A stretch of 64,000 nt of DNA from Nitrospirota bacterium (GTDB lineage Bacteria; Nitrospirota; UBA9217). The stretch lies in assembly GCA_963740085.1 (NCBI GenBank), contig CAVUCU010000003.1, forward strand, positions 32,001 to 96,000, in the 5' to 3' direction. The notes under the pieces are model-generated. The model was not told where the DNA came from. It searched no databases and saw only the letters and a program-made list of their open reading frames with translations. Made by a program: the position numbers and the translations under genes. Positions 1-64,000 of this stretch are shown here, piece by piece. Each line of letters starts with the position of its first letter. Position 1 is the first letter of the stretch.

Positions 1-891
1 GTCTACCTGCTCGATGAAAAACAGGAAAATCTCGACCTTGTCTTCAACCGCGGACTCGACGTTCATGGCAAGATCGCCCTGCGGATCGGCGAAGGAACAC
101 CCGGAAGAATCGCGGAGAACGGCGAGCACGTTCATATCCACGACCTTTCGGTGTTCTATGAAACTTTCAATGACTTTGTCCACATTCCGGGTGAGGAAAA
201 GCTCAATGGATCGTACATTGGTATTGCGCTCAAGGCGCACAATACGACTATCGGCGTCATCGGCATGGACAGTTCGGCCAAGTACGGGCTGAGCGTGGAC
301 GACATGGATTTCATGGCCATCCTTTCATACCAGCTGGCCGCCGGCATCGAGAAGTCCCTCCTCTTCGATAAAATTCAGCGGCTGTCACAGAAGGACGGGC
401 TCACCGGCCTCTATAACCACCGGATGTTTGTTGAAAAGCTTGACCAGGAGATCAAGAGAATGCAGAGGACCGGGAAAACGCTCTCGCTCTTGATGCTCGA
501 TATCGACCACTTCAAACAGTTCAACGACGACTTCGGCCACCAGGTAGGCGATGCCGTGCTGAAAGAGCATGCAATGATCATGCTGGCGCAGAGCAGAAGC
601 CATAGCATCGATATCTGCTGCCGTTACGGTGGGGATGAATTCGCCATCATCATGCCCGAGTTGGAGCTCCAGAACGCGATCGCCGTAGCCGAACGGCTCA
701 GAAAAGCGGTGGAACACCATATGTTTCCGATCAATGATAATAAACGGGAAGGCAAAGTTACCATCAGCGTCGGGGTTGCCGCTTTCAAGAGCGGAGAAGA
801 ACTTACCCCCGAGAAGCTCACGAAAAAATCCGATGATGCGCTTTATGACTCAAAAAGAAACGGGAGAAATCGGGTAAGTTCCAGCCGGTAG
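1..891 (+). CDS. GAF + GGDEF diguanylate cyclase (5' truncated by window edge)
   Basis: Frame open from base 1 (VYLLDEKQENLDL...GEGTPGRIA, GAF-like); DGLTGLYNHR, LDIDHFKQFND and intact RYGGDEF; canonical RxxD I-site appears altered (RSHSID). Confidence 0.9.
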   Translation, partial: VYLLDEKQENLDLVFNRGLDVHGKIALRIGEGTPGRIAENGEHVHIHDLSVFYETFNDFVHIPGEEKLNGSYIGIALKAHNTTIGVIGMDSSAKYGLSVDDMDFMAILSYQLAAGIEKSLLFDKIQRLSQKDGLTGLYNHRMFVEKLDQEIKRMQRTGKTLSLLMLDIDHFKQFNDDFGHQVGDAVLKEHAMIMLAQSRSHSIDICCRYGGDEFAIIMPELELQNAIAVAERLRKAVEHHMFPINDNKREGKVTISVGVAAFKSGEELTPEKLTKKSDDALYDSKRNGRNRVSSSR

Positions 892-921
892 GGAATAAAA
901 GTATCTTTTCGCAAAGAAAGA

Positions 922-1101
922 ATGGAGCTAAATTTCGGCACAAAGCTCTCTGACGCAAAGAAAAAAGAAGCATGGGTATATGCGCAGCAATGGATTGACG
1001 CGGGCAGGATTCCCGCGCAACAGGACATCATCTCCAGGATCATTGTGACAGAACCCGACCTCACCGTTACCGACCCAACCTCTTTTTCAGATGTTCCATA
1101 A
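922..1101 (+). CDS. possible 59-aa hypothetical protein (MELNFGTKLSDAKKKEAW...)
   Basis: ATG-TAA ORF filling the gap after the cyclase; below ORF-track cutoff; overlaps end of convergent gene; no recognisable motif. Confidence 0.25.
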   Translation: MELNFGTKLSDAKKKEAWVYAQQWIDAGRIPAQQDIISRIIVTEPDLTVTDPTSFSDVP

Positions 1102-1849
1102 ATCCAGCCGCCCGCTGCCGGGCCGCGCTGTCCTTTTCCATATTCATATACGTACGAGCATACTGCATCGCCATGTCGTACTTTCCCGCCTGATCCAGGG
1201 CCAGGGCCGCGTTCCAGTATCGAGGCGCGACTTCCGGCTGCTGTTCGATCGCCTTTAAAAAATACTGGGCCGCTTTTTCATACTCTTTTTTCATCATCAT
1301 AACCTGTCCCATGGTATTGAGCGCCTGAGGCATATTGGGGTCCGAGGAAAGCGCCGTCTGAGCAACCGAGACGGCCTGTTCATATCGCCCTGTCTGCAGC
1401 AGCGCGATCGACAAATTGTTCAGGAGGCTGGCGTCATTGGGCGCGTGGCGCAATCCCGTCTGCCAGGCGGAAATGGCGTCATCCATGCGATTCATCCTGA
1501 AATAGACCACCCCGATCTCTCGGTACAGATCGCGCAAGGGAACGCTGCCGTCGTCCTTCAAGGCAAGAACGGTATTGAATTCCTGAAGCGCCTCTTGAAG
1601 ACGGCCCACCGTGGAGAGCGCCTGGCCGTAATTTTCATGGGCACGGCGCTTGTTCGGAGAGGTTTTTGTAATGTTCCCCCAGAGGGTTATAAAATCATGA
1701 TAGATGCTGTTTCTCTGATACGCGGTCGCTGCAAGGGCGCAGATAATGACAATGGAGAGCGCCAGCATTGTGATCGAGAGGCCGGCTGGTTCTTCAATTA
1801 CTGCCGTTCTTGACGGATTTATTGTTTTATCCCTTTTCGTTCTCTTCAT
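1067..1849 (-). CDS. membrane-anchored tetratricopeptide-repeat protein
   Basis: N-terminal hydrophobic helix followed by several TPR-like repeats (AHENYGQAL, LNNLSIALLQTGRYEQA, ALNTMGQVM). Confidence 0.8.
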   Translation of the reverse strand: MKRTKRDKTINPSRTAVIEEPAGLSITMLALSIVIICALAATAYQRNSIYHDFITLWGNITKTSPNKRRAHENYGQALSTVGRLQEALQEFNTVLALKDDGSVPLRDLYREIGVVYFRMNRMDDAISAWQTGLRHAPNDASLLNNLSIALLQTGRYEQAVSVAQTALSSDPNMPQALNTMGQVMMMKKEYEKAAQYFLKAIEQQPEVAPRYWNAALALDQAGKYDMAMQYARTYMNMEKDSAARQRAAGFMEHLKKRLGR

Positions 1850-1983
1850 GGCACTATACTAGTATCCTCTCATCTTCGATGTCAAGAAAAATGGTAACTG
1901 TTCACGCATAGAGACAGACGGCTGAAGTAGAGATGCTTGAGGTTCTCTGAAACCTTCTCCCTCCAAGCTGTAGTTATAATGGA

Positions 1984-3099
1984 TCAATGTCTTTTATGAA
2001 CTCCTCCGGGTCCATCCGGGTACTCGTTCATCCGTTCCACGACCGCTCCCGGATAATAGTGCGACAGGATCGATTTGAAGTCATGGCCTTGCTCTGCCAT
2101 TTCCTTCGCGCCCCACTGACAGAGCCCCACACCGTGTCCCCTGCCCCTGCCCGAAAATACCGCCTCCCCCTCAGACAGCTCCAGCTCAAAAAAAACGCTC
2201 GGAATCTCCGTGTTGCCGAGGGCCGCCCGAAGGGTCTCGGCCGGAACAGTTGTTGTGCCGCTCGCCGAGATAATGGTGACATCCTTGACCCTTCCTGCCG
2301 GAGTGATGCCGGCTATGCTCATGTTCGAAATATGGTCAATGCGATATCCCTGACGCCTCAGCGCATCGGAAACATGGGACACGCTCACCCGCTTTTCCCA
2401 AAGCCCATCCTTGATGATACCCTGACACTCGCAGTCAACCCCCTTGAGATAGGGCGCATCAATGCCCCACATCAGAGAGGCATTCTCGGTGTGCCCTCCG
2501 CAGTTGGCGTGATAGAAGGCCGGGATCACCTTCCCCTGATAGGTAAGAATAAGCCCCTTGGTCTCCGTTACAGCCCGCACCGAGTTTACCTGCTCGCCAT
2601 TAACCCCGTTGTATACCTGGCTCGTGACCGTAGCGAGAATATGGTATGGCCTTTTCCCCGCCGTTCGTTTTTCGTAGAGCGCGTAGGTCCGCGATGCCAC
2701 CGCCTGGGCCTTCAGCGCTTCGAGCTCCCAATCGGGCGGGACCTCAGCCGCGATCACTCCCCTGAGATACTCCTCAAGGTCAAGATCGTTGACTACCAGG
2801 AGAAGCCCGCTCTTTTTCTTTCTGAGTTCCACCCAGCCCCGGTAACGCCTCCCGTTCACCCGCGTGATCCCGTCAGTTGACCTGACCCGCACCGGCTTTC
2901 CTCCGACCGACCCGGGTGTGAAGCGCAGTAACTTCTCATGGGTATCCGACGGTGCCCCTGCGATGAGCAGGCCTGTCGAGGATTTGAGCGAAACGGTCCT
3001 TTGGTTGTCGGCAATTGCGACACGGATATTTTCTGAGCCGGAAGCGGGCAGCGTGGATATCACGATGACCGCGATACCGAACAGGATGGAATATTTCAC
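1984..3099 (-). CDS. SpoIID/LytB domain protein
   Basis: LEEYLRGVIAAEVP, EALKAQAVASRTYA, SQVY, GRGHGVGLCQWGA motifs. Confidence 0.9.
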   Translation of the reverse strand: MKYSILFGIAVIVISTLPASGSENIRVAIADNQRTVSLKSSTGLLIAGAPSDTHEKLLRFTPGSVGGKPVRVRSTDGITRVNGRRYRGWVELRKKKSGLLLVVNDLDLEEYLRGVIAAEVPPDWELEALKAQAVASRTYALYEKRTAGKRPYHILATVTSQVYNGVNGEQVNSVRAVTETKGLILTYQGKVIPAFYHANCGGHTENASLMWGIDAPYLKGVDCECQGIIKDGLWEKRVSVSHVSDALRRQGYRIDHISNMSIAGITPAGRVKDVTIISASGTTTVPAETLRAALGNTEIPSVFFELELSEGEAVFSGRGRGHGVGLCQWGAKEMAEQGHDFKSILSHYYPGAVVERMNEYPDGPGGVHKRH

Positions 3100-3190
3100 C
3101 TGAAAATGTCTCTCACATTATCTCCTCCCCATCGACGGGGGTGTATTGTCAAGATTTATCCATACGCCGTATTCCCTGAGAACTGAAGGT

Positions 3191-3724
3191 TCACGGGCGT
3201 TTTTGGTATCTTTCTTTTTCGCTGTAGATACAACCGCAGTATTGCTGCCGGTAGAGTCCCATGGCCCTGGACTCCACTATCCCCTCCCGCCAGCCTTTGC
3301 GGAAGTCCTCATAATAGAACTCGACGCCGTGTTCCGATGCCATCTCTTGGGCAATTCCTTTGATCAGGTCATGCTTTTGATACTTGCTGTAAAGAAGCGA
3401 CGTGGTGAACACCCCAACCCTCTTCTCCCGGGCGGCAACGGCCGCGGCATCCAGTCTCATCCGGTAGCAATGCTCACACCTCTGGGCGCCTTTGCCCGCG
3501 ATGCGGAGAAGGAAAGAATCGAGGTCGTAGCCGTCCCGGTAATGAACGGTGACACCCACGCGCGAGGAGAATTCCCTGACCGTATCAAGTCTTTTTTTGT
3601 ATTCCAGATAGGGATGGATGTTCGGATTATAAAAATATCCTGTGGGATTGAATCCTTCTTCCTTCAGCCTGAAATAGGGATAGAGTGCGCAGGGTGCGCA
3701 GCAGATATGGAGGAATATGTTCAT
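3191..3724 (-). CDS. queH: epoxyqueuosine reductase QueH
   Basis: LHICCAPC, YFYNPNIHP, CxxC, YRQQYCGCIYS; start moved to MNIFLH. Confidence 0.9.
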   Translation of the reverse strand: MNIFLHICCAPCALYPYFRLKEEGFNPTGYFYNPNIHPYLEYKKRLDTVREFSSRVGVTVHYRDGYDLDSFLLRIAGKGAQRCEHCYRMRLDAAAVAAREKRVGVFTTSLLYSKYQKHDLIKGIAQEMASEHGVEFYYEDFRKGWREGIVESRAMGLYRQQYCGCIYSEKERYQKRP

Positions 3725-3835
3725 TGATTCAGACTCCCCGTACACTGATAACAATAGAGAAGGCGAACAGAAAAAAACAAAACAGAGTCATTTCCCATAC
3801 GACTCTTGTCGATCATTTATTCTCCGCCCGTCTCT

Positions 3836-4855
3836 CTACAACAACCGTTCCTGATTGGATGCGGGCTTTTTCCTGCCAAAATATTCATAGGCATGGCGCG
3901 TTGCCTGTCTGCCCCGGGGAGTACGGTCGAGAAAGCCTTCCTGTATCAGAAAAGGCTCGTACACATCCTCCAGCGTGTCTTTTTCTTCGCTCAGCGCTGC
4001 TGCAAGGGTATCGAGGCCTACCGGTCCTCCTTCGAACTTCTCGATGATCGTCAGGAGAAGCCTCCGGTCCATATGATCAAGCCCTTTTTCATCCACTTGA
4101 AGCCGGGTCATGGAGCTCTCGACCAGTTCCTTCGTGATCCCTCCGTCACCCTCCACCTGTGCGAAATCCCTCACCCTCCGAAGCAGGCGATTGACGATCC
4201 GCGGCGTACCCCGGGAGCGGCGCGCTATCTCGGAGGCCGCCGCAGCATCGATCTTCGTTCGCATGAGGCCCGCCGAACGCTGGACAATGGTCGTCAGCTC
4301 GTCGGGAGAATAGAAGGCGAGCCGGTCGATAACCCCGAATCGGTCCCTGAGCGGTGACGTCAGGAGACCGGTCCTCGTGGTCGCCCCCACAAGCGTAAAG
4401 TTCGGCAAATCGAGCTTGATGGAACGCGCCCCGGGTCCCTGGCCGATGATGATGTCGAGTTGAAAATCCTCCATTGCAGGATACAGGATTTCTTCGACCA
4501 CCCGGTTCAGCCGGTGTATCTCGTCGATGAAAAGGACATCCCGCTCCTGGAGATTCGTCAGGATCGCGGCCAGGTCGCCGGCTCGTTCGAGCACCGGGCC
4601 GGAGGTGGACCTGATGTTCACGCCCAACTCATGTGCGATAATGTTCGCGAGCGTGGTCTTGCCGAGCCCCGGGGGTCCGCAGAACAGCACGTGATCGAGC
4701 GCCTCACCCCTGCCCTTGGCCGCATCGATAAATACCCGCAGGTTCTCCTTGATCCTGTCCTGGCCCACAAAATCCTCGAAGCGGACCGGTCTCAGGCTCC
4801 TGTCGAGCTGCACATCGTCGTCGTTCTGTTCGGGTTCTATGATCCGTTCGGGCAA
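3836..4855 (-). CDS. ruvB: Holliday junction branch migration helicase RuvB
   Basis: [38 protein letters not shown]. Confidence 0.97.
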
Positions 4856-4893
4856 TGTTGACCTCAGACTACTAAGTTATCTGTTTTCCGCCA

Positions 4894-5496
4894 CTATCGT
4901 ATCTGCAATCGGGACAGGGCTTCCCGGATCAGTTCTTCGACGGTAATGCCCGGACGGCCATGTCCGATCTTTTTGACCGCTTCTTCAGCTTGGGGTTTCT
5001 TATATCCCAGGTTCATCAGCGCCGATATCACGTCTTTGACATCATCAGACACGATATCCGCCTCCGGCAAAGGAGCCGGAATCATCGGCATGATCAACTT
5101 CATCTTGTCTTTCAGTTCAAGGACCATACGCGCCGCGGTCTTTTTCCCGATGCCGGGGACCGTGCTGAGCAGGGAATCATCGGAGGACTGAATAGCGCGC
5201 GAAAGGTCCCGGACAGAGAGGCTGGAAAGGATCACAAGCGCAAGTTTGGGACCGATGCCGGACACGCCCAGGAGGAGCAAGAACATGTCCTTCTCCACCT
5301 CGGTAAAAAAACCGAACAGGGAAAGCGAGTCTTCACGCAGATGGGTATGAATATGGAGGCTGACGTCCTCTCCTTCATCAGGGATGCCGGAATACGTCGA
5401 GAGCGGCACAAAGACCTGATAGCCGACACCGGAGACATCGATGATCAAATAGTCGGCGGCCTTGTGCCTGAGCCTTCCTGAAAGCCATGCGATCAT
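4894..5496 (-). CDS. ruvA: Holliday junction branch migration protein RuvA
   Basis: MIAWLSG, GVGY, GVSGIGPKLA, PGIGKKTAARMVLELKDK; between ruvC and ruvB. Confidence 0.95.
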   Translation of the reverse strand: MIAWLSGRLRHKAADYLIIDVSGVGYQVFVPLSTYSGIPDEGEDVSLHIHTHLREDSLSLFGFFTEVEKDMFLLLLGVSGIGPKLALVILSSLSVRDLSRAIQSSDDSLLSTVPGIGKKTAARMVLELKDKMKLIMPMIPAPLPEADIVSDDVKDVISALMNLGYKKPQAEEAVKKIGHGRPGITVEELIREALSRLQIR

Positions 5497-5500
5497 GCTA

Positions 5501-6064
5501 TCAGACCTGCGTCCTGCGGGTACCGGCATTCCTGAAGCCACTCACACTCCTCACCGGCTGCCGCAGGGAAGACGAGTTTTTGAGGATTTCCCTGAGCCTC
5601 GAAGCGTGGATATGACAGATCGCGGCGGCAAGCGCGTCGGCTGCGTCGGCGGGATGGGGAACCTTGGGGAGATCGAGCAGGGTCTTGACCATAATCTGCA
5701 CCTGTTTTTTTTCGGCTTTCCCGTTTCCCACCACTGCCTGCTTGACCTCGAGCGGGGCGTATTCGAACACCGGCAATCCGGCATTCATGGCCGCGAGAAT
5801 CGCGACACCTCGCGCGTGCCCGAGCTTGAGCGCGGATTTGATATTCTTTGAGACGAACAGGTCCTCAACCACGACCATCTGCGGCCGGTACTTGTCAATG
5901 ATCTTCTCAAGCTCTTCATAGATCTTTTTGAGCCGCTGGGGAAAAGGCTGTTTTGCCGAAGGGCTGATGCCTCCCGAAACCACGTGGAACAACTTATGGT
6001 CCTCTTCCATTACGATCCCGTAACCGGTCGTCAACGTCCCCGGATCGATCCCCAGCACCCTCAT
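5501..6064 (-). CDS. ruvC: crossover junction endodeoxyribonuclease RuvC
   Basis: MRVLGIDPG, LGHARGV, EYAP..VKQAVVG.GKAEKKQV, DAADALA. Confidence 0.96.
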   Translation of the reverse strand: MRVLGIDPGTLTTGYGIVMEEDHKLFHVVSGGISPSAKQPFPQRLKKIYEELEKIIDKYRPQMVVVEDLFVSKNIKSALKLGHARGVAILAAMNAGLPVFEYAPLEVKQAVVGNGKAEKKQVQIMVKTLLDLPKVPHPADAADALAAAICHIHASRLREILKNSSSLRQPVRSVSGFRNAGTRRTQV

Positions 6065-6151
6065 ACGCTCTCCCCCTGCTAGTGATTAATAAAACTGACC
6101 GCGCGAGATCGGGGAATTGTCCGGATCTCTCAGTTTCTCAATCACGATTCT

Positions 6152-6895
6152 CTAGTTCGCGTTCAATATCTCTTCCGGTATGTCAAAGTTGGCATACACA
6201 TTCTGGACGTCGTCATTATCCTCAAGCGTCTCGACCAGCCGCAGCATTTGCTGGGCTTCCTTGCCGTCAAGCTTCACGTAGGTCTGCGGGATCATGGTGA
6301 TCTCGGCAAGTTCCGGGGAAACGCCTGCATCTTCTAGCGCCTTCCGCACCTTTTCGAAATCATTTGGAGCCGTCGTGACCACGAAATTATCGTCTTCAGG
6401 CTGCATGTCCTCGGCCCCTGCGTCGAGGGCAAGCGTCATAAGCTTGTCCTCGTCGACCTTGGCGCGGCTTACCACAAGATACCCCTTCTTGTGGAACATC
6501 CAGGAGACACAGCCTGCCTCGCCCATATTTCCGCCGGCCTTGCTGAAGATATTGCGGATCTCGGAAACGGTCCTGTTCCGGTTGTCGGTCATGGACTCGA
6601 CAATGACCGCCACGCCGCCCGGTCCGTATCCCTCGTAGATTATCTCTTCGTACGAGACCCCCGGGAGTTCACCCGTGCCTTTCTGGATCGCGCGCTTGAT
6701 ATTCTCGGCCGGCAGGCTGATCGCTTTCGCCTTGGCCACCGCGGTCCTGAGACGCGGGTTCCCGTTGGGATCGCCGCCGCCCAGTCTGGCAGCCACGGTG
6801 ATCTCTTTCCCGATCTTCGTAAAGCTCTTTCCGCGCTTTGCATCGGTCGCGGCTTTCTTGTGCTTCGTTGTCGCCCACTTTGAATGACCTGACAT
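6152..6895 (-). CDS. yebC: YebC/PmpR family protein
   Basis: [35 protein letters not shown]; typical position upstream of ruvC. Confidence 0.95.
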
Positions 6896-6919
6896 GAAAC
6901 CTCCGTGCCCAATAAATTA

Positions 6920-7001
6920 TTGAAAGTTGAAGATTGGAAATTGGAGATTTTAAATTTTATTCAATTTTCACTTTTCAATTTCCAATTTAAAATTTTCAAT
7001 T
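6920..7001. repeat. AT-rich heptamer-built inverted repeat
   Basis: TTGAAAG/TTGAAGA/TTGGAAA/TTGGAGA arm followed by complementary TTTTCAC/TTTTCAA/TTTCCAA arm. Confidence 0.7.
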
Positions 7002-7021
7002 CGTCGCAATGTGACGTTCCG

Positions 7022-8023
7022 CTACTCGTTCTCCATCTCTTCCTTGAGTTTCGTGAAGATCATCCGTCCCGCCGCTGTCTGGAGCACGCTCGTGACCGCC
7101 ACATCCACGTTCTTGTTGATGTGCTTGCGGCCGTTCTCGACCACGATCATCGTGCCGTCGTCAAGATAGGCCACTCCCTGGCCCAGTTCCTTGCCCTCTT
7201 TGAGAACGAACACCCGCATGCTCTCACCCGGGAGCGCCACGGGCTTCACGGCATTTGACAGGTCGTTGATGTTCAATACCTTGACCCCCTGGAGTTCCGC
7301 GACCTTGTTGAGATTGAAATCGTTCGTGATGACCTTGGCGCCGAGCGACTTGGCCAGGGCGATCAGCTTGCTGTCAACTTCCCGGATCTTGGGGAAGTCC
7401 TCTTCAGTGATCCTGACCTCCATGTGGCTCATCTTCTGGATACGGTGCAGGATGTCGAGTCCGCGTCTTCCCCGGGCCCGCTTCAGGGAATCCGAGGAAT
7501 CGGCAATATGCTGGAGTTCGTGCAGGATGAACTGCGGGATAAGGATGGTGCCGTCGAGGAATTCGGTCTCGCACACATCCGCGATCCTCCCGTCGATTAT
7601 CACGCTCGTGTCCATGATCTTTGTATTCTCTTCCGAACCGCCTTTGAAGAGCTTTTTCAAGTTCGCGGGGTTGAACTTCTCACCCTCCCGGATGCCGATG
7701 ACAATGCCGATGTAGCCGAAGAAACCGTTCATGAGCAAAAGAATGAATTGCACGATGCTGCGATCGAGCGGTACGTACTTGAGGGGAGCGGCGATGATGG
7801 TGGCCGACGTCAGGCCGAGGATAAAGCCGAGAATCCCTCCGACAATGACCTTTAATGCGACTCTTCTGAACAGATATTCTGTAAGAATGATCATGATTGC
7901 AACACCGCCCCCGACAACCATACCCTCGATCTTGCTTACCTGATCGTAAAGCTGAGTGGCCTCGTAGTACCCAAGAAGTGTGCATAACAAAACAAACAAT
8001 ATACGGATAAGGATAAGTCCCAT
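7022..8023 (-). CDS. membrane PIN/TRAM domain protein (YacL family)
   Basis: Four N-terminal TM helices; [43 protein letters not shown]; GGAGG SD before ATG 8023. Confidence 0.9.
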
Positions 8024-8072
8024 CGTTTTCACCTCCTTTATAAATGGAAAATAAAATAAAAATGCGGGTTTT

Positions 8073-8214
8073 GAGGCCCTTGCAACTGATCCCTTCCGTC
8101 ATTCCCGCAGCGACCCTGAGCGGGAACGGGTTCTCGGCGTTTGAAAAACCCCATTGACGGACCTTCGACAGACCCGGGACATTCAGTGATGGTGAACCGT
8201 TTTGCAAGAACCCC
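8073..8214. repeat. composite REP-like palindromic element
   Basis: Closing arms GAGGCCCTTGCAA / TTGCAAGAACCCC; internal CGTCATTCCCGC...GCGGGAA unit also found at 39808. Confidence 0.5.
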
Positions 8215-8264
8215 GTATAACACGTGTCTGCTGATTGAACAGCGCCATCGTTGAGGAAGCGAGG

Positions 8265-9764
8265 CTATTCCGGACGAATGGTAACGAACAGATCTTGACC
8301 CTTCCTTCGGAGAAGGAGCAGCAGCCTTTCTTTGGCCTTTATCTTCGGGGCTATTTTTTTATACTCTTCCAGGGATTCGATATTTTTCTGATTTATCTGG
8401 AGAATGATATCACCGGGCCTGATCCCGGCCTCAAAAAGCTTGCTGCCGGGTTCGATCTTCACGACAACCACGCCTTTTTCGTTTTCCTCAAAACCAAAGC
8501 GGCGCGCGAGATCAGGCGTGATTTCGTGCACGACAAGCCCGGCAAGCGCGTTGCTCTCTTCATCACTGTTCTCTCCTGACTCGTTTTCCTGTGACGACGA
8601 CTCTGCAAGCTTTTTGGGAAGCTCGGCGATGACCACGTCAACCGTGATCTCCTTTTTATTCCGGAGCAGTTTTACCTTCACGTTCGTGTTGATCGGGGTC
8701 TGGGAAACCATGTTCCGGAGATGGCCCGTATCCTCAACCACCCTGCCGTTGTACTGGAGGATCACGTCGCCCTGCCTGATTCCCGCTTTCTCGGCGGGGC
8801 TGCCCTTCATCACACCGCTCACGAGCGCGCCCTTCAGGTCCTTTACACCGAACTCTTCCGCGAGATCGGAGGTCACCTCCTGGATGCTCACGCCGAGCCA
8901 GCCGCGCACCACCTTCTTATACTTGAGGAGACTGTCCATAACCTGTTTTGCCATGCTGCTCGGGACTGCAAATCCGATCCCCTGGTATCCGCCGGTCCTC
9001 GACAGAATGGCGGTATTGATACCGATCAGCTCTCCGCGGGCGTTGATGAGCGCACCGCCCGAGTTTCCGGGATTAATGGCCGCATCGGTCTGGATGAAAT
9101 CTTCGTAGTCCGCGATGCCCACGTTCGCCCTGCCGACAGCGCTGATCACGCCCATGGTCACGGTCTGGTTCAAACCAAAGGGGTTCCCGATCGCAAATAC
9201 GACCTCTCCCACATTCAGTTTGTTGGAATCTCCCCAGGGAAGCGCTGCAAGCCCCTTGACATCGATCTTGATGACCGCGAGATCGGTCTTCGGATCAGCG
9301 CCGATAAGTTTGGCCTTGTAATCCTTTTTATTGGAAAGCAGGACCTTGATCTCCTGGGCCTTCTCGATCACGTGATTGTTCGTAATGATGTAGCCGTCCT
9401 CGGACACAATGACGCCTGACCCCAGGCTCTGCTCCTTGTATTCCTTCGGCAGGTTGGGATGCGGGACCTGGTCGCCGAAGAACCTCCTGAAGAACGGGTC
9501 CTCGAACAGATCAAGGGGCATCTCTTCGTGGGACTTGATCATCCTCGTCGTGGAGATATTCACTACGGAAGGTGTTGCCACTGCAGCAACCTCGGATTGG
9601 GCCTCGGAGAGTTGTGTCAGGATCTCAACGGACTTCGACGATATCTGACTCCTGGCCGGAAGTTGATTCGTGATCTGGAGACGTGAAGACAGCAGCAGAC
9701 CGACAAACACACCGAGCACGAGAATGAACAAGAGTGACACGGTGAATCTTTTCTTATTGATCAT
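8265..9764 (-). CDS. degQ: DegQ/DegP (HtrA) serine protease with two PDZ domains
   Basis: SLGSGVIV, TNNHV, DLAV, IQTDAAINPGNSGGAL, two PDZ-like segments. Confidence 0.93.
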   Translation of the reverse strand: MINKKRFTVSLLFILVLGVFVGLLLSSRLQITNQLPARSQISSKSVEILTQLSEAQSEVAAVATPSVVNISTTRMIKSHEEMPLDLFEDPFFRRFFGDQVPHPNLPKEYKEQSLGSGVIVSEDGYIITNNHVIEKAQEIKVLLSNKKDYKAKLIGADPKTDLAVIKIDVKGLAALPWGDSNKLNVGEVVFAIGNPFGLNQTVTMGVISAVGRANVGIADYEDFIQTDAAINPGNSGGALINARGELIGINTAILSRTGGYQGIGFAVPSSMAKQVMDSLLKYKKVVRGWLGVSIQEVTSDLAEEFGVKDLKGALVSGVMKGSPAEKAGIRQGDVILQYNGRVVEDTGHLRNMVSQTPINTNVKVKLLRNKKEITVDVVIAELPKKLAESSSQENESGENSDEESNALAGLVVHEITPDLARRFGFEENEKGVVVVKIEPGSKLFEAGIRPGDIILQINQKNIESLEEYKKIAPKIKAKERLLLLLRRKGQDLFVTIRPE

Positions 9765-9872
9765 GGGTTTGAATAACCTCCGGATGGCAATCCTGCAAAG
9801 GGGTGAGCCCTTATGAACCAGCGACGCCTATTCTACCAGAAAGATACGAATCTTTTCAAGCCCTTTTTATTA

Positions 9873-9901
9873 TTGACAAAAAACCTGTTGACCTATAATA
9901 T
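9873..9901 (+). promoter_or_regulatory. sigma70-type promoter upstream of bioA
   Basis: TTGACA at 9873 with TATAAT at 15 nt or TAATAT at 17 nt spacing. Confidence 0.5.
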
Positions 9902-9937
9902 TATTTATTGACCTATTCGTGAAAGAAGGGACTTTTT

Positions 9938-11323
9938 TTGCCGACAAAAGGCCACTCAAAGAGACCTGCCGCGGGTCACCTGGAAAAACTGGATAAAAAA
10001 TACGTCTGGCATCCTTTTACTCAGATGAAGGACTGGGAAAAGGATACGCCGGTCATCATCGAAAGCGGCAAAGGAGCGATCCTCACCGATATCCGCGGCA
10101 AAAAATACATTGACGGGGTGTCATCGCTCTGGGTGACGGTCCACGGACATCGCAAGAAAGAGATAGACCGGGCGGTGGCAATGCAACTCAAGAAGATCTC
10201 CCACTCCACCCTGCTCGGACTCTCGAACGTCCCGTCAATCCTGCTCGCGGAAAAGCTCGTCGCAATAGCGCCGGCCGGACTCTCGAAGGTCTTCTATTCC
10301 GACAACGGCTCCACCAGTGTGGAGATCGCGCTCAAGATCGCCTTTCAGTACTGGCACCAGAGAGGGCCGGAATACCAGCGAAAGACCGGTTTTATCTCTC
10401 TCTCCGGGGCGTATCACGGCGACACGGTCGGTTCCGTGAGCGTTGGGGGCATCGACCTCTTTCACTCCCTCTATAAACCGCTCCTGTTTCATGCCCGCAA
10501 GATCGATTCACCGCACTGTTACCGCTGCGCGTACGGCTTGACTTATCCGGAGTGCCAGAAGACCTGCTTCATGCATGCCGAGAGAACGATCCAGAAATAC
10601 GCCTCCGTGACCGCGGCCCTTATCATCGAACCCCTTGTCCAGGGGGCCGCCGGCATGCTCATCCAGCCGCCGGGATTCGTGAAGCGGATCCGGGAACTTT
10701 GCACGAAGAACAACATTCTGATGATCGCGGACGAAGTGGCAACCGGCTTTGGAAGGACCGGAAAGATGTTCGCCTGCGATCACGAACAGGTTTCTCCGGA
10801 CATTCTGTGCACGGCAAAGGGGATCTCCGGCGGGTACCTTCCCCTCGCGGCCACGCTCACCACCGAGGAGATCTACCGCGGTTTCCTCGGCGAATACGAG
10901 GAGTTCAGGACCTTCTTCCATGGCCACACCTACACCGGGAATCCACTCGCCTGCGCCGCATCCATCGCAAACATCGATCTGTTCAAAAAAGAAAAGACGC
11001 TGGCGAAGCTCCAGCCGAAGATAGCGTACCTGAAAAAGGAATTGGCTCTTTTTTCGGAACTCAGGCACGTCGGCAATATCAGGCAAAAAGGCTTCATGGT
11101 CGGGATTGAACTGGTGAAGGACAGGGCAACGAAAATGCCCTATCCGACCGTGGACAAGATCGGCGCCAGAACAGTACTGGAATGCCGCAAACGCGGGCTT
11201 ATAATCCGTCCCCTCGGGGATGTGATCGTGATCATGCCGCCGCTCTCGATATCGTTGCAGGAACTCAAAAAGATGGTGCAGATCGTATTTACTTCGCTCA
11301 AGCTGGTAACGGAACCGGGCTGA
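9938..11323 (+). CDS. bioA: adenosylmethionine-8-amino-7-oxononanoate aminotransferase
   Basis: VWHPFTQM, DGVSSLWV..HGH, YHGDT, IADEVATGFGRTG, AKGISGGYLPL, FFHGHTYTGNP. Confidence 0.93.
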   Translation: MPTKGHSKRPAAGHLEKLDKKYVWHPFTQMKDWEKDTPVIIESGKGAILTDIRGKKYIDGVSSLWVTVHGHRKKEIDRAVAMQLKKISHSTLLGLSNVPSILLAEKLVAIAPAGLSKVFYSDNGSTSVEIALKIAFQYWHQRGPEYQRKTGFISLSGAYHGDTVGSVSVGGIDLFHSLYKPLLFHARKIDSPHCYRCAYGLTYPECQKTCFMHAERTIQKYASVTAALIIEPLVQGAAGMLIQPPGFVKRIRELCTKNNILMIADEVATGFGRTGKMFACDHEQVSPDILCTAKGISGGYLPLAATLTTEEIYRGFLGEYEEFRTFFHGHTYTGNPLACAASIANIDLFKKEKTLAKLQPKIAYLKKELALFSELRHVGNIRQKGFMVGIELVKDRATKMPYPTVDKIGARTVLECRKRGLIIRPLGDVIVIMPPLSISLQELKKMVQIVFTSLKLVTEPG

Positions 11324-11521
11324 TCGATATTGTCGTGGAAATCCTTTAGGTTGACCCGACCTGATCAGATTATAAGAAACGCTACTCTTGGAAATCCATA
11401 TATGATATCAGGCCGTCCTCTGTGTCTCCGTGCATCCAGGTAAGAAAAGCTTCAGCCTGTTTCCCCTTTTCCTCAGACTCACGCTGACTGTATCCACTTT
11501 ACCTTCACGTGTTTTGAACAT

Positions 11522-12745
11522 ATGGACAAAAAACAGATCCTGAGCTGGTGTCTCTTCGATTTCGCGAACTCGAGCTACTCGGCGGTGATCGCCGCGGTCA
11601 TCTTCCCGGTCTATTACGCCGGCGTGATCGTCGGGAACACCTCCGGTGAGGGCGACCTCTGGTGGGGACGCGCCATCTCCCTGAGCATGCTCTTAATAGC
11701 CCTTTCCTCTCCGTTCCTCGGCGGCATCGCCGACTACGCGGGTCTGCGGAAACGGCTCCTTGCGTTCTATACCGCGACATGCGTCGTTGCCCTGTCGGGG
11801 CTGACGCTCCTCACGCCGGGCGCGGTCGTCGCCGGGTTCATCCTGATCGTGTTCGCAAACATCGGCATGGAAGGCGGCCTGGTCTTCTACAATTCCTTCC
11901 TTCCGCGGATAGCGCCGGCGGAGTATCACGGCAGGGTCTCGAGCTGGGGTTTCAGCATCGGCTACGCGGGCTCCATCGCCTCGCTCCTGATCGCGCTGCC
12001 GCTCGTAAAATCCGGGCATTACGGAATGACGTGGATCGCAACCGCGGCCTTCTTCGCGCTCTTTTCCCTTCCGGCCTTTTTGTTCCTGCCGGGAGACGCC
12101 CGGGCTGACGTGAGGGCAATGCAGGCCGGGACCCGGGGCTTTGAGCAGGCCTGGAAAACCATCAAGGACCTCTGGAAACGCAGGGAACCGAGAAAATTTC
12201 TTATCGCTTATCTGTTGTATGAAGACGGGGTCAATACGGTCATCGTCTTTTCAAGCATCTTTGCGGCAACGACACTGCATTTCGGGACAGGAGAACTTAT
12301 CGGTCTCTACATCACCGTACAATTCACGGCACTCCTCGGCGCCTTCTTCCTGGCAAAGCCCACGGACACCTGGGGACCCAAAAAGGTCGTCATGCTCTCC
12401 CTCATCCTCTGGACCATCGTCGCCGTCACTGCTTATTTTGTGGAGACCAAACAACAGTTCTGGGCCGTCGCATGCACCGCTGGAATGGGGCTCGGGACCG
12501 TACAGGCCGGCACACGCGCCTTTTACACACAATTCGTGCCACAGGGCAGCGAGGCCGAGTATTTCGGCGTTTACTCCCTTGTGGGCAAATCCTCTGCAAT
12601 CTTCGGTCCGCTCGTCTTCGGCTTTGTTTCGTCTACCTTCGGAAGCCAGCGGCCCGCGATCCTCTCCATTGCACTTTTTTTTGTCACGGGGATGATCCTG
12701 CTCAGCATGGTCAAGGGCGGAGGACCGAACATCGGTAAAGAGTGA
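11522..12745 (+). CDS. MFS transporter (UMF1/Atg22-like)
   Basis: SWCLFDFANS, FYNSFLP, GRVSSWG, EYFGVYSLVGK; about 12 hydrophobic segments. Confidence 0.85.
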   Translation: MDKKQILSWCLFDFANSSYSAVIAAVIFPVYYAGVIVGNTSGEGDLWWGRAISLSMLLIALSSPFLGGIADYAGLRKRLLAFYTATCVVALSGLTLLTPGAVVAGFILIVFANIGMEGGLVFYNSFLPRIAPAEYHGRVSSWGFSIGYAGSIASLLIALPLVKSGHYGMTWIATAAFFALFSLPAFLFLPGDARADVRAMQAGTRGFEQAWKTIKDLWKRREPRKFLIAYLLYEDGVNTVIVFSSIFAATTLHFGTGELIGLYITVQFTALLGAFFLAKPTDTWGPKKVVMLSLILWTIVAVTAYFVETKQQFWAVACTAGMGLGTVQAGTRAFYTQFVPQGSEAEYFGVYSLVGKSSAIFGPLVFGFVSSTFGSQRPAILSIALFFVTGMILLSMVKGGGPNIGKE

Positions 12746-12814
12746 AGGTTGGATTAACAGCCCTGCCTCTGACCTGACCCTGACTCCTGGCTCCTGCCTT
12801 TCCAGTATTTCTTC

Positions 12815-12843
12815 TTGACAAAACCGGAGCTTCCCCTTATAAT
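12815..12843 (+). promoter_or_regulatory. consensus sigma70 promoter of the yceD-rpmF-plsX-fab operon
   Basis: TTGACA-17 nt-TATAAT, perfect consensus, ending 38 nt before the yceD ATG. Confidence 0.85.
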
Positions 12844-12881
12844 TCGATGCTTACAGCGCTTGCAGCCTCCAGAGAAACAAA

Positions 12882-13397
12882 ATGGCCATGAAGATCAACG
12901 ATATACCGCCAGAGGGGCTTACACTGGATCTGAAACAGCAGCTCGACCTATTCGACACGGGAACGGCATCAACGGCTTTTACGGCGATTCTCAGCATCAG
13001 ACCGACGGGCGCCGAAGTCCTCCATATAAAAGGCCGGGTTCAGGCTGACCCGGAACTCGAGTGCAGCCGTTGTCTGAAGGTTTTTCCGTATCATATCGAT
13101 ACGGAACTGGATATAACCCTTGCCCCGGAGAAGGTCCTTGGAACGGCCCCGGAGCATGAACTTGGCCGGTCAGAGCTCGACATGGAGTTCTATCAGGGCG
13201 AGGAGATAGATCCCGTCGAACTCGTAAAAGAGCAGTTGCTGATTTCCGTTCCCATGGTTCCGCTCCACCGTCCCGACTGCAAGGGCCTTTGCCCCGTCTG
13301 CGGAACGGACCTGAACGAAAGGGACTGTGGTTGCAAGAGAGACAGCCTTGGTGATTTCGGGGCATTTTCCGTTTTAAAGGATCTATTGAAAAAATGA
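12882..13397 (+). CDS. yceD: DUF177/YceD family protein
   Basis: ECSRCL, CKGLCPVCGTDLN; directly upstream of rpmF. Confidence 0.9.
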   Translation: MAMKINDIPPEGLTLDLKQQLDLFDTGTASTAFTAILSIRPTGAEVLHIKGRVQADPELECSRCLKVFPYHIDTELDITLAPEKVLGTAPEHELGRSELDMEFYQGEEIDPVELVKEQLLISVPMVPLHRPDCKGLCPVCGTDLNERDCGCKRDSLGDFGAFSVLKDLLKK

Positions 13398-13471
13398 CGT
13401 TTCGCACTGAGAAACGTCTCCCTGAGCGAAGCGAAGGGCCTAAAAAAAGAGGTTAAGGAGTTTACACGAAC

Positions 13472-13654
13472 ATGGCAAATCCAAAACACAAGACATCCAA
13501 GTCCCGCAGGGACAAGAGGCGCACTCACAAGCACCTCAAGGCCCCGAATCTCATGGCCTGTCCGCAATGCCAGGAAGTGAAGCAGCCCCATCACGCCTGC
13601 CTATCCTGCGGCACCTACAACGGCCGCGAGATCGCAACTGTTCAGCAGATATAA
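13472..13654 (+). CDS. rpmF: 50S ribosomal protein L32
   Basis: MANPKHKTSKSRRDKRR, CPQC...PHHAC..CG.Y.GR. Confidence 0.97.
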   Translation: MANPKHKTSKSRRDKRRTHKHLKAPNLMACPQCQEVKQPHHACLSCGTYNGREIATVQQI

Positions 13655-13734
13655 CCGGCGCTTGCTCAAAGGCAAAGGGATGATACTGTGTTTTCCGGTA
13701 TGACTCTTTGCCTTTTATATTGCGGAGAGCTTGA

Positions 13735-14748
13735 ATGAAGATCGCTGTTGATGCCATGGGAGGGGACAATGCGCCTCATGCCATCGTCGCCGGAGCCGTT
13801 CAGGCGGCGAAGGAATACGGTATCGGCATCATCGTGGTGGGCATTGAACAAGTTATTCAAGCGGAACTGAAAAAGCACCCCCTTTCACAATCACTGCCGA
13901 TAGAGATACGGAACGCCACCGAGGTGGTGGACATGCTCGACTCTCCGGTCACGGTATTCCGGAGAAAGAAAGACTCTTCGATCCGGGTGGCTAATGAGCT
14001 TGTCAAGAGCGGAGAAGCGGTGGCCGTTATCAGCGCCGGACATACCGGAGCGGCCATGGCCACGTCGCTCTTTGTCCTGGGAAACCTCGAGGGGATCGAG
14101 CGACCGGCTATCGCCACCTTTATGCCGACGATCAAGGGAACGTCCATCATCCTCGATATGGGCGCGAACGTGGACTGCAAACCCAATCACCTTCTTCAGT
14201 TCGCCGTTATGGGTGAGGTCTACGCAAAGTATCTGTTGAAGGTCCCCAGTCCCCGTGTGGGTCTCCTGTCCATCGGCGAAGAAGAGACAAAGGGGAACGA
14301 ACTGACCAAGGAGGCCTTCAAGCTCCTGACCGAGACCTCGCTCAATTTCATCGGCAATGTCGAGGGACGCGACGTCACGTCCGGCAACGCGGATGTCATC
14401 GTCTGCGACGGTTTTGTCGGAAACGTAGTGCTCAAAGTCTCCGAGTCCGTCGCCGAGGCCGTCGGTCTCTTTATTCGCGAGGGTGTCGGCAACAGTATGG
14501 TTCGCAAACTCGGGTATCTCTTGATGAGGCCGGCCTTCCAATATCTCAAACGGCGGACCGATTATGCTGAATACGGCGGCGCGCCGCTCGTCGGCATCAA
14601 TGGCATCAGCATCATCAGCCATGGTCGATCATCCGACCGGGCCATTAAGAATGCCATACGCGTGGCAGCAGAACTCGCGAAGAGCGAGGTCAATAAGCAC
14701 CTGCGCGCGGATATAGAAAAGAATATGGAGCTGACCAGAGCCAAATGA
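13735..14748 (+). CDS. plsX: phosphate acyltransferase PlsX
   Basis: IAVDAMGGD.AP, SAGHTGA, LD.GAN, FIGNVEGRD, DGFVGNVVLK, HGRSS. Confidence 0.96.
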   Translation: MKIAVDAMGGDNAPHAIVAGAVQAAKEYGIGIIVVGIEQVIQAELKKHPLSQSLPIEIRNATEVVDMLDSPVTVFRRKKDSSIRVANELVKSGEAVAVISAGHTGAAMATSLFVLGNLEGIERPAIATFMPTIKGTSIILDMGANVDCKPNHLLQFAVMGEVYAKYLLKVPSPRVGLLSIGEEETKGNELTKEAFKLLTETSLNFIGNVEGRDVTSGNADVIVCDGFVGNVVLKVSESVAEAVGLFIREGVGNSMVRKLGYLLMRPAFQYLKRRTDYAEYGGAPLVGINGISIISHGRSSDRAIKNAIRVAAELAKSEVNKHLRADIEKNMELTRAK

Positions 14749-15725
14749 TTCAAGCGCGCATAACAGGGACCGGGTCGTACGCACCGAAGAAGATCGCCAC
14801 CAATCACGACCTCGAGAAGCTTGTGGACACGAGTGACGCTTGGATTCTCGAACGCACCGGCATCAAGGAACGCAGGATCGCGGAAAAAGGCCAGACCACA
14901 TCCGATCTCGCGTACGAAGCAAGCCGGCGAGCACTCAAAGCCGCCGGACTCGGCGCTGATGATGTGGACCTGATATTGGTTGCGACCATGACGCCGGACA
15001 CGATCCTTCCGTGCACCGGATGCGTGCTTCAGGAGAAGCTCGGGGCCAGGAAAGCGGCGGCATTCGATATCTCCGCGGCCTGCTCAGGATTTATCTACGG
15101 AATGTCCATCGCCGACGCCTTTATCAAGTCCGGGGCCTATAAAACCATTCTCCTTGTAGGGGCGGAGATCCTTTCGCGGTTTACCGACTGGGAGGACCGC
15201 GCGACCTGCGTCCTGTTCGGTGACGGGGCCGGAGCAATCGTGATCCAGCGGCACACGGGCAAGCGCGGTATTCTTTCGAGTCACCTTCATTCGGACGGGA
15301 CCCTCGGGGATTTGATCAAGGTACCTGCCGGAGGCGCCTCGCACCCGTCATCGCACGAAACCATCCGCAAGCGAATGCACTTCATCAAAATGAAGGGCAA
15401 TGAAACGTTCAAGGCCGCGGTTCGGGCGCTGGAGGGAGTGGTTCAGGAGGCACTGGAGCACAATAAGATAAAACCCGAGGAGATCGACTTCCTCGTCCCG
15501 CACCAGGCCAATTTAAGGATCATTCAGGCCATGGCACAGCGCCTGAACATGCCGATGGAAAAGGTCGTGCTCACGCTTCCGAAATACGGGAATACCTCCG
15601 CGGCCTCCATCCCGATGGCGCTTGACGAGGCTGTCCGTGACGGCAGGATCAAGGAAAATCATCTTCTTTTGTTCGAAGCATTCGGCGGTGGACTCACCTG
15701 GGCATCTGCCCTGGTACGGTGGTAA
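14745..15725 (+). CDS. fabH: 3-oxoacyl-ACP synthase III
   Basis: AACSGF, LFGDGAGA, PHQAN.RI, GNTSAAS, FGGGLTW. Confidence 0.96.
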   Translation: MIQARITGTGSYAPKKIATNHDLEKLVDTSDAWILERTGIKERRIAEKGQTTSDLAYEASRRALKAAGLGADDVDLILVATMTPDTILPCTGCVLQEKLGARKAAAFDISAACSGFIYGMSIADAFIKSGAYKTILLVGAEILSRFTDWEDRATCVLFGDGAGAIVIQRHTGKRGILSSHLHSDGTLGDLIKVPAGGASHPSSHETIRKRMHFIKMKGNETFKAAVRALEGVVQEALEHNKIKPEEIDFLVPHQANLRIIQAMAQRLNMPMEKVVLTLPKYGNTSAASIPMALDEAVRDGRIKENHLLLFEAFGGGLTWASALVRW

Positions 15726-15731
15726 AGAATC

Positions 15732-15834
15732 ATTGGAAATTGCAAATTGGAGATTGGAAAGTGTTCGTTGACATGCTTTTCTCGTTCCGGGTTGCAATTT
15801 AAAATTTCCAATTCTCGATCTTAAATTTCCAATT
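15732..15834. repeat. AT-rich heptamer-built inverted repeat
   Basis: TTGGAAA/TTGCAAA/TTGGAGA arm and complementary TTTCCAA-type arm; same family as 6920-7001. Confidence 0.7.
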
Positions 15835-15853
15835 AATGTTTTTGGAGGATTCA

Positions 15854-17011
15854 ATGGATTACCTGCTGACAGAGGAACAAATCATGATACGCGATCTCGC
15901 ACGGCAGATCGCCGTGGAAAAGATCGTGCCCGTGCGCGCCGAGCTCGATGAGCATAACAAATTCCCCACTGATATCATGAAGGCCATGGCCCAGGCGGAC
16001 CTCTTCGGGATCTATATCCCCGAGGAATATGGCGGCCTTGGGAAAAAGAGCCTCGATCTCTACATCGCCATCGAAGAGATCTCCAAGGCATGTCTTGGCG
16101 TATCCACGTGCTATGCCGCCAATGCCCTTGGCTCCTATCCGATCCTCCTCTACGGCAGCGACGCGCAGAAGAAAAAATACCTTCCCAACATCGCATCGGG
16201 CAAGGATTTCGTGGCGTTCGGCCTTACCGAGGCAAACGCCGGCAGCGATGCCAGCGGCATCCAGACGACTGCAAAACTTGAAGGCAACGAATACGTGCTG
16301 AACGGCACCAAGCAGTGGATCACGAACGGCGGCGAGGCACGGGTATACACCGTCATCGCCATCACGGACAAGTCCAAGGGCGCCCGCGGCGCTTCTGCCT
16401 TCATCGTGGAAAAGGACACTCCGGGCTTCACCTTCGGCAAGAAAGAGAACAAGATGGGCATCCGGGCATCCTCCACCACCGAGCTCATTTTTAACAACTG
16501 CCGCATCCCCAGGGAAAACCTCATCGCCAGGGAAGGCCTGGGCTTCATCGTGGCCATGAAGACCCTCGACAGCTCGCGCGCAGGCGTGGGCGCCCAGGGT
16601 GTGGGCGTCGCGCAGGGCGCGATCGACGAATGCATCAAGTTCGCCAAGGGCAGGGTCCAGTTCGGCCAGCCCATCACCTCGTTCCAGGCGATCCAGCATA
16701 TGCTTGCGGACATGCAGACCCAGACCGAGGCGGCCCGCGCCCTTGTCTATTCCGCGGCCCGCATGATGGACAGCGGAGCAAAGGACTTCTCCCGGGCGTC
16801 AGCCATGGCGAAGCTCTTCGCTACCGACACGGCCATGAAAGTCACCATTGATGCGGTTCAGGTCATGGGCGGTTCGGGCTACATGAAGGAATACCCCGTT
16901 GAGAAGATGATGCGCGACGCAAAGATCCTCCAGATCTACGAGGGGACCAACCAGGTCCAGCGCAACGTCATTGCCCTCGATATGATCAGGGAAGCGACGA
17001 GACAGAAATAA
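15854..17011 (+). CDS. acyl-CoA dehydrogenase (butyryl-CoA dehydrogenase-like)
   Basis: FGLTEANAGSDA, LNGTKQWITNG, KMGIRAS, R.QFG.PI..FQAIQ, IYEGTNQ; GGAGG SD before ATG 15854. Confidence 0.93.
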   Translation: MDYLLTEEQIMIRDLARQIAVEKIVPVRAELDEHNKFPTDIMKAMAQADLFGIYIPEEYGGLGKKSLDLYIAIEEISKACLGVSTCYAANALGSYPILLYGSDAQKKKYLPNIASGKDFVAFGLTEANAGSDASGIQTTAKLEGNEYVLNGTKQWITNGGEARVYTVIAITDKSKGARGASAFIVEKDTPGFTFGKKENKMGIRASSTTELIFNNCRIPRENLIAREGLGFIVAMKTLDSSRAGVGAQGVGVAQGAIDECIKFAKGRVQFGQPITSFQAIQHMLADMQTQTEAARALVYSAARMMDSGAKDFSRASAMAKLFATDTAMKVTIDAVQVMGGSGYMKEYPVEKMMRDAKILQIYEGTNQVQRNVIALDMIREATRQK

Positions 17012-17040
17012 GCGGAGCACGAGGACAAAACACTCATTAA

Positions 17041-17095
17041 ACCACAAAGGCACGAAGGCACAAAGGACTGCACCATGCCTTCGTGCCTTTGTGGT
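17041..17095. repeat. perfect 20-bp inverted repeat
   Basis: ACCACAAAGGCACGAAGGCA ... TGCCTTCGTGCCTTTGTGGT between the ACAD gene and etfB. Confidence 0.85.
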
Positions 17096-17110
17096 AAAAG
17101 GATCGGATAC

Positions 17111-17896
17111 ATGCACATCATTGTCTTGATAAAACAGGTCCCCGACACATCGGAAGTCAAGATCAACCGGGAGACCAATACGCTCATTCGCGACGGGGTA
17201 CCGAGCATCATCAATCCCTTTGACATGTTTGCCATTGAAGAGGCTCTTCGCCTGCGCGAGCAGCACGGCGGCAAGGTTACCGCCGTGACCATGGGCCCGC
17301 CTCAGGCGGCAGACTCGCTCAAAGAGGCCGTTGCCATGGGTGTGGACGACGTCGTGTTGTTCTCGGACCGTGCCTTTGCGGGAGCCGATACCTGGGCGAC
17401 ATCCTATACACTCTCTCAGGGGATCAAGAAGATCGGCGCTTTCGACCTCATCATCGCGGGGAAGCAGGCTATCGACGGTGACACGGCCCAGGTCGGTCCC
17501 GAAACAGCGGAGATGCTCGGCATCCCCTTCATCGCCTATGTGCGAAAAATAGAAAAGGTGGAAAATTCTACGCTGGTGGCCGAGCGCATGATGGATGAAG
17601 GATACGATGTTGTCGAGACGTCGCTCCCTGCGCTCATCACGGTCGTGAAAGAGATCAACCAGCCGCGCCTGCCGTCGCTCAAGGGAAAGATGAAGGCCAA
17701 AGGTCTCAAGGTCGCTTCGTGGACCGCGGCGGACATCGGCGCGGACCAGGACCTGTGCGGGCTCAGGGGTTCCCCCACCAAGGTCGTCCGGATATTCCCG
17801 CCCGCGCCGCGTGGACAGCGGGAGATCCTTTCGGGCAGCATGGAAGAGCAGGTTACCACGGTGTTGAAGAAGCTGAAAGAACAGGCGTTGATATAA
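17111..17896 (+). CDS. etfB: electron transfer flavoprotein beta subunit
   Basis: IKQVPDT, INPFD..A.EEA, DRAFAGADTWATS, GKQAIDGDTAQVGP, GL.GSPT.V. Confidence 0.95.
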   Translation: MHIIVLIKQVPDTSEVKINRETNTLIRDGVPSIINPFDMFAIEEALRLREQHGGKVTAVTMGPPQAADSLKEAVAMGVDDVVLFSDRAFAGADTWATSYTLSQGIKKIGAFDLIIAGKQAIDGDTAQVGPETAEMLGIPFIAYVRKIEKVENSTLVAERMMDEGYDVVETSLPALITVVKEINQPRLPSLKGKMKAKGLKVASWTAADIGADQDLCGLRGSPTKVVRIFPPAPRGQREILSGSMEEQVTTVLKKLKEQALI

Positions 17897-18139
17897 ACAC
17901 AGGGGACAGGGGTCAGATCAAACTGGAAAAAACTTTTGACACGGATTTACACGGATAAAATTCGGACAACAGCGGAATTTTTCTCTTATGGAGTTTTTAT
18001 CCATCTGGTGAAAGCTCAAGAGAAGCATAATTCTTTTTCTTCCGTTTTTATCATATTTTAATCCGCCTCTTCAGTGTCTAAATGCTTGTTTCTCTCTCCT
18101 GACTACTGGCTTTTGACTCCCGATCGTAAGGAGCTTCAC

Positions 18140-19330
18140 ATGGCTGTAAAGGTCATATCTGATAAATGCACCGGATGCGAGACTTGCGTATCCACGTGCC
18201 CGTTCGGCGCTATTGAGATGCGCGACGGCAAGGCGTTCATTACCGAGGCCTGCACCATGTGCGGCGCCTGCGTCGAGGTCTGCGAATTCAAAGCCATCGA
18301 AAAGACGGAAGAGGTTGCCGGCCCGGCTGCCGACCTCTCGGCCTACAAGGGTGTTTGGGTCTTCGCTGAACAGCACAAAGGCAGTATTGCCGGCGTTGCC
18401 CTTGAACTCCTTGGAGAAGGCAGGAAGCTTGCTGATAAAAAGAATGCCAAGCTCGCTGCTGTTTTCCTCGGGCACGGCATCAAAGACACGGCACAGGAAC
18501 TCATTGCCTTCGGCGCAGACATTGTCTACGTAGCAGACGATCCAACGCTCAGGGATTTTAATGATGACTCCTATGCCGCGGTCCTGACATCCCTCGTGAA
18601 ACAGCACAAACCCGAGATACTCCTGGCGGGCGCAACAGCGATCGGCCGCTCCTTTTTCCCCAAGGTAGCCTCTTCACTCTATGCCGGCCTTACCGCCGAC
18701 TGTACCGTTCTCGATATCGACGCTGAGACCGGCCACCTTCACCAGACCCGTCCGGCGTTCGGCGGAAACATCATGGCCACGATCGTCACACCAAACCACC
18801 GTCCCCAAATGGCAACGGTAAGGCATAAGGTGATGAAACCCGCCCCGCGCGACGACGCACGGACCGGCGAGATCATCGACGTCACGTTGAACGGGTCCGA
18901 AACTCTTCGCACCAGGGTCATCAAGACCGTGGAAGAACTGGGCGAGACCGTCAATATTTGTGAAGCGGACATCATCGTAGCGGGCGGCCGGGGCCTGGGC
19001 AGCGCCAAGAACTTCCACCTGCTGGAGGAACTGGCAAAAGCGCTGGGCGGCGCGGTTGCGGCAACGAGGGGAGCTGTCGATGAAGGATGGATCCCCTACT
19101 CCCACCAGGTGGGCCAGACGGGAAAGACGGTCTGTCCAAAGCTGTACATCGCCTGCGGCATCTCAGGCGCTATCCAGCATATTGCAGGGATGCAGTCATC
19201 GGACGTCATTGTAGCGATCAACAAGGACCCCGATGCGCCTATCTTCAGCGTCGCGACCTATGGCATTGTCGGCGATGTGCATGAAGTGCTTCCGATCATG
19301 ATCAAGAAGATCAGGGAAATGCGGGGCTGA
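18140..19330 (+). CDS. etfA: electron transfer flavoprotein alpha subunit with N-terminal 2[4Fe-4S] ferredoxin domain
   Basis: [12 protein letters not shown] and [11 protein letters not shown]; [40 protein letters not shown]. Confidence 0.95.
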
Positions 19331-19345
19331 GGGCAAAAATCTTTT

Positions 19346-19447
19346 TCTCGCAGAGGCGCAGAGTTCACCGAGAATAACCTAGAAATAATCCGGGCTAAAA
19401 TCAAGTTGCTGATTTAACTCCGCGTCCCCTGCGTGCTCCGCGAGAGA
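19346..19447. repeat. CGCAGAG-type intergenic inverted repeat
   Basis: TCTCGCAGAGGCGCAGAG ... CTCCGCGTCCCCTGCGTGCTCCGCGAGAGA. Confidence 0.55.
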
Positions 19448-19491
19448 CGCTTTATGGTTTTGTCTTATAATTTTTTGAGGTTTATACTTTT

Positions 19492-20424
19492 ATGAAAATC
19501 GCCTTCATCTTTCCCGGCCAGGGCTCGCAGTACCTTGGAATGACAAAGGAGTTCAGTGAGACTTTTGCCGAATCAAAGGAAGTCTTCGAGGCCGCAAGCA
19601 CGGTGCTCGGCTACGATCTCCTCCAGCTCTGTCTGAACGGACCGGTCGAGAAGCTGAATCTTACCGAGTACACCCAGCCCGCACTATTGAGCGCGAGCAT
19701 CGCCATTCTGCAGCCGCTGGTGAGAAGAGGATTGCAGGCTTCTGCTGCAGCCGGCCACAGCCTCGGTGAGTACACCGCCATAACCGCGGCAGGCGGGTTC
19801 GAACTCAAGGACGCCGTCATGCTGGTGCAAAAGCGCGGTCGGTTCATGCAGGAGGCCGTACCGGAAGGAACCGGGCTCATGGCGGCGATCCTCGGCATGG
19901 ACCGGCAGGACGTAGAAAAAACTTGCCTTGAAGCGGCCAAAAATGGTATAGTTGCCCCTGCAAATTACAACTCTCCGGGTCAGATCGTTATCGCCGGCGA
20001 GAAAAAGGCAGTGGAAAAGGCCATGGAGCTTGCCAGGACGGCCGGGGCAAAAAAAGTGATCCCCCTCTCCGTGAGCGTGCCTTCACACTGTGCAATGATG
20101 AAGCAGGCCGGGGCCCGGCTTGCGCAGGAACTCGAACGGGTGACGATCCATGATCTGGACATCCCGATCGTGAATAACGCGGATGCGAAGTTTCTCCGGA
20201 ACGCTGCGGAGCTCGTACAGTCGCTCGTCAGACAGATCAGTTCCCCGCTCTACTGGGAAGATTCTATCAAGCGCATGGCCGCAGAGGGGTACGACACCTT
20301 CATCGAGATCGGTCCCGGCAAGGTGCTTTCCGGCCTCGTAAAACGCATTGCGAAGGATGTGAAGGTTCTGAACATCGAAGACCAGAAAAGCATGAGCGAC
20401 GCGCTCAACGCGCTGGGAATGTAA
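19492..20424 (+). CDS. fabD: malonyl-CoA-ACP transacylase
   Basis: FPGQGSQ, TQPAL, GHSLGEY, AN.NSPGQ.V, EIGPGKVL. Confidence 0.96.
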   Translation: MKIAFIFPGQGSQYLGMTKEFSETFAESKEVFEAASTVLGYDLLQLCLNGPVEKLNLTEYTQPALLSASIAILQPLVRRGLQASAAAGHSLGEYTAITAAGGFELKDAVMLVQKRGRFMQEAVPEGTGLMAAILGMDRQDVEKTCLEAAKNGIVAPANYNSPGQIVIAGEKKAVEKAMELARTAGAKKVIPLSVSVPSHCAMMKQAGARLAQELERVTIHDLDIPIVNNADAKFLRNAAELVQSLVRQISSPLYWEDSIKRMAAEGYDTFIEIGPGKVLSGLVKRIAKDVKVLNIEDQKSMSDALNALGM

Positions 20425-20526
20425 GAACAGGGTTCATAGGGTTCAAGGGTTCAAGGGTCATCAGAAACAAGGTTCACTGTTCATGTTCCAGTGTTCAGTT
20501 CAGTCAGGTTCGAAAGGAGCAGTCTG

Positions 20527-21267
20527 ATGAGTTTGAACGGAAAGATAGCGCTTGTCACCGGAGCGGCACAGGGGATCGGCAGGGACATCGCTCTTGCGCT
20601 CGCGGCAGACGGCGCTGATGTCGCCATCTGCGATGTGAACCTTGATGTTGCTCAGAAGACCGCCGCGGACATCGAAGCACTGGGGTGTAAATCGCTTGCC
20701 ATCAAGACCAACGTTGCCGCGTCCGCCGAGGTCACGGCGATGATCGACCAGGTCGTTGGGAAGCTCGGCAGGATAGACATCCTGGTGAACAACGCCGGCA
20801 TAACCCGCGACGGGCTCATTCTCCGGATGAAGGACGAGGACTGGGACCTGGTCCTGAGCATCAATTTGAAAGGCTCGTTCCTGTGCGCCAAGTCAGCGCT
20901 CAAGTATATGAGCAAACAGCGCAGTGGAACCATCATCAACATCGCCTCGATCGTCGGCGCCATGGGCAATGCCGGGCAGGCGAACTATGTTGCATCCAAG
21001 GCCGGCCTCATCGGCTTGACCAAGACCATCGCACGGGAATATGCGAACCGCGGCATCACGGCAAACGCCGTGGCCCCCGGTTTTATCGATACCGCCATGA
21101 CACGGGCATTGTCTGAGAACGTCAGGGCGGAACTCGCGAAGCAGATCCCCATGGGCAAGCTCGGCACCCCCGAGGATGTGGCAAATGCGGTCCGTTTCCT
21201 TGCTTCACCGTGGGCCGCCTACATTACCGGCCAGGTGATCCATGTAAACGGCGGGATGTACATGTAA
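20527..21267 (+). CDS. fabG: 3-oxoacyl-ACP reductase
   Basis: TGAAQGIG, NNAGITRD, GNAGQANYVASKAG, YITGQV..VNGG. Confidence 0.96.
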   Translation: MSLNGKIALVTGAAQGIGRDIALALAADGADVAICDVNLDVAQKTAADIEALGCKSLAIKTNVAASAEVTAMIDQVVGKLGRIDILVNNAGITRDGLILRMKDEDWDLVLSINLKGSFLCAKSALKYMSKQRSGTIINIASIVGAMGNAGQANYVASKAGLIGLTKTIAREYANRGITANAVAPGFIDTAMTRALSENVRAELAKQIPMGKLGTPEDVANAVRFLASPWAAYITGQVIHVNGGMYM

Positions 21268-21353
21268 TAATACCCGTTTTGAAGGATTCAACGTACACAG
21301 CTCATTGAGACGTACGATGCACAGCGTGAAGAACACAATCAGAGGAGGATGAC

Positions 21354-21590
21354 ATGGCAGATGTGGTGGCAAAAGTTAAAAAGATCATTTCCGAGCAGCT
21401 CGGCGTACCAGAAGCGGATGTAAAGCCCGAGGCGTCGTTCGTGAACGACCTTGGCGCTGATTCACTCGACACCGTGGAGCTCGTGATGGCGCTCGAGGAG
21501 GAATTCGGCGTCGAGATCCCCGATGAAGATGCCGAAAAGATAGCGACCGTGCAAAACGCGATCGACTACATCAAGGCGAAGGCAAAGTAA
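21354..21590 (+). CDS. acpP: acyl carrier protein
   Basis: [20 protein letters not shown]. Confidence 0.98.
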
Positions 21591-21716
21591 AAGTCAGAAA
21601 GCGGGAATACAGACGATCAGGGTTCAGAGAACAGATGAACGATGACTGACTTAAGCTTTTGATTCAGTCCGTCTTCTGTTCTCCCTGGTGTTCTGTCCTC
21701 TGTATTCCAAATTACT

Positions 21717-21780
21717 TCCGAAAGCCAGAAGACCTCTCGCTCAGGCGTACGAGTCGGTTTTTTGGCTTTTCGGATTTCTT
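21717..21780 (+). terminator. long hairpin between acpP and fabF (partial terminator or RNase III substrate)
   Basis: TCCGAAAGCCAGAAGACC pairs with GGTTTTTTGGCTTTTCGGA (G-U pairs, one bulge), followed by TTTCTT. Confidence 0.5.
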
Positions 21781-21908
21781 GCTCCGCCAGCGTCAGCCTC
21801 TACCCTTGTCAGCGGCTAACATCATCATACCGGTTTGTGAAATAACGTCACACCATATCTTCACGGGGGCCTTGTCTCTGAGGGGATCTATACAGGAGGT
21901 ATCGTCGT

Positions 21909-23150
21909 TTGAAAAAAAGAGTCGTCATCACCGGCGTCGGGATGGTCACTCCGGTCGGCCTCGATACTGAAGCAAGCTGGGAAGGCCTGATCAACGGTAA
22001 ATCAGGCATTGGCCCCATCACGCAGTTCAATGACAAGGCCATCCCCACGCAGATCGCGGGTGAGATTCACGGTTTCGCGCCGGAGAAGTACATCGAACCC
22101 AAAGAGATCAAAAAGATGGACCGCTTTATCCATTTTGCGATAGGGGCAAGCCAGATGGCCATGGACATGTCCGGCCTCAAGATAACCCCGGAAAACGCCG
22201 ATCGCGTCGGCGTCATCGTAAGCTCGGGCATGGGCGGTCTTCCGGCCATCGAACGGGTCCATGAGGCATATCGTGAGAAAGGATATCGCCGGATAACGCC
22301 CTTCTTCATTCCCATGTCCATCATCAACGAAGTGGCCGGCCATATTTCCATCCGCTTCGGCGCCAAAGGGCCCAATCTCAGCGTTGTCACCGCATGCTCA
22401 ACAGGCACCCATTCCATCGGCGACGCCTTCAAGTGGATCCAGCGCGGCGATGCTGACGCCATGATCGCCGGCGGCACGGAATCGTGCATCTGCCCGACGG
22501 GCGTGGGCGGGTTCAACGCCATGAAGGCCCTCTCTACCCGGAACGACGAACCGCAGCGCGCAAGCCGTCCCTTTGATGCCGAGCGCGACGGTTTCATCAT
22601 GGGGGAAGGTTCCGGCATAGTGGTCCTCGAGGAAATGGAATTTGCGCTCAAACGCGGCGCCCGCATCTACGCGGAGGTGCTGGGTTACGGCGCCTCGGGC
22701 GATGCCTATCATATAACCTCACCCGCGCCGAACGGCGAGGGGGCTGCGAGGTGCATGGCATTGGCGATCAAGGACGCGGGGATCGACCGGAAAGAACTGG
22801 GCTATATCAACGCGCACGGCACCTCCACCAAGTACGGCGACGAGCTCGAGAGCATTGCCATCAAGACCGTGTTCGGCGATACTGCCTATAAAATACCGGT
22901 AAGCTCCACAAAATCGATGACCGGCCATCTGCTCGGCGCTGCCGGCGGTGTTGAGGCCGTCATCTCCGTGCTTGCGCTGGACCGCGGTGTCCTTCCGCCC
23001 ACGATCAACCTTGAGAATCCCGATCCTGAGTGCGATCTGGATTATATCCCGCACACGGCCAGAAAGGTGCAGGTGGACGTAGCCATGTCCAACTCATTCG
23101 GTTTCGGCGGCACGAACGCCTGCCTGGTCTTCCGCAGATTCCGAAAATAA
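21909..23150 (+). CDS. fabF: 3-oxoacyl-ACP synthase II
   Basis: [48 protein letters not shown]. Confidence 0.96.
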
Positions 23151-23151
23151 G

Positions 23152-23850
23152 ATGCCTCCCCTTTCGGACATCCAGCAGCGAATCGGCTATACATTCAAGG
23201 ACACGGAGCTCCTCGAACGCGGGCTCACCCACAAGTCCTATGCGAACGAGTGCCGGGTCCCCTATCACAATGAACGGATGGAGTTCCTCGGCGACGCCGT
23301 CCTCGGTCTCGTCATAAGCGAATATCTGATGAAGGCCTTCCCTGAATCCACTGAAGGCGACCTCTCGAGGCTCAGGGCGGCAGTCGTGAGCGAACCCGCC
23401 CTCGCCGCCGTTTCCCGCGAGATCGGGCTCGGCAGCTATCTTCTGCTCGGAAAAGGGGAAGATCAAACAGGCGGAAGGAACAAGGATTCGCTCCTTGCCG
23501 ACTGTCTTGAGGCACTCATTGCGGCCGTATATCTCGATGCGGGCAAGGATGCAGCGGAGTCGCTCGTTATCCGCCTTTTTGAAGAGGTGATCAAGAAGAC
23601 CAGCACCTCCGGCGGATCGCTTGATTATAAGACGGAGTTCCAGGAGCGCTGCCAGGAGCAGCTCAAACAGCTTCCGGAATACCGCATTGTTTCCGAGACC
23701 GGCCCTGATCATCAGAAGCAGTTCGAGATGGAAGTATGGATCAAGGGAAATCTTGCCGGCCGGGGCAGAGGAAAGAGCAAAAAGGAGGCGGAGCAACGTG
23801 CGGCCAAGGAAGCCCTGGAAAGACTTTCTGAGAAATCGAACCCTGCATAA
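23152..23850 (+). CDS. rnc: ribonuclease III
   Basis: NERMEFLGDAVL signature, D..EA.IAAVYLD, dsRBD (YKT..QE, GPDH, G.SKKEAEQ.AA). Confidence 0.97.
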   Translation: MPPLSDIQQRIGYTFKDTELLERGLTHKSYANECRVPYHNERMEFLGDAVLGLVISEYLMKAFPESTEGDLSRLRAAVVSEPALAAVSREIGLGSYLLLGKGEDQTGGRNKDSLLADCLEALIAAVYLDAGKDAAESLVIRLFEEVIKKTSTSGGSLDYKTEFQERCQEQLKQLPEYRIVSETGPDHQKQFEMEVWIKGNLAGRGRGKSKKEAEQRAAKEALERLSEKSNPA

Positions 23851-24062
23851 GCCTACAGAGAGCAGTTCAGCCACATAAAGTACAAATAAATCAATCAGCA
23901 CTTTGGTAAAAAACTTCACCAAACAGGTGATTTTTCTTTTTGGCGTCAAGATGCTGTTTCTCCTCTGTGATTTTTGAGCCTTCAGTGGCCAACTGCCGTT
24001 TTTATCATAAAATCAGGAACAACCGCGCCAACCCCGATGTTCTCGCAGAATATCTACCCTTG

Positions 24063-24081
24063 AATATGCAAATTGCATATT
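24063..24081. promoter_or_regulatory. operator-like palindrome
   Basis: AATATGCAA-A-TTGCATATT perfect inverted repeat; extra half-site TTGCATATT at 24110-24118. Confidence 0.45.
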
Positions 24082-24176
24082 GGTCCGACTAATTCTAATT
24101 TTCCACATATTGCATATTAGTCAGCAATTGAATTGCAATGAATTCCACCCCTTACCTTAAGTTTTTTCAATTCATC

Positions 24177-24206
24177 TTGACCAATTCATATTGTTTATGC
24201 TACCGT
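24177..24206 (+). promoter_or_regulatory. candidate cassette promoter (Pc-like)
   Basis: TTGACC-18 nt-TACCGT with TGn extension, just upstream of the first cassette boundary. Confidence 0.35.
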
Positions 24207-24210
24207 ATCC

Positions 24211-24234
24211 CGTCCCTATAATAACTTGTTATAC
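24211..24234 (+). mobile_element. attI-like integron attachment site / first cassette boundary
   Basis: CGTCCCTATAATAACTTGTTATAC resembles the attI1 end (CGCCCTAAAACAAAGTTRRRY); GTTATA is complementary to TATAAC in the next attC. Confidence 0.5.
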
Positions 24235-24243
24235 CCTTAAATT

Positions 24244-25005
24244 ATGAAGGACGAAGAAAATATATTTACACGCAAACTTGAGGTCTTCCGCACTGAGATT
24301 GAATCGGCCATTCAATTTTTTTATGCCCATCGTGCAATGAATGGAGTACTGGCCAAAGACAAATACACACTTGAGATTGTTAATCGAACCCCGCTATTTT
24401 GGGTCACTACTACGGGTGCCCTTCATACTGCTTTTTTCATTACATTAGGGCGCATTTTCGATCAAGACTCAAATCACAATATCGACAAGATTCTCCGCAC
24501 TGCGCAAGAACACACTATAATCTTTTCTAAAGAAGCATTAGAGCGAAGAAAACGTGCAGGAAGTGCAAATGCAGCTGAGTGGATTAATGAATACATGAAG
24601 AGTGTCTATGTTCCAAGCGCTGTGGATTTTCGTAGATTAAGAAAGTATGTCGCCAAATATCGAAAAACATATGAAACTGTTTATAGAGACATCCGAAACA
24701 AAGTAATTGCCCACAAACAGCTGTCTAACGTAGATGACATTCATGCACTGTACGCTAAGACAAATATTGCCGACATGCAAAAATTGCTCATCTTTTTGAA
24801 CAAGCTTTATCATGCGCTCTGGCAGCTTTACCACAATGGGAATAAGCCCGTATTGCGACAGATGAAGTATTCTGCTAAAAGAATGATAAGAGCAGAATTA
24901 CCTAAATGGCAAAGCCACCATGTTCAGGAGCGAATAGTGGCCGATACCGTAAATTTCTTAAAACTGCTTTCGAATATACCGAAAGAACAATTGGGCCGAG
25001 ATTAA
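24244..25005 (+). CDS. HEPN-domain protein, AbiU2-like (putative RNase)
   Basis: Helical-looking protein with ITLGRIFD and RNKVIAH (Rx5H HEPN motif); AT-rich relative to flanks. Confidence 0.65.
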   Translation: MKDEENIFTRKLEVFRTEIESAIQFFYAHRAMNGVLAKDKYTLEIVNRTPLFWVTTTGALHTAFFITLGRIFDQDSNHNIDKILRTAQEHTIIFSKEALERRKRAGSANAAEWINEYMKSVYVPSAVDFRRLRKYVAKYRKTYETVYRDIRNKVIAHKQLSNVDDIHALYAKTNIADMQKLLIFLNKLYHALWQLYHNGNKPVLRQMKYSAKRMIRAELPKWQSHHVQERIVADTVNFLKLLSNIPKEQLGRD

Positions 25006-25011
25006 ATCGCT

Positions 25012-25287
25012 ATGCAAAAGATGATGTCGATGTTCATCGTAATACTTCCTGGAATCGTCGGGGTGATCCTTCGCCTACGACATTTCCGTGAGATTCCCGC
25101 CTGGCTGTTGTCATGCACGATAATCCCTATATTTATTCTCGTTGATGAATTCCTTCTCCTTTACCATGGCGGCGGTGCCTCAATGTGGCCCATCGCCATT
25201 GCTTTTGGAACTTTTTACGGGTCCATGACAGGCGGTTTTGGCGTAGCGATTGCGTCATACTATCTCAAAAAGAAAAAGCTAAACTAG
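25012..25287 (+). CDS. small membrane protein (about 3 TM helices)
   Basis: Hydrophobic 91-aa ORF, GGGASMWPIA, basic C-terminus; ends just before an attC. Confidence 0.7.
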   Translation: MQKMMSMFIVILPGIVGVILRLRHFREIPAWLLSCTIIPIFILVDEFLLLYHGGGASMWPIAIAFGTFYGSMTGGFGVAIASYYLKKKKLN

Positions 25288-25301
25288 ATAAACCGAGCTG
25301 A

Positions 25302-25360
25302 ATATAACCTGCGCCTCGACAGCGACGCGCCAAAGACGGCGCGTCAGGCGCGCGTTAGAA
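25302..25360 (+). mobile_element. attC site (59 bp)
   Basis: R'' ATATAAC, GCGCCTCGAC / GTCAGGCGC arms with one extra C, inner GACGCGCC/GGCGCGTC, R' GTTAGAA. Confidence 0.9.
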
Positions 25361-25378
25361 TCATTATGGAGGTGAAAT

Positions 25379-25714
25379 GTGCCATCTTTAGTCATACATA
25401 CCCCGGATTCCCAATTAGGTCGCGAAGGCACAAAGAGCTTCGAAGAGACTTTTAAATCAGGTGTCGGAAGTGCTTACGCTCTTAACAATAAAATATATCA
25501 ACAAATACATCTTGGCTGTAAGGTTGTGTTGCTATGCAAAAAAAGAAGATTACGGGCCGAGGGCCAACTCGTTCGGCTTGAACCTGCCACAAATGAGGGC
25601 AGACCATGGGTTACCGGGAATCATATCCAGAGGTATAACGTGCTTGTAAAAAACTTCGATATGGTCCCATATACATCCGAAGCACTTAACCGCAACGGGG
25701 TTGCAGTTATCTGA
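25379..25714 (+). CDS. hypothetical cassette protein
   Basis: GGAGG SD + GTG just after attC; 111 aa; no recognised family. Confidence 0.7.
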   Translation: MPSLVIHTPDSQLGREGTKSFEETFKSGVGSAYALNNKIYQQIHLGCKVVLLCKKRRLRAEGQLVRLEPATNEGRPWVTGNHIQRYNVLVKNFDMVPYTSEALNRNGVAVI

Positions 25715-25719
25715 CCAAT

Positions 25720-25783
25720 TGATAATAAGGCGATGCGCCTGACACGGCAAAATGACGCTATTTGTGCGAGCTTTACGTTGGTC
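25720..25783 (+). mobile_element. eroded attC-like site
   Basis: TGATAAT...AAGGCGATGCGC / GTGCGAGCTTT...GTTGGTC; right size and position but AAC triplet lost and pairing poor. Confidence 0.4.
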
Positions 25784-25850
25784 TTCTGTTTAAAGGCTGT
25801 TAATAACTCCGTTCAGTGAGAGGGACAAGAACGTCACTCAAGGAGATCTT

Positions 25851-26408
25851 ATGAGAAGGGTTGTTTTTGCGATCAATATTACCACTGACGGGTACTGCAA
25901 CCACACGGACATGATTGCCGACGACGCGGTGCACGAGTACTTCACCAGGCTGCTGCGCAATGCGAATCTCCTCCTCTTCGGCCGGAATACATATCAACTC
26001 ATGGTACCCTATTGGCCCGAAGTCGCCAAAAACCAATCTGAGAATGAAGCAACCAATGAGTTCGCTCGCGTGTTCGACTCTCTCAACAAGATCGTATTCT
26101 CCACGACATTGAAACAGGTTGAAGGAAAGAATACGAGAATCGTGCGTGCTAACCTTGCGGAAGAAGTGCTCGCGCTGAAGCAGCAGCCTGGAAAAGACAT
26201 TAACATAGGCAGTTTGAGCATTGCGTCCCAGCTTTCGGAGCGCGGTTTGATTGACGAGTATCGTTTCGTGGTTCATCCGGTTGTTGCCGGAAAAGGACCG
26301 CGGTTATTCGAAACCGTGAAGCCGCAGGACAGGCTTCGACTCGATTTTATTGGTTTGGAAACCTTTCAATCCGGCGTCGTTGCCCTTCATTACAGAAAGC
26401 ATACGTGA
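25851..26408 (+). CDS. dihydrofolate reductase / RibD C-terminal domain protein
   Basis: [46 protein letters not shown]. Confidence 0.88.
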
Positions 26409-26439
26409 GTCGAAACGCAAACGAAGATATTTGAAAAAG

Positions 26440-26498
26440 TTCTAACGTGAACGCTCGAAAGGGGCTCTAAATACGCGCCCCTCAGCGTCGTGTTGTCC
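26440..26498 (+). mobile_element. attC site (59 bp)
   Basis: R'' TTCTAAC, ACGCTCGA / TCAGCGT arms with one extra C, AGGGGC/GCCCCT inner stem, R' GTTGTCC. Confidence 0.8.
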
Positions 26499-26521
26499 CA
26501 TGAAAACAGCGGTGAGAAAAT

Positions 26522-27172
26522 ATGACTAAGTACACAGAGCCTGTGTGGTTCAACTCCGCGCTGATCACAATTGACACACAGTGCGACACACTCGACAGAC
26601 AACCTTTTGAGATTCCGGGAACATCGGCGATTCTTCCCAACATGAGAAAACTCCTGCAAGCTTACCGCAAGGCAAAGAGGCAGATCGTTCACATTGTTCG
26701 GATTTATAAATCCGACGGCACCAATGTTGATTTATGCCGAAGAGAGTTGGTTGAACGAGGTGCCGCTTTAGTGTTGGCAGGTTCCGCAGGTTGTCAGCTA
26801 GCGACGGAATTACTTCCGCACCCCGGCATTGAACTTGATGCGAATCTTCTTCTCTCCGGTGGTATCCAGCACATACAAGCTGGAGAGGTAATCATTTACA
26901 AGCCGCGTTGGGGCGCATTCTACAATACCCCCTTAGAGAAGTACCTGCAGGAAAAAGGTATTTCGACGCTTGTCTTTAGCGGCTGCAACTTTCCAAATTG
27001 CCCTCGAACTTCGATATATGAAGCAAGCGAACGCGACTTCCGGGTGGTTTTAGCGGAGGATGCAATATCCGGCTTGTACGACCAAGGAAAACGGGAAATG
27101 CGAAATATTGGCGTGGAGTTGATTCTAACGGACCAAATCATTGATGCAGTTCATCAGACCAGTAAGTCATAA
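26522..27172 (+). CDS. isochorismatase-family cysteine hydrolase
   Basis: ALITIDTQCD, K.RWGAFY.T.L, GCNFPNCPRTS..EA.ERDF; stop codon lies inside the attC R'' box. Confidence 0.88.
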   Translation: MTKYTEPVWFNSALITIDTQCDTLDRQPFEIPGTSAILPNMRKLLQAYRKAKRQIVHIVRIYKSDGTNVDLCRRELVERGAALVLAGSAGCQLATELLPHPGIELDANLLLSGGIQHIQAGEVIIYKPRWGAFYNTPLEKYLQEKGISTLVFSGCNFPNCPRTSIYEASERDFRVVLAEDAISGLYDQGKREMRNIGVELILTDQIIDAVHQTSKS

Positions 27173-27226
27173 CAATCGCGTCCACATCGACTCGCCAAAA
27201 AGCGGTGAGTGACGCGATCGTTAGGC
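27167..27226 (+). mobile_element. attC site (60 bp)
   Basis: R'' TCATAAC, ATCGCGTCCAC / GTGACGCGAT arms with one extra C, R' GTTAGGC. Confidence 0.92.
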
Positions 27227-27250
27227 CCTGGAAATACAGAGGAGAGCACG

Positions 27251-27595
27251 ATGAGCAACGAACAGGTGGCACCTGAGACGAAAGGTGTTACGGTGAAGTT
27301 ACTTGCAACGGTTGACCTTGGCCCTGAGATCGAGGGCATGGCAGGGCGCCAACTTCGAATGCGTATGGTGACCATCGAGCCTGGAGGCGTCTTCGGCCCG
27401 ATTCACGACCATAAAGACAGACCAGGCACCGTCTACATCCTGCAAGGAGCGATCACTGACCATCGAAATGGAGTCGCTACGGACTATGGACCGGGAGTGG
27501 GCTGGCCCGAGGATAGGAACACCACACACTGGCTTGAGAACAGAGGAACGAAGCCGGCGGTGGAGATCTCGGTCGATATAGTCAGGCAAGAGTAA
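27251..27595 (+). CDS. cupin domain protein
   Basis: VTIEPGG...HDH.DRPG.VYILQG, HWLENRG..PAV; GGAG SD. Confidence 0.85.
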   Translation: MSNEQVAPETKGVTVKLLATVDLGPEIEGMAGRQLRMRMVTIEPGGVFGPIHDHKDRPGTVYILQGAITDHRNGVATDYGPGVGWPEDRNTTHWLENRGTKPAVEISVDIVRQE

Positions 27596-27623
27596 GCTCA
27601 AGCCCGACATCTGACACGATCGG

Positions 27624-27701
27624 GCCTAACACGCGGCTCGACCGGACGCCCTTCAGTCGGCTTCGCCTCCTTTTGCGCGCCGGTTAGCCACAACGTTGGC
27701 G
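27624..27701 (+). mobile_element. attC site (78 bp)
   Basis: R'' GCCTAAC (GGGCCTAAC is the exact complement of cassette start GTTAGGCCC at 27220), GGCTCGACCGG / CCGGTTAGCC arms, R' GTTGGCG. Confidence 0.88.
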
Positions 27702-27709
27702 AGATTAAT

Positions 27710-28114
27710 ATGGATATCTACTTAATCATCAAGAGTATATTATTCTTTATCCTGGTTGCTTCCGGCGAAACATTAAACGGGATTGCCAGAACTGTTTATC
27801 TGAACAAGCGAGTTGGTATTAAAAAGGCAAAAAGGATATCCATGGCATCCGCTTTGATACTTTGTTTGCTTGTCTCTTATTGGTATATCCCGCTGCTCAA
27901 CATCCGTACCGATAAAGGTCTGCTGATTCTTGGCGTCTCTCTTTCATCATTTATGGCGTTGTTTGACATTGTCCTGGGCAGGATCGTCTTTAAAGCAAAA
28001 TGGGAAACAATCTTGGATGAATTTAACCTCGCGAAAGGTAATCTGCTGGCACTTGGCATGATCGTCATGGCGCTCTGTCCCTTGCTGGCATCAAAAATTC
28101 CGAGTATCTTCTAA
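27710..28114 (+). CDS. hypothetical 4-TM membrane protein
   Basis: Starts 9 nt after attC; four hydrophobic segments; AT-rich. Confidence 0.75.
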   Translation: MDIYLIIKSILFFILVASGETLNGIARTVYLNKRVGIKKAKRISMASALILCLLVSYWYIPLLNIRTDKGLLILGVSLSSFMALFDIVLGRIVFKAKWETILDEFNLAKGNLLALGMIVMALCPLLASKIPSIF

Positions 28115-28180
28115 ACGGGGCGAGTTACCGCCGCGATTGATCGGACATCTTGAAGTACCCGACTCAAAGGAACTGATGCG

Positions 28181-29437
28181 GTGACAACATTGGATACAGT
28201 AATTGTAGGTGCTGGTCAAGCCGGTCTCGGGGTCAGTTATTATCTGAAACGGGATGGCCGCCGGCATATTATCTTTGAGCAAGGACGGATAGGCGAAACG
28301 TGGTTATCCCAGCGTTGGGATTCATTCAGGCTCAATAGCCCCAATTTTTTGAACGCTTTGCCCGGTTTCCCCTACGACGGCCCGGAGCCCGATGGTTTCG
28401 GGCGGTGCGATGAACTGGTCTCCTATTTTCAACGATACGTCGAGCTGTTCCAATTGCCGGTTCGAACGGGTGTCACGGTCGCCTCGGTCGAGCATGCCGA
28501 AGATGGGGAACACTTTATCGTGAGAACAAGGACCGGCGGACAGGAAGAAGCGGTCCAAAGCCGTTCCCTTGTCATCGCTTCCGGTATCCAGCGGACACCG
28601 AAATTCCCTTTGATCCGCTCCCGCATACCCAGCAATATTACGCAGCTGCATACTGCTGACTACCGCAGCGCGGCAGCGTTGCCGCCGGGTGCAGTCGTCG
28701 TTGTCGGCAGCGGGCAATCAGGCTGCCAGATAGCCGAAGAACTGCTGTCCGTCGGCCGGACGGTGTATCTTTGCACAGGCAAAGTTGGGCGGGTTCCCCG
28801 CCGATATCGGGGACGCGATCTGTTCGCATGGTGGGTTGATACGAAGTTTTGGGACGTCACCTTTGCCAGTCTGGCGGACAAGGCTATTAGCCGCGCGGCT
28901 CAGCCGCAGGTCTCCGGTCTTGGACGCCATGGGCACACCGTCAGCCTGCAATACCTGGCGCGCCAGGGTGCGGTGATCCTGGGGCGCCTGCTGGACGTAG
29001 AAGCAGACACGCTCGTTCTGAGCGATGAGGCGGCCGCCCATGTCCGCTTCGCCGATGAATTCTCGCAAAGGTTAAAGGACGGCGTTGATGCCTACCTGAC
29101 ACAGGCAGGTATCACCTCGCCGCCACCCGAGGCTGATCCGGCGGACGTACCCGATCCCCTGGCCGGGTGCGTTTCGCCGTTGCGACGGCTGAATTTTCGC
29201 GAGGCAGGGGTCAGCACCGTTATCTGGGCCACGGGGTTCACGGCAGATTTCAGCTGGTTGCACTTGCCGGCACTCGACGCAGAAGGTAAGCCGGTCCATG
29301 AGCGGGGAATTTCGCCGGTGCGCGGTCTGTACTTCGTCGGATTTCCCTGGCTTAACAGTCGAAAATCAGGCATCATTTATGGAATAGAGGAAGACACCCA
29401 TTACATCGCTGGTGCAATTGCACAACAATTGGCCTAA
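28181..29437 (+). CDS. flavin-containing monooxygenase family NAD(P)/FAD oxidoreductase
   Basis: VGAGQAG, W..QRWDS, LHTADYR, VGSGQSG.QIAEEL, VIWATGF, GLYFVG. Confidence 0.88.
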   Translation: MTTLDTVIVGAGQAGLGVSYYLKRDGRRHIIFEQGRIGETWLSQRWDSFRLNSPNFLNALPGFPYDGPEPDGFGRCDELVSYFQRYVELFQLPVRTGVTVASVEHAEDGEHFIVRTRTGGQEEAVQSRSLVIASGIQRTPKFPLIRSRIPSNITQLHTADYRSAAALPPGAVVVVGSGQSGCQIAEELLSVGRTVYLCTGKVGRVPRRYRGRDLFAWWVDTKFWDVTFASLADKAISRAAQPQVSGLGRHGHTVSLQYLARQGAVILGRLLDVEADTLVLSDEAAAHVRFADEFSQRLKDGVDAYLTQAGITSPPPEADPADVPDPLAGCVSPLRRLNFREAGVSTVIWATGFTADFSWLHLPALDAEGKPVHERGISPVRGLYFVGFPWLNSRKSGIIYGIEEDTHYIAGAIAQQLA

Positions 29438-29604
29438 GGACGCACAATAAAGCGCCCAACGCGAGGAACCAACAGAAGGTCCTATAGGCTCCCTATTTAT
29501 GTCGATTCAAGAAATCGCACCATTTATGCGTAGGATTGTTCAGCTGAGCTGGCATAACCCATGATAAAAGTCGCAGCCGCGAAAGCGTGCAAGGAAGGGG
29601 TAGT

Positions 29605-30783
29605 ATGAAGAACGAACTTTCGCCTGAAGCGAAAAGTGAAGGGAACGAAAGCGTGCCGGAAGCACCGGGACCTGCTCCAGCGGCGCTGCGCATGCCGGTT
29701 GATGTCAGCAGTTTTTCGCTCTCTCTGCTCACGGTGCTCGCGGTCATCTTCGTGCTGCATTGGGCCGCGGCGATATTCATCCCGTTGATGTTGGGTGTGA
29801 TGATCAGCTATGCGCTTTCTCCCCTCGTCAACCTGATGCAAAAATGGCGGATTCCGCGCGCTATCGGGGCCGCAGTATTGCTGCTCGTTATCGTGGGAGG
29901 GACCGTCTCTATCGCTTATTCGCTCAGCGACGATGCAGCCAAGATGATCGAAACCCTGCCCAGCGCCGCGCAGAAGATCCGCCTGGCGAGGCTCAAAGAC
30001 CGGGGAACGTCCAAAGGCACGATGGAAAATGTGCAAAAAACCGCGACCCAACTTGAGCGGGCAGCGAGTGAGACAGGCGCTCCGGAGCCTGCCGCTCCGA
30101 GCGGGGTGACGCGGGTGCAGATCGAAAAGCCAAAACTGAATATCAAAGACTACCTTTGGATGGGAACCAAGGGCGCCTTCGTGTTTGCCGGCCAGCTAAC
30201 CATGGTATTGTTTCTGGCGTATTTTATGATGGTTGCCGGCAACACGTTTCGGCGCAAGCTGGTCAAGATCACCGGCCCTGCCCTCAGCAAGAAAAAGATC
30301 ACCCTTCAAGTGCTGGATGAAATCGCCGGCCAGATCCAGCGCTATCTGCTGGTGCAGATATTCACCAGCTTTGTGGTGGGCATAGCGACCTGGCTCGCAT
30401 TTGTCTGGATCGGCCTGGAGAATGCGGCAATCTGGGGAATCGTAGCCGGGGTATTCAATACGGTGCCCTATCTCGGCCCGGTCATTGTTACCGGCGGCAC
30501 GGCGCTCGTGGCCTTTCTCCAATTCGGGACATTCAGCATGGCGTTTCTGGTTGCGGGCACCTCGCTCGTCATCACCAGTCTCGAAGGTTACCTGCTGACG
30601 CCGTGGCTTACCGGTCGGGCAAGCCGGATGAGCCCGGTGGTGGTTTTCGTCAGCGTACTGTTCTGGGGTTGGTTGTGGGGCGTGTGGGGGTTATTGCTGG
30701 GCGTGCCCATTATCATGATTCTCAAGGCGGTATGCGATCGGGTGGAGGAATTGAAGCCCATCGGCGAATTGCTCGGCGATTAG
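29605..30783 (+). CDS. AI-2E family transporter
   Basis: PLML..ISYALSP.V, FN.VPYLGP, LEGYLLTP, FWGWLWG.WG.LLGVP. Confidence 0.88.
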   Translation: MKNELSPEAKSEGNESVPEAPGPAPAALRMPVDVSSFSLSLLTVLAVIFVLHWAAAIFIPLMLGVMISYALSPLVNLMQKWRIPRAIGAAVLLLVIVGGTVSIAYSLSDDAAKMIETLPSAAQKIRLARLKDRGTSKGTMENVQKTATQLERAASETGAPEPAAPSGVTRVQIEKPKLNIKDYLWMGTKGAFVFAGQLTMVLFLAYFMMVAGNTFRRKLVKITGPALSKKKITLQVLDEIAGQIQRYLLVQIFTSFVVGIATWLAFVWIGLENAAIWGIVAGVFNTVPYLGPVIVTGGTALVAFLQFGTFSMAFLVAGTSLVITSLEGYLLTPWLTGRASRMSPVVVFVSVLFWGWLWGVWGLLLGVPIIMILKAVCDRVEELKPIGELLGD

Positions 30784-30939
30784 GAGTGAATTCTTAATTT
30801 CAGCACTCACGGCTTTTTTGATTTGGTCTATCATCGCACACTATTTCACTTCCAATTATTATCTTTCTGTACTAATGGGCGTAGCCGGCATTATCTTTAA
30901 TGGATTTATACAATCAACGGATGCATGGAGGTAACGCTG

Positions 30940-31209
30940 ATGTGTAGAAACATCAAAACCCTGTTCAACTTCGAACCGCCCGTAACGGATGAAGAGATTC
31001 GTGCGGCGGCACTGCAATTCGTGAGAAAAGTGAGCGGTTTCAATAAACCATCGAAAGCCAACGAAGCTGTGTTCCTTACGGCCGTTGACGAGGTAGCGGC
31101 AGTTTCCAGAAAACTTCTGAGCTCGCTTGAGACCAGCGCACCGCCCAGGAACCGTGCAGAAGAGGCCGCCAAGGCACGGGCGCGTGCTGCTCAGCGGTTT
31201 TCCACTTAA
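30940..31209 (+). CDS. DUF2277 family protein
   Basis: MCRNIKTLFNFEPP.T.EEIRAAALQFVRKVSG. Confidence 0.85.
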   Translation: MCRNIKTLFNFEPPVTDEEIRAAALQFVRKVSGFNKPSKANEAVFLTAVDEVAAVSRKLLSSLETSAPPRNRAEEAAKARARAAQRFST

Positions 31210-31247
31210 AACTGGCTGACTGGAGTTTTTTTCGCTACAATACGGCC

Positions 31248-32258
31248 ATGATCATCCCCTTCTTTATCCCTCATTCCGGCTGCCCGCACCAGTGCGTGTT
31301 CTGCAACCAGAAGAACATTACCGGCCAGGCAAAGCCGGTCCCATCTTCCGCGATCCCTCGGAAGATAACCGAGTACCTTGCCAGCACCAACTCCGTTGAG
31401 CCAGCACACGTGGCATTTTACGGCGGAAGCTTTACCGCCCTGCCGATTGAAACGCAGAAAACATATCTCATCGCTGTCCAACCCTTCATCCAGGCTTGTC
31501 ACATTGCAGATATCAGGCTCTCCACCCGGCCCGATCGCATCACCAACGAGGTCCTCAACCTGCTCAAGGAATATCACGTAACCACCATTGAACTCGGCGT
31601 CCAATCCATGGATGATGCGGTTCTCACCCGTTCCGGCCGTGGTCACACAGCAGCCGATACCGTGAATGCGGTAAAGCTTATAAAATCCCGTGATTTTCTG
31701 ATCGGCCTTCAGCTGATGCCCGGTTTGCCCGGTGATTCTGCCGAGAGCTTCATGAGAACGGCAAACAGGGTCATTGAGCTCAAGCCTGACTTCGTCAGAA
31801 TCTATCCCGCCCTCGTGATCAAAGACACACCGCTCGAAGACCTGTATACGACCGATCGCTATGTGCCGCTCTCTCTTCATGATGCCGTTGCGTTGTGCCG
31901 GGAAGCTCTCGAAAGGTTCGAACGGGCGGGAATCGACGTGATAAGGATCGGTTTGCAGCCGACAGAGGAGCTGGAAAAACACGGAACGATCGTGGCCGGA
32001 CCCTATCATCCCGCCTTTAGACAGCTGGTGGAATCTTCGATCTTATTGGATAAAATGCGGACCGCGTTGCGCGCTTTCAAGGGAAAGACAGGAGCGGTGA
32101 CTTTTCAGGTAAACCCGAAAGACCTTTCCGCCGCGATCGGTCAGCAGAGGTCCAATCTTAAGCAGCTTAAAAAAGAGTTCGGATTTCAGAAAATCCGCAT
32201 TATTGGCGGGGACAATGTTCCGGGGAGGCGTGAACCTGTTCTTATCTCAGCGGTTTAG
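31248..32258 (+). CDS. Elp3-like radical SAM protein
   Basis: FIPH.GCPHQCVFCNQ, AFYGGSFT, STRPD, IELGVQS, GPYHPAF. Confidence 0.88.
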   Translation: MIIPFFIPHSGCPHQCVFCNQKNITGQAKPVPSSAIPRKITEYLASTNSVEPAHVAFYGGSFTALPIETQKTYLIAVQPFIQACHIADIRLSTRPDRITNEVLNLLKEYHVTTIELGVQSMDDAVLTRSGRGHTAADTVNAVKLIKSRDFLIGLQLMPGLPGDSAESFMRTANRVIELKPDFVRIYPALVIKDTPLEDLYTTDRYVPLSLHDAVALCREALERFERAGIDVIRIGLQPTEELEKHGTIVAGPYHPAFRQLVESSILLDKMRTALRAFKGKTGAVTFQVNPKDLSAAIGQQRSNLKQLKKEFGFQKIRIIGGDNVPGRREPVLISAV

Positions 32259-32433
32259 TTCTTAAAGAGTCAGATTCAGTCAAAACGGAAATAAATTTTC
32301 GCGCAGGGGGCGCAAAGGAAATCTTAAGACTTGGTTTAAAATTGCCTCTCTCTGCGGGCCTGGCGCCTTTCCGAGAGACGCCGTTGATGTCCACCTTTTG
32401 GCTCCGGCTTGTTCCGATTAGGAATGGATAATA

Positions 32434-32625
32434 TCAACCCTGCTCTGCAATGACAATGCGGTTCTTGACCAGCGAAACCTCACGAACTTCGCCGCGCACC
32501 TTTTTCTCTTCCCCGAACAGGTTCCGAACCACCACCTCGCCGTTCTCGACGCGAACCTGATTTACCGACTCAAGGAGCAGTTCGTCTTTACCTTGTTTCT
32601 TCACATAGGCACTCAGATCACACAT
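32434..32625 (-). CDS. CooT family nickel-binding protein
   Basis: MC..AY start, LLLESV, NLFGE.K; 63 aa. Confidence 0.8.
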   Translation of the reverse strand: MCDLSAYVKKQGKDELLLESVNQVRVENGEVVVRNLFGEEKKVRGEVREVSLVKNRIVIAEQG

Positions 32626-33193
32626 TTTTCACACACCTTCCCGTTTTGAAGAACCCTTGAAAACAGCAAACCCGCCGGCATCAATACAGGGAGGGCTATT
32701 TTCTTACGTTCTTATCGCTGCTGTCAGGAAGCGCTTCCCGCCTGGCTGAACCAGCCTTCTGCGTTACACCCCTGCTTTCCGACAGGTAAGACAGGGTGCC
32801 ACACCTGCGTTTCGCGGACTTTACATCCGATGGGCGCAGCTTCTTGCCGCTATTGTCTTCTTTATGCTTCATGCATCAGCACCAGCAATGTTTTTCTCTG
32901 AATCATCTATACCACGCGCCCTGAAAGAAATCAAGGCAAAACGAAAAACCGGGATTCAAAACAGTCCGGGGTCTGATCAGAAAGAATCTTCTCTTCACAA
33001 AGTATAAACAGCGGATGCGTTGTACCCTATTCACGCGTGAGAACGCGTTGGGATCTGAGTTTGTTGATCAGTTTATGACAACATGAGGCCAGAAAAAAGG
33101 TATAATAAATAAACAATGACATGATCACGTTGCATCATTCCAAAGTCTTATGGTCAAGATAGTCATCCCACATTCTAAAAGGAGGAACCAGCC

Positions 33194-33478
33194 ATGCCGT
33201 ACTATGTGATCTTGAGCAACCTGACAGACGAAGGCCGCAGGACCATCAAGCAGAAGCCGGAACGGATCGTAGAAGTGAACAGGGAAATCGAGACTATGGG
33301 TGTTAAAATACACAAGCAATACGCACTGCTTGGTTCCTATGACTTTGTGAACATCGTCGAGGCGCCGAACAACGAGACGGTGATGAAGATGTCCGTAGAG
33401 ATAGGCGCACGGGGGTCGGTCCAGATGACGACGCTCCCGGCACTGCCCGTGGAGGAGTTCATCAAGAAGATCAAGTAG
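33194..33478 (+). CDS. GYD domain protein
   Basis: LTDEG, YALLGSYDFV.IVEAP; AGGAGG SD. Confidence 0.85.
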   Translation: MPYYVILSNLTDEGRRTIKQKPERIVEVNREIETMGVKIHKQYALLGSYDFVNIVEAPNNETVMKMSVEIGARGSVQMTTLPALPVEEFIKKIK

Positions 33479-33520
33479 CGAAAAGGCCGGCTTCCTTGTT
33501 GTCCCCGGTATTTCGAGTGA

Positions 33521-34258
33521 TCATATCCTTGATGCCGCAGCTTTATCGATAAACCAGGAGAGTGTGCCATTGACCGGTTGTACACGTCCCGCGGGGTACT
33601 GACCCTTCTTGCCGGACTTCAGGACCTCATACACGATGTTTGCCTTGTCATTGCCGGCAACCAGAAAAAGAATGTCAGCCGCCCGGTTTAAAACCGGGAG
33701 CGTAAGGGACACGCGGCTGACCTCGGGTTTCTCCCGGTATACGGGGACAACTTCTCTGTTCCTTTCCTGCAGCAATGCCGATCCCGGAAAAAGTGATGCG
33801 GTATGTCCATCGGCACCTGCTCCCAGGATCACAAGATCAAAACCCGGCTTGCGGGAAGCGCCAAAGAATCGGTGCAGCTCTTCCTCATACGCTGCAGCCG
33901 CAGGCTCGGGCCCGTTCTCGCCCTGGATCCGGTGAATATTTTCCCGCGGGACTATGGCTTTTAACTGCATCATGTCTTCGACAAGCTTGTAATTGCTTTC
34001 CTCATGCGACGGGGCGACGCACCGCTCATCAGCCCAGAAAAAGTGGACCCCCTTCCAGTCGATTTTTTCACGGTACGGTGAAGAGCCAAGAAGCGAATAG
34101 AGAAGACGCGGCGTGGAACCGCCGGAAAGAGCAGTTGCGAACCTCCCGCGTGAGAGTATCGCGGCCTTGGAGAGGGAAACAAAGCGTTCTGCTGCCGCGC
34201 GGCTGAGCGAATCGATATCCGGGAATACCGAGATCTGCGGATGCGGGTCGTTGCTCAC
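33521..34258 (-). CDS. pgl: 6-phosphogluconolactonase
   Basis: [29 protein letters not shown]; GTG start overlapping the zwf stop (GTGA). Confidence 0.93.
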
Positions 34259-35784
34259 AAGGGTCTCCAGGTACGGTTGTCCTTTTCGATCAACGGCAAC
34301 GCCTCTGTTGGTCCGGACGATCCCGATGCATAGTGAGGGATGTCCACTGCCGGTGATCCGGTTTCGAACTGTTCGATCACCGGTGTAAGCAAAGACCACA
34401 TCTGTTCCACGCCGTCCTGCCTTGTAAACAACATATGGTCCCCAAGCATGCAATCGAGCAGGACCCACTCATATGCGTCCAGATGCGCTCCCCGGGGATA
34501 GGTGTAGTCCATGACCACAGGATCGAGGCATATCTTCGAACCGGGAGATTTGATCTGATAGGTCAGGCTCATACCCTCGTCGGGCTGTACCCGCAGCACG
34601 AGGGTATCGGGATCAATGGGCCCGCCAACGGTCGCGGGAAACAGGGAGTAAGGAACCCGTTTAAAATAAATGGCGATCTCCGTTTTTCTGGCCGAAAGCC
34701 TCTTGCCGGACCTGAGATAAAAGGGCACATCGTTCCACCGCCAGTTGTCGATGAAAACCTTCAGCGCAGCGAATGTAGGAGTAGTTGATCCGCCGGACAC
34801 CCCCTCTTCCTCCCGGTAGCCGATGACCGGCGATTCCCGGATCGTGCCCCTAGCGTATTGTCCGATGACCACCTGCTCGTTCAGGCGATCGAGTGAAAAC
34901 GGGCGGATGGATCGGAGCACCTTTACCTTTTCGTCCCGCACGAGGTCGGCTTCGAACGCTGGCGGCGCTTCCATTGCGATGATGGCGAGCAATTGGAACA
35001 TATGGTTCTGGAACATATCTCTGAGCACGCCGGACCTTTCATAGTATCCCGCCCGGTGCTCCACACCGAGCGTCTCGGCAGCGGTTATCTGTACATGGTC
35101 GATGTACCGCCTGTTCCAGAGCGGCTCAAAGATCGAATTGGCGAACCGGAACATGAGGATGTTCTGGACAGTTTCCTTTGCCAGATAGTGGTCGATGCGA
35201 AATACCTGGTGTTCCTGAAAATGCGCGAGAAGGACCATGCTCAGTTTGCGCGCCGATTCGAGATCACGTCCAAATGGCTTCTCGATCACGATCCTGCTGC
35301 TTCCCGTTTCTTCCCGCGCAAGCCCTGCCGCACCAAGATTCCGGATGATCTCCTCATACACGGTCGGGGGAACAGAGAGATAGAATATGCGCGAGCCCCG
35401 GGTCCGGTGTTTCTGTTCGAGCGCGGGGAGGATATCGCGGAGTTTCGGGCCGTAGGCCGCGGGATCGCCGTAGTCGAAGACCGAGTGATAAAGCATCGCG
35501 GAAAACGAATTCCAGTCGTTCTGGTCGAACGCTTCTGGCATCGCTTCCTTCACCGCAGCGAGCATGGTTTCGCGAAAGCGTTCCGTACCGATATCGTGCC
35601 TGCTCGTCCCGAGAATGAAAAACGCTTCGGGAAGCATCCGGCTGGCGTAAAGGCGGTACAGGGAAGGCAGCAGCTTTCGCTTCGCAAGATCCCCGGAGGC
35701 GCCGAATATGACCAGGCAGCAGGGCTTCGGCACCTCGATCTCACAGCCGTTTACGGTCTTGTAGCGTGGAATTGTTGCGCCCAT
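34255..35784 (-). CDS. zwf: glucose-6-phosphate dehydrogenase
   Basis: [44 protein letters not shown]. Confidence 0.96.
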
Positions 35785-35785
35785 A

Positions 35786-36649
35786 TTATTTTATCAGCGC
35801 GTTCCAATCCGCCGAGAACCTCTCCATTCCCTTGTCCGTCAGGTCATGACGGATATCAAAGGATTCCCATGGCTTGGAGAGGTCAAGCTCGCGGAATGGG
35901 ATCGCCTTCAATCCTTTCGCGTCATAGTGGTACTCATTGCCGGGGATGGGCAGCCCCTTCTCCCCCCACGCCTTGATCATTTCAAACGGTGCGGTAATGA
36001 TGTCGGAACCGAGCCTGAGCGCGTACAGGAAATGGTCGACAGACCTGACGCTTGCGGTCAGCACCTCCACATGGTCATCGCCTTTCCCATACATCCTGAT
36101 GATATTGGCGATGAGGTCCATGCCGTTCTCTCCGCGATCGTCCAGCCGGCCGATGAACGGGGAGAGGAAAACCTGCCCTTTCTGCGCGCCCTGCGTTGCC
36201 GCATACACAGCGGCGGCCTGTTCCTGCGTGAATACCAGCGTCATATTCACCCGAAGGCCCGCCTTGACGGCCTGCTGTGCCGCTTTCAGGCCTTCCCGGG
36301 ACGTGGGGAACTTGATGTGCGCGTTCGGGATCCAGGTGAACATCTCCCTGCCCTGCTTCAGCATTTCACCGGCCGGTGTCGAGGCATCGGCATAGACCTC
36401 GATGGATATCGAACCCTTCGGCAGGAGGCCTGAAAGAGTGTTGACGACGCCGCGATAAAAGGTGAATATCTCCTCCTTGCTGAATTTGTTGCCCTGCTCA
36501 AGCCGCTTCCGGGCCTCCGGGTTCTTCGAGATGAGCGTAGGGTTCGTGGTCTGTCCATCAAGGAACCCGATCTGTTTGAGCACTGCCTTTGTCTCTTCCG
36601 GGTTTCCGCCGTCCAGAAAAATCCTTGTCTTCATGTTCTTCGGTCTCAT
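35786..36649 (-). CDS. tal: transaldolase family protein
   Basis: [34 protein letters not shown]. Confidence 0.88.
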
Positions 36650-36684
36650 AGAATCTCCTTTACTTTTATAGGTATCGTTAAAAT

Positions 36685-36810
36685 CTAACCACAGAGAAAT
36701 CAGAGAAGTCCTTAAAGCGTGGAAACTCCTTTTAGTGAATTCATTAAATCTTCTATCACAGAGTGTAAAGAGTTTTTTAAAATTCTTTTCTCCGTGTCCT
36801 CTGTGGTTAG
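36685..36810. repeat. ACCACAGAG-type intergenic inverted repeat
   Basis: CTAACCACAGAG ... CTCTGTGGTTAG; related copy at 55522-55597. Confidence 0.7.
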
Positions 36811-38645
36811 CCTTTTAGTATCTCCTTTACTTTTTTCATAATGGCCTTGCTCGATATCTCTTCATAGTCAAGAAGCTCCTTCGGCTGCCCGCTCTTCGGA
36901 ATTTTTCGCACTGCAAGGGAATGTATGGCCGCGGGTACGCCGGCAAGCGCGCTCCTGACCGCCTCGCCCATCCCGCCTTCGGCGAAATGGTCTTCCACCG
37001 TGATGATCCTCCCCGTATCGTGCGCGGCCCCGGTAAGCGTCTGAACATCGATCGGTTTGATGCTGTACAGGTCGATCACGCCGATGAATATGCCTTCCTT
37101 CTTCAATTTCTCATATGCCGCAAGTGCCTCATGGAGCGTGATCCCTGCCGCGGCCACCGTGGCTACATCTCTCGCGCTCCTCTTCAGCACCTTGCTGCCT
37201 CCGATGCGGAATACCTCGTCGTTGCGGTAAATGACCGGCGTGTTCTCTCGCGTGGTTCGCAGATACACGATCCCCCTGTGACTTGCCGCTTCTTCCACCA
37301 GTTTCTCGGCTGATACCGCGTCCGATGGATAGAGGATCACGCTGTTCAGGATGGTCCTGAACAGGGCAATGTCCTCGAGACCCATCTGCGAAGAGCCGTC
37401 CACCCCTATTGAAACGCCCGAGTGGGACCCGCAGAACTTGATGTTCGCATCAGAGTATTGGCACATGCGTATCTGGTCAAAGGCACGAGTCAGGAATGCG
37501 GCGAACGTGGATACGAAAGGGACCCTGCCGCGCAGGGAAAGACCCAGGGCGTTGCCCACCATGTTCTGCTCGGCGATGAACATCTCGAAGAACCGGTCCG
37601 GCCAGGCCTTCTTGAATATCTCGGCAAAGGTCGAATTGCTGACCTCGGCATCAAGCACGACGATCTCAGGGTATTGGGGGTACAGCCGTTCAAGCGCTGT
37701 GCCGTAGGCGTGCCTCGTAGACACTGGATTGTCCGGGGAGTACAAGACCGGTTCGGCCTTCCCGGCTTTCCGGTCCACCGGCTTGATATCCTCGGGGCTC
37801 TGAATCTCGCCGCGGATCGTTAGATCGAGCGGCCCGAGCTCTTCGAGCGCGCGAAGGAGTTCATCCTTCTTGAGCGCCTTGCCGTGCCAGCCGTTCTTGT
37901 CCTCGATGAACGATATGCCTTTCCCCTTTACGGTCTTTGCGATGATCATGACCGGCTTGTCATGGACCCGGCCGGCCTGTTCATAGGCGGTAAGTATCTG
38001 CGGCAAGTGGTGTCCATCGATCACGATCGGCTCCCATCCGAAGGCAGAGGCCTTTTTCTTATATACCTCCAGGTCGTAGCCATACATGGTCTCCCCGCGC
38101 TGTCCAAGCCGGTTCACGTCGAGGACGCCGACAAGGTTGTCAAGTTTGTAATACGCGGCGATCTCCATTGCCTCCCATTGCGAACCCTCGGCCATCTCGC
38201 TGTCGCCAAGGAGGACATACGTGCGATAGGGAAGTTTGTCGATATACTTGGCGTTCAGGGCCATACCAACGCCGATCGAAAGCCCCTGACCGAGCGAGCC
38301 GGTTGCCGCCTCGGTATAGGTGAATGCCGGTGTCGGATGACCTTCCAAAGGACTGCCGAATTTTCTCAGGGTCATCATCTCCTGTCCGGTCACCTTTCCG
38401 GCGGCAAGCCAGAGCGAGTAAAAGAGAGGCGATGCGTGTCCCTTGGAAAATATAAGCCGGTCATTGTTCGGGTGCTTCGGCATGTCCGCGTCGAACCGGA
38501 ACGCGCCGCCGAACAGCAGGCCGGTCATCAGGTCGGCGGCCGAGAGGGACGAGGTCGGATGTCCGGAGCCTGCCTCGGTTGTCGAGACAAGGCTCCAGTA
38601 GCGGATCAGTTTTGCAAGCTTTTCCAATTTAACAATATCTGACAT
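36807..38645 (-). CDS. tkt: transketolase
   Basis: SGHPTSS, SKGHA, LEGHP, TGSLGQG, GD.E..EG, IAEQN, DG.SQ..LED. Confidence 0.94.
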   Translation of the reverse strand: MSDIVKLEKLAKLIRYWSLVSTTEAGSGHPTSSLSAADLMTGLLFGGAFRFDADMPKHPNNDRLIFSKGHASPLFYSLWLAAGKVTGQEMMTLRKFGSPLEGHPTPAFTYTEAATGSLGQGLSIGVGMALNAKYIDKLPYRTYVLLGDSEMAEGSQWEAMEIAAYYKLDNLVGVLDVNRLGQRGETMYGYDLEVYKKKASAFGWEPIVIDGHHLPQILTAYEQAGRVHDKPVMIIAKTVKGKGISFIEDKNGWHGKALKKDELLRALEELGPLDLTIRGEIQSPEDIKPVDRKAGKAEPVLYSPDNPVSTRHAYGTALERLYPQYPEIVVLDAEVSNSTFAEIFKKAWPDRFFEMFIAEQNMVGNALGLSLRGRVPFVSTFAAFLTRAFDQIRMCQYSDANIKFCGSHSGVSIGVDGSSQMGLEDIALFRTILNSVILYPSDAVSAEKLVEEAASHRGIVYLRTTRENTPVIYRNDEVFRIGGSKVLKRSARDVATVAAAGITLHEALAAYEKLKKEGIFIGVIDLYSIKPIDVQTLTGAAHDTGRIITVEDHFAEGGMGEAVRSALAGVPAAIHSLAVRKIPKSGQPKELLDYEEISSKAIMKKVKEILKG

Positions 38646-38728
38646 TTTTTCTCCTTATACCTGTGGGGGACGGTTAAAAGTGCTTTGCTGACAAAGATAG
38701 TTAATTTTGAGTCAAATTATTGTGTTGA

Positions 38729-38832
38729 CATGCAACCACCCCTCACCTTAATCCTCTCCCCTGATGGGAGAGGAAATAAAAAACTCCCTCGCCCCATCGG
38801 GGAGAGGGCTGGGGTGAGGGGGTTTTTGCATG
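38729..38832. repeat. CCCCTCACC...GGTGAGGGG double-hairpin REP-like element
   Basis: Nested inverted repeats flanked by CATGCAA/TTGCATG; related copy at 60647-60724. Confidence 0.8.
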
Positions 38833-38862
38833 ATGAGTTGGTCTGATACAATGTCTCTCTAA

Positions 38863-39762
38863 TTATTTATTCTCTTTCACCTCGTGTCCCCCAAACTGAT
38901 TTCTCATTGCGGACACAAGCTTGCCGGTATAACTCGGATGTGCCTGGGACTGGATGCGAAACTCGAGTGCGCCCTGAATGATCGGCGTTGGGACACCGAG
39001 CTCTTTTCCCGCTTCAACGGTCCACATCCCTTCGCCGCTCTGGGCAGCCGATCCCGAGATGTCCCTGAGGTCTTCTCCGTACCGTGCAAAGGCGCTCTGC
39101 AGCCAGCCCACCAGCCGCGATTCGATCACGCTCTTGTGGTTGTATACATCGGTGATCCTGGTGAGTTCAAGCCCGAAACCGGATGACTTCATGATTGCGA
39201 ACCCCTCTGCCAGCGCCTGCATCATACCATACTCGATCCCGTTATGGACCATTTTCACAAAATGGCCCGCTCCCGGCCCTCCCATGTATCCGTATCCATC
39301 GGGAACTGAAAGGTCCCGGAACAAGGCCTCGAACTTCTGAAATACTTCCTTCCTGCCGCCCACCATGATACAGGCGCCGCTCCGTGCGCCTGCCGGCCCC
39401 CCGCTCACCCCTGCATCGAGGAAATCAATGCCCTTCGTTGCCAACTCCTTCGACCGACGGATCGATTCCTTGTAGGGAGAGTTGCCTCCATCGATCAGCG
39501 TGTCTCCCTTTGCGAGAAGCGGGGTAAGTTCATTCAAGACAGGGTCTACCGCTTGATACGGGATCATTATCCAGAGCAGGCGCGGCGAAACAAGGGCCGA
39601 TACGATTTCCTTGAGAGATCCGGCCGGTTGAGCTCCTCGCTGTGCGATTTTTAGAGTTGGTTCCTCGCTCCTGTTGTAGACAACAACTTCATACTTCTTG
39701 TCCAGAAGCAACTCGACCATGTTGTATCCCATTTTGCCCAGACCGATGTAGCCGAGTTTCAT
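38863..39762 (-). CDS. gnd: 6-phosphogluconate dehydrogenase (decarboxylating, short form)
   Basis: IGLGKMG, IDGGNS, D.GVSGG, GHFVKMVHNGIEYG, AMRNQFGGH. Confidence 0.94.
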   Translation of the reverse strand: MKLGYIGLGKMGYNMVELLLDKKYEVVVYNRSEEPTLKIAQRGAQPAGSLKEIVSALVSPRLLWIMIPYQAVDPVLNELTPLLAKGDTLIDGGNSPYKESIRRSKELATKGIDFLDAGVSGGPAGARSGACIMVGGRKEVFQKFEALFRDLSVPDGYGYMGGPGAGHFVKMVHNGIEYGMMQALAEGFAIMKSSGFGLELTRITDVYNHKSVIESRLVGWLQSAFARYGEDLRDISGSAAQSGEGMWTVEAGKELGVPTPIIQGALEFRIQSQAHPSYTGKLVSAMRNQFGGHEVKENK

Positions 39763-39807
39763 GATGACCTCCTCTTCTTACTGCCGCCTACAACCTTAAA
39801 ACATTTT

Positions 39808-39832
39808 CGTCATTCCCGCGAAAGCGGGAATC
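39808..39832. repeat. REP-like hairpin CGTCATTCCCGCGAAAGCGGGAATC
   Basis: ATTCCCGC-GAAA-GCGGGAAT perfect stem. Confidence 0.7.
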
Positions 39833-39867
39833 TACCGTGGTCTGCCCCAATTGCGATCTTCATAGTT

Positions 39868-40551
39868 TCACGCACCTCCCTTTTTGCCTTTGAACTTCTG
39901 ATAGAGCACCGGAACAAGTGCGAATAATCCCAGCAGGGCAAAGGACCCGAGCACCCGGGGCGAAGCGACCTCGCTCACACTGGTGATCGTTGCAAGACTT
40001 GCGCCTGCGTTGCAGAACACGAAACTTCCCGGGATGATGCCGATCATGGTCCCGAAGAAGAATGTGCGCAGGGGAACCTTCGTAAGCCCCGCCCCCAGGT
40101 TGATCAGAAAAAAGGGAAAGAGCGGGACCAGCCGCAGGAACAGGAGGTAGTTGAACCCTCGTGTCTCGAGTTCCCTGTTCATTTTTTCAAGACGGGGTCC
40201 GAATTTGTTCTGGATCGCGTCGCGAAACAGGTAGCGGGCCACCAGGAAGGCCAGGGTAGCGCCGATCGTGGCGCCGATATTGACGTACAGGGTCCCCATG
40301 ACAGCTCCGAATATGGCGCCTGCCGCGAGAGAGAGGATCGCCGCTCCGGGGAGAGAGAGCGCGCTCTGGATGATATAGATGGCGATAAATGCACCGGCCA
40401 TGACGAAACGGTTCTCCTGATAGAACGTTGTCAGCGCATCGCGGTTGGTCTTGAGCGATTCGAGAGTAAGGAACCTTCCCAGGTCGAACGCAAAGAAGAG
40501 CGCGATAAGCCCTGCCACGACCGCCGCGATGAGGAGCTTTTTTTTATTCAC
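39868..40551 (-). CDS. TVP38/TMEM64 (DedA/VTT) family membrane protein
   Basis: LSLPG...L.AGA.FG, GAT.AFL.ARY, LRLVP.FPFF.IN. Confidence 0.9.
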   Translation of the reverse strand: MNKKKLLIAAVVAGLIALFFAFDLGRFLTLESLKTNRDALTTFYQENRFVMAGAFIAIYIIQSALSLPGAAILSLAAGAIFGAVMGTLYVNIGATIGATLAFLVARYLFRDAIQNKFGPRLEKMNRELETRGFNYLLFLRLVPLFPFFLINLGAGLTKVPLRTFFFGTMIGIIPGSFVFCNAGASLATITSVSEVASPRVLGSFALLGLFALVPVLYQKFKGKKGGA

Positions 40552-40625
40552 ACGATCTCCTTATTTTGAATATCACGTCACTTCCAGCCGCGCATGCCTG
40601 TCGATGCATCATCATTTGAACCGTC

Positions 40626-43271
40626 CTAATCGCACCAGCACCACTGGATCATCTCGGCAACGAGCGCCGTCCAGCCCGTTTGATGGCTTGCGCCAAGGCC
40701 TTTGCAGGTATCGCCGTGGTAATACTCATAGAAGTTAATAAGATCCTTGAAATGAGGGTCCTGCTGGTAGGTGCGGTCTTCGCCATGAACCTGGCGCCTG
40801 CCTTTGCCATCTTTTGCAAAGATGGTTGTCATTCGCTGGGAAAGTTTTACGGCAACCTCCATGAGGTTCATGCTGTTCCCGGATCCGGTGGGATACTCTA
40901 CCTTGAGCGAGTCGCCGTAATAATGGTGATATTTCCTGAGCGCTTCGATAAAGAGATAATTAACAGGGATCCAGATCGGGCCGCGCCAGTTCGAGTTGCC
41001 GCCGAACAGGGGCGTTTTTGCCTCTGCCGGTTCGTAATCGACCCGGTACTCCATGCCGTCAAGCCGAAGGATATAGGGGTTGTCCTGATGATACTTGGAA
41101 ATGGACCTGATGCCGCCCGGGGAAAGAAATTCGTTCTCATCGAGCATCTTCTGAAGGATCCTGACCACCCGCTCTTTAGGCACGAGCGAGAGCAGGATGT
41201 CATGTCCCTCCCGGAGTTCCTCCATCGCCATGCATCGGCCCAGGTCCTTGCGATTATTTCTGAACCATACCATCCTCTTCTTGAAGCCCTTCATGCTTTC
41301 GAGAACGTCGCTTCTCACCACCGAAACGGCCAGCAGCGAGGTCAATCCCACCAGGGAGCGGACCTTGAGCGGGATCGAGCCTCCTTCGGGCATGTGCAGG
41401 ACATCGTAATAGAACCCGTCCGTTTCGTCCCACAGCCCCTGTTCTCCCAACTGGTTCAGCGATTCCGCGATATGGATAAAATGCTCGTAGAACTTGGATG
41501 CCACATCCTCATAGGAACTGTCTTCCCGCGCGATCTCCAGTGCCATGTCCATCAAACCGAGCGAGTACATGGCCATCCAGCTCGTACCGTCCGCCTGCTC
41601 CACGTGCCCGCCCCCGGGGAGCGGTCTGCTGCGGTCAAAGGCGCCGATATTATCGAGTCCCAGAAATCCCCCCTGAAAAATATTGTTGCCCTCCGAGTCC
41701 TTGCGGTTGACCCACCAGGTGAAATTGAGCAGAAGCTTGAGGAACATCCGCTTGAGAAAGTCCGTGTCGCCCTTTCCCGTTCGCTCCTTGTCGATCTGGT
41801 ACACCTTCAAGGCCGCCCAGGCATGCACGGGCGGGTTCACATCGCTCAGGTTCCACTCATAGGCCGGGAGTTGGCCGTTCGGGTGCATGTACCATTCCCT
41901 GGTGAAAAGGATGAGCTGTTTCTTCGCAAAATCAGGGTCGATCATGGCGAACGGGACGCAATGGAACGCAAGGTCCCAGCTCGCATACCAGGGATATTCC
42001 CATTTGTCCGGCATGGAGATCACATCTCGATTGAAGAGGTATTTCCACCCGGCGTTTCGACCTGTCTTTCTGCTCTCCGGAGGAGAAGGCTGGCCGGGGT
42101 CTCCGGAGAGCCAGGTCTCCAGTTCATAATTATAGTACTGTTTGTTCCAGAGAAGTCCTGCAAAGGCCTGGCGCTGCACCGAGATGACATCGCTTTTCGG
42201 ACTATCAGGAATGAACCGGGAGTAAAATTCATCCGCCTCAACAACGCGCTGTTTGAATACCTCTTCGAACTCCTGACCAAAAGGGTCCTGTTCGATCCTT
42301 TCTTTTCTGAGGCGCAGCCTGATGATCCGCGACTCCCCTCCTGCGATGGCGAGGCGATGCATGACAGCGCTTTTCGTGCCGTTCTTTCTGCTGCTGACCA
42401 GGGAAAGATCGTTGGCAATGACCGCGCCATGAAAGGCATCCTTGACAGAGGGTGACCCGTTGGGCTGGTTAAACAGCCGTTCCGTGTTCGTTTCATTTTC
42501 CGTGAACAGCACAAGGCCGCCTTTTTCACCATAGAAATAATACGGTCCCATATCTTCATGGTTGCATTCCAGCGAGTTCCATCGCTGCTCCGTATCGATC
42601 AGTCTGATATCAGGCCTTGTCTTGATCTTCCCGCGGATCCAGGTGTTTCTGAACCACAAGGTCGGCAAAACCGTGATGGCGGCCCGGTCCTTTCCACGAT
42701 TGAAAATGCTGATCTTGACCAGGATGTCATCGGGGGCCGACTTGGCATATTCGATAAAAACATCAAAATACCTGTCATCGGCAAAGACGCCGGTATCCAT
42801 AATTTCATATTCAGGGTCAAGCCGCGATCGCTTCCTGTTCTTATCCAGGAGTTCCTGATAGGGAAACTCCCCCTGGGGATACTTGTAGAGATACTTCATG
42901 TAGGAGTGGGTCGGCGTGTTGTCGAGGTAATAGTAGAGCTCTTTGACGTCTTCTCCATGGTTGCCTTCCCTGGTGGTCAATCCGAAGAGCCGTTCCTTGA
43001 GGATCGGGTCCCTCCCGTTCCAGAGGGCAAGAGAGAAACACAGGTCCTGGTTGATGTCCGAGATGCCTCCCAGACCGTCCTCGCCCCAGCGGTACACCCG
43101 GGAGCGCGCGTGGTCGTGAGGAAAATACTCCCAGGCCTCGCCGTCCGCGCTGTAGTCCTCGCGCACCGTACCCCATTGGCGCTCGCTCAGGTAGGGCCCC
43201 CATTTTTTCCAGAAGACCTTGTGCGACGCGTTATCCGCCAATCGTCTGTCTTCAGCGGTGGTTCGGTTCAT
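40626..43271 (-). CDS. GH63 / MGH1-like glycoside hydrolase
   Basis: WGPYLSERQWGTVREDYS, SMPDKWEYPW, GQLPAYEW, NSNWRGPIW, GLGASHQTGWT. Confidence 0.9.
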   Translation of the reverse strand: MNRTTAEDRRLADNASHKVFWKKWGPYLSERQWGTVREDYSADGEAWEYFPHDHARSRVYRWGEDGLGGISDINQDLCFSLALWNGRDPILKERLFGLTTREGNHGEDVKELYYYLDNTPTHSYMKYLYKYPQGEFPYQELLDKNRKRSRLDPEYEIMDTGVFADDRYFDVFIEYAKSAPDDILVKISIFNRGKDRAAITVLPTLWFRNTWIRGKIKTRPDIRLIDTEQRWNSLECNHEDMGPYYFYGEKGGLVLFTENETNTERLFNQPNGSPSVKDAFHGAVIANDLSLVSSRKNGTKSAVMHRLAIAGGESRIIRLRLRKERIEQDPFGQEFEEVFKQRVVEADEFYSRFIPDSPKSDVISVQRQAFAGLLWNKQYYNYELETWLSGDPGQPSPPESRKTGRNAGWKYLFNRDVISMPDKWEYPWYASWDLAFHCVPFAMIDPDFAKKQLILFTREWYMHPNGQLPAYEWNLSDVNPPVHAWAALKVYQIDKERTGKGDTDFLKRMFLKLLLNFTWWVNRKDSEGNNIFQGGFLGLDNIGAFDRSRPLPGGGHVEQADGTSWMAMYSLGLMDMALEIAREDSSYEDVASKFYEHFIHIAESLNQLGEQGLWDETDGFYYDVLHMPEGGSIPLKVRSLVGLTSLLAVSVVRSDVLESMKGFKKRMVWFRNNRKDLGRCMAMEELREGHDILLSLVPKERVVRILQKMLDENEFLSPGGIRSISKYHQDNPYILRLDGMEYRVDYEPAEAKTPLFGGNSNWRGPIWIPVNYLFIEALRKYHHYYGDSLKVEYPTGSGNSMNLMEVAVKLSQRMTTIFAKDGKGRRQVHGEDRTYQQDPHFKDLINFYEYYHGDTCKGLGASHQTGWTALVAEMIQWCWCD

Positions 43272-43341
43272 TTTTTAAAGTCCTTTTTTTCTTTTCATCG
43301 GTCCGATATGACCTATCTGACCGATCAGCCCGATCATCAGC

Positions 43342-44868
43342 CTACGACCGCTGCCACTTCATCCACGCCGTGAACAGCTTCTTGACGAACGGCGTCAACC
43401 TCGTCCGGTTGTACATGTCAGCCAGCCGCTTGATCGCCTCGGCCTGGGTCGGATAGGGATGGATGGTCTTGCCGATGGCCGATAAACCGAGCCCCGCGGT
43501 GAGGGCGAGCGATAGTTCGTTGATCATTTCTCCGGCATGGCGGGCGACGACGGTCGCACCGAGTATGATATCGCTGCCCTTTTTCAGATGCACCCGGGCA
43601 AAGCCCCCGGTTTCGCCGTCCAGCAGCGCGCGGTCGATATCGCTGAGCAGAACCGTCAGGGTCGTCACCTCGAGCCCCTTGTCGCGGGCATCTTTTTCGT
43701 ACATTCCCACATGGGCCACCTCAGGGTCCGTGTAGGTGCACCAGGGGACCACCAGGGAGGAGGTCTTCTGCCTGCCCTTGAACAACGCGTTCGCGATCAC
43801 GATGCGTGCCAGCGCATCGGCAGTGTGCGTGAACTTGTAGGGAAAGCATATGTCCCCGGCCGCGTACACCCGCGGATTTGACGTCTGGAGCATCTCGTTC
43901 ACCTGTACGCCCATCCGCGGGTCGTACACGATGCCCGCTTCTTCAAGACCCAGCCCGTTCACGTTCGGGGCCCTGCCTACGCCGACCAATATCTCGTCTC
44001 CAACCAGTTCCAGGGATTTCCCCTCCTGCTCAAGGGTGATGACCTTGTCAGCACCCCGCCGCTCCGTCTTCAGGATCTTCGTGTTGAGGGCGAGCGTTAC
44101 GCCGTCACGCAGCATGGACTTCTGCACGACCTCGGCGGCATCCGCATCCTCCCGAATCAGCAGGTGGCCGGACGGCTCGATGATCGTCACCCTGCTTCCC
44201 ATGCGGGCAAAGGCCTGGGACAATTCACAGCCGATGGGACCGCCGCCGATCACCAGGAGTCTTTTCGGAAGTTCGGTCAGCCAGAAGACATTCTCATTGG
44301 TAAGGTATCCCGTCTCCTCTATCCCGGGAATTCGCGGGGCTGCCGCCCGCGCGCCGGTGCAGATAGCGGCCTTTTTGAAGTGAAGGCGCAGGCCGTCCAC
44401 CTCGATGCTGTCAGGCCCGGCGAATATCCCCCTTCCGAGAAATACATCTACACCAAGCTCTTTGCTGAACCGATCGAAAGAATCATGATGGCTGATTCCG
44501 GCCCTGATGCGGCGCATCCGCTCCATGGCTTTGCTGAAGTCCATTGTCGCGTTCGCGCCTCCGGTTATCCCATACTCTCCGGCAGTTTTAACTTCATACG
44601 CCGCCCGGCTGGCCCTGATGATCCCCTTGGAAGGGACACAACCCACATTAAGGCAATCACCACCCATCAGATGATGCTCGATGAGCGCGACCTTTGCCCC
44701 CAGACCTGCCGCCCCGGCGGCAGTGACCAGCCCCGCAGTGCCCGCCCCGATCACCACAAGGTTATAGCTCGGAGCAGGCACGGGGTTTTTCCACATCGCG
44801 GGATGGACGTTGTTGATAAGGGCCTTGTTGTTCTCGTCCAGGGGAAGGACCAGGGGCATTTCACCCAT
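43342..44868 (-). CDS. pyridine nucleotide-disulfide oxidoreductase (mercuric reductase-like, no C-terminal CC)
   Basis: IGAGTAG, GGDCLNVGCVPSK, IGGGPIGCE, YAAGD, IHPYPT.AE. Confidence 0.88.
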   Translation of the reverse strand: MGEMPLVLPLDENNKALINNVHPAMWKNPVPAPSYNLVVIGAGTAGLVTAAGAAGLGAKVALIEHHLMGGDCLNVGCVPSKGIIRASRAAYEVKTAGEYGITGGANATMDFSKAMERMRRIRAGISHHDSFDRFSKELGVDVFLGRGIFAGPDSIEVDGLRLHFKKAAICTGARAAAPRIPGIEETGYLTNENVFWLTELPKRLLVIGGGPIGCELSQAFARMGSRVTIIEPSGHLLIREDADAAEVVQKSMLRDGVTLALNTKILKTERRGADKVITLEQEGKSLELVGDEILVGVGRAPNVNGLGLEEAGIVYDPRMGVQVNEMLQTSNPRVYAAGDICFPYKFTHTADALARIVIANALFKGRQKTSSLVVPWCTYTDPEVAHVGMYEKDARDKGLEVTTLTVLLSDIDRALLDGETGGFARVHLKKGSDIILGATVVARHAGEMINELSLALTAGLGLSAIGKTIHPYPTQAEAIKRLADMYNRTRLTPFVKKLFTAWMKWQRS

Positions 44869-44962
44869 GGAATGGCCTCTCTTTCATCTTCAGACATTTA
44901 TACATGACATTTCGACAGAGGGATACTTAGTATAAGAATAGCATATTTATGAGGGTCAAAGC

Positions 44963-45996
44963 TCAATAGGTCCAGGAAACGTTGATCGCTCCATAGATCT
45001 GCTCATGCTGCTGTGTCTTGAACTGCCTTGTTCGTATTACATAAAAGTAGCTCGCTTTAATTCTGCCATAGTCCAGCGCAAGCCCTGCCATGAGATTCGC
45101 CACGTAACGACTTCTTTTCAACACTCTGGCTGTCCCTGAACGTATTTCCATCAAGGAAGACATCCCGCGATAACAAGCCGTCCGTCGACGCCTGTGAAAA
45201 GGTGAACGCCCCGGATGACCATCATTCATCTGTGCAATATCCGCAGTATTGGTCTCGCATCCCGGCCGGATCGGACAGGTTCCGAAATCAGCCGGCAATT
45301 CCATCCAATGCGGGCTTCCGCGCCGGTATTGATATAGATCTCCGCATTTCCGAAACTGCCACCCAGGTGCGGTATCACGTCGTAGTTAAAGCCCCGGCCG
45401 GTCTCTCTACGAATAACCCGCCACTGAGATTCGATTGTGGCGTTAATAACCAGCTCATTATGGAGCTGATGAGACCAGCCCTCTGCCAGTGGAGTATCGA
45501 TAGCGCGATGAACGAAATTCTGCGTCTTGTCCGCGAAGGAAAGCGGCCCGATCATCCCCGCAAGCAATTCCCAACTCGTACGCTGATCATCCTTCCTGCT
45601 GTGGAATCCGGCGGAAAAATACGTGATCCCGGCATAAGGCCGGTCATCCGGAATTGCATCGGATCGGTGGATATTCGCCGGGGTGTATATGTCCTGACCA
45701 AGCGATAAGGAAACGGCCCGCTGCGACTCGGGACCATGCACGAACGGGAGGTGATTGAAGAAGGCATCGCTCCAATCCGGTAAATGAGCTGATTTCCCGT
45801 CGTTTTTGTATGGCGTACTCAGGGTGAATCTGACCCCGTTGGTATAATCGCGGTCGGTGCCGGAGAAAAAATCGTTTTCCCAGTATACGGTAAAGGTGTC
45901 GAAGAACTTTTCCGGTTCTGCATCGGCCGGTGTGGCGGGAAAGAGAAAGGCAAGACCCACTAAGAGGATGATGGATAATCGGACAACAGGGATCAT
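44963..45996 (-). pseudogene. lipid A deacylase LpxR (DUF2219) family gene with several frameshifts
   Basis: WEND...DRDYTNG, GQDIYTP, DRPYAG, GW.HQL.NE; C-terminal motifs LPADFG, VHLFTGVDGR, FLDGNTFRDS and VANLMAG fall in successive different frames. Confidence 0.8.
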
Positions 45997-46048
45997 AGTA
46001 TCTCGGTGTGCATCTCGTCCACCCCGGCGATATAGAGCGTATGACCGT

Positions 46049-47056
46049 TCACTTTTCTTTCTCGAACAGACGTGCCGCATGTGCGGCGGCTCCCAGGAGC
46101 GCTGCCCGGTCGTTCATGATGACCTTAACGGGAATACGCTGAACAATGGGGGTCAGCCGCCCCTTGTCCCTGAAGGCCTTGATGAACGCACCTTCCTTCA
46201 ACTTCCAGATGATCTTCGGGGCGATTCCACCCCCGATGAAGATCCCCTCCGAGGCCATCACCTGGAGCGCAAGGTTGCCGGCCGCAGCGCCGTAAATGGA
46301 TACAAAGAGATCAAGCGTCGCGCCACAAAGCCTGCTTTTCTTCAGCCGGGCCGATTCGGTTATCACCGCGGCAGGATCCTCCTTATTAATCCGCATGCCG
46401 AGCCAGCCGGGTTCCCCGCCGAATTTTCCCGTGTCTCTCAGGAACTGATAGATATTTAAGAGCCCCGCCCCTGACAGCACCCGCTCATAGCTCACATGGC
46501 CGAATCGTTCGAACAGGTACCGGAGGAGGCCGAGTTCAAGGCGGTTCTTGGGGCCGAACTCCACATGTCCGCCTTCTGACGGTGATGGGATATGATGCCT
46601 GCCATCCCAGAACATGATGGCAGCACCGAGTCCTGTCCCGGCGGACAAGAGCGCTTTATTGCCGATGATCTTCCTCCCCCTGTTCAGGGTCGTGAAATCC
46701 CTGCTTTCCATGACATCAATGCCATACGCGTTTGCCACCAGGTCGTTGATGAGGAATACGTTTCCGATCGAAAGTTTGTGCCGGAGGGATTTAACCGAGA
46801 CATGCCAGGGAAGGTTGGTTGCTATCGCCGTGCCCGAAACAATCGGTCCGGCCACGCCGAAGCAGGCCGCGGAAATTGTTTCATCTTCGTGCAGAAATTC
46901 ATCGACAGCGCTTTCAAGACCTTGAATGGCCTTGCTGGATACGACGAGGGAGCGTTTGAGAAGAACACGGTTCGAGGACGCGTGGAACAAGCCGAGTCTC
47001 GTTTTTGTTCCGCCCACGTCTCCGGCAAGTATCATGGGCGATCGCGAAGTCTTCAT
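46049..47056 (-). CDS. glk: glucokinase
   Basis: LAGDVGGTKT, GVAGP, TNLPW, LIND, GTGLG, SEGGH, ER.LSG.G, GGGIAPKI. Confidence 0.94.
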   Translation of the reverse strand: MKTSRSPMILAGDVGGTKTRLGLFHASSNRVLLKRSLVVSSKAIQGLESAVDEFLHEDETISAACFGVAGPIVSGTAIATNLPWHVSVKSLRHKLSIGNVFLINDLVANAYGIDVMESRDFTTLNRGRKIIGNKALLSAGTGLGAAIMFWDGRHHIPSPSEGGHVEFGPKNRLELGLLRYLFERFGHVSYERVLSGAGLLNIYQFLRDTGKFGGEPGWLGMRINKEDPAAVITESARLKKSRLCGATLDLFVSIYGAAAGNLALQVMASEGIFIGGGIAPKIIWKLKEGAFIKAFRDKGRLTPIVQRIPVKVIMNDRAALLGAAAHAARLFEKEK

Positions 47057-47147
47057 GGCCTTGCCTCGTGGACGGATAAGTCCCGCTGATGGTTCTTTAT
47101 GCTTTAATCGGGCTGAACAGCAGTTTGTCCCGTATCCGTTCTTTTTT

Positions 47148-47167
47148 TAGCAGGCGACCGCCTGCTA
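47148..47167 (-). promoter_or_regulatory. SECIS element
   Basis: Minus-strand hairpin TAGCAGGC-GGTC-GCCTGCTA starting 15 nt after the in-frame UGA; no U-tract follows. Confidence 0.7.
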
Positions 47168-48124
47168 CGCAACGGCGCCCACTCACGTGGACCCCTGCCC
47201 CGCAGTGCATCCATAACAGTGGTTGTCTACCGCAATTATCCGGTTCGACAGCGCGGCATAATCAAAGCTCGAGATATGCTGCGGCGTTTCCGATCCGGTT
47301 GTGAGACCGAGCACCTGATTAAAGTCACAGTCGTAAAGTCTGCCGTCCCATCCCACACTCACCAGCGAACGGCACATGATATTTTCGAGCGTGGCGGGAT
47401 TGAATGCTGCAGCCAGCATTTCCTGATAGCCCTGAAGATCGCCGTTTCTGACGAGTGAATCTCGAAACCTTCCTATCGGCATATTGGTAAAGGCGAACAA
47501 GCGGTCAAACCTCACCTTATAGCGGTTCTTCAACTCCCGTTTATAATCCGCTTCGAGAGCACACTGTGCCGGGGACAGAAACGCCCCGCGGGGATTGTAG
47601 ACCAGGGTGAGCGACCGACCAGACCCGTTTCCGAAGCCCGCGCGATTGAGCACGCGAAGGGCGCTGATACTCCTGCCAAAAGCACCGCTGCCCCTCACCG
47701 CGTCCACGTTCTCTTCGAGGTAGCAGGGGAGCGAAGCGATAAGATCCACGGCATTGCTGCGGTAAAATTCCGGAAGGTCTTCATTCCCCTTGTCCAGCAA
47801 CAGCGACAGATTGGTGCGAACAATGATCCTTTTACCAGTTCTCGCGGCGTGGGTGACCAGCATCCGGAAATGAGGGTTCAGCTCCGGGGCGCCTCCGGTG
47901 ATGTCCAGGGTATCGATGGCATTGTCCTTAAAGACGCGAAGCACTTCTCCGACGATCTCCCGTGTCATTGATTCCGTGCGCGAAGGACTTGCCGATACAT
48001 GGCAATGAGTGCACGCCATATTACACCGGTATCCGAGATTCACCTGGAGCACCCTGACCCCTTTTGCGGTTAACGGTTCTTTGGTAACAGACCGGACCTT
48101 GTCAATAAATTTCGTGCTGTCCAT
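47165..48124 (-). CDS. arsS: ArsS-family radical SAM selenoprotein
   Basis: LQVNLG.RCNMACTHCHV, DITGGAPELNP, YDCDFNQ, HCYGCTAGQGST-UGA-VGAVA-UAG; UGA aligns with the Cys of the family GSSCGG tail. Confidence 0.85.
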
Positions 48125-48221
48125 TCAAACTACCCCATCCTTTTATACATCCTGAGATGATGAAATTATAGCACTTTTCCTCTGTTCTGACAGCACTGGT
48201 GCAACGAACACAGCTGTCAAG

Positions 48222-48977
48222 CTAGACAATGATCTTCTTCTTCATGAGCTTAAAAGGGAACGGCGCAAGAAGCGCAACAACAACGACAAGCCATACCATG
48301 CTCCCGATCACCGTATTCACGCTGCCCGCTGAAAAGGCGCGGCAGATATTGACAAGGTGATAAAGCGGAGAAAAAAAAGCGAGACGGGCAACCGCGTTCG
48401 GCATGACATCCAGCGGGAAGAAGATGCCGGAAAAAAGGAACAGCGGGGTCATGAAGAGCGTGTAGAAATAACTGAACGAATCGATACCCGGTACGACAGC
48501 GCAGAACATGACCGAAAGCTCGGCAAAGATGAGGCCGCCCAGGAAGATAAAGGGAGTCGCGAGCAGGATAAGAGGCGACTCCACGAGGCCGAACAGGGCG
48601 ATCACGATCATTATGGTGATCCCGAAGATCACGCTCTTGGTAGCGCCCCAGGCGAGTTCCCCTGCGACAAGATCGTCGAGGTTCACCGGCGTCGCGAGGA
48701 TGGCGTCAAAGGTCTTCTGGAACGTCATCCTGATATAGGTGCCGTAGGTGCACTCGTAGACCGCGGCAAACACCGACGAGGACGCCACAATGCCCGGCGC
48801 AATGAACTTGATATACGGCTGTCCATGGATGTCCTGCACGAACGCCCCGAGACCGAACCCCATTGCCACCAGGTACAGGGCCGGTTCGAAGAAGTTGAGC
48901 GCGAAGCTCGTCTTGTACAGCTTGGTATAGACCAGCCAATGCCGCTGCCAGACACTGAATGCGCGCTTAATCCGCAA
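48222..48977 (-). CDS. ABC-2 type exporter permease (NodJ-like)
   Basis: EP.LYL..G.GLG, FIAPG, P.FLFSGIFFP. Confidence 0.88.
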   Translation of the reverse strand: MRIKRAFSVWQRHWLVYTKLYKTSFALNFFEPALYLVAMGFGLGAFVQDIHGQPYIKFIAPGIVASSSVFAAVYECTYGTYIRMTFQKTFDAILATPVNLDDLVAGELAWGATKSVIFGITIMIVIALFGLVESPLILLATPFIFLGGLIFAELSVMFCAVVPGIDSFSYFYTLFMTPLFLFSGIFFPLDVMPNAVARLAFFSPLYHLVNICRAFSAGSVNTVIGSMVWLVVVVALLAPFPFKLMKKKIIV

Positions 48978-49698
48978 GGCTCCTCCCCGTCAGCTTGAGA
49001 TACACGCCTTCAAGGTTGCCGCCGTGCAGCGCCATCAAGTTCGCCGGAGAGTCGATCGTCACGATCTTTCCCGAGTCCATGATCGCCACGCGATCGCAGA
49101 GCTTCTCTGCTTCCTCCATGTAATGGGTCGTGAGCAGCAGCGTGGTATTCCTGAATTTCAGCTGGTTCAGCTTGTCCCAGACCGCCCGGCGGCTGTGCGG
49201 GTCAAGACCTGTCGTGGGCTCATCGAGGATCAGGATCTCCGGGCTGTTCACAAGCGCCCGCGCGAGCAGGAGCCGGTGCTTCATGCCGCCGGAAAGCTGG
49301 TCGATCTTTGCATCCGCCTTGTCCCGAAGCTCCGCGAATTCGAGCAAATCGCGGACGAGACGCAGGATGTCCTTCTTTCTGATATCGAAGTACCTCGCAT
49401 ACACAACGAGATTCTCTGTCACGGAAAGGTCAGGGTCCAGGTTCTCTTCCTGCGGCATGATCCCGAGACGGGCTTTGATGCTGCTTGGCCCGCTGGTAAC
49501 GTCCTCGCCGAAGACCGTCACCGTGCCTGATGTCGGCGGCATGAAACAGGAGATGATGCGCATGACCGTGGTCTTCCCTGCGCCGTTCGGGCCGAGGAAG
49601 CCAAAACACTCGCCTTGTTGAATGGTGAAGTCAATGCTGTTGACGGCCCGGAGGCCGTTGTAGTCTTTTATGAGATTTTGCGCGAGAATGACGTCCAT
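48967..49698 (-). CDS. ABC exporter ATP-binding protein (NodI-like)
   Basis: GPNGAGKTT, LSGGMK.RL, LDEPTTGLDP, TTHYMEEAE. Confidence 0.92.
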   Translation of the reverse strand: MDVILAQNLIKDYNGLRAVNSIDFTIQQGECFGFLGPNGAGKTTVMRIISCFMPPTSGTVTVFGEDVTSGPSSIKARLGIMPQEENLDPDLSVTENLVVYARYFDIRKKDILRLVRDLLEFAELRDKADAKIDQLSGGMKHRLLLARALVNSPEILILDEPTTGLDPHSRRAVWDKLNQLKFRNTTLLLTTHYMEEAEKLCDRVAIMDSGKIVTIDSPANLMALHGGNLEGVYLKLTGRSLAD

Positions 49699-49903
49699 GT
49701 GAAATACGAGAATCCCTTTGAAATGCTTATAACCAATTGACAGGCATTTTATAATGATGCTGAGATGGTACTTCGAGATTTGCGGGACTAAAAGACCGTC
49801 ATTCTAGACCCGGCCCGGGAAGCTCCTCATGCGCAGGGGTGAAGCGTGATTTATTGCCACTCTCAAAACGTTTTTCATACCCTGTAACAGTATTTCCGTT
49901 CTC

Positions 49904-50584
49904 TTACACACGGTCTATTAATCTTATCAACAACGACCTGCCCTGATCCGTCACATCTGCGAACTCCACCCCGATGTCGTAATTCGACGGCATCTTATCC
50001 TGCTGCAAGCGACACGAAACAACTTTCCCGACAAAGCAAACAGGATTACAAGCGTTGATTGACAACTCGAGGAGAACGATGCTGTCCATCTTCAATTGAT
50101 GAGCAGTTTGAATAATCACGCCGCTTTGGCTGATTTCTTTTACGCCGAACTCCTCCGGCAAATTCAGGACTTTTTCGTTGGATGTGGTGATGCAAAACCG
50201 GAGATCGCGATAGAACCAGTCAGCCGGCTCCGGCACTTGCGTTTTCCTGTTATCGTCAATTGAATCAAGGAAATCCTTAACCTTGTCCGCTGATTCATCT
50301 TTAAAAAATATTCCTACCGAGTAAACAGTGATTGTTTCCCCATCGGCTTTTTCTTCTATTCCGCTTAGTTCGGAACGAACCACGACACCCTTGACTTTGA
50401 TCTGTTTCCCCTCATGCTCCAACGTCAGCAGACACTCTTTCCCGATATTAAGCTTCTTGTCCGCTTTTAACGCAACTCCGCCCACGCTTATGTCAATAAT
50501 CTTTACTTTACCAACCGGGCTCATCTTGCTGCTCAGGTCGATCAAGTCCAATTTGAATCTCTTGTGTTTCCTCATATTCCGCAT
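49904..50584 (-). CDS. tandem PilZ domain protein
   Basis: RKHKRF (RxxxR) and DISVGG; second domain with EISQSG and IGVEF. Confidence 0.82.
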   Translation of the reverse strand: MRNMRKHKRFKLDLIDLSSKMSPVGKVKIIDISVGGVALKADKKLNIGKECLLTLEHEGKQIKVKGVVVRSELSGIEEKADGETITVYSVGIFFKDESADKVKDFLDSIDDNRKTQVPEPADWFYRDLRFCITTSNEKVLNLPEEFGVKEISQSGVIIQTAHQLKMDSIVLLELSINACNPVCFVGKVVSCRLQQDKMPSNYDIGVEFADVTDQGRSLLIRLIDRV

Positions 50585-50654
50585 TAGTAACTCCAGCTGC
50601 CTTCTTCCCTGATTTGGTATTGATGACGAGAATGCTAACCCCTTGTTTATCGGA

Positions 50655-50777
50655 TCAATAAATTTTATCTTTTCGGCGATCTTTGCCCGATCTTCTCTCT
50701 ACGCCGCTTCTCCGCTCAGGACCCTTGTAGTTCGGGTCGTTCAGCTTTCTTCGATCTTCACCTGATCTTCGACTCAT
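50655..50777 (-). CDS. 40-aa Arg-rich repeat microprotein (MSRRSGEDRRKLNDPNYKGPERRSGVERRSGKDRRKDKIY)
   Basis: ATG with GGGGTG SD, TGA stop, repeated RRSGx(D/E)RR; absent from ORF track because under 60 aa. Confidence 0.75.
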   Translation of the reverse strand: MSRRSGEDRRKLNDPNYKGPERRSGVERRSGKDRRKDKIY

Positions 50778-50800
50778 ATCCACCCCGGTTTTGATCAGTA

Positions 50801-51028
50801 TCAGTCTTTCTTTACCTCAACCCCCTCAAGGTCCTTGAGTATCTTCTCGATCCTCTCCCTGAGATGCACCTGTTTGTCATGGACTTTAGCTGACTTCTGC
50901 GCAACATGACGCGTCTGGCTGAGCTCCTTTTCCAGCTCCCGGACGCGCTTCTTCTGAGAGCGGTTTTCCGTCACAAGCGACTCTACCCTTCTCTCGATCT
51001 CGGCAAATTTTTCCGCAAGGCTGCTCAT
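50801..51028 (-). CDS. small coiled-coil protein, ZapB-like
   Basis: 75 aa heptad pattern ending LRERIEKIL..L. Confidence 0.6.
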   Translation of the reverse strand: MSSLAEKFAEIERRVESLVTENRSQKKRVRELEKELSQTRHVAQKSAKVHDKQVHLRERIEKILKDLEGVEVKKD

Positions 51029-51105
51029 CTCTTTTTCCTCGAAACCACAATCAAAACCGGAGATGCTTTTCTTTGCGAGCTTCGTCTCTTCGCAAGGAAG
51101 TTATT

Positions 51106-53439
51106 TTACTCCGGGGTCCGAAGTCCGAAAGCCTCAACGCCCGCGGTCTTCGCGTAGATCCTTTTATATTCGGCATAATTACGCAGCACTTTTTTTACAT
51201 ATCCGCGCGTCTCGGAATAGGGTATCAACTCGACGAACAGGTCCCGTTCCCCATGATAGCCGTTCTTCGTGATCCACCCCTGGACCGCTTCGGGCCCCGC
51301 ATTATAGGCCGCTGCCACAAGGAGCGGATCGTTGTTGAAACGCTTCATGAGCTGACTGATGTACAAAGTCCCGATGTTTATCGCCGTGTCTGACTCGAAA
51401 AGTTTCTCCCGGTCGAACCCCGAGAACCTGTTCAGCCTGGCAACCCGCTCGCCGGTGGCCGGCATGACCTGCATCAGCCCCCGCGCGCCGGCGGAAGAGA
51501 GCGCATCGGCGCGGAATTGGCTTTCCTCTTTGATGATGGCGGCGATAAAGTAAGGGTCCTGCTTGTACTTTCCGGCATAGGTGACGATGCTCTCCCAGAA
51601 GCCCTTCGGGTAGGCGAGCATCCACAGATCGTCGGACACGCCGGGCGTCGGCCCCTCCAGATAGTGTTCATACTTCCTGAGCACAATGATAAGGGAGTGG
51701 TAATAGTCGCCCATTTCGAAAAATGCCTTGCTCAATCCAATGAGCGGAATGCGCCTTCTCGGCATCCTGTCCTTGAGGGACCACAGTTCGGCTGCGGCCT
51801 CTTTTTTCATATCAAGCTGCATGAGCTCAAGGGTTTTTCCGAGGGAGGGTTCCGCCGCAAGCGTTTGCCTCATCTCTTCCGTCCAGAGGGGCGGTCCGTC
51901 GTCAATATCGAAGGGATACAACGCGCCATCGGGACGCGGCGTCTCCGCTTCCGTCGTCGCAGCACCCGCGTCATCGTCGGCTTTCATGAACAAGTCGTTC
52001 GCCAGGACCGCCTTTCGTTCGACTGCACGGTATCCGTAGTAGGTGTAGGGGCCTGTCTTCAGCACCTGATCGTAGTATATGACCGCCTGGTGAATGTCAT
52101 TCCGCTTTTCGGCCGCCCTGCCCAGCCAGTAGCGGGCCTGATTCACCAGGAACGATCGGGGATAGCGTTTGACCAAATCCTGGAGAATTTGTTCGGCATT
52201 ATCATAGTCGCCTGAGATATAGTTCCACCACGCCTTCCACCAGAGGGCGCTGTCCGCGTACCTGCTGTCAGAATATTCCCGAACCAGTCGGTCGTAGAAA
52301 TAGAGCGCCTTCTGCATGTCGCCTGCTTCCCGGAATATGTTGCCGGTAAGAAAGATCGCGTCATCGCACCACTCACTCTCGGGAAAGCCCTCAAGAAGTT
52401 TCTCGAACGTCTTCGTCCCCCGGTCCCAGTCGCCGAGCTTGCTGTAGGACTTCCCCAGCCAGTACAGCGCCTCGGATGTTCTCGCATCGGAAGGATACTC
52501 CTGTATCATCTTTTCAAGGATGACCGCGGCCTCTGCCCGTTTCCCGAGATAATAAAGCGACACCCCGGTGCGGTACAATGCATCGGAACGTTCCGGCGCG
52601 CCCGGTTCTTTATCAAGGAACTTCATGAACGTCTCGACCGCCTTGTCATGCTGGCCGGCCCGGAACAGGTTCCTGCCGCGTTCGTACAGTTCTGCGGAAG
52701 TGAGTTCGGGGATTTCCGCACCGCCCGCTTTGAGCAGGTTCAGTGCTTTTTCAACGTCCTGGTCGTTCGGATTGCCGGGATACTTGACCCAGACGTCCTG
52801 GTACGCCCGTACTGCCCGGCCAAGATCCGCTTCCGCGATCAGTGCGCGTCCAAGTCCCAGACCCGCGGCGGGGGCGAACTCCGAAAGGGGGTTGTTCTGC
52901 AGGAACGTGTCGTACGCCTCCACCGCCTGCGGGTATGCATAAGATTCGAAGAGCGCCTGCGCGCGCTTGAAGGCGGCACGCGCGATGAGGGAGCTCTTGG
53001 GATATCGCTCGATCACCTGCCCGTACAAGGCGGCCGCCTCCGAATACCGGGAATGTGCGAAATGATAATCCGCCAGGAGCAAGACCGCAAAGTCGGCAAG
53101 CTCGGGGTATTCGGCCTGCGCGCGGAGCATTGCTGCATCGGCCTCAGAGGTCCGGTCAAGCTGGATGAGTGCCTGTTCCGTCAGGAACAATGTCCGTTTA
53201 TACCAGGGAGTGTCCGGATAGAGTTCAATGACCCGGTGCGCAAGGAAGAGCGTGTTCCCGGCATTTCCCGCTTTATAAGCATCTCGTGCCGCCCTGAAGC
53301 CCAGTTCGGCATCGGACACAGGGGCCGCGATTCGTGAAGAAGGCGCACCAGACAAGCCCGGAAGATGAGCCTTTCCGCCTGCGCAAGCCGAAATGATCAG
53401 GAGCCCGGAAAGTAACGCGATGTTTTTCAGGTAACTCAT
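51106..53439 (-). CDS. TPR-containing soluble lytic transglycosylase lipoprotein
   Basis: Lipobox IISAC, BamD-like TPRs, SLT motifs IKEESQF, GA.GLMQ, AAYNAG, ETRGYVKKV. Confidence 0.9.
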   Translation of the reverse strand: MSYLKNIALLSGLLIISACAGGKAHLPGLSGAPSSRIAAPVSDAELGFRAARDAYKAGNAGNTLFLAHRVIELYPDTPWYKRTLFLTEQALIQLDRTSEADAAMLRAQAEYPELADFAVLLLADYHFAHSRYSEAAALYGQVIERYPKSSLIARAAFKRAQALFESYAYPQAVEAYDTFLQNNPLSEFAPAAGLGLGRALIAEADLGRAVRAYQDVWVKYPGNPNDQDVEKALNLLKAGGAEIPELTSAELYERGRNLFRAGQHDKAVETFMKFLDKEPGAPERSDALYRTGVSLYYLGKRAEAAVILEKMIQEYPSDARTSEALYWLGKSYSKLGDWDRGTKTFEKLLEGFPESEWCDDAIFLTGNIFREAGDMQKALYFYDRLVREYSDSRYADSALWWKAWWNYISGDYDNAEQILQDLVKRYPRSFLVNQARYWLGRAAEKRNDIHQAVIYYDQVLKTGPYTYYGYRAVERKAVLANDLFMKADDDAGAATTEAETPRPDGALYPFDIDDGPPLWTEEMRQTLAAEPSLGKTLELMQLDMKKEAAAELWSLKDRMPRRRIPLIGLSKAFFEMGDYYHSLIIVLRKYEHYLEGPTPGVSDDLWMLAYPKGFWESIVTYAGKYKQDPYFIAAIIKEESQFRADALSSAGARGLMQVMPATGERVARLNRFSGFDREKLFESDTAINIGTLYISQLMKRFNNDPLLVAAAYNAGPEAVQGWITKNGYHGERDLFVELIPYSETRGYVKKVLRNYAEYKRIYAKTAGVEAFGLRTPE

Positions 53440-53483
53440 TTTTTTGAGAGGTCGTCTTCAACTGCAGCAACAACCTGCATATT

Positions 53484-53512
53484 ATAATATAGTCCCTTGC
53501 CGGGCATGTCAA
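53484..53512 (-). promoter_or_regulatory. sigma70-type promoter of the slt gene
   Basis: Minus strand TTGACA-17 nt-TATTAT. Confidence 0.6.
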
Positions 53513-53720
53513 TAGCAGTTATGCCTGAGACCGGGCAGACTATCGCCCTGAAAATGTCAGGATTCAGTCTGCTCAGAACGGCGAGAAAATCTTGAGGACT
53601 TATCGCGAATGAGACGAAAACGAAGAATTACCCAAATAAAACCGGAAGATCTGTTTTTTTCGTGACATTCGGGTAATTCGTGAAATTCGCGTTCAAAGGG
53701 TTTTTCCCGGCCTGTCCTGG

Positions 53721-54410
53721 TTAACTATGACGAAGGAAACGCGGCAACTGGGCCGATGCGGTTTTAAGGCGCAGAATGAAGCGTTCTTCATAAGAGGTTA
53801 TTGTGTCGGCGGTCCCGGAGGAAGGAACAGGCGGTGTGTCAGGGCTGTAGACGAAAAGGTGAAACGCTACCGAGGTGACCGGTCGGTCGGGAAGCGGCAG
53901 CTGTTCGATTTCATTCACAAACTCGATCCACCGGTCCGCCATCCGGATTTGCAGGGCCGTATCCTGTGATGCCAAATAATCTCCCACTGTTCTTGCGGGC
54001 TCGGGCGCCAGACCGTCGCAACGGTTCCGTCCCGGCAGGACAAACCTGGACTGAATACCATCAAATACGCGACCGATCGGGAAGAGCCTGCATGCGAGCG
54101 GCCGGGCCTTATAGATGCGACAGCCCTTCTCTGTCCAGAAGTGACAGGCGGGGTCACGCGGGAGCATGACCAAAGGAAAACCATCCGCTCGTTCCGTATC
54201 GACAATGTCGAGCAGGTCCTCATAGCTCATGTTGCCTTCACTGCAGATGAGCGCGACCTCGTAGGGATTAAGGACGATGGGAGCGCCCGCCTTGCAGCAA
54301 TTCGAGTCGCAACCGCCGGTCCCGCACGACAGCTGCAGCAGATCGGTTTCCTCAAGCACCGCGGCATCGGCGCCGGCGATCCTGATTGATATTGACGGAT
54401 TATTTGACAT
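53721..54410 (-). CDS. YkgJ family cysteine-cluster protein
   Basis: C...GC..NCC, C.F....GC.IY.ARP.ACRLFP. Confidence 0.85.
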   Translation of the reverse strand: MSNNPSISIRIAGADAAVLEETDLLQLSCGTGGCDSNCCKAGAPIVLNPYEVALICSEGNMSYEDLLDIVDTERADGFPLVMLPRDPACHFWTEKGCRIYKARPLACRLFPIGRVFDGIQSRFVLPGRNRCDGLAPEPARTVGDYLASQDTALQIRMADRWIEFVNEIEQLPLPDRPVTSVAFHLFVYSPDTPPVPSSGTADTITSYEERFILRLKTASAQLPRFLRHS

Positions 54411-54591
54411 CAGTTTGACAAATGTATTGGACGCGAAATTTCGCGGACAAAAGCAGATACCCCTTATGCACGGGGCAGAAATTATCCACCCGCATAATAG
54501 TACGTAACGCGCCGTCTCCGTGAGGAACCTCACCGCGTGAATGTGACAGGTTGCCTCTGCGTCCTCTGCGGTGAGATCAACAGCCCCGCCC

Positions 54592-55497
54592 TTACTTCGT
54601 GATCAATCTTCCGCCCGCCTTCGCCTGCCACACCACCAGGATGGGACTGGCGACGAACACCGACGAGTAGGTTCCCACCATCACGCCCAGGAGCAGCGCG
54701 ATCGAGAAGTCATGCAGCACCTCGCCGCCGAAAAGGACGAGTGGAATGAGCACGATGACCACGGTGAGCGAGGTAATGACGGTCCGGGACAGTACTTCGT
54801 TGAGGCTTCTGTTCACCAACTCGGGCAGTTTGTCTTTCTTGTTTCGCCTCAGATTTTCCCTGATCCGGTCGAATACCACCACCGTGTCCGTGAGCGAGTA
54901 GCCGGCGAGCGTGAGCAGAGCCGTGACGATCAGAAGGTTGATCTCCCAGTTCAGGATGTAGAAGATGCCGAGCACGGCGAGCACATCGTGCATGGTCGCA
55001 ATAGCGGCTGCCACGCCGAACTTAAACTCGAACCGGAACGCAATATAGATAATGATCGCGATCATCGAAACCGTGATAGCTACGAGCGCGTCGCGCTGCA
55101 CCGCTTTTCCGATCACCGGCCCGATCTCCATGATGCTTTCGACCTCAAAAGGATTGTTCGGGAACCCCTGTTTGAAGAGGTTCTGGATCTTGTCGGACGT
55201 CCCCTCTGACTCCCGGACCCTGATCAGGATCTTGTTCCCCTCTCCGACATGCTGGATCGAGGCTCCCACGAACCCGTTCTTATCGAGGGCGACGCGCGCT
55301 TTTTCTACCGGCATCGGTTCCTTGAAGCTGAGCTGCATCGTGGTGCCGCCCACGAAGTCGATGCCCAGGTTCGCCTTGCCCCGGCCGATCTGGATCAGAC
55401 CGACGATACCGAGAGCGATCAGCAGGGCCGAGATCGTGAATGAGATGTTCTTCCACCCCATGAAATCGATATTCGTTTTATGCAATATTTGAAGCAT
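54592..55497 (-). CDS. secF: protein translocase subunit SecF
   Basis: LGIDFVGG, RFE..F, HDV, GYSL.DTVVVFDRIRE, SRT..TS, GTYSS. Confidence 0.96.
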   Translation of the reverse strand: MLQILHKTNIDFMGWKNISFTISALLIALGIVGLIQIGRGKANLGIDFVGGTTMQLSFKEPMPVEKARVALDKNGFVGASIQHVGEGNKILIRVRESEGTSDKIQNLFKQGFPNNPFEVESIMEIGPVIGKAVQRDALVAITVSMIAIIIYIAFRFEFKFGVAAAIATMHDVLAVLGIFYILNWEINLLIVTALLTLAGYSLTDTVVVFDRIRENLRRNKKDKLPELVNRSLNEVLSRTVITSLTVVIVLIPLVLFGGEVLHDFSIALLLGVMVGTYSSVFVASPILVVWQAKAGGRLITK

Positions 55498-55614
55498 TTC
55501 AACCTCCGACAAACCTTTATTTTAACCACAGGGATCACAGAGAGCTCAGAGAAAAACTTTCACAAAAAAGTCCCGAACTCTGTGTCTCTGTGGTAAATCT
55601 TGATTGTTTTTTCT

Positions 55615-57186
55615 TTAAATACTGAGTTTCTCCAGCTTCCATTTCGCATTGATGATATCGAAGATCACCTTGGTGCCCACGAGGGCGGAATACAGGTTGA
55701 TGATGATGCCGAGGCTGAGTGTCACCGCAAATCCCTTAATGGCTCCCGTGCCGAACAGGAACAGCGCCGCCGCCGTAATAAGGGTGGTCACGTGCGAGTC
55801 AAGGATCGTGAGGAACGCCTTATCGTATCCCGAGTCGACCGCGGGCCTCGGTTGTTTGCCGGCGCGGATCTCCTCTCGAATGCGCTCGAACATCAGCACG
55901 TTCGAGTCCACCCCCATGCCTATGGTGAGGATGATGCCCGCAATGCCCGGCAGCGTGAGCGTGGCATTCAAAAGCGCCATGGCGCCCAGAAGAAGGACCA
56001 TGTTCAGGACCACGGCGTAGTCCGCGATGAGCCCCGACATCCGGTAATAAACGACCATGAAAATGACCACGAACAGACCGCCGAACAGCGCGGCCCGAAC
56101 GCCTTTGTCGATGGAATCCTGTCCGAGAGACGGACCGACGGTCACGTTCTGCACGATCTTCATGGGCGCCGGAAGGGATTCACGCAGCACGATCGCGAGC
56201 TTCGCGGCTTCGTCGTGAGTAAAGTTTCCGGTGATCTGGGCGTTCCCGCCGCTGATCCGGTCCTGGATCCGCGGGGCGGAGTACACCACCCCGTCAAGTA
56301 CGATGGCGAGCTGCTTGCCGACGTTGTCGCCGGTGACGCGGTCGAATATCTTCGCTCCTTCGTTATCAAATGAAATAGAGATCGCCGGCTTGTTAAATTG
56401 GTCAATGCCGACCTTGGCCTCTTTCAAGCGGTCGCCGGTCAGGAGTGTCTGACTATATACAAGGTACGGTCGTTTGTTGACCTTCCCGCTCTCGTCAACG
56501 TCTTCACCGTAAAGCACTTCGCTGTCAGCAGGAACCTGGCCGGCCAGCGCCTTCTGCAGGTCACCCGTAGTGTTCAGAAGCTTGAACTCCAGCCTGCCGG
56601 CGGTCTTGATGAACGCGATCGCCTCCTGCGGGTTTTTCACGCCCGGAAGCTGCAGCGCGATCTGATCGTTCTCCTGCCGGTAAATGGCTGGTTCGGCCAC
56701 ACCGTACTTGTCCACCCTCCGACGGGTGCGATCGAGCGCCTGCGTCACGGCCCACTCCTTGAGCCGCCTGACCTCGGCCGCCTTCAAGGCGTAGACCAGC
56801 TCTCCCTTGGCCCGGTTCTTTATCTCCACGATGGCATAGTTGTCCTTTACGAGCTTCTCGACCTTATCGGCAAGTGAATCGTCGAATTTTGCGGTGATGT
56901 CCTGTCCCGTTCTGCTGAAGACCGCCGCGAGTTTCTCCGACGACGCCGAGGTCTGGAGGTCGGCCACGATATTGTCCACGGACGACTCCACTGCCTTGGC
57001 AGTGTCCACCTCCATAACGAGGTGGCTCCCGCCCCTGAGATCAAGTCCCAGCGAGATCTTGGGCACGCTCTGCCTCCACCAGTCCGGCAGCCCGGATGAC
57101 AATGGCGTTGACGGTACGAACAAAAACAGCGCGATAGCGACGGACAGGGCGATGAGCGCCACTCTCCATTGAATACTCTTCTTCAT
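55615..57186 (-). CDS. secD: protein translocase subunit SecD
   Basis: LGLDLRGG, GVAEP, VGPSLG, LTLPGIAG, GMGVDSNVL.FERIREE, KGFAVTL. Confidence 0.96.
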   Translation of the reverse strand: MKKSIQWRVALIALSVAIALFLFVPSTPLSSGLPDWWRQSVPKISLGLDLRGGSHLVMEVDTAKAVESSVDNIVADLQTSASSEKLAAVFSRTGQDITAKFDDSLADKVEKLVKDNYAIVEIKNRAKGELVYALKAAEVRRLKEWAVTQALDRTRRRVDKYGVAEPAIYRQENDQIALQLPGVKNPQEAIAFIKTAGRLEFKLLNTTGDLQKALAGQVPADSEVLYGEDVDESGKVNKRPYLVYSQTLLTGDRLKEAKVGIDQFNKPAISISFDNEGAKIFDRVTGDNVGKQLAIVLDGVVYSAPRIQDRISGGNAQITGNFTHDEAAKLAIVLRESLPAPMKIVQNVTVGPSLGQDSIDKGVRAALFGGLFVVIFMVVYYRMSGLIADYAVVLNMVLLLGAMALLNATLTLPGIAGIILTIGMGVDSNVLMFERIREEIRAGKQPRPAVDSGYDKAFLTILDSHVTTLITAAALFLFGTGAIKGFAVTLSLGIIINLYSALVGTKVIFDIINAKWKLEKLSI

Positions 57187-57207
57187 TCAAACACCTCCTC
57201 AAAAGAT

Positions 57208-57302
57208 CAATGCAAACTGAAAATCTTCAAAATGCAAATTGCAAATTGTATCGGCTTTTCCTTATACTGTTTTTCACTTTGCATTATACATTTTGCATTT
57301 TG
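57208..57302. repeat. AAATGCA heptamer-built inverted repeat
   Basis: AATGCAA-type arm and TTGCATT-type arm; similar copies at 57678-57770 and 61347-61440. Confidence 0.7.
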
Positions 57303-57311
57303 TCTTAATTT

Positions 57312-57647
57312 CTACTTTTTCCCTTCCTCCGGCTTCACGACATCTCCCACCGATCCCCGGGTGATCTTCACCTTGACGCCTTCGGCGATCTTGACGGTGA
57401 GGGTATCGGCGTTCACCCCCTCGACCGTACCGTAGATGCCGCCGGCCGTGACGACCTCGTCGCCTTTTTTGATCGCTTCCAGCATCGCCTTATGCTCCTT
57501 CATCTTCTTCTGTTGCGGACGGATCATGATGAAATAGAAAATGGCGAAGATCACGACCATCATGATGATTCCCTGATACCCGCCGCCTCCCTGGGCCGCC
57601 GCATTGCCTCCTGGTGCTCCCATTGCGTAAGCTGTTGCGATAAACAT
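57312..57647 (-). CDS. yajC: preprotein translocase subunit YajC
   Basis: IFYF..IRPQQK, KGDEVVT.GG.YG. Confidence 0.95.
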   Translation of the reverse strand: MFIATAYAMGAPGGNAAAQGGGGYQGIIMMVVIFAIFYFIMIRPQQKKMKEHKAMLEAIKKGDEVVTAGGIYGTVEGVNADTLTVKIAEGVKVKITRGSVGDVVKPEEGKK

Positions 57648-57761
57648 GTCTACCTCCTCAATAATATAATTACTATTTCAAATCGCAGAACGCAAACAGT
57701 AAACTGCACATTGAACGGATGTCAAATTCAAAATCATTTTACACTTTGCAATCTGCATTTT

Positions 57762-60635
<2,874 letters not shown>

Positions 60636-60646
60636 GAATTATTTTT

Positions 60647-60724
60647 CCTCAACCCTGACCTTCTCCCCGCCGGAGCGAGGGTATACCTTCCTCTCCCCCA
60701 GGGGAGAGGTCCGAGGTGAGGGGG
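60647..60724. repeat. CCTCACC...GGTGAGG double-hairpin REP-like element
   Basis: CCTCTCCCC-CA-GGGGAGAGG stem inside outer arms; similar to 38729-38832. Confidence 0.65.
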
Positions 60725-60885
60725 AACCGAGCTTCCGACATCAGATCATGAATTACCCGTGAAATAGGCAATTCCGTTGCATTACAAGCAAGAAAGTATA
60801 TCGTATCTTCAAAAAAAGTCAATAAAATAATCCCTTTACTTAGCAAAATCGGTGTGGTATTTTATTATCAGAGGAGTAAATAAGT

Positions 60886-61341
60886 ATGTGGGTCCAGATG
60901 AATGTAAATACCATCCTCTTTGACAGCAGGAACAGCAGTTATATCGTCGTGCTGAAAGATGAAACAGGAAAGAAGATCCTGCCGATCTGGATCGGGGCCG
61001 CGGAGGGAAACTCCATTGCCTTGGCCCTGAGCAACGTCAAACCTGCCCGTCCCCTCACCCATGATCTCATCGTCAGTATCTTCGACCGCCTGGAGGTCGA
61101 GATCGCCCGTGTGGTCATCAGCGACCTTATCGAGAATACGTTCTACGCATCACTTTATCTTCTGCACAATAACAAGGAGTTCCATATCGATTCCCGACCC
61201 AGCGACGCCATCGCAGTCGCAATCCGGATCAATGCACCGGTGTTTGTGGAAGAGGAAGTGATAGCCAAGCAGGATTCGACGACGCTCGACACCTGGATGA
61301 AGAACCTCGGAGAGAGCGGCGGGACGGAATATAACGCGTAA
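60886..61341 (+). CDS. bifunctional nuclease (DUF151) family protein
   Basis: LPIWIG..E, RPLTHDL, TFYA.L, IDSRPSDAIA.A. Confidence 0.92.
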   Translation: MWVQMNVNTILFDSRNSSYIVVLKDETGKKILPIWIGAAEGNSIALALSNVKPARPLTHDLIVSIFDRLEVEIARVVISDLIENTFYASLYLLHNNKEFHIDSRPSDAIAVAIRINAPVFVEEEVIAKQDSTTLDTWMKNLGESGGTEYNA

Positions 61342-61346
61342 GTAAA

Positions 61347-61440
61347 GCAATGCAAAATTCAAAATGCAAATGGTAAAATGCAAAATCCAATGAGTGCACA
61401 GCTTTTCCTTCCCTTTTGCACTTTTCATTTTGCATTTTGA
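61347..61440. repeat. AAATGCA heptamer-built inverted repeat
   Basis: AATGCAAAATTCAAAATGCAAA ... TTTTCATTTTGCATTTTGA between convergent genes. Confidence 0.75.
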
Positions 61441-61455
61441 CTTGTCTTCATATCT

Positions 61456-62055
61456 TCATATTCCCCACCTTGGCGCCAGATCGTTCTCGACCCCCATACT
61501 GTCCAGTACCCGTCCCGCAATGAAGTCCACCATGTCAGAAATATGCTCTGGGTGATGATAGAATGCGGGCATGGCCGGGATAATATGGCAACCAAGTTCG
61601 GCCAGGGTGAGCATGTTCCTGAGATGGATGGCCGAAAGCGGCGTCTCGCGCGGCACGAGGATCAGTTTTCGTTTCTCCTTGATCATGACGTCCGCAGCGC
61701 GCTGAATAAGGTTCGAGGCGAAGCCATGCGCGATCGCCGCCAGCGTCTTCATGGAACAGGGTACCACGACCATGGCGTCCACCTTGACCGACCCGCTCGC
61801 GATTGTCGCGTACATGTAATCTTCGTCAAAGTACGTGATCTGCCCTTCTTTGGCCCCGAAGTGCTTCTCAATCTCGAATTGAACATCGGTCTCCGAGCCT
61901 TTAAGTTTGAGTTCCGTTTCATCGTGCAGGATGGACAAACCGTCACCGGAAATACAAATGAAGATATTGTGGCCTTTTTTAATGAGAACCTGAAGCACCC
62001 GGTAGGCGTAAGGTGCGCCTGACGCCCCACTGATCGCTACCGTATACGTTGACAT
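61456..62055 (-). CDS. ubiX: flavin prenyltransferase UbiX
   Basis: ISGASGA.Y, IASGS, PCSMKTL, RAADV..KE.R.L.LVPRETP, PAFY..P. Confidence 0.94.
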   Translation of the reverse strand: MSTYTVAISGASGAPYAYRVLQVLIKKGHNIFICISGDGLSILHDETELKLKGSETDVQFEIEKHFGAKEGQITYFDEDYMYATIASGSVKVDAMVVVPCSMKTLAAIAHGFASNLIQRAADVMIKEKRKLILVPRETPLSAIHLRNMLTLAELGCHIIPAMPAFYHHPEHISDMVDFIAGRVLDSMGVENDLAPRWGI

Positions 62056-62128
62056 GCGTGTTACCCCCTTTTTTGAGCTCTGCGGGTGCGGCACGCGTCG
62101 CCCATTGAATTCAGAATACAAACATCAT

Positions 62129-62707
62129 TCAAAGCACAAAAGGAATGAACATCTTCGTTCGCTTCATATAGTCTCCATAGGGAACGCCGAAAAACTCCCT
62201 GTTCTCCCTCTCTTCCACCTTTGCCGCCACGACCAGGTTGAAGGTCACGATGACGGCCAGCAAGGCTGCCAACCAGGACGGGGCCTTCAAAAAAACACCC
62301 CACGTCAGCAGGAGGAGCGAGGTAATAAGTGGATGGCGGATGTGCTTATATGCCCCCACCGTGACCAGTACGGTCGTTTTCTCGATCCAGAAAAGGGCAG
62401 GATCTCTCCGTCGGTCGTCTGGCTTCCCCGCCTTCCGCAACAGCAGAAATCCGTCGATCGCCAAAAACAGGGAAACGGCCAGACACGACTCGGCGATGAT
62501 CTGACGCAAACTGGACGGTCTGTATATCCAATGCTGGACATCAAGATGCAATAAAATAAGAATTGAAAGGACTTCCCATGCGAAGAACCGGTAAAAGCCA
62601 TGAAATCGAAAACTGCGCAAGGGCACGCGCGAAACGCGTACCATGCCGGCCGACGCAATGATGAAAAGCCCGATTTTGAACGATATCTCCATAATTCGAT
62701 ATCTCAT
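62129..62707 (-). CDS. isoprenylcysteine carboxyl methyltransferase (ICMT/PEMT) family membrane protein
   Basis: LVT.G.Y..IRHP, EE.E....FG..Y..Y...T..FIP. Confidence 0.85.
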   Translation of the reverse strand: MRYRIMEISFKIGLFIIASAGMVRVSRVPLRSFRFHGFYRFFAWEVLSILILLHLDVQHWIYRPSSLRQIIAESCLAVSLFLAIDGFLLLRKAGKPDDRRRDPALFWIEKTTVLVTVGAYKHIRHPLITSLLLLTWGVFLKAPSWLAALLAVIVTFNLVVAAKVEERENREFFGVPYGDYMKRTKMFIPFVL

Positions 62708-62710
62708 CTC

Positions 62711-63958
62711 CTAATTGTTTGTCATCTGGGTCCGCGGTCCGCCGACAGACAGAGCCGACAGCATCACGCCCGCCAGCATCGCCAATCCCGCGCCCATGCC
62801 GAATGCCGCGGCCGCGCCGAACTTCTGCCAGACCAGGCCAAAGAGCAGCGAGGCGGGAAACGCGCCGAAACCGACGGCAAGATGATAGAGGCCGAAGGCG
62901 GAGCCGCGCAAATGCGACGGCGCAAAGTCAGCAACAAGCGCCTTCTCCACCCCTTCGGTCAAACCGAAGTATATCCCGTACACCATGAACAAAGCCCACA
63001 CATGCCACTGAGTGCTTGCTAACGCAAACCCCCCATAGACCAGCGCGTACACGATCCATCCCGCGATGATCACTTTCTTTCTGCCGATACGGTCCGACAG
63101 GATTCCGCCCGGGACCGAGAACCCCATTTTGACCACATGGAGCGCCACCCAGATCGAGGGCAAAAGCGTTATCGGCACTCCAAGCTGCTGGGCGCGCAGG
63201 AGCAGAAACGCGTCCGCTGAATTTCCAAGCGTGAAGGCCAGGACGATCGCGAGGTATTTTCGAAATCCCGCAGGCATTTGGGCCCACGCGGCCCGGAAAT
63301 TGAACCCGCTCGACGGAACTTGCCGCTGCCCGTCCGCAGGGCTTTCCTTCAAACCGGCAAAGAGGAGGAACACTGCCAGGAGGCCGGGGATGAACGATAG
63401 AAGAAAAATGGTCTTGAGGTTCTCCTGCGGAGTACCATGGAGAAGCAGAAGCAGGCCGGTCGCAAGGAGCGGGCCGATTATTGCTCCCCCGTTGTCCATC
63501 GCCCGGTGGAACCCGTAGGCCATGCCCCGGAACTCAGTCGGTGTCGAGTCAGCGATGATCGCATCGCGCGGCGATGTGCGCAGCCCCTTACCTACACGGT
63601 CGGAGAAACGGAGCGCCAGCACCTGGGGCCATGAAGAGGCAACGGCAATGAGCGGCCGGATCACGTTGGAGATGGAATAACCGGCAACGATCCAGCCTTT
63701 CCGCCGTTTCACCCGGTCCGAAAAGTAGCCGGAGGTGAGCTTCAGAAACGATGCCGTGGATTCGGCGATCCCTTCGATGATCCCGAGCGCCGCTGGCCCC
63801 GCGCCGAGCACGGCGGTGAGAAAGACCGGCAGGAGCGGGTAGATCATTTCCGATGCACCGTCGTTCAGAAGGCTGACGAATCCGAGTATAACGACGTTTC
63901 TGGTAAGGCCCTTTCGCCAGGGGGGCCGCGTTGGTTCCGTTTTAGTCATCGCAGACAT
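62711..63958 (-). CDS. MFS transporter
   Basis: SLLND.ASEMIYPLLP, DRVGKG.RT.PRDA, G.LSDRIGR. Confidence 0.9.
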   Translation of the reverse strand: MSAMTKTEPTRPPWRKGLTRNVVILGFVSLLNDGASEMIYPLLPVFLTAVLGAGPAALGIIEGIAESTASFLKLTSGYFSDRVKRRKGWIVAGYSISNVIRPLIAVASSWPQVLALRFSDRVGKGLRTSPRDAIIADSTPTEFRGMAYGFHRAMDNGGAIIGPLLATGLLLLLHGTPQENLKTIFLLSFIPGLLAVFLLFAGLKESPADGQRQVPSSGFNFRAAWAQMPAGFRKYLAIVLAFTLGNSADAFLLLRAQQLGVPITLLPSIWVALHVVKMGFSVPGGILSDRIGRKKVIIAGWIVYALVYGGFALASTQWHVWALFMVYGIYFGLTEGVEKALVADFAPSHLRGSAFGLYHLAVGFGAFPASLLFGLVWQKFGAAAAFGMGAGLAMLAGVMLSALSVGGPRTQMTNN

Positions 63959-64000
63959 AATGAGTGCTGACTTTACCCGATTTGGGACATTTTTTCAATA

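Follow-up and report, generated by a model that had tools for sequence, protein, structure and literature searches.

The genome of a bacterium of the phylum Nitrospirota carries, within its type II fatty acid synthesis (FAS II) operon, genes for an acyl-CoA dehydrogenase-family flavoprotein (ACAD) and for the electron transfer flavoprotein subunits EtfB and EtfA, the latter of which is fused to an N-terminal ferredoxin domain. This trio is likely to be the FAS II enoyl-ACP reductase of the organism, in which case it is a non-homologous replacement of FabI, FabK or FabL. Enoyl reduction by the trio is probably linked to ferredoxin in a way so far undescribed, and full-text literature searches turned up no account of an enzyme of this kind. 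The substrate would be ACP-bound rather than CoA-bound, and chains from C4 to C16-18 would be accepted.

Organization of the gene cluster

The window, i.e., the 64,000 nucleotides that were analysed (contig CAVUCU010000003.1, positions 32,001 to 96,000), contains a block of co-oriented genes in the order yceD-rpmF-plsX-fabH-ACAD-etfB-(2x[4Fe-4S])etfA-fabD-fabG-acpP-fabF-rnc. The part from plsX to rnc had been proposed in a preliminary description and is borne out by Pfam and NCBIfam matches. The span studied here, 14745-20424, begins with fabH and ends with fabD. The features are as follows:

12815-12843, + strand: sigma-70-type promoter-like site TTGACA-17-TATAAT upstream of yceD, 12/12 matches
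12882-13397, + strand: yceD (YceD, PF02620; Pfam), opens the conserved block
13472-13654, + strand: rpmF, ribosomal protein L32 (Pfam)
13735-14748, + strand: plsX, phosphate acyltransferase (TIGR00182, 387 bits, over cut-off)
14745-15725, + strand: fabH, beta-ketoacyl-ACP synthase III (TIGR00747, 453 bits, over cut-off)
15854-17011, + strand: ACAD, three-domain acyl-CoA dehydrogenase-family flavoprotein, 385 amino acids (ATG at 15854; ORF opens at 15836), proposed as the catalytic subunit
17111-17896, + strand: etfB, small Etf subunit (Pfam and NCBIfam; ORF opens at 17075)
17897-18139, + strand: AT-rich non-coding etfB-etfA spacer, 243 nt, in which AAGGAG precedes the etfA start codon (ATG) by 8 nt
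18140-18337, + strand: ferredoxin domain at the N-terminus of EtfA, in which CxxCxxCxxxC occurs twice (Pfam Fer4 twice), presumably for two [4Fe-4S] clusters
18140-19330, + strand: fdx-etfA, large Etf subunit, ferredoxin followed by ETF and ETF_alpha domains (ORF opens at 18074)
19460-19488: internal promoter-like site, 9/12 matches
19492-20424, + strand: fabD, malonyl-CoA:ACP transacylase (TIGR00128, 357 bits, over cut-off)
20491-21267, + strand: fabG, 3-oxoacyl-ACP reductase (TIGR01830, 335 bits, over cut-off)
21354-21590, + strand: acpP, acyl carrier protein (NCBIfam)
21909-23150, + strand: fabF, beta-ketoacyl-ACP synthase II (TIGR03150, 665 bits, over cut-off)
23152-23850, + strand: rnc, RNase III (NCBIfam), closes the block
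23916-24010, + strand: pair of terminator-like hairpins with T runs; this strand has none earlier, back to 14469

The position of yceD upstream of rpmF-plsX is also kept in relatives, and the etfB-etfA spacer measures about 85 nt in a close relative (L076). The window thus holds fabH, fabD, fabG, acpP and fabF, and fabZ is found elsewhere in the genome (G000:C4:716783-717202). Genes for thiolase, 3-hydroxyacyl-CoA dehydrogenase or crotonase were not found in or beside the cluster by Pfam and NCBIfam annotation. The two additional cysteine motifs of EtfA, already pointed out in the preliminary description, are present in the translation and coincide with the two Fer4 matches. It was further proposed that all genes lie behind one consensus promoter. 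The perfect site in front of yceD agrees with this proposal, and the + strand has no terminator-like site between 14469 and 23916; however, the reading as a single transcript is weakened by the internal promoter-like site and by the gaps between etfB and etfA (243 nt), between etfA and fabD (161 nt) and between acpP and fabF (318 nt).

The three proteins

ACAD looks like an ordinary Bcd-type enzyme without an extra domain, and its best PDB match is Bcd from the Bcd-EtfAB complex of C. difficile (5ol2_C, 419 bits). All 22 fab-linked orthologues compared share the catalytic glutamate of the YEGT motif, and ACAD is at least as conserved as FabH, FabF and FabD of the same clusters, with identities of 86-99% within the family and 69-71% in family f3. 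The best PDB match of EtfA is CarE (6fah_A, 427 bits), which aligns over the full length including the ferredoxin domain. Among solved structures, EtfB comes closest to CarD, a subunit of the bifurcating caffeyl-CoA reductase, and all five PDB matches of EtfB at E <= 1e-30 stem from bifurcating or confurcating Etf complexes. The top NCBIfam models of all three proteins are the acryloyl-CoA reductase subunits AcrC, AcrB and AcrA of Clostridium propionicum, all of which score below their equivalog cut-offs (479 vs. 640, 244 vs. 475 and 367 vs. 600). The nearest characterised relatives of ACAD use short CoA thioesters; an enoyl-ACP reductase needs to accept ACP-bound chains of C4 to C16-18. A sister subclade of the same ACAD family, which comes from Bacillota and makes up 10 rows of the tree, is not fab-linked, so the ACAD family is not exclusively a fatty acid synthesis enzyme; at three of these loci, ACAD lies beside genes for NfnAB-like, FolD, RACo and corrinoid proteins.

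Conservation of the operon slot

Synteny was compared across 20 regions (minimum query coverage 50%, E <= 1e-10). The order plsX-fabH-ACAD-etfB-etfA-fabD is shared by the window, 15 regions of family f1 and two of family f3. In the same block, the sister genomes G019, G028 and G024 have the order fabH-FabK-fabD, with FabK over the TIGR03151 cut-off (484-501 bits), and G147 of family f16 has a 267-amino-acid SDR in the fabH-fabD slot, whose best NCBIfam match is FabL. The slot is empty in five relatives that possess FabI (G022, G023, G025, G026 and G027), where fabH directly adjoins fabD. A fab gene lies no more than 9 kb away at 38 of the best 80 ACAD loci (66-94% identity), and the linked loci come from records labelled with about nine phyla. 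The orders include fabH-ACAD-etfBA-fabD, plsX-ACAD-etfBA-fabG, fabG-acpP-fabF-ACAD-etfBA, fabF-rnc-ACAD-etfBA and plsX-ACAD-fabG. The fab linkage is kept across relatives, also where genes have been rearranged; in two genomes with an orphan ACAD (G021 and G030), etfB-etfA-fabD are still contiguous elsewhere.

Distribution of the trio and of known enoyl reductases

The trio and FabI or bona fide FabK are mutually exclusive in two phyla. Among 151 Nitrospirota genomes (at least 85% complete; ACAD at E <= 1e-150, FabI at E <= 1e-50, FabK over cut-off), ACAD occurs in 79, FabI in 54 and FabK in four, with no overlap. An ACAD orthologue of at least 70% identity is present in 22 of 31 relatives, and none of these 22 has FabI or an over-cut-off FabK; eight of the nine relatives lacking the orthologue have FabI or FabK, and the ninth genome is only 68% complete. 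The phylum that includes G067 (record title: Omnitrophota) was sampled with 91 genomes, of which 41 carry ACAD and 35 carry FabI; FabI is found in none of the 41 ACAD genomes vs. 35 of the 50 others. The 32 fab-linked genomes of a 50-genome set contain neither FabI nor an over-cut-off FabK, nor FabV in a search that had no positive control. NMO-family matches at E <= 1e-20 are missing altogether from 12 of these 32 genomes; sub-cut-off NMO proteins score 260-358 bits in four and 140-250 bits in six, and G012 has one at 258 bits; such proteins could be FabKs. The split between ACAD and FabI follows deep lineages, and it thus represents few independent events; a confounding effect of anaerobic versus aerobic lifestyle is possible for the distribution, but not for the argument from the slot. 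The conserved synteny, the slot shared with FabK and a FabL-like protein, and the exclusion of FabI and FabK favour the first of two functions suggested in the preliminary description, an unrecognised and possibly bifurcating enoyl-ACP reductase. Under the second, in which the trio would provide FabH with acyl-CoA primers, none of these patterns is expected, and the cluster contains no gene for thiolase, 3-hydroxyacyl-CoA dehydrogenase or crotonase.

Other candidate enoyl reductases and alternative explanations

That fabI, fabK, fabL and fabV are absent, as noted before for the window, holds there and mostly also for the genome (98.5% complete), but a sub-cut-off FabK-like gene lies elsewhere. 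FabI models are absent from the 25 best NCBIfam matches of each of five non-FabG SDRs, and the best FabL score in the genome is 180 bits vs. a cut-off of 328. FabV (PF12241) has no match in the genome, a blank that is weak because the control genomes did not give a match either. Nothing in the genome exceeds the TIGR03151 cut-off of 453. Two NMO-family genes were found: a homologue of FabX that spans its full length (219 bits against 7e1q) and is present in most relatives, and the FabK-like gene (198 + 50 bits), which is frameshifted in this assembly. The frameshift is absent from one low-depth contig of another run, and hence the gene may be intact. In the other eight genomes of the genus (G001-G008), the only NMO match at E <= 1e-20 is FabX-like, with about 97-108 bits; the FabK-like gene is sporadic in the genus. 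Reductases of the FabMG or FabL2 type, which are FabG-like SDRs, are possible enoyl reductases.

These genes bear on a rather improbable explanation, in which the trio acts on enoyl-CoA or acyl-CoA, e.g., converting crotonyl-CoA to butyryl-CoA for FabH primers or in unrelated CoA metabolism, and the true enoyl reductase is the sub-cut-off FabK-like NMO, a FabG-like SDR or an unknown protein. The similarity of ACAD to CoA-dependent Bcd enzymes, the unlinked Bacillota relatives, the possibly intact FabK-like gene and the four further SDRs are in line with such a role. However, the FabK-like gene is sporadic, 12 fab-linked genomes lack any NMO match, the other SDRs favour FabG over FabL models, and primer supply predicts neither the exclusion of FabI and FabK nor the occupation of the FabK slot. 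Even less probable is an oxidative function as an acyl-ACP dehydrogenase, which would form a trans-2 double bond, serving anaerobic unsaturated fatty acid synthesis or lipid remodelling, and pass electrons to Etf. Dehydrogenation is the default activity of ACADs, the superfamily includes members that act on carrier-protein-bound substrates (their NCBIfam models MbtN and RedW are among the weak matches), and FabX of H. pylori is a precedent for backward dehydrogenation in FAS II (PMC8626469); yet the scores for MbtN and RedW fall far short of the cut-offs (78 vs. 700 and 259 vs. 650), a full-length FabX homologue is already encoded in these genomes, and an oxidative trio would leave them without an enoyl reductase. 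The bifurcating-type Etf and the complementarity with FabI and FabK also fit the reductive direction. Unrelated genes do enter operons, and gaps of 128-243 nt flank the trio, but the chance insertion of a Bcd-Etf cassette into a housekeeping operon is disfavoured and very improbable: the linkage recurs in at least five gene orders, in records labelled with about nine phyla, it persists as etfBA-fabD where ACAD has moved off, and it is paralleled by the absence of FabI and FabK.

Proposed mechanism

If the trio is the enoyl-ACP reductase, electron bifurcation is slightly more likely than not. As in Bcd-EtfAB and CarCDE, NADH would reduce a bifurcating FAD held by EtfB. One electron would reach an external ferredoxin by an uphill path over the two [4Fe-4S] clusters in the ferredoxin domain of EtfA, a relay function described in PMC9232219, and the second would move downhill via the shuttle FAD of EtfA to the FAD of ACAD. 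There, trans-2-enoyl-ACP would be reduced to acyl-ACP with the YEGT glutamate as acid/base, so that each elongation round would amount to enoyl-ACP + 2 NADH + Fd(ox) -> acyl-ACP + 2 NAD+ + Fd(red).

The strongest competitor, although clearly the less likely one, is an enoyl-ACP reductase without bifurcation, which would use NADH alone, like the acryloyl-CoA reductase complex with its CoA substrate, or reduced ferredoxin via the EtfA domain. In PMC9232219, EtfAB of C. propionicum is called non-bifurcating though highly related to bifurcating ones, and since the closest NCBIfam models are the Acr proteins of this organism, similarity alone is no proof of bifurcation; moreover, the ferredoxin domain could pass electrons either way. 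Against this stand the sub-cut-off Acr scores, CarD and CarE as the nearest structures by sequence, the origin of all five EtfB matches, and the dedicated two-cluster domain, which is found in CarE, a subunit of a bifurcating enzyme (PMC9232219).

Comparison with known systems

SDR-type reductases (FabI, FabL and FabV) catalyse the pathway step proposed for the trio and are distributed in a complementary manner, but they share no homology with it, contain neither flavin nor iron-sulfur clusters and dissipate all of the free energy that the step releases. FabK, the FMN-dependent enoyl-ACP reductase II (TIGR03151), is likewise a flavoprotein, occupies the identical fabH-fabD position in sister Nitrospirota and is mutually exclusive with the trio; in contrast to the latter, it is a single subunit with the unrelated NMO TIM barrel fold, which uses NADH only and is not coupled to ferredoxin. 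FabX, the H. pylori decanoyl-ACP dehydrogenase/isomerase (7E1Q), also is a flavin and [4Fe-4S] enzyme that acts on acyl-ACP in FAS II and has a homologue in this genome, but it is an NMO-family protein, acts oxidatively in the making of unsaturated fatty acids and is encoded outside this locus.

Genes for Bcd-EtfAB sit with butyrate-pathway genes. The C. difficile (5OL2) and A. fermentans (4L1F, 4KPU) complexes provide the best PDB matches of ACAD (419 and 397 bits) and share the catalytic glutamate motif and an Etf of the bifurcating type; they differ in that R17 and R28 (numbering starts at the ATG at 15854), which are conserved in fab-linked ACADs, are V/A and A/V in the two Bcd structures, and in that their EtfA has no ferredoxin domain (PMC9232219). 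AcrABC (NF042970, NF042971 and NF042972) provides the top NCBIfam models of all three subunits, but differs by the sub-cut-off scores and, according to PMC9232219, by a non-bifurcating EtfAB in that organism. CarCDE of Acetobacterium woodii (PDB 6FAH) resembles the trio in its three subunits, in the two-[4Fe-4S] ferredoxin domain at the N-terminus of the EtfA-like subunit and in sequence (EtfA vs. CarE, 427 bits over the full length; EtfB vs. CarD, 267 bits; ACAD vs. CarC, 317 bits). CarC, however, takes aromatic enoyl-CoA in anaerobic respiration, whereas the ACAD of the trio is nearer to Bcd than to CarC, and its genes lie inside a FAS II operon, in place of FabK or FabI.

Gene content of the fatty acid synthesis block

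The enoyl-ACP reductase (ENR) drives each elongation cycle of type II fatty acid synthesis (FAS II) onward and is a classic antibiotic target. To our knowledge, four protein families catalyze this step: the SDR-type reductases FabI, FabL and FabV, and the NMO-type flavoprotein FabK (TIGR03151). In the window, the slot between fabH and fabD is taken by the genes of an acyl-CoA-dehydrogenase-like flavoprotein (ACAD), EtfB and a ferredoxin-EtfA, and this trio is probably the ENR of FAS II. The block comprises the following features, the genes being assigned by Pfam and NCBIfam scans:

12815-12843, perfect TTGACA-17-TATAAT site
12882-13397, + strand, yceD
13472-13654, + strand, rpmF
13735-14748, + strand, plsX
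14745-15725, + strand, fabH
15854-17011, + strand, ACAD, three-domain acyl-CoA dehydrogenase
17111-17896, + strand, etfB
18140-19330, + strand, etfA
after etfA to the block end at 23850, + strand, fabD, fabG, acpP, fabF and rnc

The scans bear out the gene order on the + strand that the preliminary description had read from the sequence, and the consensus promoter it had placed ahead of the block is a perfect site. The two extra CxxCxxCxxxC motifs it had noticed in EtfA are present in the translation, within the N-terminal ferredoxin domain. A search of the + strand from 14469 to 23916 gave no terminator-like site; the gaps within the block measure 243, 161 and 318 nt, and transcription of the whole block as a single transcript is plausible. 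Among the sequencing runs listed as containing the sequence, 20 are of DNA type and none is of RNA. No Rfam family matched the window at the gathering threshold, the etfB-etfA spacer included. This spacer (17897-18139) is AT-rich and 243 nt long, and measures about 85 nt in L076, the locus of a 94%-identical relative. A low-GC island (24001-26000, GC 0.43) directly follows rnc; a gene for a HEPN AbiU2-like abortive-infection protein (24244-25005; PF18734, E 3e-22) lies in it, with small ORFs without a Pfam match coming next.

Synteny and the enoyl reductase slot

The preliminary description had suggested checking whether the synteny is conserved, and it is so among close and distant relatives. 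An ACAD orthologue of at least 70% identity is found in 22 of 31 relatives, and in 18 of 20 fetched regions (16 of genome family f1, two of family f3) it lies within the plsX-fabH...fabD block; for these regions, tblastn matches with less than 50% query coverage or an E-value above 1e-10 were left out. Some of the block-bearing regions end at a contig edge, one has no fabH match, and two regions carry an acetyl-CoA-synthetase-like gene 3' of etfA. In the genomes G021 and G030, the ACAD is an orphan, and etfB-etfA-fabD are contiguous elsewhere in both.

The best 80 ACAD loci, taken from one genome per species, share 66-94% identity with the window protein. For this set and for the orphan-ACAD and slot regions, tblastn matches with less than 50% query coverage or an E-value above 1e-8 were left out; for the region of G147, matches were kept from 30% coverage. 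Both fab and Etf genes lie beside the ACAD in 31 of the 80 loci, fab genes only in seven, Etf genes only in 14 and neither in 28. Many of the 80 loci are short contigs. Counting as fab-linked an ACAD that has a fab match (43% identity or more) no farther than 9 kb away, 38 of these best 80 loci qualify, with record labels from about nine phyla. The orders seen are fabH-ACAD-etfBA-fabD, plsX-ACAD-etfBA-fabG, fabG-acpP-fabF-ACAD-etfBA, fabF-rnc-ACAD-etfBA and plsX-ACAD-fabG. The linkage thus persists though rearranged, which strongly indicates a shared function.

About 20 of the loci with neither neighbor have a common hpt-PTPS-pmbA-ACAD arrangement. In many Thermodesulfovibrionales genomes (L083-L113, about 20 loci, and also L072 and L073), an orphan ACAD follows genes for a phosphoribosyltransferase, a 6-pyruvoyl-tetrahydropterin synthase and PmbA/TldD, and in two such genomes etfB-etfA is still joined to fabD elsewhere. 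Two loci labelled Omnitrophota and Planctomycetia, L134 and L136, have the order fabG-acpP-fabF-ACAD-etfB-X-etfA, in which X is a conserved ORF of 272-282 amino acids (L134:12040-12888 and its match in L136) without a Pfam match; it may encode an additional subunit.

In Nitrospirota relatives that lack the ACAD, the slot holds another gene or none. It contains FabK in G019, G028 and G024, where the order is yceD-rpmF-plsX-fabH-FabK-fabD-fabG-acpP-fabF, the FabK scores are 484-501 bits (above the cut-off) and the ACAD is absent. In G147 of family f16, the slot encodes a 267-amino-acid SDR (L168:7122-7925) whose top NCBIfam match is FabL with 158 bits (cut-off 328), FabI reaching 106 bits; it is likely a divergent SDR-type ENR of this family. 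Five Nitrospirota relatives with FabI elsewhere have an empty slot, fabH being followed directly by fabD. The trio therefore sits where known or likely enoyl reductases sit in sister lineages.

Distribution against FabI and FabK

An anti-correlation with known enoyl reductases, which the preliminary description had also raised, is seen in two phyla. Among 151 Nitrospirota genomes of at least 85% completeness, 79 have the ACAD, 54 FabI and four an over-cut-off FabK; FabI or over-cut-off FabK occurs in none of the 79 ACAD genomes vs 57 of the 72 others. The ACAD families (f1, f3, f4, f11-f15, f17, f19 and f21-f24) are devoid of FabI, and the FabI families (f5-f10 and f18) are devoid of the ACAD. 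The ten genomes of family f16 have no ACAD, FabI or FabK, and the FabL-like SDR is present in all four that were checked. Five genomes fall outside this pattern: G012, G184, G201, G104 and one of family f20. The phylum of G067, a genome with a record title of Omnitrophota, was covered by 91 genomes; the ACAD is found in 41, FabI in 35, neither in 15 and both in none, so that FabI occurs in 0 of 41 ACAD genomes vs 35 of 50 others; over-cut-off FabK was found in none of the 91. Fisher tests on both tables give extreme values, which overstate the case because the lineages are not independent.

Across the best 80 loci, 50 genomes, chosen for longer loci, were searched for FabI, FabK and FabV. FabI was present in three of the 50, all Bacillota in which the ACAD-Etf genes are not fab-linked. 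Among the 32 fab-linked genomes, NMO proteins score 260-358 bits in four and 140-250 bits in six, and 12 show no NMO match whatever at an E-value of at most 1e-20. Two caveats temper the complementary distribution: a few genomes carry FabK-like genes that score below the cut-off, and lineages share ancestry.

Reciprocal decay in G012, with a broken ACAD beside an intact FabK-like gene, was considered and rejected, as the apparent break is a 10-N scaffold gap; G012 belongs with the ACAD genomes and additionally encodes a FabK-like protein of 258 bits.

Other enoyl reductase candidates in the source genome

The preliminary description had noted that fabI, fabK, fabL and fabV are missing from the window. 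Throughout the source genome (G000, 98.5% complete), this absence holds for FabI and for over-cut-off FabK and FabL; a sub-threshold FabK-like gene is present, and the blank for FabV is weak. Six SDRs of the adh_short_C2 type are encoded, among them the window's FabG. For each of the remaining five, the top model is a FabG or pteridine-reductase-type one, and the 25 best NCBIfam matches include no FabI model; accessions of the FabI models were derived from E. coli FabI. The top FabL score, 180 bits, stays below the cut-off of 328, and nothing exceeds the FabK cut-off of 453. FabV (PF12241) gave no match in this genome, the 50 locus genomes and ten further genomes, a search that had no positive control. 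A fabZ gene is present.

Another candidate for the role is the FabK-like NMO gene at G000:C5:335705-336878 (L025). It scores 198 + 50 bits on the FabK model and is split in this assembly by a frameshift of one base just past a run of six A (A6). In one low-depth contig of run X1, one base fewer at position 348 of L025 would restore the frame, so the gene may be intact, and the frameshift stems either from faulty assembly or from a difference between strains. In G012, an intact gene of this type reaches 258 bits. The gene is sporadic, the eight other genomes of the genus showing a FabX-like match only at an E-value of at most 1e-20. A second NMO, the Cys-rich protein of 363 amino acids at G000:C5:105944-107032 (L024), was tried as the missing ENR and rejected. 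FabX is a dehydrogenase/isomerase for unsaturated fatty acids and not an ENR. The L024 protein is homologous over its full length to H. pylori FabX, with 219 bits to 7e1q, one of the PDB codes given for FabX in PMC8626469; moreover, G019 has this type of protein alongside a true FabK, and G022 alongside FabI. Most Nitrospirota relatives, including carriers of FabK or FabI, encode a FabX-type protein, which suggests that the phylum makes unsaturated fatty acids anaerobically by a FabX-type route.

Two further regions of the genome contain related genes. The region G000:C5:472046-474525 contains a second FabG-like SDR (TIGR01830, 314 bits, above the cut-off) and, at a distance of about 1.3 kb, FabZ-like fragments spread across three frames with one internal TGA; this may be a second fab-like cluster, decayed or mis-assembled. 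At G000:C1:739591-745505, about 4 kb separate a distant Etf alpha gene (35% identity) from an ACAD in an open frame of about 600 amino acids (40% identity). The two probably form a separate beta-oxidation-type system, and the fab-linked trio is thus not the sole ACAD/Etf pair of the genome.

ACAD family tree and the Bacillota branch

A tree of 79 rows was built from 74 loci, the window and four outgroups; six of the 80 loci, for which ORF picking yielded no full-length ACAD, were left out. The ACADs, 75 in all, group in a single clade apart from the four outgroups, which are distant paralogues (support 100). A subclade of ten Bacillota ACADs that are not fab-linked adjoins fab-linked Omnitrophota and Planctomycetota sequences, and the ACAD family is therefore not used for FAS only. 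At three of these Bacillota loci, L120, L127 and L146 (66-69% identity), close relatives of the trio follow genes for NfnAB-like proteins, FolD, RACo and corrinoid proteins rather than fab genes, and one of these three genomes, G057, has FabI. This neighborhood suggests that the enzyme family has another role there, linked to C1 or methyl-group metabolism.

R17 and R28 are the only residues that separate 35 fab-linked ACAD rows from the ten Bacillota rows, a contrast with one subclade; both also set the fab-linked ACADs apart from two Bcd structures. The mean net charge is -0.3 in fab-linked ACADs vs -4.4 in the Bacillota subclade. The two arginines and the less negative charge offer a tentative lead towards binding of the acidic ACP.

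Proposed function and significance

Gene content, homology, linkage, the slot and the distribution, as observed here, argue for the trio as the ENR of FAS II; the ACP-bound substrate, the range of chain lengths and bifurcation are inferred. On the most likely reading, the three subunits work like Bcd-EtfAB or CarCDE: NADH would reduce the FAD of EtfB, one electron would pass via the [4Fe-4S] clusters of EtfA to ferredoxin, and the other would travel via the FAD of EtfA to that of the ACAD, which would reduce enoyl-ACP. More tentatively, the trio may represent a fifth, non-homologous class of bacterial ENRs, a bifurcating ACAD-EtfAB that yields reduced ferredoxin from each round of elongation. 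It appears to be widespread in anaerobic lineages, namely Thermodesulfovibrionia-type Nitrospirota and Omnitrophota, and genomes labelled Margulisiibacteriota, Saganbacteria, Rokuibacteriota, Deltaproteobacteria, Thermodesulfobacteriota and Actinomycetota.

An ACAD-Etf ENR would be a further, unrelated solution to enoyl reduction and would account for the apparent absence of ENR genes in whole anaerobic lineages. Bifurcation would link the making of lipids with the pool of low-potential ferredoxin and conserve the energy, about 300 mV for each reduction, that FabI or FabK dissipates; such a saving matters for how slow-growing anaerobes balance their energy. Current annotations call the genes acyl-CoA dehydrogenase and Etf, so that metabolic reconstructions based on metagenome-assembled genomes may wrongly infer beta-oxidation or butyrate metabolism and a gap in lipid synthesis. 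A full-text literature search, with most subscription journals outside its scope, returned no description of an ACAD/Etf enoyl-ACP reductase.

Comparison with known systems

The proteins of the trio match neither PF13561, PF12241 and PF03060 nor the FabI, FabL and FabK models; judged by these models, the trio is a member of no known ENR family. The ACAD exceeds the Pfam cut-offs for PF02771, PF02770 and PF00441, and its catalytic glutamate motif YEGT (Y362, E363, G364, T365) is invariant in 22 of 22 sequences. It scores below the cut-offs of models for carrier-protein-dependent ACADs (MbtN 78 vs 700, RedW 259 vs 650, PigA 247 vs 500). The AcrABC models of the C. propionicum acryloyl-CoA reductase are the top NCBIfam matches for the trio, but all three subunits stay under the equivalog cut-offs (479 vs 640, 244 vs 475 and 367 vs 600) and thus fall outside these equivalogs. 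PMC9232219 describes the closely related EtfAB of C. propionicum as non-bifurcating, and states that N-terminal ferredoxin domains of this kind carry electrons between the bifurcating FAD and an external ferredoxin.

The top PDB match of the ACAD is 5ol2_C of Bcd-EtfAB. EtfA contains ETF, ETF_alpha and two Fer4 domains in Pfam and aligns over its full length with CarE of the bifurcating caffeyl-CoA reductase (23-413 vs 1-391), ferredoxin domain included. EtfB aligns best with CarD, with which it shares the stretch DGDTAQVG, presumably a marker of bifurcating Etfs, whose EtfB has an NADH site and a second FAD in place of AMP; its five PDB matches at an E-value of at most 1e-30 are all subunits of bifurcating or confurcating complexes, with no classical ETF beta among them. 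The proteins of the trio are of a known kind, that of the Bcd/Car-type ACAD-Etf complexes, and it is their use as an enoyl reductase of FAS II that would be new.
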